The position numbers and the translations under genes were made by a program. A stretch of DNA of 64,000 nucleotides, from positions 683,231-747,230 of the forward strand of contig CAWFCN010000001.1 in assembly GCA_963814415.1 (NCBI GenBank), given 5' to 3'. Origin of the DNA: an uncultured Actinomycetes bacterium (GTDB lineage: Bacteria; Actinomycetota; Thermoleophilia; RBG-16-64-13). The notes under the pieces are model-generated. The model saw nothing but the letters and a program-made list of their open reading frames with translations, had not been told where the DNA came from and did not search any database. Below are positions 1 to 64,000 of this stretch, in pieces (positions within the stretch are counted from its first letter, which is position 1; the number at the start of each line of letters is the position of its first letter).

Positions 1-513
1 AAGTACAAACTCTGGTGCCCGCCCGACCACGTCACTCACGCCTTCAACAACGGTAGGGACATGTCAGACGGCATGTGGGCGATCGAATCCATCGATCTGG
101 GCGAAGGCGACGAAAAGGTCTTGTATCGCCGTGATCACTTGGACGCCAAGGACTACGGCCTCAGCGCAAAGCGCGAGGAGGAGCTACACGACGCCGGTTG
201 CTGGGTGGACTTCTCCAACGTGACCTTCCACTCGCCGGACGACCCGGGCCGACGGCTCCCGGGGCACTGGCTCTGGCTGACCCTCTCGCGCCCCTGCGCG
301 CAGGGCGGCCTGGAGTTGCGCACCCGGTTGTGGATAGGTTGGGGCGCGCAGGCCGGCAAGCTCCATTTCGACGACAACACCCCGCCCGCCGTGCTCAGCG
401 AGCAGACCATGCGGAAGTTCCTTGTCCACACTACGGTGGAGCACCAGCACCTGGCCAAGCTGCTGCCCAAGCTGTACGAGGAGTACAGCGGCAGGCCCGA
501 CGACGAGGTCTAG
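1..513 (+). CDS. hypothetical protein, 5' end outside window
   Basis: Frame stays open to position 1 with no upstream stop. Protein-like composition with an acidic C-terminus. No recognisable domain. Confidence 0.35.
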   Translation, partial: KYKLWCPPDHVTHAFNNGRDMSDGMWAIESIDLGEGDEKVLYRRDHLDAKDYGLSAKREEELHDAGCWVDFSNVTFHSPDDPGRRLPGHWLWLTLSRPCAQGGLELRTRLWIGWGAQAGKLHFDDNTPPAVLSEQTMRKFLVHTTVEHQHLAKLLPKLYEEYSGRPDDEV

Positions 514-539
514 GCCGTCACTTCGGGGTCACACCGCTC

Positions 540-1001
540 TTACTTGTAGGTCGACTCCCCCTGGTACAACGGGTTCATAACCACGGAGAAGTGGAATATC
601 GGCTTGCGGACCTCGAGTATGCGCATCGGGTTGTGAGCCGCGTCCGCGGGTACCCAGATCATGGTGGTGCGGGTCATGCGGTGCGCCTCACCATTGAAGG
701 AGAACTCGATGACGCCGCCCAGTTCGTTCGGATCTTCCGGGTCGCTGCCGTAGAAGCCGATGAGCTCGTCATGGTCGTGAACGTGCTCGGTGAAGATGGG
801 GTCTCTCGGCGGCACGGCGAAGTACCAGGCGGTGTTCATCTGGAAGGCGCCCTCGCACACGTTGCTATCTATCCAGAGGATGCGCTTGGCGAACTTCTGG
901 TACATCTCCTTGAACCCAGGAGTCCCTAGAGCCGCGGGCTCCTGGAGCTCCTGGACGAAGTACTTGCCGTACTCTCCGCCTACATTGTTGTCGTAGACCA
1001 T
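540..1001 (-). CDS. cupin domain protein
   Basis: 153 aa ORF with cupin motif HVHDHDELIGFYG, matching G-x5-HxH-x3-E-x6-G. Overlaps the upstream gene by 22 nt, suggesting an operon. Confidence 0.6.
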   Translation of the reverse strand: MVYDNNVGGEYGKYFVQELQEPAALGTPGFKEMYQKFAKRILWIDSNVCEGAFQMNTAWYFAVPPRDPIFTEHVHDHDELIGFYGSDPEDPNELGGVIEFSFNGEAHRMTRTTMIWVPADAAHNPMRILEVRKPIFHFSVVMNPLYQGESTYK

Positions 1002-1531
1002 GGCTCGTTACTCCTTGGCATGTCCCAGTTGATGAAATGCCAGTATGGCGCGCTCACGCGTTTGCGGTAGGCCTCCATGCCGACGTCACGCCAGTCGTAG
1101 AACCCCACGCCGGTCTTTGCCCCCAGGTCTCCCCTGGCCATCCGATCGGTCACCGCGGGCGGGGCCTCCGTGACGCTACTCAGCGTGGGGAAGTTCGCGT
1201 TGCAGGTCTGCATGTTGAGTGTAAGGTCGCCGTTGTCGAAGTGCTCGAAGATGCCTATCGAGGTATAGCGCGGGCAGAAGCTGTACTTGAGGCAGGTGTC
1301 CACATCGCGCGGGTCGGCGATGCCACTCTCCACCAGGTTGAGCGCCTCCCGCCACAACGCGAACTGCAGGCGGTTTCCGATGAACCCCGGGGCGTCCTTC
1401 TTAAGTTGGTGGGCACCTATAGCCATGGTCGACCAGTTGACGAAGCGGTCCTTGGGCAGCAGGCGGATCATGAAGTCCAGGTTGTGCTGGCTGAAGGAGA
1501 TGGCTCCCTGGCTTACCTTGTTCATGCCCAT
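980..1531 (-). CDS. 3-hydroxyacyl-CoA dehydrogenase C-terminal domain protein, no NAD-binding N-domain
   Basis: PGFIGNRLQFALWREALNLVESGIADPRDVD matches the 3HCDH C-terminal dimerisation domain. The upstream space is occupied by plsC, so the Rossmann domain is absent. Confidence 0.55.
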   Translation of the reverse strand: MGMNKVSQGAISFSQHNLDFMIRLLPKDRFVNWSTMAIGAHQLKKDAPGFIGNRLQFALWREALNLVESGIADPRDVDTCLKYSFCPRYTSIGIFEHFDNGDLTLNMQTCNANFPTLSSVTEAPPAVTDRMARGDLGAKTGVGFYDWRDVGMEAYRKRVSAPYWHFINWDMPRSNEPWSTTTM

Positions 1532-1539
1532 GACGAGGG

Positions 1540-2175
1540 TCAGAGACGGCGGGCCGCCACGTCGCTGCAGGTGAGCGATAGCCCCAGCTCTCGAGCGAGC
1601 AACTCCACTCCCCTGTCCACCGCCTCGCTGGTGGACACCCCTTTGGGATGAAGGTCGGCCGGAGAGATGAGGGGTTGAACGGAGACTTCAATGCGGGTGA
1701 ACAGCGAGGGCCACCAGCGGTTGAGCGGCAGGGCTTCGACTGCTCCCGTGACCCGCATGGGCAGAAGAGGCGCCTGCCCTTTGAGGGCCATGAACAGAGC
1801 CCCTCCCGAGACGCCGTCCCTGGCTATGCCCCCTTGGGGGAACAGGGCCACGGTGCCGCCCCGCTGGAGCACTCGGATGGACTCGCGCAGTGCCGTGACC
1901 TCCTTGCCCTCGCCGTACGCAGGGAGAGTGCCCACCCGGCGCGCGAAACCGCCGGCGATACGCTTCTCATAGATCCACGGAGCAGCCAGGAAGGTGGCCG
2001 GCGGTCGCTTGCGCAGAGCTACTCCCACCGCGAAGGGATCCAAGAAGCTCTCGTGGTTGGCCACCACCACCAGGGGCCCCTCGGTGGGTATGAGCTCGCT
2101 CCCGTTGACCCTGAAGCGGAAGAACACCTTGAGCAATATCAAAGTCAACCAACGCATAACCCTGTAGAAGAGCAT
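1540..2175 (-). CDS. 1-acyl-sn-glycerol-3-phosphate acyltransferase (PlsC family)
   Basis: HX4D acyltransferase motif VVANHESFLDP and FPQGG motif. Start trimmed to MLFYRV within the longer ORF. Confidence 0.8.
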   Translation of the reverse strand: MLFYRVMRWLTLILLKVFFRFRVNGSELIPTEGPLVVVANHESFLDPFAVGVALRKRPPATFLAAPWIYEKRIAGGFARRVGTLPAYGEGKEVTALRESIRVLQRGGTVALFPQGGIARDGVSGGALFMALKGQAPLLPMRVTGAVEALPLNRWWPSLFTRIEVSVQPLISPADLHPKGVSTSEAVDRGVELLARELGLSLTCSDVAARRL

Positions 2176-2399
2176 CAATACCTCGCAGACTCCGGACCGG
2201 TCGGTGCTGCAGCGATTGTCCTTCACACTTGGCCCCCGCGACAAGCTCCGCGCGCCGGCGGAATTGTCCGAGGGACCGGCGGCGCAAGCTCCTCCGCGTG
2301 GGGCTTCGGTCCCCATGCTGGTATGATTTGGAGTGCAGCTCGCTATTGCCGGCCACGACAGCACCCCGCGACTGGGGCCGATACCTTTAGGAGTCTTGA

Positions 2400-3170
2400 A
2401 TGTCCAGATCATCCTCGCTGAAGCTGGTGGCTTCTCTGGGACTGGGCGGTGCCTCGCTTCTCTTCGGACTACCCTCTCTGGCCCCCGTCTGGTCCCCCGG
2501 CCGCTGGATGCTCGGCATCGCCGACAGGCTTACCGATGAGGGTACCGTCGCGCTGACCTTCGACGACGGGCCGAGTCACGACGGCACGCCGCGCCTGCTT
2601 CGTCTTCTCGCTAGAGCGGAGGTCAAGGCGACGTTCTTCTTGATGGGCGAACAGGTGGCACGCATGCCCGAGTTGACCCAGGAGATAGTCCGCCAGGGGC
2701 ACGCGCTCGGCCTACACGGCTACGAGCACCATACTCTCGCCCGCATGAGCAACCGCGAGCTTCACGAAGACTTGGACCGCGCGAAGTACGCTATCTCCTT
2801 GGCCACTCAGAGCGAGCCGGTCCTCTACCGCCCTCCCCGAGGCGTGTTCACGTATCAAGGTCTGGCTGCCGTGCGCGACCGGGGCTGGGAGCCGGTGCTT
2901 TGGTCCACGAACAGCCGCGACTGGAGAAGGGTGGCTACGCCGGACTCCATCTCCCAGCGGGTCACCACCAGACTCAAGGGCGGGGACATCGTGCTTCTGC
3001 ACGACTCAGACTACTACTCGGCGAAGGGAACCTGGCTGCGCACTCTGGACGCCCTGCCCAGCATCCTGCACGAACTCGCAGAGCAGGGCTTGAAGCCAGT
3101 GCCCATCACTTCAGTCCAGATGCTGAGGCGCACGCCCCCCGTGATCGGGCACCGCGCCCCCGGCGTCTAG
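2400..3170 (+). CDS. polysaccharide deacetylase (NodB homology domain)
   Basis: TFDDGP motif, catalytic His motifs, N-terminal hydrophobic signal or anchor. Confidence 0.8.
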   Translation: MSRSSSLKLVASLGLGGASLLFGLPSLAPVWSPGRWMLGIADRLTDEGTVALTFDDGPSHDGTPRLLRLLARAEVKATFFLMGEQVARMPELTQEIVRQGHALGLHGYEHHTLARMSNRELHEDLDRAKYAISLATQSEPVLYRPPRGVFTYQGLAAVRDRGWEPVLWSTNSRDWRRVATPDSISQRVTTRLKGGDIVLLHDSDYYSAKGTWLRTLDALPSILHELAEQGLKPVPITSVQMLRRTPPVIGHRAPGV

Positions 3171-3229
3171 GCCGGGCGGTAGCGCCGCCTAGAGCCCTGG
3201 CGCCCCGCAGGCCCTAGTCCCGCGGCGCC

Positions 3230-3586
3230 CTAGCCCCGCGGCGCCCACAGCACCATGCGCGGCTTGGTCATCTGCTTGGCCAGGTCTTCGACACGCCCGT
3301 ACTTCATGCACGCCGACAGACAGTGCTGCACGCAGGCAGGCTGCTGTCCCTTGCGGGTGCGGGCCGCGCAAAGCACGCACAGCTCCGTGGGAAAGGGTAT
3401 GAAGCTCAGGTAGCTCTTGTCGTTGGGCAGCGCCTGTACGACCTCCTGCACCCGGATGCCACCCATGCCCGCCGGCCAGTGATGCTCTTGAGCGCACGCC
3501 ACCTGGCAGGCATAGCAGCCGGTGCAGAATTCGTAGTCAATGAGCAGGCCGTTCTCCGGCGCCTTGTCCTTACGCTTGGCCGCCAT
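3230..3586 (-). CDS. 4Fe-4S dicluster iron-sulfur subunit of molybdopterin oxidoreductase
   Basis: CTGCYACQVAC and CVLCAARTRKGQQPACVQHCLSAC cluster motifs. Start MAAKRKDK lies 1 nt after the stop of the large subunit. Confidence 0.75.
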   Translation of the reverse strand: MAAKRKDKAPENGLLIDYEFCTGCYACQVACAQEHHWPAGMGGIRVQEVVQALPNDKSYLSFIPFPTELCVLCAARTRKGQQPACVQHCLSACMKYGRVEDLAKQMTKPRMVLWAPRG

Positions 3587-3587
3587 G

Positions 3588-6218
3588 TCAGGTCCCCTCT
3601 CTCTTGGTCGCGCCGGAGCCCCCGCGCGCGCCGCCTGCCGGGGCGCGGCCCGGAACGGCGCCGCGCGTCGGGGCCGGCCCATGTCCCGGGGCCGGCCCGT
3701 GCTCGGTGGCCGCAGCGTGTGTGGTCCCACCGATCACGCCGCCGCCGGACAGAGCGTAAGCCCCGGCCGGCGCGGTATTGGCACGGTAGACCTTGCAGAG
3801 GGTGCACTTAGCGTGGGTGCCCAAGCCGTCCTTGCCTTGATAGCCCATGGGCAAGAGCTGGTTGGTGCTCGACTCCCAGACGCCCCGCAATGAGGGCTCG
3901 GCCCCCTCGTGCTCCGGATACCACCAGCCGTGCGTAGCCGAAGCCATCCACCGAGGCACTATGCGGGTCAACTTGGCCTTGAGCCGGCACTTGCCGAACA
4001 TGTTCTCTATCCACACCCACTCGCCGTCGCCGACGCCCAGAGCCGCGCCGGTCTCGGGGTGAAGCTCCACCACCGGGTCAGGGTCGGCTTCCCTCAGCCA
4101 GGGGATGTTACGGTGCTCGGAGTTGAAGAACACCGGCGAGCGGCGCCCGGTGCTCAAGATCAGCGGGTACTGCTCGAACAGTTCCGGGCTGGACACCGGC
4201 GAGAAGGGCGGCTCTTCGTGGTGCGGCAGAGGCTCGAAGCCCCAGTCTTCGCGCAGCACCGAGTACAGCTCCACCTTGCCCGAGGCGGTCTTGAAGCCGG
4301 GCTTGCCATCGGGGCGTAACAGACCTCGCTCGTGCCGGTGGTACGGCGCCGTGGGATGGCCGTCGGGCGGCAGCACCCAGCCCTTCTCTTTGAGTTCGTC
4401 AAAGGTGATGCCCGCGGGCTTGAGGATGTCGTCCAACAGTTCGTGGTAGCTGCCCCACTCGATATCCGGATTGAAGCGCTTGGCAAGTTCGAAGTTGATC
4501 TCGTTGTCGGACTTGCAGCCCTCCACCTCGACGGCCTTGACGATGGACTGCAGCGGCGTCCACCAACTGCGGACGCTGTCTCTCTCCAAGAAGGTGGCCG
4601 CCGGCAGCACCACGTCGGCCAACTCGGCCGTGGGGGTCATGAAGGTGTCGACCACACAGACGAACTCCAGCTTCTTGAGGGCCTTTACCCAGCGCTGCGG
4701 GTCGTACCCTATGCCGCCTATGGGGTTGCAGGCCTGTATCCACATCCCCTTGACGGGGTAGGGCTTGCCGGTGAAGATCTGCTCCAGGGTCACGTCGGTC
4801 TGCGCCCGCCAGATGAACTCGCTCAGCACCCCGTAGCGGTCCCTGCCGATGCGCTTCTTGTCTATCTCGGGGCTGGGCAGCTTGATGGCGCCCCTCTGCC
4901 CCGGCAGCGCGTAGGCTACGGCGCCGAAGGCCGACCGGGCGATGGCCTGGCCGCCCGGCACGTCCAGGTTGCCGGTGAGGCACCACAGGGCGGCGATGGC
5001 CGTAGCGGTGGGCGTGATAGCCGGGGTCATGTCGATAGCCACGCCCCACTGGATGGTGGCCGGCTTGCTCTGGGCGTACAGACGAGCCGCCTCCACTATG
5101 TCTTCTTCCTTGAGCCAGGTGATCTCGGCCACCTTGTCGGCGGGATACTTGGCAGCCTCGGCGCAGAAGGCCGACCACACTGTCTTCACAGGCACGTACG
5201 ACTCATCGGCCAAGTGAACGGCGCACTGGTCGGCCGGGACCTCCAGGGCCGGCACCACGCCCTTGGTGCGGAACTCCTGGTTGGTGGAGTCCCAGACGAC
5301 CGGCCCGCCGCTCTTCGTGTCCCAGACGACGAAGTCGTCGGCCGAACCGTCGCTCGAGAGGTCAGAGGCCCGCAAGAGCTTGCCCGTGTCGCTCCGCAGC
5401 AGGTGCGGCGCATTGGTCCACTTCTCCACAAAGGCCTTGTCGTAGAGCCCTTCGCTGATGATGACGTTCAAGAAGCCCATGGCCAGGGCCCCGTCGGTGC
5501 CGGGCCGTAGCTGCAGCCACTTGTCGGCGCGCGAGGCGAAGAACGACAGGCGCGGGTCGATGCAGATGACCTTGCTGCCCTTCTTCATGAGGTCGGTGAC
5601 CCAGTGGCCGAAGATGTTGTCCGGGCAGGAGGCGTTGATGTTGTAGCCCCAGATGACTATGGTCTCGGGCACTTCGTAGCGAGGGTCGTCGTGGCCCTGG
5701 GGCAGCCACTGGCCCCCATCGAACACGCAGTAGTCGCCCAGCACGGTCTCGGAGGCGGCGATGCGTGGCGAATAGCAGCCGATGCCGGAGAGCGCGAACA
5801 TGACGTTAGGGCTGCCGTAGTTGTAAGCCAGCAGGCAGATCCAGGCACCCACGTCGCGGCCGGTGCCCATGGAGAAGACCACACTCTCCGCACCGTGCTC
5901 GTCGCGGATCTTGCCCATCTTCTCCTCGATGAGGTCATACGCCTCTTCCCAGGAGATGTCCTGCCACTTGTTCTCGCCCCGCTCGCCTACGCGCTTGCGC
6001 GGACTCCGTAGCCTCTCGGGATGATCTATGTACTGGGTCATCGCCAGGCAGCGGGAACACAGGCGGCCCCGGTTGAAGGGATGATCCGGGTCGCCCTCGA
6101 TCTTGACCAGCTTGCCGTCTTCTATGTGGGCCAGGACCCCGCAAGAGCCATGGCAGCCTGGGCCAGCCGACCACGTGGTCGTACGAACTATCACTTGTAT
6201 CCAACCCCCGTTCGGCAA
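3588..6218 (-). CDS. molybdopterin-dependent oxidoreductase catalytic subunit (DMSO reductase superfamily, cytoplasmic)
   Basis: N-terminal 4Fe-4S motif CHGSCGVL...CSRC and long Mo-bisPGD domain homology. No twin-arginine signal. Low-complexity G/A/P-rich C-terminal tail. Confidence 0.85.
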   Translation of the reverse strand: MPNGGWIQVIVRTTTWSAGPGCHGSCGVLAHIEDGKLVKIEGDPDHPFNRGRLCSRCLAMTQYIDHPERLRSPRKRVGERGENKWQDISWEEAYDLIEEKMGKIRDEHGAESVVFSMGTGRDVGAWICLLAYNYGSPNVMFALSGIGCYSPRIAASETVLGDYCVFDGGQWLPQGHDDPRYEVPETIVIWGYNINASCPDNIFGHWVTDLMKKGSKVICIDPRLSFFASRADKWLQLRPGTDGALAMGFLNVIISEGLYDKAFVEKWTNAPHLLRSDTGKLLRASDLSSDGSADDFVVWDTKSGGPVVWDSTNQEFRTKGVVPALEVPADQCAVHLADESYVPVKTVWSAFCAEAAKYPADKVAEITWLKEEDIVEAARLYAQSKPATIQWGVAIDMTPAITPTATAIAALWCLTGNLDVPGGQAIARSAFGAVAYALPGQRGAIKLPSPEIDKKRIGRDRYGVLSEFIWRAQTDVTLEQIFTGKPYPVKGMWIQACNPIGGIGYDPQRWVKALKKLEFVCVVDTFMTPTAELADVVLPAATFLERDSVRSWWTPLQSIVKAVEVEGCKSDNEINFELAKRFNPDIEWGSYHELLDDILKPAGITFDELKEKGWVLPPDGHPTAPYHRHERGLLRPDGKPGFKTASGKVELYSVLREDWGFEPLPHHEEPPFSPVSSPELFEQYPLILSTGRRSPVFFNSEHRNIPWLREADPDPVVELHPETGAALGVGDGEWVWIENMFGKCRLKAKLTRIVPRWMASATHGWWYPEHEGAEPSLRGVWESSTNQLLPMGYQGKDGLGTHAKCTLCKVYRANTAPAGAYALSGGGVIGGTTHAAATEHGPAPGHGPAPTRGAVPGRAPAGGARGGSGATKREGT

Positions 6219-6272
6219 GCGCCGGGCATCGATGCTGAGCAGACCTCAGGATACCGTCTTTTTGTTGGAAGC

Positions 6273-7301
6273 CTACTCGACCCGTTCTTCGACCGCGGAA
6301 GGCGATAGCTCAGGAGGCGGAGCTAAGCCCAATGCCGCTTGGGCTTCGTCGATGATCTTGCACGCAAGTGCGGCCTCCTGCACCGTCGTGCCCGGTGAGT
6401 CGAAGTCAGGATCCAGGGCCGCGGCGGCAAAGTCCTCCACGACCTTGCGGTACGGGTTGCCCGCCGTCCGCTTCACCACTCTCTCCTCGCCGGCGACAGC
6501 GACTCTCAACCACGGTGCCGATTGCTCGGTGAAGAAGTGGGGCGCGACTATCTCCCCTTTGTCGCCGCTGATGACTAGGTGGTTGGACACGGGCGACTGC
6601 TCCCGCGAGACCTCGTACCTCACACGCACGCCCGAATGCACCGCCAAGACGTCGCACGTCTCGATGACGCCCGCACTCACGCGCCGCCTGGCGTTCGCCC
6701 CCCAGACCTTGCCTGGGCCGAACAGCCCGACGGCCATGTCGATGCAGTGGACGCCTGCGTCGCCCAGACAGGTGGGCCCGTTCAGCGCAGGGTCCAGCTT
6801 CCAGGCGGCGTTGGGGCTCTCGGGGTCGAGTTGGTAGTTCCACACGAAGGTGGCACTGACCACCTCACCTATCTCCCCCGAGGCGATGATGCGCCTGATC
6901 TCGTCGTAGGTACTCTGATGCCGCAACTGGTGACCCACCATGACCAGCGTGGAGGTCTGTTCCGCCATATCCAGCACGGCCAAGGCGCCCTGTTCGCTGA
7001 GGGCCAGCGGTTTCTCACACAGGGTGGGTATGCCGGCCCGCAGCAGCATCTCGAGCTGCTCCAGATGCAGGAACGGCGGCGAGCACACCACGGCGATGTC
7101 GAACTCGGCGTCGGCGATCATCTGGCCCAGATCGGTGTAGGTGTGCTTGAGGCCGAAATCTTTGCCCAGTTGGCGCACTTTGGCTTCGTCGTGGGCATGG
7201 ACTGCCGTCACCTTGCAGGTGTCGGAGGCAAGCATGGCCGGAAGCGTGCGCTTCTTACCCGTTCCGCTTGCGGAGACTATACCGACGCGCACTTTGGTCA
7301 C
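6273..7301 (-). CDS. Gfo/Idh/MocA family oxidoreductase
   Basis: N-terminal Rossmann VRVGIVSASGTG and EKPLA motif typical of the family. Confidence 0.85.
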   Translation of the reverse strand: MTKVRVGIVSASGTGKKRTLPAMLASDTCKVTAVHAHDEAKVRQLGKDFGLKHTYTDLGQMIADAEFDIAVVCSPPFLHLEQLEMLLRAGIPTLCEKPLALSEQGALAVLDMAEQTSTLVMVGHQLRHQSTYDEIRRIIASGEIGEVVSATFVWNYQLDPESPNAAWKLDPALNGPTCLGDAGVHCIDMAVGLFGPGKVWGANARRRVSAGVIETCDVLAVHSGVRVRYEVSREQSPVSNHLVISGDKGEIVAPHFFTEQSAPWLRVAVAGEERVVKRTAGNPYRKVVEDFAAAALDPDFDSPGTTVQEAALACKIIDEAQAALGLAPPPELSPSAVEERVE

Positions 7302-7359
7302 CGTGCCCCCCCTTTCTGCAGACTGGAGTGCCCACGCTTAGCCGTTCGCAAACCCGTAG

Positions 7360-8517
7360 CTAGGACTGCTTCACCTGAGCGTACGCCCAGTCCAGCCAGG
7401 GGAAGAGGGCCTCTAGGTCTGACTCGCTCACCGTCGCGCCGCCCCACAGCCGCAGGCCGGCGGGCGCGTCGCGATAAGAGCCGGTGTCGTAGCCTGCTCC
7501 CTCGGCATCCAGCAGCGAGACGATCTTCTTGGGTACCTTGGCCTGCTCTTCCGGAGTCAGACCGGTGAACCACTGGTCCACCAGCTTGAGGCATATAGAA
7601 GTGCTGGAGCGTATCGCCGGGTCGGCCGCCAGGAACTCCACCCACGGGGTCTTCTCGACCCAGCGGGAGACCGCGGCCAGATTGGCCTGGCTGCGGCGCA
7701 TCAGTTCGGGCAAGCCGCCTATCTGCTCGGCCCACCGCAGTCCGTCCAGAGCGTCCTCGACGCATAGCATCGAGGGAGTGTTGATGGTGTCGGCCTCGAA
7801 GATGGCCTCGGCCAGCTTGCCGCCCTTGGTCAGCCGGAAGATCTTGGGCATCGGCCAAGACGGCGTGTAAGTCTCCAAGCGTTCGACTGCGCGAGGGCTC
7901 AGGATGAGCATGCCGTGTTGGGCCTCACCGCCGAGCACCTTCTGCCAGGAGTAGGTGACCACGTCCAACCTGCCGATGGGCACGTCCATGGCGAAGACGG
8001 CGGAGGTGGCGTCGCAGATGACCAGCCCCTCCCGCTTCTCGGGGATCCACGAGGCGTCGGGCACCCTGACCCCGGAGGTGGTGCCGTTCCAGGTGAAGAT
8101 GACGTCGTGAGCGAAGTCCACCTGGCTGAGGTCTGGCAACTGCCCGTAGTCGGCGGAGAGTATGCGGGAATCCTTGAGCTTGAGCTGCTTGGTGACATCC
8201 GCGGCCCAAGTCTCGCCGAAGCTCTCCCAGGCGAGTACGTCCACGGGGCGGGGGCCCAGCAGCGACCACATGGCCATCTCCATGGCTCCGGTGTCCGAAG
8301 CCGGCACCAGCGCGATGCGGTAGTCGTCCGGCACTCCCAGCAGCCTGCAGGAGCGGTCTGATACCTCTTGGATGCGGGCCTTGCCGTCCTTGGCTCGGTG
8401 CGACCGGCCGACCAGAGCGCCCTCCAACGCCGCGGGCCCCCAACCGGGCCGCTTGGAGCAAGGGCCGGAACCGAAACAAGGGTTCTGCGGACGGACGGTG
8501 GGCTTGGTGACTGTCAT
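7360..8517 (-). CDS. serC: phosphoserine aminotransferase (long actinobacterial/archaeal type)
   Basis: [16 protein letters not shown]-terminal motif and overall 385 aa class-V aminotransferase layout as in mycobacterial SerC. Confidence 0.8.
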
Positions 8518-8597
8518 GGACGGGTCTCTCCTCGGACTGGCTGCAACGATCTCATTGTTCAGTAGCCAATGATACCAACCGTTACCGAACGGGAGAG

Positions 8598-8626
8598 GTG
8601 GCGCCGGGCGGTACGCCCGGCGCGCA
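8598..8626 (-). terminator. GC-rich hairpin downstream of the membrane protein gene
   Basis: Inverted repeat gcgccgggcg-gtac-gcccggcgc between the 8650 gene end and the serC start. Confidence 0.4.
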
Positions 8627-8649
8627 CGAAGTCCCAGTATCAGGCGTGC

Positions 8650-9156
8650 CTACCTGGACATCTGCACGATATCCAGGTACCACGTCCCGTCTCTGAGTAT
8701 CACCGAGTACTCCTGGGGCTCGGCCGTGGTCTTGAGGTCCTCCACGGTGGACTCTCCGGCTTTCACAGTGGTCATCTGGCCCTCTGTCAGCGTCACCGTC
8801 GCCCTCTGACCGTCCGAAGACAGCTCAGTCTTCATCTTGACACCCGTGTAGTCGATCGAGTCGAAGGCCAGGAGCTCCTGGCCGAGAGCAGTCTTGAGTT
8901 GGTCCGGATCTACCTGTGCGGTATTTTCCAGGTATACGATCCCTTGGGGGTCGATCAGGGCAAAGAGCGCATCCAGGTCCCTATCCTCCATCGCGGTGAT
9001 CACTTCCTGCACCTTCTGCTCGGGGCCTGAGGCTCCTCCGAAGACCTGGTCGTGAAAGACCACGAAGACGAGGACGCAGACCAATGCCACGACGACCACC
9101 AAGGCCGCCAGGCTTATCCAAAGCACCTTCTTGTTCTTGAGCCCTTCCATGGACAT
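8650..9156 (-). CDS. membrane-anchored hypothetical protein (paralog of 11253..11813)
   Basis: N-terminal TM helix, then conserved block VFVVFHDxxFGGxSGPEQ...ATVTxxEGQMxTV...EDxK...EYxxxLRDGxWYLDI shared with the second copy. Confidence 0.7.
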   Translation of the reverse strand: MSMEGLKNKKVLWISLAALVVVVALVCVLVFVVFHDQVFGGASGPEQKVQEVITAMEDRDLDALFALIDPQGIVYLENTAQVDPDQLKTALGQELLAFDSIDYTGVKMKTELSSDGQRATVTLTEGQMTTVKAGESTVEDLKTTAEPQEYSVILRDGTWYLDIVQMSR

Positions 9157-9316
9157 CTCCTTCCGCCATCATCGAGCTGACTCATAGTGAGTGGGGAATC
9201 GTCGGGGGGTATCGCCTCACGTATACCCCAAGCAGGATTAAGCCAACCCGTCCCTTGTTCCGATAGAATACCGGCAGCCTATGCCAGATCTTGGGGGACT
9301 AAACGGGAGCTGAAGC

Positions 9317-10474
9317 ATGCAGATACTAAGGAACGTGTTCAAACGCAAGCTGCGGGTGATCCTGACCATATCGGGCATCACCATCGGGGTGTTCGCCCTG
9401 GTGATGATGGGTAGCATGGCCGAGCGCATCAACCTCATGGTCTCGGGCGGCACCCGCTACTACGCCGACAAGGTGACGGTGTCTGATGCCAGCGCGGGTA
9501 TGTTCTCTATCCAGCCGGTACCCTACGACAAGCTCGAAGAGATCAAGGCCGTACCTGGGGTCGCTGAGGTGCAGGGAGAGATAGTCACCCTGCTCGAGAG
9601 TGAGATGACCATGTCCTTCGGCATGCCGGCCATGGTGGCGGGCAGCGACATGCGCGGAGTGGCGTACGAGAGCTTCCAGATCCGCTACGCCCAGGGACGC
9701 GAGCCCAGGGCCGACGAGACCGGGGTGTGCGCGGTAGGCTCGGAGTTGGTCAAGAAGCTGAATGCCAAAGTCGGTAGTTCGGTGACCATACGGGGCGAGC
9801 AGTTCAAGGTGGTGGGCATCATGGAGCAGACCCTCACCGCCCCGGACACCTCTGTCTACATGAGCCTGGCGGATGCGCGCAGCATCTACCTGCAGGATGT
9901 CCCTGTTGCCCTGCGCGATGACACCGAAGCCATAGAGCCGGTCACCGGCTTCACGGTCTACCCCACGCCCGGCACCGACCCCGAAGAGCTGGCCGTGAAG
10001 ATCAACGAGACGGTGGACGGCGTCAAGGCATCGGGGCCCAGCTACTTCCAGGACCAGATAGCCAGCATGACCCGCATCTTCAACTACATACTCTACGGAG
10101 TAGCCCTCATAGCTCTGGTGGTCGGCGGTCTCTCGGTGATCAACACCATGACCATGGCCGTGAGCGAGCGCACCCGTGAGATAGGCATGCGCAAGGCCAT
10201 AGGCGCCTCCGACGGACAGATCGTGGGCCAATTCCTGGCCGAGTCCGGAGTTATTGGCTTCATAGGCGGTGTGACCGGGTTGTTCCTGGGCTGGGCGGTG
10301 TCGGAGCTGGCCAACAAAGCCTTGGAGGCGCAGGCCATGAGCCTCTTCTTGGTCACCCCGCGCCTGGCAGGGGGGTCGGTAGCCTTCGCCATCTTCCTGG
10401 GACTGGTGGCCGGTCTGCTGCCCTCGCTGCATGCTGCCCGCATGAAGCCGGTCGACGCCCTAAGATACGAGTAG
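9317..10474 (+). CDS. ABC transporter permease, FtsX/MacB type
   Basis: N-terminal TM, large extracytoplasmic domain, C-terminal FtsX-like 3-TM bundle. Followed by an ATPase gene 9 nt downstream. Confidence 0.85.
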   Translation: MQILRNVFKRKLRVILTISGITIGVFALVMMGSMAERINLMVSGGTRYYADKVTVSDASAGMFSIQPVPYDKLEEIKAVPGVAEVQGEIVTLLESEMTMSFGMPAMVAGSDMRGVAYESFQIRYAQGREPRADETGVCAVGSELVKKLNAKVGSSVTIRGEQFKVVGIMEQTLTAPDTSVYMSLADARSIYLQDVPVALRDDTEAIEPVTGFTVYPTPGTDPEELAVKINETVDGVKASGPSYFQDQIASMTRIFNYILYGVALIALVVGGLSVINTMTMAVSERTREIGMRKAIGASDGQIVGQFLAESGVIGFIGGVTGLFLGWAVSELANKALEAQAMSLFLVTPRLAGGSVAFAIFLGLVAGLLPSLHAARMKPVDALRYE

Positions 10475-10482
10475 GAGGAACT

Positions 10483-11184
10483 ATGACCATCGTCATCAGT
10501 GGGCGCGGCCTATCCAAGCGTTACGTCATGGGTAAGGACAACTACGTCGACGCCCTGCGTGGCGTGTCACTGGACATAGAGCAGGGCGACATGGTGGGCA
10601 TAATGGGTCCCTCCGGCTCAGGCAAGTCCACGCTCATGCACATACTTGGCTGCCTGGACTCCCCCACCGCGGGTGAGGTCTGGCTGCAGGGGCGCCGAGT
10701 GGACAACCTCGACGGCGCAGGCCTCACGCAGCTCCGCCGGCTGGACGTCGGCTTCATCTTTCAGACCTTCAACCTCGTGCCGAGTCTCTCGGCCGTGGAG
10801 AACGTCATGCTCGCCGCCCAGTACGCCGGCAAAGGGCGCGCCGCCGCCCGCGAAGCGGCCGAAGCGGCCCTGACTCATGTGGGGCTCGCCGACAGACAAC
10901 GCCATCGGCCCAACGAGCTCTCCGGTGGCCAGCAGCAGCGCGTGGCCATCGCCCGGGCGCTCGTGAACGAGCCCAAGGTCATCTTCGGCGACGAGCCCAC
11001 CGGCAACCTCGATTCGGCGAGCTCGGACGAGATCGTCGCCATGATGCACGACATCAACAGCAAGGTCGGTACGACCTTCGTCCTGGTGACGCACGACCCG
11101 GGCGTGGCCGAGGCCTGCACTCATGTGGTCCACATGCTGGACGGCTTGGTGACCAACGGCTCCCAGCCGGGAGCGGACGACTAG
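10483..11184 (+). CDS. ABC transporter ATP-binding protein (MacB/LolD-like)
   Basis: Walker A GPSGSGKST, signature LSGGQQQRVAIARAL, Walker B IFGDEPTGNLD. Confidence 0.9.
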   Translation: MTIVISGRGLSKRYVMGKDNYVDALRGVSLDIEQGDMVGIMGPSGSGKSTLMHILGCLDSPTAGEVWLQGRRVDNLDGAGLTQLRRLDVGFIFQTFNLVPSLSAVENVMLAAQYAGKGRAAAREAAEAALTHVGLADRQRHRPNELSGGQQQRVAIARALVNEPKVIFGDEPTGNLDSASSDEIVAMMHDINSKVGTTFVLVTHDPGVAEACTHVVHMLDGLVTNGSQPGADD

Positions 11185-11192
11185 CAGAAACA

Positions 11193-11226
11193 CGCGGGGC
11201 GGGCGGCTCACGCCGCCCGCCCCGCG
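11193..11226. terminator. bidirectional GC-rich hairpin between convergent genes
   Basis: cgcggggcgggcgg-ctcac-gccgcccgccccgcg perfect stem-loop between the ABC ATPase stop and the 11253 gene stop. Confidence 0.5.
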
Positions 11227-11252
11227 GGAACTACCGCTGCCCTGTAAGGGCT

Positions 11253-11813
11253 CTACATCATGCTGGAGATATCCAGATACCACTTGCCGTCCCTGAGGAC
11301 CAACTGGTATTCCTGAGCTTCCTCGCTGTCCTTCACGTCCTCGGTGGTGGTCTCGCCGTTCTCCACCGTCACCATCTGACCCTCGACCACGGTGACCGTG
11401 GCCGTTTGGCCGTCAGCGGCCACTTCGGATTCCAACTTGACGTTCTTGAACTCCATCGACTCGTAGGTCATCTCTTCTTGCAGCATGGCCTTGAAGTCAT
11501 CGATGGTGAGACCGGCCGCGGTGACCATCTCCAGCCCCTGCGGGTCCATGATCGCTATGAACCCGTCGACATCCTTGGCCTCCATGGCGTCGAACATCTC
11601 TTGTATGGTCTGCTCGGGCCCGGATCCGCCGCCGCCGAAGATGTCGTCATGAAAGACTACGAAAACCAGAATGCAGGCCACGGCGATAACCACTACCGCG
11701 GCCACCGCGATGCCGATCCAGAGCCACTTGTTCTTCTTGCCGCCAGCCGGAGCTGCCGTCGCGCCGATAGGCGCCGGGGGCGCTGCGGGAGCTTGTGCTC
11801 CTTCGTCCGCCAT
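11253..11813 (-). CDS. membrane-anchored hypothetical protein (paralog of 8650..9156) with Pro/Ala-rich N-terminus
   Basis: ATG at 11813 (MADEGAQAP...). A TM helix follows, then the same conserved extracytoplasmic block as the 8650 gene. Confidence 0.7.
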   Translation of the reverse strand: MADEGAQAPAAPPAPIGATAAPAGGKKNKWLWIGIAVAAVVVIAVACILVFVVFHDDIFGGGGSGPEQTIQEMFDAMEAKDVDGFIAIMDPQGLEMVTAAGLTIDDFKAMLQEEMTYESMEFKNVKLESEVAADGQTATVTVVEGQMVTVENGETTTEDVKDSEEAQEYQLVLRDGKWYLDISSMM

Positions 11814-11911
11814 GTGATTCTCCTTCCAAGTTCGTATATGCCCGATGTGGCGCAGAGAAACGCGACGCCGAGCCCTGCTTCCAGTATACAGCGCTGGTGT
11901 GACGAACCCGG

Positions 11912-13090
11912 CTACTCGGCTTTCGACTCCGCCAAGACCCTCTCCACTTGGTCCCGGTTCTTCCAAAGCTCGCAGCCCGCCCCCTGATAGTCCACAAGCT
12001 CGGGCAGGGCGCGAAGTCTGGCCAAGAAGGGTGACTTCAGGGCTTCCAGCAGCGAGACTTGGCTCAAGTCCGCGTCTGAGTAGGGGGCAAAAGGACAGGG
12101 CTCCACACCGCCCGACGCGTTGATGTGCACGAAGCCTCTGCCGGCCGAAAGACACCCCCCGGTCTCGGCTTCGTCCCAGGGCACCGCCACGAAGATGGCC
12201 CGGTGTTGACCGCGAAGCGCCTTCACCCGCGCCCCCACCTGGTCGCGCTGAGTCGCGCTGAGCACCCAGTCCTCAGTGCCCGCCTCCACCGGAGTGTAGT
12301 CGGCGAGGACGAACAGACTGCAGCCGGAGCGACACAATCCGCCTATGTACTCATCGGAGAAGATGGTGGAGAAGTTGCGGTTGGTGAGCGTGAGCGAACA
12401 ACCGAAGAACACACTGCGCCTGCGCAGGCGGGCCATGGCCTGCAGCAACTGCTCGTGTGTGCCCGCGCCTCGGCGCTCGTCGGTCTGTTCCGCCGAGCCT
12501 TCGATACTTATGAGGGGGACTATGTTCTTGAGGCGGGTGATGCGGTCGGTCAGCCGCTCATCCAACAAGAGGCCGTTGGTGAAGACCAAGAAGATCACCT
12601 TGGGGAAACGCTCCGCGATAGCCAGCAGCTCTTCGCGCATGAAGGGCTCGCCTCCGGCGACCACGAAGAACGAAACCCCCAGGTCAGTGGCCTCCCGCAC
12701 TATGTCTCGCAGTTTGGCGTCGCTGAGTTCGGGCGGCGCGCCGGCCACGGCCGCGCCGCCTGCCTCCCCGCCACCCGCGGTGTCCACGCAGCCGCCCGAT
12801 GCCCTGCCGCCCAGGAAAGACTGGGCGTAACACCCGGCGCAGCTCAGGTTGCACTGGTGAGTGATGCTGAAGATGACTATGGGCGGCACCTTGACCCCCC
12901 GCTCCAGCCACGCCTTGCGGGTGCGCGCGGCGGCCGCCTGCCAGCCGATGGTGCGCGCGAACCTCCAAGCCTGGCCCGGCTTGGCCAGGCTGACTCCTAC
13001 TCCCCTCCACAAGAACGCTCCCACGGAGCGGTCGACCGTCTTCACTAGTGCCCTTTCGTCCGAGATGTGGCCCGAGGCCTTGCGGCTCAT
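11912..13090 (-). CDS. radical SAM domain protein (possible SPASM/twitch C-terminus)
   Basis: CNLSCAGCY CxxxCxxC motif and additional C-terminal Cys. Contains a Gly-rich insertion. The start is uncertain. Confidence 0.7.
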   Translation of the reverse strand: MSRKASGHISDERALVKTVDRSVGAFLWRGVGVSLAKPGQAWRFARTIGWQAAAARTRKAWLERGVKVPPIVIFSITHQCNLSCAGCYAQSFLGGRASGGCVDTAGGGEAGGAAVAGAPPELSDAKLRDIVREATDLGVSFFVVAGGEPFMREELLAIAERFPKVIFLVFTNGLLLDERLTDRITRLKNIVPLISIEGSAEQTDERRGAGTHEQLLQAMARLRRRSVFFGCSLTLTNRNFSTIFSDEYIGGLCRSGCSLFVLADYTPVEAGTEDWVLSATQRDQVGARVKALRGQHRAIFVAVPWDEAETGGCLSAGRGFVHINASGGVEPCPFAPYSDADLSQVSLLEALKSPFLARLRALPELVDYQGAGCELWKNRDQVERVLAESKAE

Positions 13091-13122
13091 GATAGCCCCC
13101 CTGGGTGCTACCATCTTGAATC

Positions 13123-14361
13123 ATGAGAGGTGCGGATTCCACAGTCCCCCTGGGCGAATACGCCGAGCGGCGCGCCAAAGTGCTCGGCGCGCTGGAGGGT
13201 GCCGCGGCCGTGGTACTGGCCGGCGATCGGCCGGCGTCGGACCTCCCCTACGGTCGGCGGCCTGTGGACGCCTTCTTCTGGTACCTCACGGGCATCGATA
13301 CCGAGCCGGGCGCGGCGGTGCTGTTCGACCCCTCGGCAGAAGACCCCGAGCGCCGCATCGCCCTCTTCCTCCGGTCCCGCGACCCCGAGACCGAGCTCTG
13401 GGACGGAGCGCGCCCCTCGCTCGACTCCTCCTACAAGACGAGAACCGGTTTCTCGAGCCTGGCACGCACCGGCCAACTGGCGGCCAGACTGACGGAGGCG
13501 GCCCGGCGCACCCGCCGGCTCGCCTGCCTGCACCCGTTCGCTTCCTACGACCAGGATCTTTCGCCCGACCTAGCTCTCTTTCACAAGGTCTGCGAGAGGG
13601 TACCCACCGCGGCCATAGAGGACCGCACCCAGATACTCATCTCTATGCGCGCCGTGAAGTCCGCGGCCGAAGTCGCCCTCATCGAAAGGGCCGTCGCGGT
13701 GACTGAGAAGGGCTATGAAGCCGCCTTCAGCTCCGTACGCCCCGGCGCCGACGAGGGCGCCGTCGCGCTGGCCATGACCGCGGCCTTCCGCGCCTCGGGC
13801 GGCGCACCGGCCTTCGAGCCCATCGTCGGCTCGGGCGGCAATGGCACCGTGCTTCACTACAGCGCCAACGACAGCACCATCAGAGAAGGCGACCTGGTGG
13901 TCATAGACTATGCCGCGGCCGTGGGCGGTTATGCCTCCGATGTCACCCGCACGTTGCCCGCCGCCGGCAAGTTCACCCCCGAGCAGCGCGAGCTCTACGA
14001 CCTCGTGCTCGAAGCCAATCTGGCCGCGATCAAAGCGGTGCGACCCGGCGTCACCTACACCGAAGTGAACAAAGCCGCCCGGGACGTGATAGCCAAGGCC
14101 GGCTACGAGGATGCCTTCCCGCATGGCGTCGGGCACCACCTGGGCATCGACGTACACGACCCCGCGCCCGATGGCCCTCTAGCGGCGGGCATGATCCTCA
14201 CCATCGAGCCGGGCATATATCTGCCTGACAGAGGCATAGGGATCCGCATCGAAGACGACGTGCTGGTGACCAAGTCGGGCGCCCGCGTACTCACCGAGGC
14301 CATCCCCAAGACGCCGGAATCCGTCGAAGCAGCCATGGAGCAAAGGAGCCACCGTGCGTAG
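13123..14361 (+). CDS. Xaa-Pro aminopeptidase (M24B family)
   Basis: Creatinase N-domain plus M24 metal ligand motif HGVGHHLGIDVHD. Confidence 0.85.
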   Translation: MRGADSTVPLGEYAERRAKVLGALEGAAAVVLAGDRPASDLPYGRRPVDAFFWYLTGIDTEPGAAVLFDPSAEDPERRIALFLRSRDPETELWDGARPSLDSSYKTRTGFSSLARTGQLAARLTEAARRTRRLACLHPFASYDQDLSPDLALFHKVCERVPTAAIEDRTQILISMRAVKSAAEVALIERAVAVTEKGYEAAFSSVRPGADEGAVALAMTAAFRASGGAPAFEPIVGSGGNGTVLHYSANDSTIREGDLVVIDYAAAVGGYASDVTRTLPAAGKFTPEQRELYDLVLEANLAAIKAVRPGVTYTEVNKAARDVIAKAGYEDAFPHGVGHHLGIDVHDPAPDGPLAAGMILTIEPGIYLPDRGIGIRIEDDVLVTKSGARVLTEAIPKTPESVEAAMEQRSHRA

Positions 14362-15382
14362 ACCATCCCTCACAGTCCTGCTCTTGCTCGCCCTTGTCCT
14401 CGTGGCCGGCGCCGCTGCCTGCGGTGGAGGCGACGGAGCGGCGAAGGACACCTCGCCGCAAGGCCTGGCCAAGGCGCTCCTTGACTCACAGTACGACATC
14501 AAGAGCTCGGTCTGCCCTTTTGAGATCGAAGTGCAGATAGAGGCCGACCCCTCTGGATTGTCACAGGAGGATATGGCCGGGCTCATGATGTTCAAGAACG
14601 GGGTGAAGGCATCGGGCACTATGTCCAGCGACTCCGAGCGCCAAATGCTCGATATGGACATCACTCTCAGCATGTCGGGCATCACCTACAACATGGGCAT
14701 CCGGATGGTAGAGAGGCAGCTGTTCATATCCATGCTCGGTCAGTGGTACGACCTCACGCCTGCCCTCGAGCAGGACTCCGCGAACTTCAAGGACATCTGG
14801 ACGCAGCCCGACTCGCAAGAGATGCGCGACCTACTCACCGACGCGGGCATCCAACCGCAGACCTGGCTGGGTGAAGTGAGATTGGTGGGCCGGGAGACGA
14901 TGGACGAGGTTCCTGTCTACCACTTGGCCTGCGCGCCGGATATCCACAAGATCATCACCGATGTCACGGTCCTCCTGCAGAACCAGGCCTTCATGGCCTA
15001 CCTGGACCCCTCCGGGGAGCTGACCGAATCCTTTGCGTCAGCCGAGGACATGCCTACCGACGCCGAATTGCAGGAGCTCGTCGACCTCATTCCAGAGACC
15101 TTCCCCGAGCTCACCCTGGATCTTTGGGCGGGTCAGGACGACGACATCCTCCGCAAGATAGAGTTCAGCACGAAGATAGTGCCCCCGGCCGAGATGGAGA
15201 TGGACGGCATCGCCAGCATCACCCTGGCCATGCTGATGACGAACGAACGCGTCAACGAGCCGGTCAACATCAAAGCCCCGGAGAACGTCCTGCCCTACTC
15301 GAGCTTCCAGCAGATGTTCGGCTCTGACTTTCCACTGCCCTTCCTCGACAACCCGCCGACCGAGGAGCCCACCAAGTCCTAG
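14354..15382 (+). CDS. lipoprotein, hypothetical (paralog of 15898..16920)
   Basis: Signal peptide with lipobox AAACGG. Shares the LGQWYxxxP block and overall length with the downstream paralog. Confidence 0.7.
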   Translation: MRRPSLTVLLLLALVLVAGAAACGGGDGAAKDTSPQGLAKALLDSQYDIKSSVCPFEIEVQIEADPSGLSQEDMAGLMMFKNGVKASGTMSSDSERQMLDMDITLSMSGITYNMGIRMVERQLFISMLGQWYDLTPALEQDSANFKDIWTQPDSQEMRDLLTDAGIQPQTWLGEVRLVGRETMDEVPVYHLACAPDIHKIITDVTVLLQNQAFMAYLDPSGELTESFASAEDMPTDAELQELVDLIPETFPELTLDLWAGQDDDILRKIEFSTKIVPPAEMEMDGIASITLAMLMTNERVNEPVNIKAPENVLPYSSFQQMFGSDFPLPFLDNPPTEEPTKS

Positions 15383-15795
15383 ACCGAGGAGCCCCCGGAC
15401 TCGGGGGTAGCGGGGCCGGTCGATCCGCCTCCTGCGGGGGCCTCTGGCGCAGGCGGGAGCCCCAGCGCCGGGCTCGCTCCGGCTGAAGGCACGGGCACCT
15501 CGGAACCCTCTGCCTCCACGATGTCGGGCTTGGCCCCTCCCCCCGGCCTCGTGTCTTGACCGGTCGTCTGCACGGGCCCCTTGTTCTTGAGCACCTTGCC
15601 CACGATCTTGTACACGCTTACCCCGGTCACCGCCAACACCGCCAAGACACCCACAAGAAGGGCGCCGGGCAGCCACAGCGGGGAGAATACCCACCACCAG
15701 CTCCAAGCGATGGTCCCTGTCAGCTTGAGCACCAGGAATATGAAGAAGAGCAGCAATAGGAAAGAACTGCAGCCCCCGGATGATCTCTTTTGCAT
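15379..15795 (-). CDS. small membrane protein, hypothetical
   Basis: Two predicted TM helices (FLLLLFFIFLVL, LLVGVLAVLAVTGV) and a Pro/Gly-rich tail. Weak support. Confidence 0.4.
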   Translation of the reverse strand: MQKRSSGGCSSFLLLLFFIFLVLKLTGTIAWSWWWVFSPLWLPGALLVGVLAVLAVTGVSVYKIVGKVLKNKGPVQTTGQDTRPGGGAKPDIVEAEGSEVPVPSAGASPALGLPPAPEAPAGGGSTGPATPESGGSSV

Positions 15796-15897
15796 CGTCC
15801 CCAGCCTCTGGTCGTGTTGAGGGGCCGCCTCGTACGGCCCAACTCGCATTCAGACCAGTATAATGGGTGCGCACGCTAGACTAACGAAGGAGTCGCA

Positions 15898-16920
15898 ATG
15901 CGCAAGTACTCACTGATGCTGCTGGTGGTATTGCTGGTCTTCGCTCTCGCTTTCGGCGCCGTCGCCTGCGGCTCCAGCTCTTCGAGCAAGACCCCGCAAG
16001 AACTGCTGACCGCCTCCATGACGGCCGGCAAGGCCGCCACCTCGCAATCAGGCACCTATGAGATAGATCTTACTGTCGAGACCGATGCCGCGTCCCAAGA
16101 CGCTGCCATGATGCAGGCCTTTCTCGGCCAGCCCATCAAGATCACCGGCAACTTTGCCAGCCAGGAGAGCCCGGCGCGGGCCGACCTCAGTCTGGCCGTC
16201 AGCCTCATGGGCACCAGCCTGGGCGGCGGAGTGCGAGCAGTCGACAACAACGCTTGGCTGAACGTCCTCGGTCAGTGGTATGAGGTGCCGGCCGACCAGC
16301 TTCAGCAGGCCAGTGGCGGCAGCAGCGCCGATATGGTCAAGACCGTCCAGGAGGCCATGGACGAACAGGGCATCGACGTCAACACGTGGATCAAAGACCT
16401 CAAGGCCGCCGGAGAAGAGACCCTCGCCGATACTGAGGTGACCCACCTCACCGGTACGGTCGACGTCCAGAAGATGGTCACCGACCTTGTCGCCCTGCTG
16501 CAAAGCCCCAAAATAGCCGCGCTCATGGCTACCGCCGGTGCTGAGGCCGGCTCTGAGACAGGTGTGTCTGTTCCTACCGCTACCGAGATCGCGGATCTTC
16601 AGGCCACCGTACAGCAGATGATCAAGAGCGCCACCATAGACCTGTGGATCGCCAAGAGCGACTCGTCCATGCGCAAGATGGCCCTGAATGCCGACGTGAC
16701 TATCCCGGCTGAGCTGGGTGTCTCCGGCCTGAGTGGAGCCGCCGTCGTGTTCACCGTCAACCTCGACGCCCCCGACAAGGCCGTCGCGGTCGCTGCTCCG
16801 GATTCGGCCAAGCCTTTCACCGACCTACAGACCGACCTACAGAGCAACCCGCTCCTGTCGGGTCTGCTGGGTGGTCTGAGCGGATCCGGCTCCGGCCTGG
16901 GTGGACTGCTCGGGCAGTAG
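15898..16920 (+). CDS. lipoprotein, hypothetical (paralog of 14354..15382)
   Basis: Signal peptide with lipobox AVACGS and conserved LGQWYEVP block. Confidence 0.7.
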   Translation: MRKYSLMLLVVLLVFALAFGAVACGSSSSSKTPQELLTASMTAGKAATSQSGTYEIDLTVETDAASQDAAMMQAFLGQPIKITGNFASQESPARADLSLAVSLMGTSLGGGVRAVDNNAWLNVLGQWYEVPADQLQQASGGSSADMVKTVQEAMDEQGIDVNTWIKDLKAAGEETLADTEVTHLTGTVDVQKMVTDLVALLQSPKIAALMATAGAEAGSETGVSVPTATEIADLQATVQQMIKSATIDLWIAKSDSSMRKMALNADVTIPAELGVSGLSGAAVVFTVNLDAPDKAVAVAAPDSAKPFTDLQTDLQSNPLLSGLLGGLSGSGSGLGGLLGQ

Positions 16921-16941
16921 CACCTCCGCTCTTCGTGACAT

Positions 16942-16986
16942 GCCGCGCCGCGGCGCCCTCGGGCGCCGCGGCGCGTTTCATTTCTA
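16942..16986 (+). terminator. rho-independent terminator-like hairpin
   Basis: gccgcgccgcggcgcc-ctcg-ggcgccgcggcgc stem followed by tttcatttct. Confidence 0.6.
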
Positions 16987-17073
16987 GCTCCCTCACGGAC
17001 CCATATCGGGGAACCGCGTCCTCACGTATGCTGTCCAAAGGCGGTCCAGACTAGAGGAACGTAGGAGGGGATC

Positions 17074-18448
17074 ATGAAGAGAGCGCTCCGTTCTCGCCGG
17101 GTGCTGGTCGCGCTGGCGGTGACGCTGCTGACAGCCTCGCTGTCACTGATGGCGGCTTCTTGTGGCGGGACCACCGACACCACCGGCGGCACCGACACCA
17201 CCCAAGGAGGCGACGTGTCCAGCGTCGATGGCATCCAGCTAGCCATGTCCGACCTCTCCCGACTCGCCGGTCCGGCGCCTGACGCCGACGTCCTGGCGGC
17301 TATGGACGGCATGCGGCTCTTCGGTACGGATCTCTACGAGTCTCTTGCCGACGCCGCGGGCAACGACAATGTGGTCTTCTCTCCCATGAGCATCGTCACC
17401 GCCCTGGCCATGACTTACGCCGGCGCCAGCGGCGCCACCGCCCAAGAGATGGCCGATACATTGCACTTCACGCTCTCCACCGACGCTCTCCACAGAGCCT
17501 TCAACACCTTGGACACCACCCTTGAATCAAGGAGCTGGCAGCAGAAGAACGCCCAGGGCAAGGATGAGGGTGTCTTGATAAAGACCGCCAACAGTCTGTG
17601 GGCGCAGCACGGACTTACCTTCGAACAGGCCTTCTTGGACACGCTGGCCGGCAACTACGGCGCCGGGGTGCGCCTGGTGGACTACCAGACGGCAGCAGAG
17701 GCCGCCCGGCAGTCCATCAACAAGTGGGTTTCCGCGCAAACGAATGACAAGATCCCCGACCTGATAGCCGAGGGAGTGCTTGACGGCCTCACCCGTCTCG
17801 TCTTGGTCAACGCGGTCTATCTGGACGCCACTTGGGCCAACCAGTTCGATCCCCAGGCCACCTCTGACGGCGACTTCACCACCCTCGCCGGAGACACGGT
17901 GACCGCGGAGATGATGCACCAAACGACGGTTCTACCCTATGCGTCCGGCGAGGGATGGCAGGCCGTGCTACTGCCCTATCTGCAAGAGGATCTGGACATG
18001 ATGCTCATCGTGCCTGACGAAGGCAGGTTCGCTGAGATCGAGAGCCAGCTGGGCGACGGATCTCATCGACCGTGCGGCCGGCATTGTGAAGTGGGACCTA
18101 GAAGTGGCCCTGACCATGCCCAAGTTCAAGTTCCGCACCCAGACCGGCCTGACCCAGGCTCTGGGCGCGCTCGGCATGAAGGCGGCATTCGACCCCGACC
18201 TGGCCGACTTCTCCGGCATGACCAAAGAGGCCAGCCTCTACATAAGTGACGTCATCCACGAGGCCTACATAGACGTGGACGAAGAGGGCACCGAGGCCGC
18301 CGCCGCGACCGCCGTCGTGATGAGACTCACGGCCATGCCCGCCGAGCAAGTGCAGCTGACAGTCGATCGCCCGTTCATCTTCGCCATCCGCGATCGTCCG
18401 ACCGGGGCTATCCTGTTCCTCGGCAGGGTCACCGACCCCACCAAGTAG
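17074..18448 (+). pseudogene. serpin family lipoprotein, interrupted by a 1-nt frameshift near 18055-18060
   Basis: The N-terminal ORF carries the serpin core. The C-terminal ORF in the +1 frame carries the hinge, reactive-centre loop and FxxDRPFIFAIR motif. Both frames are open across the junction QLGDG / DLIDRAAG. Confidence 0.8.
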
Positions 18449-18593
18449 ACATGCGGCGCGGCGCCCCAGCGCCGCGCGACCCAGCAGAGCGCACGCGCGG
18501 GGCCGGGCGACCGGCCCCGCGCCGTTTCGTAACCCGGCAGGTCGCGGTACAGTGGAGACGTCGCCCAAAGCCCAAGAACTCGGGAGACGTGTC

Positions 18594-19221
18594 ATGAAGG
18601 AGTTCGTCGTCTACTTGCTCCGGCACGCGCGGCCTGTACTGCCCGACGACCAGAAGCGCTATCTGGGGCATTCAGATCCCCCGCTCAGCGCCGAGGGGCT
18701 CGAGCAGGCCCGAACTCTAGCCGACAGCTTCTGGTTCGTCCCCTTCACCTCTGCCTATTCAAGCGACCTGCGTAGAGCCAGGCGGACGGCCGAGGTGATA
18801 CTGGCGGGCATCGGTCTGCCGGTGCATGTGGACGTGCACCTCCGTGAGATAGACGCCGGCCGGTGGGAAGGGCTGACGGCCGACGAGGCCCGCGAGCAGA
18901 TCCCCCCAAGAGGCCGCCGAGCGGGACGAGCGACCGATAGACTTCCGCTTCCCGGGAGGAGAGAGTTACCGCGATCTGAGCGACGAGGTGGTACCGGTGT
19001 TCGAGCGTATCCTGTCGGACGCCACCGGGGACGTGCTCGTTGTGGCCCACAAAGGCGTCAACCGTGTGATCCTGTGCCACTGTCTGGGTTGGCCGCTCGA
19101 GAAGCTGTACGAGATTCCCCAGGACTACGGCTGCGTCAACACCATAAGCGTCACCATCAAGCCCGACGGAAGCAGGACCATGGAGGTCAAGACGCCTGTC
19201 GCGTCACCCAGTCCGGTCTGA
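18594..19221 (+). pseudogene. histidine phosphatase family protein (phosphoglycerate mutase-like), frameshifted at a C6 homopolymer
   Basis: LLRHARP catalytic RHG motif in the first frame. The C-terminal FRFPGGESY...VLVVAHKGVNRVIL lies in the +1 frame. The frames join at the cccccc run 18902-18907. Confidence 0.75.
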
Positions 19222-19276
19222 TGCGCGCCGTGTCGCCTTGCGCCGCTCGGGCCGCTCCGGCCGCGCCGAATGCGCG

Positions 19277-20443
19277 CTAGTCCTGCTCGAACGCGAAGGT
19301 GAACGACAGCCCGAGTTCGTCCCGCATGGCCAAGAGCTCCTTCTTCACACTCTCGCCCACGGGGACGCCCTTGTCTTTGCGCGCCTGCCAGGCCAGGTGC
19401 TCCTTCTCGCCGCAGGTGTAGATGCGCTCTGCGCCCGGCACCTTCTTGGAAGCGCGCAGCGCCCGCAGGACGTCGCCCGCCTGCTTCTTGAAGGTCGCGA
19501 GATCGGTGAAGCACTCGATATCGATAGCCAAGAAGGAGTGTCCGATGGGGATGGGGATATCTTTGCCTTCGGCATCCTTGCCCCCCAGCCCTTTCAGGAA
19601 GGCGTTGCCGGAGAAGGCGGTCGATAGCAGTTCTACCACAGTGGCGAAGCCATAGCCCTTGTAGCCGCCCGTCTCTTCGCCGACACCCCCGATGGGAGCG
19701 AGCGCGGCGGTGCCTTTGACCAGGTCCTTGAGTATCTGCACCGAGTCGGTCTCCGACTCGCCCTCTTGGTTGATCACCAGGCCGGCGGGGCAGGGCTTGC
19801 CCTCCCGGGCCCACTGCTCGATCTTGCCGCGCTGGATGACCGAGGTGGCGTAGTCGTTGGTGAAGGCGAAGGGCTCGTCAGTCGGCATCGCGTACACGAG
19901 CGGGTTGGTGCCCAGCATGTTCTCCACGCCGAACGTGGGCGCTATCGAAGGCCGGGCGTTGGTGGTGGTCATGCCCACCATGCCCTGCTCCACAGCCATG
20001 AGCGGATAGTAGGCCGCGAAGCCGTAGTGCGTGGAGTTGCAGGCCACCACCATGCCCAGCCCGTGCTCCTTGGCCTTGTCGATGGCCATCTGCATGCAAC
20101 GCTTGCCGACGACCATGCCCATGCCGTCATGCCCGTCCACCAGGGCGGTGGCCTTGCAGTCGCGCACGACCTCGAAATCCGTCACCGGGTGCTGGATGCC
20201 GCCCTTGACTATGCGGTCGTAGTAGATAGGCTTCAGCCGGCCGACTCCGTGTGAGTCGATGCCGCGCTTGTCGGCACTTATGAGCACATCGGCGCAGATG
20301 CGCGCATCTTCCTCGGGGACGCCCACGCCTCTGAAGACGTCCACCATGAACGCCTCCATCACCTCGAAGGGCACCCAACTCACGCCTGTGTTCACCGTGA
20401 CCTCCTCGCTTGTGGGCCCCCGGATCGCCTCGACGACGGGCAC
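19277..20443 (-). CDS. Ldh family oxidoreductase (malate/L-sulfolactate dehydrogenase family 2)
   Basis: Full-length match to the Ldh_2 fold (ISADKRGIDSHGVGRL, NPLVYAMP, AxDIExFTD regions). Confidence 0.8.
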   Translation of the reverse strand: MPVVEAIRGPTSEEVTVNTGVSWVPFEVMEAFMVDVFRGVGVPEEDARICADVLISADKRGIDSHGVGRLKPIYYDRIVKGGIQHPVTDFEVVRDCKATALVDGHDGMGMVVGKRCMQMAIDKAKEHGLGMVVACNSTHYGFAAYYPLMAVEQGMVGMTTTNARPSIAPTFGVENMLGTNPLVYAMPTDEPFAFTNDYATSVIQRGKIEQWAREGKPCPAGLVINQEGESETDSVQILKDLVKGTAALAPIGGVGEETGGYKGYGFATVVELLSTAFSGNAFLKGLGGKDAEGKDIPIPIGHSFLAIDIECFTDLATFKKQAGDVLRALRASKKVPGAERIYTCGEKEHLAWQARKDKGVPVGESVKKELLAMRDELGLSFTFAFEQD

Positions 20444-20497
20444 CCGCTACTGACTGGCATACAGTACCAGACGCCGCGCGCGCCGACGCCGCGCAGT

Positions 20498-21007
20498 CTA
20501 ATGCCCGCCCAGGTCGAGATGGTCGGGCAGCGGGCTGGTGTCGGCGAACCACTGGTTCTCGCCGAACTCGGCGGAGGTGATGTCGCCCACAGGCAGCTTG
20601 ACGTAGGTCCCCTCCCCTTCCGCGGCCACTGTGCCGTCTTCCAGAAGGACCTCGCCCGTGCCCTCGAACACCCGGGCGGTGTCGCGAGTGATGCGCCCCA
20701 CCACCTTGACCTCCCGCTCCAGAGGCACCGGTTGGCGCAACCTCATGCTGAACTTGATGGTCACTCCCCAGGTATCGCCGTGGGCCGTGTTGATGGCCCT
20801 GCCTATGGTCTCGTCCAGAAGCGCTGCGATGATGCCGCCGTGCAGGCGGCCTGGATATCCCTGGTGTTCCTGCCGGGGCGTGAACACCCCCACCAACTCG
20901 CCGCTCTCAAGCACGAAGAAACGCCCGTGCAGGCCGAGCTTGTTGTCCACGCCGCAAAGAAAACACATGCGGCTTATGTTCTGAGCCGCCTCTACCTTGC
21001 GCTTCAC
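20498..21007 (-). CDS. hotdog-fold thioesterase (PaaI/4HBT-like)
   Basis: The C-terminal 156 aa show a hotdog pattern GRLHGGIIAALLDETIG...GVTIKFSMRLRQPV. A GTG start with GAGAGGA SD is proposed at 21007. The upstream part of the ORF overlaps the SDR gene and is spurious. Confidence 0.6.
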   Translation of the reverse strand: MKRKVEAAQNISRMCFLCGVDNKLGLHGRFFVLESGELVGVFTPRQEHQGYPGRLHGGIIAALLDETIGRAINTAHGDTWGVTIKFSMRLRQPVPLEREVKVVGRITRDTARVFEGTGEVLLEDGTVAAEGEGTYVKLPVGDITSAEFGENQWFADTSPLPDHLDLGGH

Positions 21008-21039
21008 GCCCCGTCCTCTCGTCGTCGGTCCGAGCGGGC

Positions 21040-21849
21040 CTAGTTCAGATCGAAGCCGCCATCGACCAGCAGCGACTGGCCGGTGACGAAATCGCTGTCG
21101 GCCGAGGCTAGGAACAAGGCAGGCCCGGCCAGGTCGTCGGCCACCTCGTTGCGCTCGCTCAAGGCTTGGCCCTTGCGGGTGGTCTCCCGCGCGGCCAGCG
21201 CCCGCTCGTCGGTCTTCTCCAGGTTCATGGCGGTGAGCGTAAAGCCCGGCACGAGAGTGTTCACCCGGATGCCATCGGGGCCCAGAGCGCGCGCCAGCGA
21301 CCGGGTCAGACCGATGACGCCGGCCTTGCCGGCCACGTAGGGCACCATCGTCGCGAGGCCCTTCCACACCGTGCTGGAGCTGACGTTGATTATCTTGCCG
21401 TAGCCCTGCGGCTTCATGTAGGGGTGGACGGCCCGGACGCAGAACCACATGCCCCGCAGGTTCACGTCCACGATGTGGTCCCATTCCTCGGTGGTCCACT
21501 GGTCGAACGGACGAGCGGTGGGACCCCCCGCGGCGCCCTTGAAGGCGCCGGCGTTGTTGACCAGGATGTCGAGGCGGCCGCCGAAGGCGGCCGCCACCTG
21601 GGCCGCGGCAGCCTTACACTGCTCGTACGAGGTGACGTCGCAGGACTGGGCGAGAGCCTCACCACCGGCGCTCGCGATCTCTTGGGCCACCAGCGCGGCA
21701 GTGGTGCTATCCGTGCTGGTCACCCCCACCTTCGCGCCTTCAGCCGCGAACCGCAGCGCGATGGAGCGCCCGATGCTGTTGGTGCCACCCGCGCCCACTA
21801 CTAGGGCTACCTTGCCTTCAAGGCGTCTGCTGCCGCCGGTCACTCCCAC
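21040..21849 (-). CDS. SDR family oxidoreductase
   Basis: GxxxGxG cofactor motif VVGAGGTNSIG, NNAG, catalytic YxxxK (YVAGK). Confidence 0.85.
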   Translation of the reverse strand: MGVTGGSRRLEGKVALVVGAGGTNSIGRSIALRFAAEGAKVGVTSTDSTTAALVAQEIASAGGEALAQSCDVTSYEQCKAAAAQVAAAFGGRLDILVNNAGAFKGAAGGPTARPFDQWTTEEWDHIVDVNLRGMWFCVRAVHPYMKPQGYGKIINVSSSTVWKGLATMVPYVAGKAGVIGLTRSLARALGPDGIRVNTLVPGFTLTAMNLEKTDERALAARETTRKGQALSERNEVADDLAGPALFLASADSDFVTGQSLLVDGGFDLN

Positions 21850-21892
21850 TCCCTTCGTCCCCTAGTGATCCAGTCCGCGACGCGACCCGCGA

Positions 21893-23059
21893 CTATTCGA
21901 AGGTCTTGGCGACACTCGCCATCTCCCTCGGGATGTCCAGCTGCTGCGGGCACTTCTCCACGCACTCCTCGCACTTGGCGCACGCGGACGCGGCGGCGCT
22001 CTGACCCGTGCGCGTCTCCATCTCGTATCCCCGGCGCTCTTCATCCACGCTGCCGAACAGCGAGGCGTCGTTCAAGAAGCCGAACATCCTGGGGATGTTG
22101 ATGCCCTGAGGGCACGGCATGCAGTATTGGCAGGCGGTGCAGTCCACCACCGTCCGCGCCTGGTAGGCCGCCCGCGCTTTGCCGATAGCCGCCGCCTCGG
22201 CAGCGCTCAGCGAGGCCGGGTAACCCTCAGAGGCAAGTGCTACGTTCTCCACCACCTGCTCCATGGTGCTCATGCCGCTCAAGAGCAGGCTCACCCGCGG
22301 ATCGTTCCAGACGAAGCGAAGCGCCCAACCCGCGGGGGTACGCTTCACCGGAGCCGCGTCCCACAGGGCCTGTATGGAGGCAGGGGGCGACGTCGCCAGA
22401 CGGCCGCCTTTGAGGGGCTCCATGACTACGACGCCCAAGCCCCGGTCGGCGGCATAGGCCAGACCGGCGGCACCCGCTTGGTACTCCATGTCCATGTAGT
22501 TGTACTGGATCTGACAGAAGTCCCAATCGTACGCATCGACGATGGGCGCGAAGGCCGGGCCTTCGTCGTGGAAAGAGAACCCGGCCAGGCGGATCTTGCC
22601 CTGCTTCTTGGCGTCGTCGAGGAACTCGAGCACTCCCAGTCCGACGAGGCGCTCGAACTGAGCGGCGTTCAACCCGTGCACCAGGTAGCAGTCTATGCGA
22701 TCGGTACGAAGCCGCTGGAGTTGCCCCTCAAGGATCTCTTCCATGCCTTTGCGAGCGTTCACCATCCAGACAGGCAGTTTGGTGGCGATAAGCACTTTGT
22801 CCCGGTGGGCGCCGGCGAGAGCCTGACCCACGAAGGGCTCGCTCGCGCCAGGCCGGCCGTCGAAGGAGACACTGTGGTACGGATAGGCCGTATCTATGTA
22901 GTTGACGCCATGGTCTACCGCGTAGTGCAGCATCTCGGTAGCCAGGGGCACGTCGATGTTGTCGTGTTGCCCATCGATGATAGGCAGGCGCATACAGCCG
23001 AACCCGAGCACGCTGACGCGCTCACCCGAGCGGCCGAAGGGACGATAGAGCATGCTCAC
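21893..23059 (-). CDS. aldo/keto reductase fused to C-terminal 4Fe-4S ferredoxin domain
   Basis: AKR TIM-barrel motifs (GFGCMRLP, IDTAYPY), then CTACQYCMPCP and CAKCEECVEKCP cluster motifs. Confidence 0.85.
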   Translation of the reverse strand: MSMLYRPFGRSGERVSVLGFGCMRLPIIDGQHDNIDVPLATEMLHYAVDHGVNYIDTAYPYHSVSFDGRPGASEPFVGQALAGAHRDKVLIATKLPVWMVNARKGMEEILEGQLQRLRTDRIDCYLVHGLNAAQFERLVGLGVLEFLDDAKKQGKIRLAGFSFHDEGPAFAPIVDAYDWDFCQIQYNYMDMEYQAGAAGLAYAADRGLGVVVMEPLKGGRLATSPPASIQALWDAAPVKRTPAGWALRFVWNDPRVSLLLSGMSTMEQVVENVALASEGYPASLSAAEAAAIGKARAAYQARTVVDCTACQYCMPCPQGINIPRMFGFLNDASLFGSVDEERRGYEMETRTGQSAAASACAKCEECVEKCPQQLDIPREMASVAKTFE

Positions 23060-23215
23060 GGTCCAGATCCTCCCATGGTCACCAGATCAGTTGTCCTGAT
23101 TTCACAGTACACCATGCCGCGGTGCCACCAAACAAGGGGCCGTGCATAAGGAACGCCTCCGCAGGGGAACAACGTCGAAAGCGCGACCATTCCTAAGGAG
23201 AAGGGGGCCACCAGC

Positions 23216-24118
23216 ATGAGACCGATCCATTCACCCGAGGACTCCGCGCGGCGCCCGCGACGGCGCCTGTTGTTCCTGTCCGCTGCGCCGCTGCTCCTGC
23301 TGCCCCTCGCGCTCTTCTCGTGCGGCGACAGTGTCAGCGACCACCCCACGGGCAAAGCCGAAGTGGTGCTCCGCGTCGAGACCGGCGGCGGTTTCGTACC
23401 CGTGGAGTACAACCTCACCCAACTGCCTAGTCTCACCCTCTACGGCGACGGCACGGTCATAGTCACCGGACCGATGATCGAGATCTATCCCCAGCCCGCG
23501 ATGCCCAACCTCCAGACAGCCACCATATCCCAGGAGGATATCGCCAAGCTGCTCAAAGCGGCCAAAGACGCCGGACTGTTCGCGAATGACGTGGACTACG
23601 GGCAACCGAACATAACCGACGTGGGCACCACCACCATCACCATCAACGCCGACGGCAAGACCTACACTTCGAGCATCTACGCCTTGGGCTTCGAGCAGAT
23701 GCCTGAAGGCGGCGCGGTAGACGGTCTTACGTCCGCGCAGGTAGGGGCCCGCAACACCGTAACGGCCTTCACGGCCAAGACCGGCGATCTGGACACCTTC
23801 TTGGGGACCACCCTCAAATGGGAGCAGTATGCCTTCACCTCGCTGGCAGTGTTCAGCCGGGTGGCCGATCCCGCCAACCCCGCCTACGACACCGCCGAGG
23901 TGCAGCCCAACAAGCTCGACTGGCCTCTGGCCGACCTCGGCACCATGGGCGAAGCGGTGCAGCCCGAGGGCTACAGAAAGGCCGTGATCACCGGCGACGA
24001 TCTGACCAAGCTCAGGCCCCTGCTGGGCCAAGCCACGCAGATATCCTTGTGGAAGTCGGGCGACCGCGAGTACTATCTATCCTTCAGGCCGCTGCTCCCC
24101 GACGAGACCGCCAAGTAG
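23216..24118 (+). CDS. lipoprotein, hypothetical, upstream of ABC-2 transporter
   Basis: Signal peptide with lipobox LFSCGD. 300 aa, no recognisable domain. Confidence 0.65.
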   Translation: MRPIHSPEDSARRPRRRLLFLSAAPLLLLPLALFSCGDSVSDHPTGKAEVVLRVETGGGFVPVEYNLTQLPSLTLYGDGTVIVTGPMIEIYPQPAMPNLQTATISQEDIAKLLKAAKDAGLFANDVDYGQPNITDVGTTTITINADGKTYTSSIYALGFEQMPEGGAVDGLTSAQVGARNTVTAFTAKTGDLDTFLGTTLKWEQYAFTSLAVFSRVADPANPAYDTAEVQPNKLDWPLADLGTMGEAVQPEGYRKAVITGDDLTKLRPLLGQATQISLWKSGDREYYLSFRPLLPDETAK

Positions 24119-24128
24119 AGGTGCGCCC

Positions 24129-25022
24129 ATGCTGTCAGCCGTACTGACCGAAGGGCTGACAAAGAGATACGGTAGCCGTGTAGGCATCGATACCCTGGAC
24201 CTGGAGGTCCGAGAGGGCGAGGTCTTCGGCTTCATCGGTCCCAACGGCGCAGGCAAGACCACTACCATCCGGTTGCTGCTGGATCTAATCCATCCGACCG
24301 GCGGCAAAGCGCAGATCCTGGGGCTGGACGCCCACAAGGACAGCGTGGCCATCCGCCGGTCGGTGGGCTATCTGCCCGGCGATTTCGGCCTGGACTCCCG
24401 CATGACCGCCCGTGAGCAGCTCTCCCATTTCGCGCGCCTTCGGGGCCTCTCCGGCCTGGGGACGACACCCGCGCTGGCAGAAAGTCTGGGGCTGGACCTG
24501 GACGTACCCACGGGGCGCCTGAGCCGCGGCAACCGCCAGAAGGTCGGCATAGTGCAGGCTCTCTTTCACGAGCCCGCTCTTCTTATCCTAGACGAGCCCA
24601 CCACCGGCCTGGACCCTCTGGTGCAGGACACGTTCCTGCAGATACTCCGCGACACCCGCGAGCAGGGTCGTACTGTGTTCCTCTCCTCGCACATCCTCTC
24701 GGAGGTAGAGCGGGTCTGCGATCGGGTGGCGATCGTGCGCGGCGGCAGGTTGGCGGCGCTGGAGACCACCGAGTCGCTGTTGGAGAAGCGCCGCAAGCGA
24801 GTGACCATGCTGTTCGACAAGCCCGTCGCCGCGGAGATCTTCGCCAAGCTGCCGGGAGTCAGCGACGTCGAAGTGCAGGGCCCCGCGGTGCGTCTGCGCC
24901 TGCGCGACGGCATCGATGCAGTGGTCAAAGAGGCTGCCCGTCACACCTTGCTGGACATGAGCGTCGTGCATCCCTCGCTTGACGAGATCTTCATGAGCTA
25001 CTACGCAGAGGAGCAGTCATGA
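24129..25022 (+). CDS. ABC transporter ATP-binding protein (ABC-2/DrrA-like)
   Basis: Walker A GPNGAGKTT, signature LSRGNRQKVGIVQAL, Walker B LILDEPTTGLD. Confidence 0.9.
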   Translation: MLSAVLTEGLTKRYGSRVGIDTLDLEVREGEVFGFIGPNGAGKTTTIRLLLDLIHPTGGKAQILGLDAHKDSVAIRRSVGYLPGDFGLDSRMTAREQLSHFARLRGLSGLGTTPALAESLGLDLDVPTGRLSRGNRQKVGIVQALFHEPALLILDEPTTGLDPLVQDTFLQILRDTREQGRTVFLSSHILSEVERVCDRVAIVRGGRLAALETTESLLEKRRKRVTMLFDKPVAAEIFAKLPGVSDVEVQGPAVRLRLRDGIDAVVKEAARHTLLDMSVVHPSLDEIFMSYYAEEQS

Positions 25023-25819
25023 CCGGCCTGAGAGAGGTCTGGGTGCTCACCGCGCAAGACCTGCGCAGACGCTGGCGGTCGATACTCATCTGGGGCATAG
25101 CCCTAGGAGCCGTGGGCGCCCTCTACGTGGCTCTCTACCCAACCATGAAGGACTTCATGGACGAGTTCGTCAAGCAGGCGCCCGAATCACTTCGCCAGTG
25201 GATGGGGGTTGCCGGCAACACCATGTCGGTGGAGCAGTGGGTGGGTATGAAGTTCCTCAATCTGTTCGTACCGGTGGCCTTGCCGTTCATGGTGATGCTC
25301 ATCGGTGCGCGCGCGGTGGCGGGCGCCGAAGAGCGCCGGTCGCTGGATCTGCTGCTCAGCAACCCCGTGCGGCGCTGGCAGGTGGTCGCCTCCTCGGTGC
25401 TGACCATGGGCATCTCCGTGATGGGCGTTCTGGTGATGACCTGGGTGCTTACCTACGTCACCGCCCCCATCGCCGGCGTGGATCTGAGTCCAGGCCTCCT
25501 GGCAGTGGCCCTTCTGGTGCTCTGGCCGTTCTGTCTGCTATTCGGCACGTTCTCGCTGTTCTTGTCCTCTGTCGTCCGCCGCTCGTTCTTGGCCACCACC
25601 ATCCCCGCCGTGGTGCTGGTACTTATGTATCTGCTCGAGTCGCTGGCCCAGTCCATCAAGTCGGTGGAACCGGCCCGCGTGTTCTCGCTCTTCTACCATC
25701 TGGGCAACGCCATAGACGGCAACATCCGCCTGCCGGCCGCCCTACTTATGCTGGCCGGGGCCTGTATCCTTACCGGTGGCGCGATAGCCGCGTTCAGCAA
25801 GAGGGACATCTACACCTAG
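25019..25819 (+). CDS. ABC-2 family transporter permease
   Basis: Six predicted TM helices. ATGA overlap with the ATPase gene. Confidence 0.8.
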   Translation: MTGLREVWVLTAQDLRRRWRSILIWGIALGAVGALYVALYPTMKDFMDEFVKQAPESLRQWMGVAGNTMSVEQWVGMKFLNLFVPVALPFMVMLIGARAVAGAEERRSLDLLLSNPVRRWQVVASSVLTMGISVMGVLVMTWVLTYVTAPIAGVDLSPGLLAVALLVLWPFCLLFGTFSLFLSSVVRRSFLATTIPAVVLVLMYLLESLAQSIKSVEPARVFSLFYHLGNAIDGNIRLPAALLMLAGACILTGGAIAAFSKRDIYT

Positions 25820-25865
25820 CATCTGCACCTAGCGGCGACCGGGAGCCGCCCGACAAGGAGAGTGA

Positions 25866-27072
25866 CATGGCCAAGGCCTGCCCCACCCCCCAGCCGCTCC
25901 GCAATGTGGTGGGCTCCGTGGTTTTGCTGACCGCGATGTTCCTCTCCACCTTCTTGGCCCGCTTCATCTTCCCGCCTCTGCTGCCCACCATGGCCGAGGA
26001 CCCCAGTCTGGCCGTCAACCCCAGCCAAGCCGGCTCGCTGTTCCTTGTCTCGGCCATCGGCTCCCTGGTGGGTTCGTTCTTGGCCGGACTCGTTTCGAGC
26101 TTCATAAAGCATCGGGGCGCTCTCCTCGTCTCAATGTTCGGCGTCGCCCTCTCGCTGGTGGGCGCCTACTTCGCCACCTCAGTCTGGGCCCTGCGAGGCG
26201 TCTTCTTGGTCATAGGCGTGCTGGTGGGAATCCACCTGCCCTCCTCGGTGGCCACCATCACCGCCACAGTGCGCAAGGAGGACTGGGGCAAAGCCCTCTC
26301 CATCCAGCAGCTGGCGCCGCCCCTCAGCCTGCTGACCGCCCCGCTACTCGCGGTACTGCTCTTGCGCTGGTTCTCCTGGAACACCACGCTCCTGTGGGTG
26401 GCAGGCCTATGCGCGCTACTGGGGTTATGGTTCCTGCTCTTCTTGGGCGGGACGGGCGCCTTCCCGGGAGATCTGCCCAACAAGGCCTCCGTCGGGCCGG
26501 TGCTCAAGACCCGGTCGTTCTGGGTGATGATCGCCCTCTTCGCTCTGGGGATGGGCGCGCAGGTGGGCGTCTACACCATGCTGCCGCTGTTCCTCACAGC
26601 GGAGCGTGACATGACTGCCGGAAGCGCCAACACCTTGCTCGGCCTGGCCAACATCGCCCCCGTGCCCATGGTGTTCGTAGCCGGTTGGCTCACTGCAAAG
26701 CTCGGTGAGAAGCGCATGATCGCCCTTGCGCTCTTGCTCACCGGAGTGGTGACCGTGCTGGTGGGAGTCCTTACAGGTGTCGCGCTCAAGGTGTGCGTGG
26801 TCTTGATGTCGGGTCTCGCCGTCTGTTTCTTCCCTCCCGCCTTTGCGGCCCTGGCCCGCATCGTCCAGCCGGTCTATCGCAGTCTGGCCACCTCCTTCTC
26901 CACGCCACTGGGCCTCCTGGTAGGCGGTGGACTCCTGCCGCTGCTGCTGGGCTACGTGGGGCAGGCGGGCCATTTCGACCTTGGTATAGTCGTCATAGGT
27001 GGGCTGGTGGCCATGGGTTCGCTGCTCACTTTCGCGCTGCGCCTGCTGGACGACCTTGAGGAGGGCTGTTGA
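25866..27072 (+). CDS. MFS transporter
   Basis: 12-TM layout. ATG at 25866 preceded by AAGGAG. The longer listed ORF from 25198 is a spurious 5' extension. Confidence 0.8.
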
Positions 27073-27539
27073 ACACCGCGCCTATGTCTCCGACTGAGGC
27101 CAAGACCGACGCCCTGGCCATGTTCACCGACCAAGGGCCGGGCCACATCAATTGCGCCCAGGCCGTGCTCCGTTTCGTTCTCTTGGTGACGGGTTCGGAT
27201 CCGGGACTCATGGCGCTTGCCAGGCAGTTCGGAGGTGGGGTAGCCGGTACGGGCGAGACCTGCGGCGCCGTGACCGGGGCCGCCCTGTCCCTCAGTCTAC
27301 GCGACTACCAGGCTGCGGAGGCCGCCGGCCCGGCCGCTTCCCGTAAGGCCCTGCAGGACTACGTGGACCGTTTCATCGCTGAGTTCGGCACGGCGCGCTG
27401 CCGCGACCTCACCGGGTTCGATTTAAGGACTGCCGAGGGACACGACGCCTTTGTCAAAGCGGGCGGCAACGAGAATTGCCGGGACTTCGTCGGCTGGATG
27501 TGCGACCAGCTACTGCCGCTGGTGAGCCCGGAGCTGTAG
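27069..27539 (+). CDS. C_GCAxxG_C_C family putative redox-active protein
   Basis: Cys spacing INCAQAV...GETCGAVTGA...ARCRD...NCRDF matches the C-GCAxxG-C-C signature. ATGA overlap with the MFS gene. Confidence 0.55.
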   Translation: MNTAPMSPTEAKTDALAMFTDQGPGHINCAQAVLRFVLLVTGSDPGLMALARQFGGGVAGTGETCGAVTGAALSLSLRDYQAAEAAGPAASRKALQDYVDRFIAEFGTARCRDLTGFDLRTAEGHDAFVKAGGNENCRDFVGWMCDQLLPLVSPEL

Positions 27540-27607
27540 CTCCGGCGCGGGGGTCGCGGGGCGCGCAGGCATGCGGCGCCACCGCGGCGCGCAGAGCGCG
27601 CCGCGCG

Positions 27608-28531
27608 TTACCCCTCCGACTCGGGGCGAGTCTCGCGGAGCGGCCAATCGTCCTTGAGCAGCCGCGACAGCGAACGGTCGGCGAGTATGCGGCCGCCCGT
27701 CTGGCATCCCGGACAGTAGTCGCATTCGTTGTCCGCATAGACGATGCGCTGTACGGTCGCTCCGCACACCGGGCAAGGTTTCCCGAAGCGCCCGTGCACG
27801 GCCATCTCCGGACGAAAGGCGGTGACGTGCTCGGGGAATCTCTCCCGAGCCTCCGCCCCCAGCCGTTCGATCCACTCGTTCAGAACAGCCCCCACAGCCG
27901 CGTGTAGCTGCTCCACCTCCAGGTCGTCCAGGGCTTGGGTCATCTTGAACGGAGACAAACCCGCGCGGTGCAGGATCTCGTCGGAGTAGGCGTTGCCTAT
28001 GCCGGACACCAGGCCGGGGTCGGTGAGCGCTCTCTTGAGTGTGTGGTTATCCTGCCGAAGGCGCGCGCCTAGTTCGGCCGGAGAAGCGCTCAGCGGCTCC
28101 AGACCGCCGCGGTCCAGCGCCCGCAGGGCATCGCCTCCGGCGACCAGGTGAAGTGAGGCCCGCCGTTTAGTCCCTGCCTCGGTGAGCAGCAGAGTGCCGG
28201 CGGAGAAGTCCAGCGCCGCCAGGCCGCGACCTTTGGGCAGGGCCGCCCCTGCCGGCTTCCAGTGCAGGCGTCCCGCGATCATGAGGTGCATGACCAGATA
28301 CCAGGGAGTGGGTAGTCCCGCCGCGGCCTCCGCGGTCGGGCCGAGCGCCAGAACGATGCGCTTGCCCAGTCGGGAGACCTCGTCCACCCGACTGCCCGCG
28401 ACAGCCGTAAGAGCAGGCACGACCGTACGGAGTACGAAGACGCTCCCCAGACGCACGCCCAGAAGCGTGGCGCCCACCACGCGCGGCCTGAGCGCTTCCA
28501 GATAGGCTTCGATGTCGGGCATCTCGGGCAT
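27608..28531 (-). CDS. Fpg/Nei family DNA glycosylase (formamidopyrimidine-DNA glycosylase-like)
   Basis: Start MPEMPDIEAY, so Pro2 and Glu3 are catalytic residues. H2TH region and C-terminal zinc finger CPVCG...CPGCQ. Confidence 0.85.
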   Translation of the reverse strand: MPEMPDIEAYLEALRPRVVGATLLGVRLGSVFVLRTVVPALTAVAGSRVDEVSRLGKRIVLALGPTAEAAAGLPTPWYLVMHLMIAGRLHWKPAGAALPKGRGLAALDFSAGTLLLTEAGTKRRASLHLVAGGDALRALDRGGLEPLSASPAELGARLRQDNHTLKRALTDPGLVSGIGNAYSDEILHRAGLSPFKMTQALDDLEVEQLHAAVGAVLNEWIERLGAEARERFPEHVTAFRPEMAVHGRFGKPCPVCGATVQRIVYADNECDYCPGCQTGGRILADRSLSRLLKDDWPLRETRPESEG

Positions 28532-28580
28532 GGCTCTCTTGCGCAGTATAGACGGGGTTCCGCCGCGGTATTCTAGGTCG

Positions 28581-29855
28581 ATGAGACTACGCGTAGCAGC
28601 TACCTGTCTGGTCCTGATGGCCGCCGTGTTCGGCACGACGGGCTGTTCGGCGCTCGAGGGCTCGGAGGCCGGAGGTCTGGAGCAACAGACCACCACCCTC
28701 GCTCCCAGCACCACGACCACTCTCTCCCAGGCTCAGGTGGCTCTGGGCGCCATGACCACCCGTCAGAAAGCGGCGCAGGTGCTGCTGCCGTCCTTCTCGG
28801 GCACTTCTCTCAGCGCCCCGACCGCGGCGTTGTTGGCCGCGGGCCCTCCCGGCGGGCTGCTCCTGCACGCCTCCAACTTCACCGGCGCGTCGCAGATGCA
28901 GCGTCTGACGGCCTCGCTGCAGCAGGCAGCCGCGGCCGCGGGGTCACCGGTGGGTCTGTTGATCGCCGTTGACCAAGAGGGCGGCCGGGTGCAGCGCATA
29001 ACACGAGGCGTGCCCGCCCTGCCGTCCCCCCGCGAACTCGGCACTGAGTCCACCCCAGACGAAACCTCCGAACTAGCGCGCCAGACGGCGCGGGGGCTGC
29101 TGGACATGGGCATCAACATGAACCTGGTCCCCGTCGCGGACGTGGTCGCCGACAAGAGCTCCTTTCTCTACGAACGCTCCTACGGGAGCGACCCGGCGCT
29201 GGTCTCGGACTTCGTCACCGCGGTCATCCAAGCGTCTCAAGGGCAAGGACTCATCTGCGTCGTCAAACACTTCCCCGGCCACGGCAGCGCCGCCGCCGAC
29301 ACCCACAACGCGTCGGCCATCTCGGAGATAGGCCGCCAAGAGTTCGAAACGGTGCATCTACCTCCGTTCCGCGCGGCCATCTCTGCAGGAGTAGAGGGAG
29401 TCATGATCTCGCATGTGAGAGTCATAACCTATGACTCGCTCGAGCCCTCTTCGTTGTCCGCCTCTGTCATCGGCGGTCTGCTCCGCGATGACCTGGGCTT
29501 CGAGGGTCTGGTGGTCGCCGACGACCTGTTCATGATCGCCGACCACCGGATCAAGGTAGAAGACAGCAGCAAGGAACCCACGCTCGTCAGGGGTCCGGCC
29601 GCGTCCGCAGCCGCCAGGATCCCCATCGAGATCGACCTTGCCATCAAGGCGCTCAACGCAGGCTGCGACCTGCTCATACTCAGCGAGGCGGAGACGAACT
29701 CCTCGGCCGTGCTCGAGGGTCTGGTCACCGCCATAGACGAGGGGAAGGTGAGCCAGGCCCGGCTGGACGAAGCCGTGCTCAAGATCCTGGATCTTAAGTA
29801 CCGCTGCGGCCTGATAGTCCAGCCCCCACCTGTGACCACCGCCGAACGACCCTAG
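28581..29855 (+). CDS. glycoside hydrolase family 3 lipoprotein (beta-N-acetylhexosaminidase NagZ-like)
   Basis: Lipobox TTGCSA, GH3 motifs KHFPGHG and catalytic D in VADDL. Confidence 0.8.
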   Translation: MRLRVAATCLVLMAAVFGTTGCSALEGSEAGGLEQQTTTLAPSTTTTLSQAQVALGAMTTRQKAAQVLLPSFSGTSLSAPTAALLAAGPPGGLLLHASNFTGASQMQRLTASLQQAAAAAGSPVGLLIAVDQEGGRVQRITRGVPALPSPRELGTESTPDETSELARQTARGLLDMGINMNLVPVADVVADKSSFLYERSYGSDPALVSDFVTAVIQASQGQGLICVVKHFPGHGSAAADTHNASAISEIGRQEFETVHLPPFRAAISAGVEGVMISHVRVITYDSLEPSSLSASVIGGLLRDDLGFEGLVVADDLFMIADHRIKVEDSSKEPTLVRGPAASAAARIPIEIDLAIKALNAGCDLLILSEAETNSSAVLEGLVTAIDEGKVSQARLDEAVLKILDLKYRCGLIVQPPPVTTAERP

Positions 29856-29866
29856 GAGACCCAGCG

Positions 29867-30469
29867 ATGTCCGACTCAAGAACCGCACGGCCGCTTCTGC
29901 GCAGAGCCACCCCCACGCCGACCCGCGCGCGCTCCCGATCCGCGGCCGTGCGCTCTCTCGTCTCTCTGTTGGCGGCGTTGCTGCTGGGCGCCGGCCTCCT
30001 GGTCTCGGGTTGCGGGAGCTCAGACCCCGCGGAGACGGTGACCCCGAGCGCGACCGTCGTCGCGACCGACCCCGAGGCCCTCGCCAACGCCGTGATCGAC
30101 GAGTGGTCCGCCGCCATGCAGGCGCTGGTGACGCTGCTGGAGGACAAGCCCGAGGCCTCCGCCGTCCAGGCCGAGGTGCAGTCTCTCAAGGAGAGCGTCA
30201 TCCAGTCACTGGTCGCCCTCGGTAGTCAGCGCGAGACCCTCAGCGACTCCGACAAGGCACGAGTCGACTCGTTGGAGTGGTCGGCCATGCAGGCCTTGAG
30301 CGACCAGGCCTGGTATGCCGACTACAACACCCTGTGGAGCTACTACTCGGACGCCGATCTGGAGTTCGCCAATCTGGTGGCCGGCTTCAACGTCCTGATG
30401 CAGTACTCTGACTTTGCGCTGCTGCAGCAGCAGCTCCCAGAAGAGGCCGCCCGCCTCGGAGTCGAATAG
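29867..30469 (+). CDS. lipoprotein, hypothetical
   Basis: Lipobox LVSGCGSS. 200 aa, helical, no known domain. Confidence 0.6.
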   Translation: MSDSRTARPLLRRATPTPTRARSRSAAVRSLVSLLAALLLGAGLLVSGCGSSDPAETVTPSATVVATDPEALANAVIDEWSAAMQALVTLLEDKPEASAVQAEVQSLKESVIQSLVALGSQRETLSDSDKARVDSLEWSAMQALSDQAWYADYNTLWSYYSDADLEFANLVAGFNVLMQYSDFALLQQQLPEEAARLGVE

Positions 30470-30501
30470 GCAACTCTCGCGGGCGAGCAGGAGGAACGAC
30501 C

Positions 30502-32385
30502 ACGGACACAACTCACCAGACCATCTACTCGATCACTTTCCAGCCTTCGGGCCGCAGAGAACAGGCCGCTGCCGGCGAAGACCTGCTGACCGTCGCCCGC
30601 CGGGCCGGCGTGCAGATAGAGACCGCCTGCGGCGGCAAGGGCACCTGCGGCAAGTGCCGCGTGCGCATGGAGACGACCAGCGCCACCACTCCGGTCGCCG
30701 AGAGCGAACCCGCGGTGGCTCCGCCCACCGAGAGCGAACGCCGCTTGTTGGGCACAGAGCTTCTAGCCTCCGGACTCCGGTTGGCCTGCCAGACGCAGGT
30801 GCTGGGCGACGCGCGCGTCTTCGTGCCCGAAGAGAGCCGCATTACCACCCGAACGGGCACCAAGGAGGCGCGCCAGCGTTCACGGCAATTGGACCCCGCT
30901 GTGCGGGCGTACCCACTTGCACAGTTGCGCGGTCTCGCGGATCTGGAGATGGCGCCCGCGGCGCAAGAGGCGCTGTCCCGTTTGGCCGGCCAACCGGAGG
31001 ACGGCCTGACCGCAGTGGTCTGGAGAGGAGGCCCCGCCGACTCTTCCGGTTCCGTCCTAGACGTGCGGCCGACGGCGGACCCCGGGCGCGTGTTGGGACT
31101 CGCGGTGGATGTCGGTACCACCACCATCGCGGCCTACCTCGCCGACCTCACCACCGGCGAGCTGCTTGCCACCGAATCGAACCTCAACCCGCAGGTGGCC
31201 TACGGCGACGACATCATCGCCCGGCTGCAATATGCCGCTCACCAGCCCGAGGGAGGCCGTGAGCTGCAGCAGAAGGCGGCCGAGGAGGTCGATCGGCTGG
31301 CCCTGCGGGCCGCCGAGAGGGCCGGCGCGCAGGTCACCGACATCTACGACGTGGTCATGGTGGGTAATACAGCCATACACCATCTGTTCCTGGGGCTAGA
31401 CACCGACACGCTGCGCCGGGCGCCCTTCGAACCCGCCGTGACAAAGGCCATCGATGCCACGGCCGCCGCGGTGGGACTTCACTTCCATCCCGCGTGCCGG
31501 CTGTACGCCCTGCCCAACGAAGCGGGCTTCGTCGGCGCCGACAATGTGGCGGTGATCATTGCCGAGGAGCCCTACAAACAAGACGAGGTCACCCTACTCA
31601 TAGACGTCGGCACCAACGGCGAGCTGGTACTGGGCGACCGCAAGCGCATGCTCTCGGCCTCGTGCGCCACGGGACCCGCCTTCGAGGGAGCTCACATAGA
31701 GCACGGCATGCGTGCCGCCGCGGGCGCGATAGAGAGGGTGCGGGTAGACCCCCAGACTCTCGAGGTCAACTTCAAGGTCATCGGCACCGACGCTTGGAGC
31801 CAGGATCTGGCGCCCGGCCAGGTGAAGGCCCGAGGCATCTGCGGTTCGGGCGTCATCGAGGCGGCCGCGGAGATGCTTCGGTGCGGAGTCATCCTCCCCG
31901 ACGGCGGGTTCGCTCCCGACCTGGTTCACGAACGCATCCTGCAGGTGGACGGCAGGCCGCGCAAGTTGGTGCTCGCCCGAGCGGAGGAGTCACTCACGGG
32001 ACACCCCATAACCGTGTCGCTCAAAGACATCCGCGCCCTGCAACTGGGCAAAGCCGCGCTTCGAGCCGGCGCCGAGATCCTCCTCAGCCTCTACGGGGTC
32101 GAGCGGCCCGACCGAGTCGTCCTGGCCGGCGCCTTTGGCAGCTATATAGACACTGGGGCTGCTCTCGCCCTCGGCATGCTGCCCGCCTGCGAGCCGCTCA
32201 AGGTCACCTCCGTGGGCAACGCGGCCGGAGACGGCGCGCTGCTGGCGCTGCTGGCGCTGGGCAAGCGGCGCGAGGCCGAATGGGCAGCCGAAGCCGTGGA
32301 ATACGTGGAGTTGGCCTCGGTTCCGGACTTCCAGCGGCGCTACATGGAGGCCATGCGCTTCGAATCCTCGCTGGGACGGGGGTAG
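30502..32385 (+). CDS. corrinoid reductive activase (RACo-like ASKHA/DUF4445 protein with N-terminal 2Fe-2S ferredoxin domain); start codon non-canonical or corrupted
   Basis: The 2Fe-2S motif CGGKGTCGKCRV is preceded in-frame by TIYSITFQPSGRR with no stop back to 30470. There is no ATG/GTG/TTG in this stretch. GGAGGA plus 6 nt precede ACG at 30502. C-terminal ASKHA ATPase domain. Confidence 0.75.
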   Translation, partial: TDTTHQTIYSITFQPSGRREQAAAGEDLLTVARRAGVQIETACGGKGTCGKCRVRMETTSATTPVAESEPAVAPPTESERRLLGTELLASGLRLACQTQVLGDARVFVPEESRITTRTGTKEARQRSRQLDPAVRAYPLAQLRGLADLEMAPAAQEALSRLAGQPEDGLTAVVWRGGPADSSGSVLDVRPTADPGRVLGLAVDVGTTTIAAYLADLTTGELLATESNLNPQVAYGDDIIARLQYAAHQPEGGRELQQKAAEEVDRLALRAAERAGAQVTDIYDVVMVGNTAIHHLFLGLDTDTLRRAPFEPAVTKAIDATAAAVGLHFHPACRLYALPNEAGFVGADNVAVIIAEEPYKQDEVTLLIDVGTNGELVLGDRKRMLSASCATGPAFEGAHIEHGMRAAAGAIERVRVDPQTLEVNFKVIGTDAWSQDLAPGQVKARGICGSGVIEAAAEMLRCGVILPDGGFAPDLVHERILQVDGRPRKLVLARAEESLTGHPITVSLKDIRALQLGKAALRAGAEILLSLYGVERPDRVVLAGAFGSYIDTGAALALGMLPACEPLKVTSVGNAAGDGALLALLALGKRREAEWAAEAVEYVELASVPDFQRRYMEAMRFESSLGRG

Positions 32386-32473
32386 GACCAGTCGCGGCCA
32401 AGCCCTCGCGAACTTTGGAATCACAGGTGAATCAGAGGATAATCGCGCGCAGAGTCAAGCGAACGGAGCCGCG

Positions 32474-33355
32474 ATGAGCCTACTAGACCTTCTTAGCAGC
32501 GAGCGCAAGACCCTCTTCCTGGATGGGGCCATGGGCACCCAGTTGGGCGAGATGGGACTCGAGATGGGCGGACAGAACTGTGTCACGCATCCCGAAGCAG
32601 TGTTGGCCGTACACGAAAAGTACTCCGCCTGCGGCCTCGACCTCTTGATCACCAACACCCTGACCATGAACCGGGTCAACCTGGACGCCCACAACGTAGG
32701 CGTGGATGTGCGCGAGGTCAACCTGGCCGGCGCGCGGCTGGCCAGGCAGGCCGCTCGCCCCGGTCAGTACGTGCTGGGCGACATCAGTTCCACCGGCAAG
32801 CTACTCAAGCCCTACGGGCCGCTCGCTGAAGAAGAAGCTTACGAGGCCTTCAAAGAGCAGGCCTCGATCCTTGCCGAAGGTGGCGTCGACGGGTTCGTGG
32901 TGGAGACCATGACCGACCTGCGCGAAGCCCTCTGCGCCGTGCGCGCGGTCCGAGAGGCCAGCGCGCTGCCCGTACTCGCCTCGATGAGCTTCAAGACCGC
33001 CGGCAACGGTGGACGCACCATCATGGGCAATACCGCCGCCGAGTGTGCGGTCCGCCTCGCCGAAGCGGGCGCCGATGCCGTGGGCGCCAACTGCGGCGAA
33101 CTCGATCCCTTCGAGATGGCCGAGGTAGTCGCCCTCATGCGCGCGGCCACCCCGGTGAGTATCCTCGCGCAACCCAATGCCGGCAAAGTGCAGTTGGTGG
33201 ACATGCAGCCCACCTATGGCATGTCGCCTGCGGATTTCGCCGAGGGCGTGCGCGCCTGCGTGCAGGCTGGGGCTCGTCTGGTGGGCGGGTGTTGCGGCAC
33301 TTCGCCCGCTCACATCAAGGCCGCGGTCGACCTGCTGGCCGGAGCGTCCGCGTGA
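32474..33355 (+). CDS. homocysteine S-methyltransferase domain protein (Hcy-binding/pterin-type methyltransferase)
   Basis: LLDGAMGTQL start of the Hcy domain and zinc-ligand cysteines GANCGE and GGCCGTSP. Confidence 0.75.
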   Translation: MSLLDLLSSERKTLFLDGAMGTQLGEMGLEMGGQNCVTHPEAVLAVHEKYSACGLDLLITNTLTMNRVNLDAHNVGVDVREVNLAGARLARQAARPGQYVLGDISSTGKLLKPYGPLAEEEAYEAFKEQASILAEGGVDGFVVETMTDLREALCAVRAVREASALPVLASMSFKTAGNGGRTIMGNTAAECAVRLAEAGADAVGANCGELDPFEMAEVVALMRAATPVSILAQPNAGKVQLVDMQPTYGMSPADFAEGVRACVQAGARLVGGCCGTSPAHIKAAVDLLAGASA

Positions 33356-34596
33356 CCTCTTCGGCTGGCCCCCGCCGGACCCCGCTCTACGAAAGACATG
33401 TGACCCTGGGCGCCAGGATGGTGGACTTCGCCGGCTGGGACATGCCCCTCAACTACCCGGCGGGCGTGGTCACCGAGCACCTGACCACCCGGCGGGCCGC
33501 GGGGCTGTTCGATGTCTCGCACATGGGCCGCTTTTCGGTGAAGGGACCCGGCGCCGTTCGCTTCCTGCAACACTGGCTCACCAACGATGCCGCCGCCCTC
33601 CCGGTCGCGCGGGCACACTACACGCTGCTCTCCGACGAGACCGGCGGCGCCATCGACGATGCCTACCTGTACCGCTTCGTAGAGGACGAGTACCTGCTGG
33701 TGGTCAACGCCGCCAACCGGCTCAAGGACTGGGATCGGCTGTATACGCAGGCGGGCGCGGGTGAGGTCGAGCTGATGGACATCACTGGGGAGTTGGCCAT
33801 GATCTCGCTGCAGGGCCCCCTGTCGGCCGACCTGCTGGGCGGCCTGCTGGAGGCAGGCGCTCTTCCCGAGGCGCGTCGGAACGCCCTCTCGACTGCCACC
33901 ATCGCCGGCGGCGAGGTATGGATGGGGCGCACCGGCTACACCGGCGAGCCGCTGTGCTTCGAACTGTTCGCTCCGCCTGCGCGCGCCCAAACCATCTGGG
34001 ACCTGCTGATCGCGGCTGGAGCCTCTCCCGTCGGACTCGGCGCGCGCGACACTCTGCGCCTGGAGGCGGCCCTGCCTCTGTATGGCCACGAGCAGGGACT
34101 CGACCCCGACGGTCGCGAGATCCCCCTGCTGTCCTGCCCTGTGGCGGCCTATGGCGTGAGTCTCTCCGAAACCAGGGGTGACTTCATAGGCCGCGCGGCC
34201 CTTGGGCGTCAGCAGGAGGCCTACCGCCGCATACTGGCGGGCGACTACTCACTTAAGGCCGAGCTACCCCGCCTTGTCAGGCCCTTGGCGGTGACAGGCA
34301 GAGGCGTGGCTCGAGCCGGGTCGGCGGTGCTGCGAGACGGCCACTCCGTCGGTTGGGTGACCAGCGGCACGATGGTGCCCTACTGGAAGTCCGCCGTCGC
34401 AGGCGTTGATGGCGAACCCGCGGGCGAGCAAGACCTGCGGGCCATCTGCCTCGCCTATCTGGACTGCGAAGTCTCCACCGGTGACTCCGTGGCCATAGAC
34501 ATCCGCGGCAAGACGGTCGCGGCCATGGTGGTCGGCCGGCATCTCAAGAACGACAAGCCGCCCTACGCGCGGCCTGTCCTCTATCGGGGGCGCTGA
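33351..34596 (+). CDS. GcvT-family aminomethyltransferase (folate-binding)
   Basis: TPLYERH...MVDFAGWDMPLNY N-terminus typical of the glycine cleavage T-protein family. GTG start overlaps the upstream stop (GTGA). Confidence 0.8.
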
Positions 34597-34616
34597 CCGA
34601 GAACGCCGGCCTCCGG

Positions 34617-35129
34617 CTACGTCTCAGCTTTGGGCTGAGGCGCCTTGCCCTTCTGGATAGTGGCTTCCACCTCGGGAGCCACGAATACTATGTCTTTGCC
34701 CACTTCCATGGTCGGCGGGGTCGGCAAGAAGTGACGGCCGGAGAATACGCCACCCGAAAGCTCGTAGCCCAGCACCTGGCCGGTGCGTTCGTCGAACTGC
34801 ACGTCTTCGATCTCGCCCAGATCTTTGCCGGCCGTGGTCTGCAACTTGCGGTTCTTGAACCTGAGCTTGCTGTCCAGCACTTCCTTGATCTCCGGAGCAC
34901 CCGCCGCTTTGACCACGTCGCCTATGGTGTTGAAGATCACGTTGTCCGGGCCGATGTTCTGCAGACCCGCCCACCGCGCGACAAGGGTCTTCTTGAACGG
35001 ACTCTCCGCCAGGACAAAGCCGAGCACTTGGTGGCCGGTGACATCGATGACCAGGTCCTTCACCTTGCCGGTCTTCTGTCCACCCTCGCGAATGACCGCC
35101 GCTCTTCCGAGCACCTCACTTGCCTTCAT
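34617..35129 (-). CDS. PRC-barrel domain protein
   Basis: Two PRC-barrel-like repeats (VIREGGQKTGKVKDLVID and LGEIEDVQFDERTGQVLGYEL). Start MKASEVLG. Confidence 0.65.
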   Translation of the reverse strand: MKASEVLGRAAVIREGGQKTGKVKDLVIDVTGHQVLGFVLAESPFKKTLVARWAGLQNIGPDNVIFNTIGDVVKAAGAPEIKEVLDSKLRFKNRKLQTTAGKDLGEIEDVQFDERTGQVLGYELSGGVFSGRHFLPTPPTMEVGKDIVFVAPEVEATIQKGKAPQPKAET

Positions 35130-35149
35130 CACCGCGAACCTCCCGCTCT

Positions 35150-35269
35150 CTAGAATATGTGGGCCGTCCCGGTGACATCCAGTACGACCAGGATGACCAC
35201 TACCAGAACTGCCAGGGACAACAGCTCCCACCAGATGAGGTGGGTCCTCTTACCGATGAATCTGGGCAT
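35150..35269 (-). CDS. possible 39-aa single-TM small protein
   Basis: An unlisted small ORF encoding MPRFIGKRTHLIWWELLSLAVLVVVILVVLDVTGTAHIF, immediately downstream of the PRC-barrel gene. Confidence 0.25.
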   Translation of the reverse strand: MPRFIGKRTHLIWWELLSLAVLVVVILVVLDVTGTAHIF

Positions 35270-35420
35270 GCATGCCTCCAGTGGCGGTTCGCGACGCGTT
35301 TTCGCTCAGGTGTGTCTATTGTAACCAAGGCCGCCGCTGGAAAAACATACGGGGCCGCGTCACCTTTGGTGACGCGGCCCCCGAACGTCTCTCTCCTGCG
35401 AGTCTACTCGCTCGCCGTTA

Positions 35421-35792
35421 CTACCAGCTGGAGCCGCCGCCGCCGTAGCCACCGCTACGGCCGTAGCCGCCACCGCCCCCGCCACCGCCGCCGTAGCCGC
35501 CGCGGCCACCGCCGCCGCCAAAACCGCCGGGGCGACGTTGTTCTTGCTCACGGGCATTGTCGACATTGATGGTGCGACCGTCGATCTCGGCCCCGTTGAG
35601 AGCGGCCTTAGCCGCCTCGGCTGCTTCGGGGGTAGCCATCTCGACGAAGGCGAAGCCTTTGGGGCGTCCGGTCTGGCGGTCGGTGATGATGTTTACCGCC
35701 GATACCTCACCGTGTTCGCTGAACGCCTTCTCCAGGGCTTCCTTGGTGGTGCCGTAGGAGATGTTCCCGACATACAGTCTCGCTGTGCCCAT
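35421..35792 (-). CDS. RRM-type RNA-binding protein with glycine-rich C-terminus
   Basis: RNP-2 LYVGNI and RNP-1 KGFAFVEM motifs, followed by an RGGYGGGGGGGGGYGRSGGYGGGG tail. Confidence 0.85.
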   Translation of the reverse strand: MGTARLYVGNISYGTTKEALEKAFSEHGEVSAVNIITDRQTGRPKGFAFVEMATPEAAEAAKAALNGAEIDGRTINVDNAREQEQRRPGGFGGGGGRGGYGGGGGGGGGYGRSGGYGGGGSSW

Positions 35793-35960
35793 CTGTCCCT
35801 CCCCGTTACCGGTAACAGAACCGCATGCGTTCGGATGCACCTAGCGGACGGAGGAGCTGATGAAGCACTCTGCACGTCGCGGCGAGGCTTCCTATCGATG
35901 CGGCCCCATCATACAACATTGCGCTGTACAAGGGGAAATGCAATGAAGTATTGAGATTGG

Positions 35961-36224
35961 CTAGACTTGGACGGGCTCCTGGCCGGATTTGCCGCCGTCT
36001 TCACCCTGCTCACCCAGCGCTAGAAGTATGTCCTCCAGTTCAGCCACGCGGCTACTCAGAGCAGAGAGCTCGGTGGTCAACCTTTCGGCGGCCTGGCTGA
36101 CCTTGGAGCCGGCGGCCTCGCTGAGGTCATCTTCTTGGATGAGTTCTTCGATCTCGTCCAGGTAGAAGAAGGCCTCGTCCAACTTGAGCTTCGCCTTGTC
36201 AAGATTGCCGATTATTCGGTCCAA
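35961..36224 (-). CDS. small coiled-coil hypothetical protein
   Basis: TTG start with AGGGAGGG SD. Heptad-like acidic helices. Confidence 0.35.
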   Translation of the reverse strand: MDRIIGNLDKAKLKLDEAFFYLDEIEELIQEDDLSEAAGSKVSQAAERLTTELSALSSRVAELEDILLALGEQGEDGGKSGQEPVQV

Positions 36225-36284
36225 TGTGTCCCTCCCTTGAGGCTTCTGGACGTATATTACACGTATACCCAGAAGGAGAAACGC

Positions 36285-37010
36285 ATGACCGGCCACCACG
36301 GCAAGAGCTTCAAGCTAGAGGTCCCCGACGCCGGGTCTGTGACTGCCAAGATCGACGCGCCCAGCGCTCCGCCGCGGGGCGCCCCCGCTCTGGTCCTGGC
36401 GCACGGAGCCAACAACAACCTGGAGTATCCGCTGCTCGCCTATGTGGCCGAAGCGCTGGTGGCAGCGGCTGGGGCCACGGTCATACGCTTCAACTTCCCC
36501 TACGTGGAGCGCGGTGCCGATCACGGTACCGACTCCTTGGACACCCTCCTGGCGACCTTCACGAGGGCGCACGACCACTTGACCCAAGAGGTAGTGTCGG
36601 CGGACACCCCGGTCTTTGTTGGCGGCAAGTCGCTGGGCGGACGCGTGGCGGCCGAACTGGTCTCGCGCCGGCCCGAGAGCGACGGACTGCAGGCCGCGGG
36701 CTTGGTGGAGTTGGGGTACCCCCTCCACGCCCCCGGACGCACAGACCACCTGAACGTCAAGCCGCTCCGCCACATCGACATCCCCAGCCTCTTCTGCGTG
36801 GGCGGCCACGATGTCTTCTGCCACTTAGATCTCTTCAAGCCCGTATTGCCGACGCTCATGGCGCCCGCGGAGCTCTTTGTAGTCGAGAGCGGCGACCACT
36901 CGCTCCTGCTGCCGCATTCCTCCGGCAGGGAGCCGGACGCCGCCTACCCAGAGGTGGTCGCCAAGATAGCCGCGTTCATGCTCCGCACCGCACCGGCCGG
37001 ATCTCGGTAG
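36285..37010 (+). CDS. alpha/beta hydrolase fold protein
   Basis: GGKSLGGRV nucleophile elbow (GxSxG) and dienelactone-hydrolase-like length. AGAAGGAGAAA SD before the ATG. Confidence 0.75.
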   Translation: MTGHHGKSFKLEVPDAGSVTAKIDAPSAPPRGAPALVLAHGANNNLEYPLLAYVAEALVAAAGATVIRFNFPYVERGADHGTDSLDTLLATFTRAHDHLTQEVVSADTPVFVGGKSLGGRVAAELVSRRPESDGLQAAGLVELGYPLHAPGRTDHLNVKPLRHIDIPSLFCVGGHDVFCHLDLFKPVLPTLMAPAELFVVESGDHSLLLPHSSGREPDAAYPEVVAKIAAFMLRTAPAGSR

Positions 37011-37046
37011 AGTCGGAGTCTCGCCAAGGTCAGGGCCGTGCCCAGG

Positions 37047-38000
37047 TCAGGGCCCGGGAGGTGCGACCTCCGCGTTGGGGTCTGAATTCTTGTGTGAGCC
37101 CATGCGCGCCATGATGGTGCCCAAGAAGACCAGCGCAAAACCCAGCGAGTTGCGCACCGTGAGGACGTCATATCCCAGGACGATGCCGCTCAGCAGCGCA
37201 AAGACCGCCTCCAGGCTCATGAACACCGTCGCCAGGGTGTCGGGCGTATGTCTCTGCCCGAACGCCATGAGCCAATAGGCCACTACGCCCCCCATGACGC
37301 CCGTCCAGAGAATCACTCCGGTGGCCTCCCAGCCGGGGAACAGCGGGGGACGCTCCCAGGCGAAACCGGTGATGAGGCAGAGTGCCGCGCACATGCCCAT
37401 CTGCAGCAGCACCAGAATCGTCACGTCATATCTGACGCACGCGTAGCCAACCACCACGATGTGCAGAGCCCAGAAGATGCTGGCCACCAGGGTAAGCGTC
37501 TCGCCGGTCCCGAACTGCATCTTCCCGTAGAGCGAGAGCGCCGCCATGCCTCCCATTACCACGGCGATGCCCACCCAGACCAGCGGCGAGGGCCAGCGCC
37601 TGCGGATCACGCCGATTATCAAAGGCACCAAGACCACGTAGACACTGGTCAGAAAGCCCGACATCCCCGGAGAAACGGTCTTGAGCGACACCGTCTGTAG
37701 CACGAAGCCACAGAATAAGAGGGCTCCCAGTCCGAGGCCCAGCAGCCAGCCGCGACGATCCAACCCCCGTAGACGCCGGACACTGAACGGCAACAGCACC
37801 AGCGCGGCCACCAAGAACCTCAGGCCCAAGTAGTAGACGGGGGGCATGTTCTCCAGCGCCGACTTGACCAGGGTGAAGTTGACCCCCCAGATGATGCCGG
37901 CCAGAGCCAGACCGACCTCTGCGAGCACTCGCACTCGCCTAGGGCTCGAATCTGGCCACGCCAGTAGGCGTCGACCACGTGCAAACCGGTTGTCAGGCAT
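37047..38000 (-). CDS. EamA/DMT family transporter
   Basis: Ten TM helices in two EamA repeats. ATG at 38000 (MPDNRF). The longer ORF to 38195 is probably a 5' UTR. Confidence 0.8.
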   Translation of the reverse strand: MPDNRFARGRRLLAWPDSSPRRVRVLAEVGLALAGIIWGVNFTLVKSALENMPPVYYLGLRFLVAALVLLPFSVRRLRGLDRRGWLLGLGLGALLFCGFVLQTVSLKTVSPGMSGFLTSVYVVLVPLIIGVIRRRWPSPLVWVGIAVVMGGMAALSLYGKMQFGTGETLTLVASIFWALHIVVVGYACVRYDVTILVLLQMGMCAALCLITGFAWERPPLFPGWEATGVILWTGVMGGVVAYWLMAFGQRHTPDTLATVFMSLEAVFALLSGIVLGYDVLTVRNSLGFALVFLGTIMARMGSHKNSDPNAEVAPPGP

Positions 38001-38199
38001 GCCGACCACCACCCGTGCTAGGGCCAAGGGCCGATCACAAGACTGCCTTCGTTGGGGAAGAGATGAATCCCCGAAGGCGCTACGTTGACCGCAACAGCCA
38101 AGGCTATTGACAGCGTTCTGCTCCCAAAAATAGCATAGCCGGCTCCGTTGGGGGGGAGTCGGCCATGCTGCGGGAAAGCTGCTCAGCCCTGACACGATC

Positions 38200-38329
38200 T
38201 AGGAGGGGGGGTTCCATCAACCGTGTATGTTCAGTGCTCAGCGATTAGTAATGTACGCCAACGCAAGTCATAATTCCAATATATTGTTTTGATGTCAGGC
38301 ATCGAATCTACTTATGATAGAATCCGGCC
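38200..38329. promoter_or_regulatory. AT-rich divergent promoter region for LysR and EamA genes
   Basis: Local AT-rich island in a high-GC context. TATGATAGAAT -10-like box ends 10 nt before the LysR ATG, suggesting a leaderless or near-leaderless transcript. Confidence 0.4.
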
Positions 38330-39328
38330 ATGGAGCTCTCGCAACTCAAGTACTTCGTCACCATAGCCGAGACCTTGAGCTTCACCGGAGCGGCTGAATT
38401 GGTGCACGTTTCGCAGCCCGCCCTAAGCTACCAGATGAAGCGTCTGGAAGAGGAACTCGGCGTGCAACTCTTCAAACGGCATGGCCGTAGCATAAGCCTG
38501 ACTCTGGACGGACAGGTGTTCCTCCCCATGGCGCAAGGGGTGCTTTCCCGGGCCAACGAAGCCATGAGGACGGTGCGCGACTACTCAGGCGTGGAGACGG
38601 GCGAGGTCACCATGGGCGTCGCGCCTTCGGTGGGAGCCTATCTGATGCCCGGTCTGCTTGCCTCCTTCCACCAGGTGTTCCCTCGAGTGAGGGTCGATCT
38701 TGTGGAAGACGGCGATCAGCAGCTGCAGCACAGAGTCTTCACGGCGGCCATGGACTTCGCGATAGTGGCCGACCCTGGATCAGCCCACTCGTTGGATGTC
38801 GCCGCGCTGGGCTCCGAGGACCTCTTCGCCGTGGTGCCCCCGACGCACCGCCTCGCGGCTTCGCCGATAATCGATCTGGCGGAGTTCCGCAATGACGATT
38901 TCGTCCTTCCCGCCACCTACTACCATCTGACCACCCAGATCGTCCTAGCCTGCCGGCGCGCCGGATTCGAACCCAACGTGGCCTACCACGTCGCCTCTCT
39001 GGAGACCCTCAAGAATCTGGTCCGCGTCGGCCTGGGGGTCTCGGTGCTCCCCAGTGTCGCGCTCGCCGGCTCCAACAGGGAGAACCTGGCGGTCCTTAGG
39101 ATCAAGAAGGGTCTCACTAGGGACCTCTTCATGATAAAAGCCAAGGACCGCGACATCACCCGTGCCGCCCAGGTGCTGCTCACCTACGTGCGGACGTCAG
39201 TGGCGAAGAGTATGACCTACCCGCCCAAGACGCCGCCCCAGCCCGCGCCGCAGCCAGCGCAGCCCGCCGCGCCGCAGCCAGCGCAGCCCGCCGCGCCGCA
39301 GCCTGAGGCGCCCGCCGCCGACGCATGA
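38330..39328 (+). CDS. LysR family transcriptional regulator with Pro/Ala-rich repetitive C-terminal tail
   Basis: N-terminal HTH (TLSFTGAAELVHVSQPALS) and LysR substrate-binding domain. Tail PQPAPQPAQPAAPQPAQPAAPQPEAP. Confidence 0.9.
   Translation: MELSQLKYFVTIAETLSFTGAAELVHVSQPALSYQMKRLEEELGVQLFKRHGRSISLTLDGQVFLPMAQGVLSRANEAMRTVRDYSGVETGEVTMGVAPSVGAYLMPGLLASFHQVFPRVRVDLVEDGDQQLQHRVFTAAMDFAIVADPGSAHSLDVAALGSEDLFAVVPPTHRLAASPIIDLAEFRNDDFVLPATYYHLTTQIVLACRRAGFEPNVAYHVASLETLKNLVRVGLGVSVLPSVALAGSNRENLAVLRIKKGLTRDLFMIKAKDRDITRAAQVLLTYVRTSVAKSMTYPPKTPPQPAPQPAQPAAPQPAQPAAPQPEAPAADA
39247..39303 (+). repeat. 24-bp tandem repeat, 2.4 copies, inside the LysR 3' end
   Basis: gccgcagccagcgcagcccgccgc repeated in tandem, encoding the QPAQPAAP tail. 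Confidence 0.7.
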
Positions 39329-39555
39329 GACCGGTTGGCGCAGGCCGAAGCTCGGCCCAAGCGGGGTAGGGACCAGCGGCCCTTCTTGAGCCCGCTGGGC
39401 GCGAAAACCCAAAGCCAGGGTGAGCTGGGCGCGGCTCAGGCTAGGAAAGAAGAAGCCCCCGTAGCAACGCTACGGGGGCGACTGATGACGACGCATGAGG
39501 CCGCCCAGCTCACACTAGGCACGAGGGGTTCGCGTCTAGCGGGCGAGAGACGGGC

Positions 39556-40554
<999 letters not shown>

Positions 40555-40658
40555 CTCTACCGTCAACCTCCTCCTACGGATTCGTCCACGCAAAGTACCA
40601 CAAGCGCCCCTGGGCCGCCCGCGCGGCACGCCCCACCGCGACGCATCGGTCACGTCCG

Positions 40659-40742
40659 TTCAAAAACACCTCTGGAAAACGCCGCGCCTTTGACGTACAG
40701 AACTCTGTACGGAATTCCGTACAGAGAAAGCGCAGCGTTTTG
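40659..40742 (+). repeat. conserved palindromic intergenic element, copy C (between ilvN and ilvC)
   Basis: AAAACGCCGCGCCTTTgacGTACAGaactCTGTACGGAATTCCGTACAGagaAAGCGCAGCGTTTT. A near-perfect dyad with homologues at 44866 and 53357. Confidence 0.6.
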
Positions 40743-40774
40743 CACAGCTTCTCCGGATGGCCTATGCACAGTCG

Positions 40775-40830
40775 TCGCCCCGCCGGGTCTGCCGGGGCCG
40801 CCGTCGCCCCGCCGGGTCCGCCGTGCCCGA
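40775..40830 (+). repeat. direct repeat of 17 bp in the ilvN-ilvC intergenic region
   Basis: cgtcgccccgccgggtc occurs twice, 27 bp apart. Confidence 0.4.
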
Positions 40831-40848
40831 CGCGCGCATCGGGCGCGG

Positions 40849-41334
40849 CTAGGTCGCCCGCTTCCCGCGGCTCATCGCCAGGCGGCCGGTGCGCATGAGT
40901 TCCACCACGCCGAAGGGGCTCACCAGGTCGCTGAAGGCGCTCACCTTCTCGCGCGTGCCTGTCATCTCTATCACCAGCACGTCGGTGCCCACGTCGGCCA
41001 CCCTGGCTCCGAAGAGCTCCACCATCTGCATTATCTCGGGTCGGGTGCGCACGTCGGCCCTCACCTTGAGGAGCAGCAACTCGCGCTCCACGCTCTCCTC
41101 GGGGTCGAGCGTGGTGATCTTGAGCACGTTCACCAGCTTGTGCAGCTGCTTCGTGATCTGCTCCACCGAGCGGTCCTGCTCGCCCACGGTTATGGTCATG
41201 CGGGAGAGGCTCTCGTCCTCGGTCTCCGCGACCACCAGGCTATCGATGTTGAAGCCGCGGCGGGCGAAGAGCCCCGCCACGCGGACCAGGACGCCCGGCT
41301 TGTTCTCCACCAGAACGGACAGCGTATGTTTCAT
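40849..41334 (-). CDS. ilvN: acetolactate synthase small (regulatory) subunit
   Basis: ACT domain LSVLVENKPGVLVRVAGLFARRGFNI. ATG at 41334 with GAGGGGAG SD. Confidence 0.9.
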   Translation of the reverse strand: MKHTLSVLVENKPGVLVRVAGLFARRGFNIDSLVVAETEDESLSRMTITVGEQDRSVEQITKQLHKLVNVLKITTLDPEESVERELLLLKVRADVRTRPEIMQMVELFGARVADVGTDVLVIEMTGTREKVSAFSDLVSPFGVVELMRTGRLAMSRGKRAT

Positions 41335-41364
41335 GGCCGCCACTCCCCTCGGGCGTGCGCGCCC

Positions 41365-43058
41365 TCATGGCTCGCGCTCCATCATGTCGTGCACCGACCC
41401 GCCCGCGGGGATCATGGGGAACACGTTGGCCTCGCGGCTGCACCCGGATGTCTATGACTGCCGGGCGGTCGCTCGACAGACCCGCGCGCAGCACCTCTTC
41501 CAGCTCCTCCGGCTTCTCGGCCCGGTAGCCTTCGGCGCCGTAGGCCTCGGCCAGCTTGACGAAGTCGGGCTGGGCCTCCATGCAGGTGTGGCTGTAGTGC
41601 TTGTTCCAGAACAGCTCCTGCCACTGCCGCACCATGCCCAGGTACTGGTTGTTCAGGATGCAGACCTTGACCGGCAGATTGCACTGCACCGCTGTGGCCA
41701 GCTCTTGCAGGGTCATCTGGAACGAGCCGTCGCCGGCGATGTCGATGACCAGGTTGTCCGGGCAGGCCACCTGCGCGCCGATGGCGGCAGGAAAGCCGAA
41801 GCCCATGGTCCCCAGGCCACCGGAGGTTATGAAGCGCCGCGGCTTGGAGAGCTGGTAGTGCTGAGCGGCCCACATCTGGTTCTGGCCCACCTCCGTGCAG
41901 ACTATGGCGTCGCCCTTGGTGACCTCCCAGATCTTGCGCACCGCGGCCTCGGGCATGATGGTGCCGTCGTCGGAGTCGCGCACCACCAGGGGGTGCTTCT
42001 CTTTCCAGGTCTCCACCTGCTTCATCCACGGCAGATGCCGCTCGGGAGGCAGGTCGAGCTTCTTGAGTTCGGCCGTCAGGGCGGCGAGCACACGCTTGGA
42101 GTCGCCCACTATGGGCACCTGCACCGCGACGTTCTTGCTGATCTCGGCCGGGTCCACGTCTATGTGGATGAAAGACGGCCTCGGGAGCGAAGTCCTGCAG
42201 CCGCCCGGTGACCCGGTCGTCGAACCTGGCGCCCACCGCTATGAGCAGGTCGGCCTTGCTGACCGCGTAGTTGGCGTATTGCGTGCCGTGCATGCCCAGC
42301 ATGCCCATGGACAGATGATGGTCTTCGGGGAAGCAGCCCTTACCGGTGAGCGTGGTGGTCACTGGGATATTGCTGTACATGGCCATCTCGCGGAGCTCCT
42401 CGGAGGCGTTCGCGATGATGACCCCGCCTCCGGCATATATGACGGGGCGCTCGGCGGCGGCGATCACGCGCGCCGCCTCGATGATCTGTTTGGGGTGCCC
42501 CTTCAGGTTGGGCTTGTAGCCGGGCAGGCGCATCTCGGGCACCGCGGCGGCGTCGTAGTCCATATCCGCTTTGGTGATGTCCACCGGGATGTCTATGAGC
42601 ACCGGGCCGGGACGGCCCGTGCTCGCTATGTAGAAGGCCTCGCGGATGATGCGGGGCAGCGCCTGCTCGTCCTTGACCAAGTAGCTGTGCTTGACGATAG
42701 GCAGGGTGATACCGGTGATGTCGGCCTCTTGGAAGGAATCGAGACCGATGAGGTGCCGGCTGACCTGGCCCGTGATGGCCACCATGGGCACGCTGTCCAT
42801 ATAGGCGTTGGCTATGGGCGTCACCAGGTTGGTGGCCCCGGGTCCGGAGGTGGCCAAACACACCCCCACCTTGCCCGAAGCGCGGGCGTAGCCGTCGGCG
42901 GCATGCCCGGCGCCCTGCTCGTGGCGCACCAAGACATGGTTGATGTCGGATTGGTAGATGGCGTCGTACAGGGGGATCACCTGTCCCCCTGGGTAGCCGA
43001 ATATCGTGTCGACCCCCTCGCGCCCCAGCGCTTCGAGGATGACTTCAGAGCCTTTCAT
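41365..43058 (-). pseudogene. ilvB: acetolactate synthase large subunit, interrupted by two 1-nt indels (near 42170 and 41437)
   Basis: N-terminal TPP-enzyme domains are in one frame to FAPEAV. A frame switch at the aaa run 42170-42172 restores [15 protein letters not shown] second switch near 41437 restores the canonical C-terminus [21 protein letters not shown], ending in a TGA stop at 41365-41367, 28 nt before the ilvN ATG. Confidence 0.85.
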
Positions 43059-43077
43059 GTCTTTCCCTTCGCGGTTA

Positions 43078-44769
43078 TCAGGGGGCAGTGGGCGTGTCGC
43101 CCAATACCGCCCCAGTCTCAGCCCCGGACACGAAGGCTACGTAGCGGCGCAGCACGCCCGACAACTCACGTGTCGGTCTTTGCCACGCCGATCTCCTCCG
43201 CAACATCTCGTCGTCTGTGACTTTCAGGGTGAGACTCCGCTTGGGGATGTCGATGCTGATAAGGTCGCCGTTCTGCACGAAGGCGATGGGGCCGCCGTCG
43301 ACGGCCTCGGGGGCCACGTGGCCGATGCTGGCTCCGCGGCTGGCTCCACTGAAGCGGCCGTCGGTGATGAGGGCCACACTCTGGTCCAGACCCGCACCGG
43401 CCAGCGCCGAAGTCGGCGTGAGCATCTCGGGCATGCCGGGTCCGCCCTTGGGACCGACATAGCGGATGACCACCACCGAACCGGGCTTGATCTTGTCCTT
43501 CTCGATAGCGGCCATGATGCTGGCCTCGTCGTCGAAAACCACCGCGGGGCCTTCGTGCACGAGCATCTGAGGCAGCACGGCGGACTCCTTGACCACGGCT
43601 CCGTTAGGCGCCAGGTTGCCGAACAAGACCGCCAAGCCACCGGTGGCCAGATACGGACTCGCGAGCGGCTTGATGACGCTGTCGTCATTCACAGTAGCCG
43701 CCTGGTACTGCACGTCGATCCTGACGCCCGCCACGGTGGGCGCCGAGCCGTCGACCAGCTTGGCCTCGGCGAGACGCTTCATGACGGCCATGACGCCGCC
43801 GGCGCGCTGCAGGTCTTCCATGTGGTGATAGCCCGAGGGCGCCAGCTTGACCAGGTTGGGAGTGGCGTCGGCCACCTTGTTGAAGGTCTCGAGTTCGAGC
43901 TTGATGCCGGCCTCTTTGGCGATGGCCAAGAGATGCAGAACGGTATTGGTGGAGCAGCCCAGGGCCGCGTCCACGGCCAGGGCGTTCTTGATACTTGAGT
44001 CGGTGAGAAACCGCCTGATGTTCCAGCCCTTGCGGGCCACCTCCACCGCGGCCGCACCACTCTGCCGCGCCAAGATGAGGCGCGCCGAGTACGGCGCCGG
44101 GATAGTGGCGTCGCCGGGCAGCGACAGACCCAGAGATTCCATGACGCAGCCCATGGAGTTAGCGGTGAAGAGACCGGCGCACGACCCGCAGGTGGGGCAG
44201 ACGGAGTCTTCCAGCTCGGACAGGTCGTCCTCGGACATCTGGCCTTTGAAGTACTTGCCCAAGCCCTCGAAGATGTTGGAGAGGCTGACCTTGCTGCCCC
44301 GGTAGTCGCCGGCCAGCATGGGGCCGCCCGTGACCACCACGGTGGGCACATCCAGGCGCGCCGCGGCCATGATCATGCCGGGCAGGATCTTGTCGCAGTT
44401 GGTGACGAAGACCACGCCGTCCAGGGCGTGGGCCTTGACCATGATCTCCACGGAGTCGGCGATGACCTCGCGCGACACCAGGGAGTAGAACATGCCTTCG
44501 TGGTTCATGGCCAAACCGTCGCAGACGCCTATGACGTTGAACTCCAGCGGCAGACCACCCGCCTGGTAGACGCCGAACTTGACCTGTTCGGCGATGGTAT
44601 TGAGGTGCATGTGCCCCGGGATGAGCTCGTTGTAAGAGTTACAGATGCCTATGAGTGGCCGGCCCGCGTCACCGCGGCCAACGCCGAGCGCGCGCAGCAG
44701 AGAACGGTGCGGCGCGCGCGCCGGACCGGAGTAGACGGACTGACTGGTGCTCTTGGCGCTACTTTTCAC
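43078..44769 (-). CDS. ilvD: dihydroxy-acid dehydratase
   Basis: [10 protein letters not shown], CDKxxPG and Fe-S ligand CPTCGSC motifs. GTG start at 44769 with GGAGAG SD. Confidence 0.9.
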
Positions 44770-44865
44770 AGACGTGCTCTCCAGAGGTGGGGCCGAACGG
44801 CCTTCCAACAGGGCATTCTAGTTTACCCGACATTGGGTGGCTGGGTACATGGTGCATAGGTCTTT

Positions 44866-44958
44866 TTGAACGCATACGCAAACCACTGCGCCTTTTCCGT
44901 ACGGCCCGCTGTACGGTCCGCTGTACGTTGCTCTGTACGTCCAAGGCGCGGCGTTCTG
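44866..44958 (+). repeat. conserved intergenic element, copy A (ilvD/aminotransferase divergent region), with four CTGTACG direct repeats
   Basis: ACTGCGCCTTTTCCGTACGGcccgCTGTACGGtccgCTGTACGttgctCTGTACGtccAAGGCGCGGCGTT. The flanks are inverted repeats of each other. Confidence 0.6.
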
Positions 44959-45035
44959 CATATTTCCCGGAAAGCGCATGTGCACAACGGGCGGCGGGCG
45001 CAGCGCGGCTTCGGAGGTCATGGTAACCTCGCTCC

Positions 45036-46340
45036 ATGACCAACGAAGACCTCACAGCACTTCGCACCGCGAACCTCCCGCGTGGCGTCTCGGCCTCGGC
45101 CCCTGTCTACGTCGCCAAGGCGAAGAATGCCATCGTCACCGACGTGGAGGGCCGCGAATACATAGACTTCGCCGCCGGCATCGGCGTCATGAGCGTGGGC
45201 CACTGCCATCCCAAGGTGGTGGAGGCCATCAAGACGCAGGCCGACCAGTTCTCTCATACCTGCTTCGGCCTGACCGGCTACGAGCCCTATCTGCGGCTGG
45301 CTGAGAAGCTCAACCAGCATGCGCCGGGCGACTCGCCCAAGCGCACCTTCTTCATCAACTCCGGAGCCGAGGCCATCGAGAACGCCATAAAGATCGCGCG
45401 GTACGCCACGCAGCGTCCGGCGGTCATAGCCTTCGAGGATGGGTTCCACGGCCGCACGCTCCTGACCCTCAGCCTCACCTCACAGGTGAATCCCTACAAG
45501 ACGGGCTTCGGGCCCTACGCGCCCGAGGTCTACCGCATCCCCTACGCCTACTGCTACCGGTGCCCCTTGGCCCTCACCTATCCGGCCTGCGGATGCGAGT
45601 GCGCCGAGCTGCTGCGCAAGGCCTTTGACAAGTACGTCAGCGCCGAAGAGGTGGCCGCGCTGGTGGTGGAACCGGTGCTGGGCGAGGGCGGTTTTGTGGT
45701 CCCGCCGCCGGAGTACATGAGCAAGATCGACAAGATCTGCGAGGAGCACAACATCCTGCTCATCGCCGACGAGATCCAGACCGGCATGGGCCGTACCGGC
45801 AAGTGGTTCGCCATGGAACACTGGGGAGTCGAGCCCGACATCCTGGTTACAGCCAAGGCTCTGGGCGGAGGCTTTCCCCTCTCCGGCGTCACGGGCAGGC
45901 AGGAGATCATGGATGCCGTCCATCCGGGCGGGGTCGGCACCACCTTCGGCGGCAATGCGACGGCCTGCGCAGCGGGTCTGGCCGTGTTCGACATCATCGA
46001 GAGCGAAGGCCTTTTGAAGCGGGCCGCGGTGATCGGCGAGCAGATCCGTTCGCGGTTCAGGGCTCTGCAACGGGACTATCCCGTCATAGGTGACGTGCGT
46101 GGGCTCGGCGCCATGGCCGCGGTGGAGTTGGTCGAGGACCGCGAAACCAAGAAGCCCGCCGGCGACTTCGCGAACGCCTTCCGCGCCAACCTCTACCAGA
46201 ACGGCGTGATAAACATCGGCGCGGGCACCTTCCACAACGTGGTGCGCATCCTGGTGCCGCTCACCATCGAGGACGAGGTCCTGATGCGCGGCCTGGACAT
46301 CTTCGAGGCGACCCTGGCTCAGACCGCCGGCCGCGCCTAG
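45036..46340 (+). CDS. class III aminotransferase (4-aminobutyrate aminotransferase-like)
   Basis: PLP fold with ADEIQTGMGRTGKWFA and TAKALGGG (Schiff-base Lys) motifs. Confidence 0.85.
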   Translation: MTNEDLTALRTANLPRGVSASAPVYVAKAKNAIVTDVEGREYIDFAAGIGVMSVGHCHPKVVEAIKTQADQFSHTCFGLTGYEPYLRLAEKLNQHAPGDSPKRTFFINSGAEAIENAIKIARYATQRPAVIAFEDGFHGRTLLTLSLTSQVNPYKTGFGPYAPEVYRIPYAYCYRCPLALTYPACGCECAELLRKAFDKYVSAEEVAALVVEPVLGEGGFVVPPPEYMSKIDKICEEHNILLIADEIQTGMGRTGKWFAMEHWGVEPDILVTAKALGGGFPLSGVTGRQEIMDAVHPGGVGTTFGGNATACAAGLAVFDIIESEGLLKRAAVIGEQIRSRFRALQRDYPVIGDVRGLGAMAAVELVEDRETKKPAGDFANAFRANLYQNGVINIGAGTFHNVVRILVPLTIEDEVLMRGLDIFEATLAQTAGRA

Positions 46341-46405
46341 AGGCCGCGCCGCCCCGGGCCTAGAGGCCGCGCAAGGACCGGCCGGGCCACGCCTTGCGGC
46401 CGCGC
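46341..46405. terminator. repeat-rich GC hairpin region between convergent genes
   Basis: cctagaggccgcgc direct repeat x2 plus the inverted copy gcggccgcgcctagag forming a stem. Confidence 0.4.
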
Positions 46406-47770
46406 CTAGAGCCCCAGGTCTCTGGCCGGGTTGAGGGGCACGGTGCCCTCGTCGGGCCGGTAGAGCAGGTTCTTTAAGTCATCCCAGACCTGGTTCATGC
46501 GCGCCTGGTCGGCGGGGGTGATGGCGGTGTCGGTCTGCGGGGTCAAGCCCGGGAGCACCGGCAGGATGCGGTAGGTGATGTCCTCTTCGCCGGACTTCTG
46601 CACGTAGACAGGTAGGTAGCGCACGCTGGCCACCCGGGTCTTGTCCCCCTGCTTCTGGATGCGCAGGTAGACGATCACGCCACTGTCGGAGTAGCGCCAG
46701 CGCTGGCCCGACAGCAGGTTCCCCAGGGAGTAGGCCACGTAGGTGTCGACGCCTTCGGAGTACTGCAGAACCTTGTTTATGGGCTGCACCACGTGCGGAT
46801 GCGAGCCCAGGATCACGTCCACCCCCCGGGAGAGCAGTCCTTTTACGTCGGCAGCCCCCTGCGAGATCTCAATCTGCTCGCTGGTGGGGGTCCGGCGGTA
46901 CTCCATGCCGTAGTGCAGCATGGCCACCACCAGGTCGGCGCCTTGGGCCCGAGCGGCTGCTGCCTCCTCTGCGACCTTGTCCGCGTTCAGGATGTTGATG
47001 GCGTAGGCCTCGTGGCCCTTGACGGATCCACTGCTATTCAAGAACGCCGTGTAACTGAGAAAGGCCACCTTGATGCCCTGGATGTTGGCGATGAAGGGGG
47101 TGTCCTTCTCCTTCTGCGAACGGTAGGTGCCTACGTGGGCTATGTCGGCGCGGTCCAGGCGGTCCAGGGTGCGGGTTATGCCCAGCCAGCCGAAGTCCGC
47201 GGCATGGTTGCCGGCGGTGGCGACCAGATCCACTCCGCACAGATCGAGCGCGTCGGTGAGCGAATAGGGCGCGTTGAACTTCATGGGGTCGCTGCTGCCC
47301 GGACTGCCCCCGGCCATGGGGGACTCCAGATGCACGACCGCGTAGTCGGCCGCCGAGAGATACGGGGCCACAGGCGCGAACGTCTTCCTGAAGTCGTAGA
47401 CATCTCGGGGCCGGTCGTAGGCCGACTGAAGGACGCTCGGATGGATGATTATCTCGCCCCCGGCGGCGATGGTTATGTCCACCGTCGGCTCGGTGGTGGT
47501 CGTGGTCCCCGATGAAACGACAGTGGTCGTGGTGTCTGACTCTACCGGCAGTGACACCACGGGCGGGACGGTGATCACCGTCTCGGGCTTCACAGCAGTG
47601 ACGATGGTGTCTTCGTCAGAGGGCCAGAAGAACAAGGGCAGGCACATCACTAACAGGGCCAGCGCCAGACCGCTCAGCTTGAGGGCGGTGCTTGTGGGCA
47701 TCCTGCGCAGAAAACGCCAAGCACGGTCGAAGAGCTTCTTGACCACCCGCCTAGTCCTCAGTCGAGCCAA
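46406..47770 (-). CDS. CapA family protein (poly-gamma-glutamate synthesis-type metallophosphatase)
   Basis: N-terminal TM anchor, Thr-rich linker, CapA/PGA_cap domain (VATAGNHAADFG, ILGSHPHVVQP). Confidence 0.8.
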   Translation of the reverse strand: MARLRTRRVVKKLFDRAWRFLRRMPTSTALKLSGLALALLVMCLPLFFWPSDEDTIVTAVKPETVITVPPVVSLPVESDTTTTVVSSGTTTTTEPTVDITIAAGGEIIIHPSVLQSAYDRPRDVYDFRKTFAPVAPYLSAADYAVVHLESPMAGGSPGSSDPMKFNAPYSLTDALDLCGVDLVATAGNHAADFGWLGITRTLDRLDRADIAHVGTYRSQKEKDTPFIANIQGIKVAFLSYTAFLNSSGSVKGHEAYAINILNADKVAEEAAAARAQGADLVVAMLHYGMEYRRTPTSEQIEISQGAADVKGLLSRGVDVILGSHPHVVQPINKVLQYSEGVDTYVAYSLGNLLSGQRWRYSDSGVIVYLRIQKQGDKTRVASVRYLPVYVQKSGEEDITYRILPVLPGLTPQTDTAITPADQARMNQVWDDLKNLLYRPDEGTVPLNPARDLGL

Positions 47771-49055
47771 GCTCGGTCGGGTCCAGGGGCACGATATTCG
47801 TGTCCGCCTTGTAGAAGAGCTCCGTGAGGTCGCCCCACACCAAGTCCATCCTCTTCTGATCGGCCGGTGTGACCACTATACCCTCACCAGGGTCGACCCC
47901 GGGGAGTATGGGCAGGAGGCTCACTTTCCGAGGGTACGGACCAGAAAGCTGCACAAAGGCCCCCATGTAGCTGAGTCCCGTCACTTCGACCTGGGTCCCC
48001 TGCTTGCGGATATGCACGTAGACGATGGCCCCCCCATTGTTGTACCGTCCTTCCATCCCCGAGAGGAAGTTGCCCATGGAATAGACCACGTAGGCGTTCT
48101 TGGTTCCTGAGGCGGACTCTTGAGGGACGCACACCGCCGGCTGGATGGCATGCGGGTGAGAGCCGAGTATCACGTCCACTCCCTGCGCGAGAAGTCCAGG
48201 CTCGGTGTCCGAACCCAGCGTGTAGGTCGACTGCTTCTCGTTCGGCTCTCTGGTGTACTCCCTCCCCCAGTGGAGGATGGCGATCACCACCTCCGCACCC
48301 CCCTGACGAGCCAAGATAGCCTCCTCAGCCACTTGACTTGCCTCCTTCAGGAAGTTGACCGCATACTCCTTGTGGTCCTTCGGCGGGGTGAACTCGTTGA
48401 GATAGTCGGTGTAGTTGATGAACGCCACCTTGATGCCCTTGATGTCCACTATGAGAGGGCTGGTGGACTTCTTCTCTTCCATGTTCCGCGCCGTACCCAC
48501 GTGGGCGAGACCGGCTTCGTCCAGGCGGGCCAAGGTTTTCACCACGCCATCCCAGCGCTTGTCGAGGGTATGGTTGTTGGCCGTCGCTACCAGGTCCACG
48601 CCTGCCCACGCCAGCGCATCGGCTATCTCGCCCGGGGAGTTGAACCTCGGGTAGCTGGTGTAGGGATGTCCGGCGCCCGCGAGACGAGTCTCCAAGTTGA
48701 CCAGGGTGTAGTCGGCCATGCGGAGATAGGGCGCGATGGGAGCGAAGGTCGGTCGGAAGTCGTAGCCCCCCTCGGTGCCGGCGGCCTTGGCGGCCCGCAT
48801 CAGCGACCCGTGCACCATGATGTCACCCGTCGCGGCTATGGTTATCTCCACAGCAGCTTCGGCCTCAGTGGTGGGCGGCTGGGCGGCGGAGACGGCAGTG
48901 GTCGACGTTCCGGGTATGGACCCTTCTGTTTGCGAGCCTTGGTCGCCAGAAGAGCGACCGTCATCTGCCGTACAACCCGCCTGAAGCCCGGCGGCGCAGC
49001 ACAAGACGAATGTCGCCGCTACCGCCACCCCTAAGAGGACAGCCTTGCGCATCAA
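47751..49055 (-). CDS. CapA family lipoprotein (tandem paralog)
   Basis: Lipobox LQAGCT. Same CapA motifs (VATANNHTLD, ILGSHPHAIQP). Confidence 0.8.
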   Translation of the reverse strand: MMRKAVLLGVAVAATFVLCCAAGLQAGCTADDGRSSGDQGSQTEGSIPGTSTTAVSAAQPPTTEAEAAVEITIAATGDIMVHGSLMRAAKAAGTEGGYDFRPTFAPIAPYLRMADYTLVNLETRLAGAGHPYTSYPRFNSPGEIADALAWAGVDLVATANNHTLDKRWDGVVKTLARLDEAGLAHVGTARNMEEKKSTSPLIVDIKGIKVAFINYTDYLNEFTPPKDHKEYAVNFLKEASQVAEEAILARQGGAEVVIAILHWGREYTREPNEKQSTYTLGSDTEPGLLAQGVDVILGSHPHAIQPAVCVPQESASGTKNAYVVYSMGNFLSGMEGRYNNGGAIVYVHIRKQGTQVEVTGLSYMGAFVQLSGPYPRKVSLLPILPGVDPGEGIVVTPADQKRMDLVWGDLTELFYKADTNIVPLDPTELGSTED

Positions 49056-49265
49056 CGCCTCCCACTCCAGACAGTCAGTAGCGCTCCCCTAGCGTTCAGC
49101 CCACTCTGGTAGGCATTTTAGACCACAGTCGGTGTATCATGGGCACATCGCTTTTTCCTCGCGCTCGCCCAGCGACGCGCGGTTAGCTCCCACCGATCCA
49201 CATGTTCGTTTTGACTGTTTAGTGTTCACTATTGGCTGGTTCTCGCGGAAGGACGTGAATGACCG

Positions 49266-64000: not shown

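Follow-up and report, generated by a model that had tools for sequence, protein, structure and literature searches.

A putative family of modular palindromic intergenic repeats with a copy in the ilvN–ilvC spacer of an uncultured actinomycete

Among the described systems closest to the element studied here, the mycobacterial interspersed repetitive units (MIRU) are non-palindromic direct repeats of 46–101 bp, with short ORFs that overlap the stop and start codons of the flanking genes, and the boxB module of the BOX elements is about 45 bp long. BOX elements are organized as boxA, boxB(n) and boxC, in such a way that two end modules enclose a variable tandem middle module, and they fold tightly as RNA (PMC3049150). 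When located inside operons, BIMEs can attenuate the downstream genes (PMC3049150), and REP/BIME elements affect mRNA stability (PMC3184786).

Here we describe c1, an element located in the ilv operon of an uncultured Actinomycetes bacterium, and its relationship to two further copies, c2 and c3. The window, which is the whole stretch of 64,000 nucleotides (64 kb) that was analyzed, has a GC content of 65% and carries ilvD and ilvB preceding ilvN and ilvC on the same strand, with c1 in the 294-bp spacer between the last two. This location had been proposed in the initial annotation, and both genes were confirmed by NCBIfam, with the longer ORFs 40849–41343 (ilvN) and 39556–40653 (ilvC) as queries; the starts of ilvN (41334) and ilvC (40554) were set from the profile offsets, the sequence, the translation and the alignment with relatives. 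The features of the locus are the following:

38330–39328, plus strand: LysR-type gene, convergent with ilvC
39556–40554, minus strand: ilvC, ketol-acid reductoisomerase, downstream of c1 (NCBIfam)
40555–40604, minus strand: conserved ilvC leader TGTGGTACTTTGCGTGGACGAATCCGTAGGAGGAGGTTGACGGTAGAG, outside the repeat (alignment with relatives)
40641–40777, minus strand (ilv sense): the whole of c1, a long palindrome of imperfect symmetry located between ilvN and ilvC (folds, family HMM and homology)
40676–40691, plus strand: left arm of c1, AAAACGCCGCGCCTTT (arm comparison and nhmmer)
40693–40724, unstranded: central module of c1, three CYGTACRG boxes (pattern scans)
40727–40741, plus strand: right arm of c1, AAAGCGCAGCGTTTT, an inverted copy of the left arm (arm comparison and nhmmer)
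40849–41334, minus strand: ilvN, acetolactate synthase small subunit, upstream of c1 (NCBIfam)
41368–43058, minus strand: ilvB, with two frameshifts (NCBIfam)
43078–44769, minus strand: ilvD (NCBIfam)
45036–46340, plus strand: gabT-like aminotransferase gene, divergent from ilvD

The gene order and the short intergenic gaps suggest that ilvD-ilvB-ilvN-ilvC are co-transcribed. When compared with the intact IlvB (563 amino acids) of the related contig L011, the ilvB gene of the window runs across three frames (tblastn pieces 1–296, 292–557 and 540–563), with breaks near 42171–42184 and 41381–41439 of the minus strand. Indel errors of the long-read metagenome assembly are a more likely origin of these breaks than a pseudogene, and many split genes are also found in another related contig, L010 (ENA ERZ25039527).

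Two other features of the spacer lie beside c1. Of the whole spacer, all relatives have in common only the ilvC leader, a stretch of ~50 nt that immediately precedes the ATG of ilvC: it is identical at 48 of 48 positions between the window and the related contig L024, and near-invariant in all relatives, repeat-bearing or not, with a conservation far above that of synonymous sites. From this alignment, TGTGGTACTTTGCGTGGACGAATCCGTAGGAGGAGGTTGACGGTAGAG may be a translational or leader element for ilvC. Just upstream of c1 there is a perfect 16-bp direct repeat, ACCCGGCGGGGCGACG in the ilv sense, at 40773–40788 and 40802–40817 (29 bp apart), the proximal copy of which overlaps the outer end of c1. 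GC-rich tandem repeats were also observed at 39222–39317 (period 12/24, at the 3' end of the LysR-type gene), 35433–35537 (period 9) and 55814–55933 (21 bp).

The c1 sequence quoted in the initial annotation is present in the window, where it had been described as a near-perfect dyad of 84 bp at 40659–40742. A dyad does exist, as a 66-bp core at 40676–40741 in which arms of 15–16 nt surround three GTAC boxes, but the 84-bp interval itself is not symmetric, with only 18 of the 84 positions paired across its centre. The outer arms are inverted as claimed, with two mismatches and a 1-nt indel between them, and the perfect 20-bp central palindrome is likewise found, as CTGTACGGAATTCCGTACAG at 40705–40724. 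This palindrome, which is formed by boxes 2 and 3, occurs once in the window even when up to three mismatches are allowed, with 0 occurrences expected in shuffles. The GTAC cores start at 40695, 40707 and 40719, with a spacing of exactly 12 bp, and the axis of the arm dyad falls at 40708.5, the centre of the middle box, 6 bp away from the axis of the 20-bp palindrome (40714.5). Thus, c1 combines two overlapping symmetries rather than a single 84-bp dyad. The element extends beyond these arms: the family HMM matches 40634–40775, and the outer flanks are paired in folds of 106–146 nt. Its GC content is 54%, against 65% for the whole window.

The left arm had been reported to be shared, in the same orientation, with copies at 44866 and 53357, and the comparison of these regions confirmed it, with all three copies oriented on the plus strand, and revealed a 50-nt direct-repeat family with identities of 68–82%. 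The two additional copies and their surroundings are as follows:

44851–44990, unstranded: c2, located where ilvD and the gabT-like gene diverge
44880–44895 and 44942–44957: arms of c2
44899, 44911, 44923 and 44935: GTAC of the four boxes of c2
51365–53314, plus strand: acetyl-CoA hydrolase/GNAT gene, neighbour of c3
53360–53456, unstranded: c3, between convergent genes
53368 and 53448: outer TTTCAAA and TTTGAAA of c3
53385–53400: left arm of c3, intact; the right arm is decayed
53404, 53416 and 53428: boxes of c3 (two to three), the last one as GCAC
53501–53899, minus strand: SnoaL gene, neighbour of c3

An nhmmer profile of the arm, run over the 64-kb window, detected five arms with E values of 1e-11 to 1e-13 and no further match, and a search of the window with a full-length profile returned the same three copies and no others. 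The pattern GTAC-N8-GTAC was observed six times in the window, against 0.34 expected, and all six occurrences lie inside c1–c3; no triple GYAC-N8 array was found outside these elements, either in the window or in related contigs totalling ~110 kb. The common layout consists of an outer flank, a 16-nt arm AAAACGCYGCGCCTTT, two to four tandem 12-bp CYGTACRG units, an inverted arm and a second outer flank, for a total of ~100–140 bp; the individual copies measure 97–140 bp, and their 16-nt arms extend imperfectly to ~50 nt. There are three boxes in c1 of the window, four in its orthologues of the related contigs L022 and L024, four in c2 and two to three in c3. The GC content of c1–c3 is 50–57% in the 65% GC background, and all three copies lie within 12.8 kb of the window.

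The contexts of c1, c2 and c3 are co-directional, divergent and convergent, respectively, a variety that is more in line with a dispersed repeat than with a signal specific for ilv. Regarding c3, the terminator hairpin that belongs to the upstream gene (53319–53351) precedes the element. The family occupies any type of intergenic region, changes its unit number in steps of 12 bp, and decays or is lost in sister lineages. The best-supported reading is that of a lineage-restricted, modular palindromic intergenic repeat of the MITE/BOX/REP-like kind. We consider it very probable that c1 is a member of an interspersed repeat family, a term that is drawn here from three copies in a 13-kb cluster plus their orthologues, and probable that it is a copy of that family rather than an operator or attenuator specific for ilv.

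Traces of mobility were also searched for. By eye, the word GGGGCG is seen on either side of c1, a few nt beyond its ends, both in the window and in L022, although it is a common word at 65% GC and the boundaries are fuzzy; no clear target-site duplication was recognized by eye, and nothing like the flanking GGGGCG appears at c2 or c3. In the 64-kb window no transposase or insertion sequence with matching ends was found and no further arm copies were detected, and searches of phage and plasmid collections with c1 and c2 (blastn) gave no match. An exact scan of 185,579 reference genomes with GCGCCTTTNNCGTACNNNNNNCYGTAC produced nine matches, about the chance expectation, and the one inspected, from Desulfovibrio (L003), lies inside overlapping ORFs. 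The same scan gave seven matches in JGI metagenomes, six of which are the same homologous sequence, probably coding, and the last of which is unrelated, and a single unrelated chance match in IMG/VR.

Searches with IlvC, GabT and IlvD placed the organism among the uncultured Actinomycetota, where its relatives were also found, with named matches to Actinomycetia or Thermoleophilia MAGs. The comparison of the spacer in related genomes, pointed to in the initial annotation, gave a divided outcome: c1 is kept at the same site in two of the eight related contigs that cover the spacer, L022 (3622–3774) and L024 (901–1051), whose ilvC genes show nucleotide identities to the window of 95.6% and 92.0%, respectively, and is absent from the other six. 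The element-free spacers measure 54 bp (L013), 65 bp (L014), ~70 bp (L026), 95 bp (L012), 97 bp (L010), 123 bp (L023) and 218 bp (L011), the last one with an unrelated AT-rich palindrome. In a neighbour-joining tree of ilvC the contigs bearing c1 fall in one clade together with L011 and L012, a pattern compatible with a single gain and one later loss or replacement. Both filled and empty orthologous sites were thus seen for c1. Contig L026 is fully syntenic over the stretch bounded by the LysR and PadR genes, and lacks c1, c2, c3 and the SnoaL gene. As the relatives diverge by 5–12% in nucleotide sequence, clean empty sites cannot be rebuilt.

The palindrome of L011 (3285–3335) has the form TTTTCAAAGTG-N13-CACTTTGAAA, and its ends resemble the outer TTTCAAA and GCATTTGAAA ends of c3 (window 53366–53376 and 53444–53456). 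It may represent a second small repeat family, or the shell in which c3 nests. That this insert is a degenerate c1 was discarded, given that the family HMM does not match it, and by eye it shows only a loose similarity in the 5' flank and to the outer ends of c3. On the other hand, the SnoaL-like gene at 53501–53899 of the minus strand is absent from the otherwise syntenic L026 and L027, where the acetyl-CoA hydrolase gene is directly followed by the sensor/PadR pair, and in this comparison the SnoaL-like gene and c3 look like a joint insertion.

The orthologues of c1 in L022 and L024 lack the perfect central palindrome and have CTGTACGGAGTTCTGTACAG (L022) and CCGTACAGAATTCTGTACAG (L024) instead. 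Their GTAC cores are invariant, and only the Y and R positions of the boxes vary. Between the window and L024 the element is identical at 111 of 131 positions (85%), compared with 180 of 260 (69%) for the four-fold sites of ilvC plus ilvN (binomial p = 3.5e-5) and ~57% for the rest of the spacer. Against L022 there is no such excess, with 84% in the element versus 86% at four-fold sites. The excess conservation with L024 could come from gene conversion between copies rather than from function.

The putative role of c1 in the messenger was analyzed through its folding. A long hairpin had been anticipated for the minus-strand ilv mRNA, and a 91-nt structure of −43.2 kcal/mol (z = −5.8) is indeed predicted, with −35.2 kcal/mol (z = −5.7) for the antisense strand. 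Minimum free energies calculated with the flanks were:

c1 of the window: sense −47.2 vs antisense −40.0 kcal/mol
c1 of L022: sense −48.9 vs antisense −31.7 kcal/mol
c1 of L024: sense −48.9 vs antisense −36.1 kcal/mol
c2: minus sense −42.4 vs antisense −41.0 kcal/mol
c3: minus sense −34.6 vs antisense −23.3 kcal/mol

In every copy the minus-sense (ilv-sense) RNA folds better than the antisense through G·U pairs, and the z-scores of the L022 element were −2.75 for the sense and −0.02 for the antisense strand. Each 5' arm was also aligned to the reverse complement of its own 3' arm, with no folding program involved, and the transition mismatches giving G·U versus A·C in the sense strand were in ratios of 7:3, 10:3, 4:1, 3:2 and 5:2 over the five elements. 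This bias is consistent, and it is suggestive rather than significant because the three rows for c1 are related by descent. When the c1 orthologues, three in number, were analyzed with RNAalifold, 39 pairs were kept, with 95.7% of the cells paired, and the covariation detected in these three orthologues was no better than that of shuffles, being matched by 30–50% of them.

If c1 is co-transcribed with ilvD-ilvB-ilvN-ilvC, the messenger would contain, between ilvN and ilvC, an imperfect hairpin of ~40–45 pairs followed by UUUU. Such a hairpin could have a passive role, for which there are three candidates: blocking 3'-5' exonucleases, offering a site for RNase III-type processing, and leaky intrinsic termination. 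Any of these roles would uncouple the transcript levels of ilvDBN from those of ilvC. A specific effect of c1 as an mRNA hairpin is a tentative proposal that we hold to be somewhat less probable than its absence; should it exist, a passive action appears the most likely, and c1 would not be a signal sensing branched-chain amino acids. The initial annotation had suggested an attenuator or a processing/stability site. The second half of this suggestion, extended to leaky termination, is plausible because c1 is kept in two diverged relatives with a better sense fold, whereas a regulated attenuator finds neither an Rfam match nor an antiterminator or a leader peptide.

This last alternative holds that c1 is a dedicated attenuator or terminator for ilvC that tracks the branched-chain amino acid status, its read-through being modulated by a factor such as an RNA-binding protein recognizing the repeated GUAC. 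Folding does favour the transcribed strand, the ilv-sense hairpin is strong, the 3' side of its stem ends in GCGUUUU, invariant in the three orthologues and followed 9–10 nt later by a second U-run, and the repeated GUAC motifs could provide a binding platform for a multimer. Intrinsic terminators consist of a GC-rich stem-loop followed by a U-tract of ~7–9 nt at the 3' end of a gene. In c1 the stem is strong, but the U-run has only 4 nt, partly paired with a 5' AAAA, and a simple consensus terminator scan did not call the main hairpin. The same element is present at c2 in a promoter region that is not transcribed and is not the 3' end of a gene. No alternative antiterminator fold, conserved leader peptide, T-box or other Rfam family was recognized; Rfam gave no match at gathering score across the window and none relevant at E ≤ 5 within 40500–45100. 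Moreover, six of the eight related contigs manage ilvC with the 54–218-bp spacers without the element. Taken together, we regard a regulated attenuator as very unlikely.

A coding function was considered as well, since in the ilv sense a GGAG-N5-GTG opens a frame of 32 codons that runs through the 12-nt units. As each unit equals four codons, its gain or loss would keep the frame, and in the window the Shine–Dalgarno-like GGAG lies 5 nt before the GTG. However, L024 lacks this motif and L022 has a weakened form of it (GAGAAG), downstream of the units the frame shifts between orthologues and reaches different stops, and c2 and c3 would yield unrelated tails. The small ORF was rejected on the grounds that neither its frame nor its Shine–Dalgarno motif is conserved, and a peptide encoded by the element is extremely improbable.

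The initial annotation had also seen in c1 an ideal dimeric operator, a claim that finds no support in L022 and L024, where the 20-bp palindrome is not conserved. A different operator has to be weighed, in which the CYGTACRG boxes, phased at 12 bp, form a DNA array for a putative multimeric regulator that binds cooperatively to two to four near-palindromic boxes, in the way that MetJ binds tandem met-boxes cooperatively. This array would control the divergent promoters of ilvD and gabT through c2, and ilvC through c1. The position of c2 agrees with it: the element is located upstream of both promoters, exactly between their −35 regions, the alignments placing a conserved TAAACT as the −10 of ilvD and, ahead of gabT, a TAACCT at eight bases from the ATG. 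Of the three copies, two are next to ilv genes, the GTAC cores are invariant across the c1 orthologues, and a LysR-type regulator gene is syntenic beside ilvC in all relatives.

Further data in favour of the boxes came from L027, a contig with 92% amino acid identity in IlvD, which carries at 9712–9848 a diverged c2 orthologue. Four YGTACAG boxes are maintained there at the 12-bp phase, whereas divergence has affected the arms and the 5-nt stretches that separate the boxes, and no significant fold is left (z = −0.4 and +0.7). The survival of the boxes without the hairpin is a hint that the boxes, and not the hairpin, may be what matters at c2, and it keeps alive the reading of a regulon carried by repeats. 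At the same site, remnants of the element are found in L010, and L013 has a 129-bp region without it.

Against the operator array, the site of c3, where the 3' ends of two genes meet, offers nothing to regulate, L013 and L026 have the same genes, promoters and LysR neighbour without boxes, and no other promoter of the 64-kb window carries them. Neither the orientation and number of the boxes nor the perfect palindrome is conserved, and 12 bp is not a helical repeat. The similar spacers within arrays (CGTACAGCGGRC in c2, GTACAGAATNT in L027) fit a recent tandem duplication, not selection, and GTAC-N8-GTAC does not fit the T-N11-A box of LysR-type regulators. An operator array is unlikely in our view. 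That the box arrays are the platform of a putative multimeric nucleic-acid-binding regulator of this uncultured actinobacterial genus, acting on DNA at c2 and on DNA or RNA at c1, is likewise decidedly unlikely. If such a platform existed, an operator borne by a repeat would have wired the branched-chain amino acid genes into a new regulon.

Regarding promoters, in the relatives the TAAACT −10 of ilvD is preceded, at a distance of 17 bp, by a TTGAAT −35 box (L013 1790–1815, L010 5925–5950). At 44817–44850 of the window homology is lost immediately upstream of ATGTCG, and sequence that adjoins c2 takes the place of the −35 box, so that the ilvD promoter has been remodelled in the repeat-bearing genome. 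No sigma-70-type promoters were found in or beside c1, c2 and c3. Among the other motifs tried, a sigma-54 promoter in the arms was discarded by eye, since in each copy its GG..GC spacing deviates by one, and spacing misfits also led to the rejection of an ECF-type −35/−10 in the conserved flank TGAACGGACGTGACCGATGCGTC (by eye) and of a LysR T-N11-A box within the units.

Should the repeat-family reading be right, this would be the first description of a small interspersed family of palindromic repeats in this uncultured Actinomycetota lineage, and a natural example of a repeat lodged in an essential biosynthetic operon, with c1 retained over ~4–8% of ilvC nucleotide divergence (~14–31% at four-fold sites). 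Intrinsic termination signals are poorly defined in high-GC Gram-positives, and c1 would provide in these bacteria a case for the domestication of repeat hairpins as intercistronic stabilizers or terminators. For annotation it carries a warning, as c1 resembles an operator or attenuator and yet is not conserved with the operon.

With respect to the known systems, MIRU elements share with the repeat an actinobacterial host, the location in intercistronic operon spacers and a variable number of tandem units, and differ in that neither their direct-repeat form nor their overlapping ORFs are seen here. The REP/BIME elements of enterobacteria are also GC-rich intercistronic palindromes, and their capability to stabilize the upstream mRNA or to attenuate downstream genes is, by analogy, the mechanism that c1 might share. 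REP units, however, are imperfect palindromes of 20–40 nt, often clustered and associated with RAYT transposases, whereas the element described here is 97–140 bp, ~3–4 times longer, with a modular interior.

The resemblance to MITEs such as Correia/CREE of Neisseria, ERIC and RUP is broader, as these share a size of 100–150 bp, terminal inverted repeats and a long RNA hairpin (PMC3184786), and in c1–c3 the arms also enclose a short non-coding core in less than ~400 bp. A GC content below that of the host, presence/absence polymorphism and sites within operons and near promoters are common to both as well (PMC3184786). The differences are the lack of a convincing target-site duplication, for which the GGGGCG flanking c1 is the only candidate, of a known insertion sequence with matching ends, and of an IHF site or promoter motif, together with the internal tandem 12-bp array, which is unusual for MITEs.

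The BOX elements of Streptococcus pneumoniae and S. suis are compared here by layout. A sequence relationship to the repeat, with homology to boxA, boxB or boxC, is not expected between hosts of different phylum and GC content. The middle unit is here a 12-bp sequence with a palindromic GTAC core, and three copies were seen, compared with more than 100 for BOX. The likeness lies in an intergenic, modular organization in which end modules that pair with each other flank a variable tandem middle (PMC3049150), here as conserved arms around two to four 12-bp units, with orthologues that differ by one unit, and in a tight predicted fold when transcribed, with an expected effect on the co-transcribed genes (PMC3049150).

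Follow-up and report, generated by a model that had tools for sequence, protein, structure and literature searches.

What is the element that lies upstream of ilvD in this actinobacterial DNA, and what might read its regularly spaced GTAC boxes? A sequence-only reading of the window (the whole 64-kb stretch that was analysed) had placed it at 44866-44958, as four short direct repeats between inverted flanks, and had named three candidate explanations: a multi-site operator with a palindromic GTAC core, a MITE-like mobile element, or a structured RNA leader for the ilv operon. The letters were described correctly, with CYGTACR heptamers starting at 44897, 44909, 44921 and 44933, and the placement upstream of ilvD is correct as well, the gene being identified by its Pfam domains and its start by a 100% identical 563-aa protein (P0001). 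The site is a divergent intergenic region, with ilvD on the minus strand and a class-III aminotransferase gene on the plus strand, so that it lies upstream of both genes. The element itself is real, but it is longer than had been noted, extending over about 44850-44986; we call it copy A. The locus is made up as follows.

43078..44769, minus strand: ilvD, dihydroxy-acid dehydratase, 563 aa, GTG start at 44769 (Pfam ILVD_EDD_N and ILVD_EDD_C; start from P0001)
44820..44825, minus strand: putative ilvD -10 box TAAACT, on the ilvD side of the element, proposed from conservation and consensus
44850..44986 (approximate bounds), plus strand: copy A, full element of left arm, four boxes and right arm (comparison of three copies; nhmmer envelope 44841-44991, E = 4e-30)
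44850..44897, plus strand: left arm of copy A, TGGTGCATAGGTCTTTTTGAACGCATACGCAAACCACTGCGCCTTTTC (arm common to copies B and C and to the metagenome copy L051)
44898..44939, no strand: array of four YGTACR boxes with an exact 12-bp period (pattern search and per-position conservation)
44898-44903: box 1, CGTACG
44910-44915: box 2, TGTACG
44922-44927: box 3, TGTACG
44934-44939: box 4, TGTACG
44940..44986, plus strand: right arm of copy A, TCCAAGGCGCGGCGTTCTGCATATTTCCCGGAAAGCGCATGTGCACA (its homologues are the right arms in copy B and L049)
45036..46340, plus strand: class-III aminotransferase gene, divergent from ilvD (Pfam Aminotran_3, E = 5e-138; synteny in all relatives)

The spacing between heptamers, given earlier as 4-5 nt, is in fact exactly 5 nt, which corresponds to 6 nt between YGTACR hexamers and to a 12-bp period, a value also returned by Tandem Repeats Finder. 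The array is bracketed by GCGCCTT (44888-44894) and AAGGCGC (44943-44949). For these two the earlier description of the flanks as reverse complements holds perfectly, whereas the longer arms, about 40-48 nt on each side when the copies are compared, are imperfect inverted repeats only. The inner part of the left arm, CTGCGCCTT, is the inverted repeat of the right arm, and the counterpart of the left arm in L051 reads GAACGCATACGCAGAATGCTGCGCATTCTC. As in a MITE, the element thus carries terminal inverted repeats, with the inner AACGCYGCGCCTT inverted as AAGGCGCRGCGTT and similarity reaching to about 25-45 nt; the outer ends of the three window copies are fuzzy when these are compared.

Homologous copies had been reported at 40659 and 53357, and both are real: a repeat search put them with copy A in one family (D5), and they were recovered with nhmmer as copies B and C. 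Copy B sits in the ilv operon, whose minus strand also carries the gene for the acetolactate synthase large subunit (ilvB, with two apparent frameshifts), and a LysR-family gene converges on ilvC. Copy C is flanked by genes that point towards each other, an acetyl-CoA hydrolase/GNAT gene with its stop at 53314 and a SnoaL-like gene with its stop at 53501. The features around these two copies are listed below.

39556..40554, minus strand: ilvC, ketol-acid reductoisomerase, 332 aa, directly downstream of copy B (Pfam KARI_N and KARI_C; start by alignment with L019)
40654..40770, plus strand: copy B, full element with three boxes, within the minus-strand ilv operon between ilvN and ilvC (nhmmer E = 2e-27)
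40694-40699, 40706-40711 and 40718-40723: boxes of copy B, CGTACA, TGTACG and CGTACA
40849..41343, minus strand: ilvN, acetolactate synthase small subunit, transcriptionally upstream of copy B and adjacent to it (Pfam ALS_ss_C and ACT_AHAS_ss)
53319..53351, plus strand: terminator-like hairpin (15-bp stem) of the acetyl-CoA hydrolase/GNAT gene, immediately preceding copy C
53364..53432, plus strand: copy C, truncated, with left arm and boxes and no right arm (nhmmer E = 3e-20)
53403-53408 and 53415-53420: good boxes of copy C, CGTACG and TGTACG
53427-53432: degenerate box of copy C, CGCACG

An nhmmer profile built from six copies found no fourth copy in the 64-kb window. The arrays are far from what chance would produce: GTAC-N8-GTAC occurs 6 times in the window versus 0.34 ± 0.55 times in shuffles, with 6 of 6 occurrences inside the three elements, GTAC-N8-GTAC-N8-GTAC occurs 3 times versus 0 expected, and the pattern of an arm plus three boxes 5 times versus 0 expected.

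The closest ilvD proteins come from metagenomes, and the few named ones belong to uncultured Actinobacteria, Actinomycetia or Thermoleophilia MAGs. Conservation in related genomes, a test proposed with the original description, was borne out: an orthologous ilvD-upstream copy is present in five lineages (the window included), whose ilvD proteins are 87-92% identical to that of the window. The related loci, with ilvD identity to the window's, are these.

L014/L019/L020, 92%: element present, 4 boxes
L017/L018, 92%: element present, 6 boxes
L195, 88%: element present, 5 boxes
L198, 87%: element present, 3 boxes
L196/L197, 86%: element absent
L015, 86%: element absent
L016, 83%: element absent

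Among the five element-bearing lineages the remaining intergenic DNA at this locus is unalignable. Copies B and C are specific to the window and absent from the relatives, in which the ilvN-ilvC gap measures 16-110 bp without the element (L015, L017 and L019), as against about 295 bp in the window. L017 has a private, non-orthologous second copy downstream of ilvC.

Beyond these loci, a metagenome scan for an arm end plus three boxes returned 54 loci, mostly chance matches in coding DNA. Three were true family members with clearly the same arms, all from sample Ga0335070: L027 between two aldehyde dehydrogenase genes, L049 downstream of a Kelch-repeat gene and L051 downstream of a hexapeptide-transferase gene. 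Among 185,579 species-representative genomes, which do not include the source species, one arm end plus two boxes gave 13 matches, all chance or coding and 7 of them from a single orthologous Streptomyces coding region. BLAST of the elements against plasmids and phages gave no match, and the arm-plus-box pattern had 0 matches in viral contigs. We conclude that the element is a lineage-restricted, dispersed intergenic repeat of a narrow clade of uncultured actinobacteria, with insertions gained and lost recently. Since other copies adjoin unrelated genes, the family is not tied to branched-chain amino acid genes.

Much of this fits the proposal of a MITE-like element: small, non-coding, dispersed and polymorphic copies (three in the window, two in L017 and three in Ga0335070) with inverted arms and presence/absence differences between relatives are all borne out, but neither a target-site duplication nor a parent transposase was found. 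Taken to its end, this view would make the element a selfish miniature transposon with no host function, whose boxes bind the transposase of an unseen parent and whose site upstream of ilvD is merely tolerated. The truncation of copy C would suit such an element, as would the gains and losses between close relatives and the choice of sites, which is typical of MITEs (between divergent promoters, within an operon, between convergent genes). Against this, no target-site duplication was recognised on comparing the filled ilvN-ilvC site of the window with the empty one of L019, which are too diverged for the junctions or a duplication to be placed, and neither a transposase gene nor any longer element sharing the arms turned up in the 185,579 species-representative genomes, the plasmids, the phages or the viral contigs. 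Moreover, the old copy upstream of ilvD has kept its boxes near-perfect in five lineages while arm complementarity was lost in the L014 lineage (fold z = -0.08), which is unexpected for a dead, immobile copy. We therefore consider a purely selfish element unlikely.

A second possibility is that the arrays are operators of a dedicated regulator of branched-chain amino acid synthesis, for instance the LysR-type protein encoded beside ilvC, controlling ilvD and ilvC. Two of the three window copies are in the ilv operon, the ilvD-upstream copy is the one conserved in five lineages, and the LysR gene is syntenic with the operon. The position of the ilvD promoter bears directly on this idea. The putative -10 box is kept in all relatives as GGGTAAACTAG and lies between the element position and ilvD in all six lineages; in the relatives it is part of a promoter-like TTGAAT-N17-TAAACT adjoining ilvD. 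The TTGAAT -35 of the relatives is missing in the window, where the outer arm end of copy A abuts the core promoter at 25 bp from the -10, and a protein bound to copy A could plausibly influence ilvD in the window genome. However, the distance from array to -10 varies from about 70 to about 250 bp across lineages, and because it is 130-250 bp in the relatives, a precise operator role at ilvD is unlikely.

Gene content argues in the same direction. L015, L016, L196 and L197 lack the element but keep the operon and the ilvD promoter and, on contigs long enough to include it, the LysR gene, and copy C, the second copy of L017, L027, L049 and L051 are found at gene 3' ends or by unrelated genes; the element is therefore not an ilv-specific operator. 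The GTAC-N8-GTAC spacing also yields T-N12-A rather than the T-N11-A that is typical of LysR-type sites, and shared arms of about 40 nt would be unnecessary for an operator. Control of ilvD and ilvC by a dedicated regulator is thus quite unlikely. Of the original proposal of a multi-site operator with a palindromic GTAC core, what stands is the array itself (conserved boxes, free spacers and a geometry discussed below), and what falls is its specificity for ilv.

Several other motifs were considered and rejected. CsrA-type GGA sites were suggested by units of L017 that read ACAGGAU, but GGA is not conserved in the other arrays. LysR T-N11-A, PadR ATGT-N8-ACAT and Noc-like ATTTCCCGG motifs either misfit in spacing or are not conserved between copies. 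A small open reading frame through the array was also discarded, as the spacers vary without a codon pattern and the frames differ between copies.

Could the element instead function as RNA, as a long transcript hairpin serving as a leader, as a REP- or BOX-like mRNA stabiliser or processing site, or as a small RNA with repeated protein-binding motifs? Copy B is inside the ilv operon transcript, many copies occupy 3' untranslated positions, and several form long hairpins that fold better than shuffles (z = -3.9 and -4.5 for copy B, -4.2 for L027 and -3.2 for the ilvD-upstream copy of L017). In contrast, copy A (-1.1 and -2.1), copy C (+0.4 and -1.1) and L014 fold no better than shuffles. Arms paired within a copy reach a mean of -20.3 kcal/mol, versus -18.3 ± 6.2 for arms of different copies; same-copy pairing being no better than cross-copy pairing, there is no compensatory covariation, and the arms behave as inverted copies of one consensus. 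The Rfam comparison that had been suggested as a check gave no family for the element even at permissive thresholds, with 0 matches at gathering thresholds over the whole window and nothing relevant at E ≤ 5 in 40400-45200.

The specific idea of a structured ilv leader fares worst at ilvD itself. A leader lies between transcription start and start codon, but here the putative -10 lies between the element and ilvD; being upstream of this conserved box, copy A would be outside the ilvD transcript. Promoter and terminator scans found no promoter-like site in or at the three window copies, and the only clear terminator there is that of the gene before copy C. Conservation of a palindromic hexamer at a fixed period points rather to recognition of double-stranded DNA, and we judge an RNA function very unlikely.

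How strictly the boxes are kept became apparent when 35 units from 9 copies were aligned in register. The core G, T, A and C (positions 3-6) are kept in 35, 33, 32 and 35 of the 35 units, all 35 have a pyrimidine at position 2 and a purine at position 7, and the five spacer positions carry only 0.03-0.34 bits. Between arrays, identity is 0.79 for boxes versus 0.28 for spacers. The number of units between homologous arms is 3, 3, 3, 4, 4, 4, 4, 4, 5 and 6 per copy, with no preference for the even numbers that dimers acting in pairs might lead one to expect, and boxes with flanks of the TGTACA, TGTACG and CGTACG types occur side by side in one array. Spacer identity is higher inside an array (0.43) than from array to array (0.28), which together with the range of 3-6 boxes indicates turnover by local duplication and deletion. 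As slippage copies whole 12-mers, boxes that stay constant while spacers drift speak for selection on the boxes.

Arrays of this period do call for caution, because they also arise as coding tetrapeptide repeats: a search of viral contigs for four boxes alone gave at least 120 matches, of which 96 of 120 were inside long open reading frames as 4-codon repeats. A functionless 12-bp minisatellite produced by slippage, with only a coincidental likeness to a known operator, would account for such arrays being common elsewhere, for the changing unit number between relatives and for the within-array likeness of spacers, but it is highly improbable given that across lineages 32-35 of 35 units preserve GTAC although their spacers have drifted to about 0 bits, that the same arms flank independent copies, and that the arrays are non-coding.

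The known operator in question is that of YefM-YoeB toxin-antitoxin modules. In E. coli, the yefM-yoeB operator consists of two palindromes built on a TGTACA core, with their centres 12 bp apart; spacers are always 6 bp and diverse in sequence, and the layout is conserved in diverse genomes (PMC1802561). The Streptomyces yefM/yoeB operator has TCGTACGA and TGTACC, 12 bp apart (PMC3303803), and the axe-txe operator has the same arrangement (PMC7730913). Across these systems the core hexamer is TGTACA in E. coli, S. aureus and Enterococcus, and CGTACG in Streptomyces (PMC1802561, PMC3303803, PMC7730913, PMC7544224). Crystallography of the DNA-bound S. aureus YoeB-YefM2-YefM2-YoeB complex shows two YefM dimers in adjacent major grooves, where Arg10 and Gln11 read GTAC(N)8GTAC. 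As a pair, the dimers bind with about 47-fold higher affinity; binding is lost when TGTACA is changed to CGTACG (PMC7544224).

Judged by its letters, the array has the geometry of the published YefM-YoeB operator: palindromic hexamers with an invariant GTAC core and Y/R flanks, of TGTACA or CGTACG type, set 12 bp centre to centre with free 6-bp spacers in all copies. Our metagenome box scan incidentally recovered two genuine Phd/YefM operators of the same build. At L036, three TGTACA boxes with a 12-bp period end 17 nt before yefM (PhdYeFM_antitox, E = 1.7e-17), and yoeB (E = 1.3e-33) comes next. At L065, a PhdYeFM_antitox gene (E = 2.5e-8) has its ATG 4 nt beyond the end of CGTACG-N6-TGTACG-N6-TGTACG.

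The setting of the element is another matter. True operators of this kind are promoter sites at most about 80 bp upstream of an autoregulated Phd/YefM gene, bound by YefM or, with greater avidity, by its complex with YoeB, and our elements do not overlap a promoter as those do. No Phd/YefM gene was found in the 64-kb window or the related loci by tblastn and a small profile, queries that do detect the genes at L036 and L065, nor was one found near any of the 120 viral four-box arrays. The YefM-YoeB operator class as defined calls for a place in an antitoxin gene's promoter, so the element falls outside it. For type II antitoxins, regulation is usually taken to be confined to their own promoters, with a few exceptions, and we found no report in the literature of YefM-type box arrays outside toxin-antitoxin promoters or in a dispersed repeat.

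The pattern of conservation suggests that the array is most likely bound by protein, and such binding may plausibly affect transcription of ilvD or of the aminotransferase gene. For the full reading, in which the element is a dispersed repeat whose array is a DNA platform for a YefM-type or equivalent dimeric protein, rather than an ilv leader or a dedicated operator, we see about an even chance. That the binder is of the Phd/YefM type, taken on its own, seems to us somewhat less than evenly probable. Any one specific YefM might recognise some boxes and not others, because their flanks are mixed and the S. aureus protein discriminates between TGTACA and CGTACG.

On the platform reading, the array would act as double-stranded DNA, as a high-avidity landing site on which dimers of a YefM-type protein, or of some other protein that has an equivalent reading head, line up in a chain. 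In the YefM system each dimer reads one GTAC box in a major groove, with neighbours 12 bp apart joined by the toxin; three to six boxes would offer higher avidity than the two of a normal operator. Lying between inverted arms, the platform could have been spread as a cassette by transposition or recombination, and such travel would explain the dispersed, polymorphic copies; the one upstream of ilvD would then have been kept for a long time. An extension of this idea, which we regard as improbable at present, is that a movable cassette of antitoxin-operator boxes at metabolic operons wires the state of a toxin-antitoxin module, free antitoxin or complex, to genes such as ilvD, or provides chromosomal decoys that buffer conditional cooperativity, with the ilvD copy domesticated under selection throughout a clade.

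Among known systems, the metboxes bound by MetJ come as tandem arrays of 2-5 palindromic boxes, each taking one dimer, with cooperative contacts between neighbours. Unlike our boxes, which sit in a dispersed repeat, these 8-bp units (AGACGTCT) are contiguous and belong to the promoters of a defined regulon. MetJ operators offer a model of the way in which three to six boxes might function together. The Correia elements of Neisseria, of about 100-150 bp, have terminal inverted repeats and many intergenic copies, differ in presence between strains and can adjoin promoters; they have defined TA target duplications and a single central site for IHF, a host DNA-binding protein. The element resembles them in size, inverted repeats and polymorphism, but no such duplication was recognised for it and its centre is a variable array of palindromic boxes rather than a single IHF site.

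Pneumococcal BOX elements have a modular anatomy, boxA-boxB(n)-boxC. Here the likeness, by description and as an analogy only, is in partly complementary end modules that flank variable tandem central modules. The central module of BOX is about 45 bp, compared with 12 bp in our element, and BOX belongs to Firmicutes rather than actinobacteria; we know of no protein-box periodicity described for it. BOX copies are dispersed intergenic repeats, potentially mobile without a known transposase, and can affect neighbouring genes (PMC4803016).

With the operators of YefM-YoeB and of Axe-Txe the element shares the palindromic hexamer, the invariant GTAC core, the 12-bp centre-to-centre distance and the free 6-bp spacers. 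In the known operators there are two boxes, L and S, which overlap the promoter at no more than about 80 bp from the yefM start, whereas the element has three to six boxes, no nearby Phd/YefM gene, no recognisable promoter overlap, inverted arms, and multiple dispersed copies. If a YefM-type protein does bind, this would be the first case of an antitoxin with "orphan operators" that are dispersed and vary in copy number, and they would give a toxin-antitoxin module a route to gain a regulon, or to be titrated, through a mobile non-coding element; the ilvD locus, with three, four, five, six or no boxes among related genomes, is a clean natural experiment. With another binder, the element would still be a new repeat family in a poorly known lineage of uncultured actinobacteria, of ordinary interest. 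Reasoning by analogy, the description that most likely fits is of an element that works like a YefM-YoeB operator and is built like a MITE or a pneumococcal BOX.

At the ilvD locus, we compared the promoter-proximal sequence of the window with that of metagenome contigs from relatives that are syntenic there (L014, L016, L017, L195, L196 and L198). The features of the ilv region considered here are as follows.

40780-40828: GC-rich tandem repeat between ilvN and copy B of the element (period 20, ~1.9 copies; scored as period 9 too)
41368-43058, minus strand: ilvB (acetolactate synthase large subunit), with insertions near 42175 and 41441
44818-44850, minus strand: ilvD promoter-like region

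The promoter-like sequence TTGAAT-N17-TAAACT is common to the relatives, with TTGCAT replacing TTGAAT in L196. In the window the -10 is kept and the -35 is gone, compared with all six contigs. Also missing is the GC-rich spacer of 100-190 bp that parts the element from the ilvD promoter in relatives, and copy A (44850-44986) therefore abuts the ilvD core promoter.

Measured against the orthologues of two relatives (L017 and L019), the ilvB gene of the window carries two single-base insertions that break its frame twice, and by tblastn it is found as three separate frames. The aminotransferase gene and the other ilv genes around it (ilvD, ilvN and ilvC) are intact. Either ilvB is a pseudogene in the window, or the assembly is locally in error. 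In relatives, whose ilvN-ilvC gaps are short, the tandem repeat beside copy B is missing.

Beyond the ilv genes, the window contains further repeats and duplicated sequence.

46406-47770 and 47751-49055, minus strand: two neighbouring ORFs
55544-56035: Gly-, Cys-, Asn- and Ala-rich ORF made of 21-nt tandem repeats (GGCAACTGCGCGGGTGGCGGC, ~5 copies)
56239-56354 and 57419-57534: 116-nt direct repeat, 89% identity, 1180 bp apart

The two neighbouring ORFs have several 44-67-nt stretches in common, at 72-76% identity and an offset of ~1360 nt. In relatives, the orthologues of both ORFs carry the annotation PGA_cap, and the pair therefore looks like a tandem gene duplication.

Rows of similar boxes also occur at metagenome loci outside the family. 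At L024 (WNFM01259829.1, 13412-13470), GCGTACA occurs four times with a 12-bp period between GCGC...GCGC flanks; an XRE-type HTH gene, which an RNA-ligase-like ORF adjoins, lies next to the array, with its stop codon directly before the first of the boxes. This array belongs to another lineage, and its arms differ from those of the window element family. At L037 (~925-1010), six or seven TGTACG/TGCACA/CGTACG-like boxes stand in a row with a period of ~11-12 bp, within an ORF of 228 aa without a Pfam match; the row could be an iteron-like site inside a gene. At L065, where three boxes lie upstream of a PhdYefM antitoxin gene, a 124-aa ORF (11084-11458) overlaps the stop codon of that gene. This ORF, for which no Pfam match was found, presumably encodes the cognate toxin, which may belong to an undescribed family.

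In IMG/VR, arrays in which four or more YGTACR boxes recur every 12 bp are common, with at least 120 matches against ~0.05 expected by a rough estimate. Among the viral matches listed (L075-L194), 96 of 120 lie inside long open reading frames, where the 12-bp (4-codon) units read as tetrapeptide repeats such as Pro-Val-Gln-Glu (CCTGTACAAGAA).
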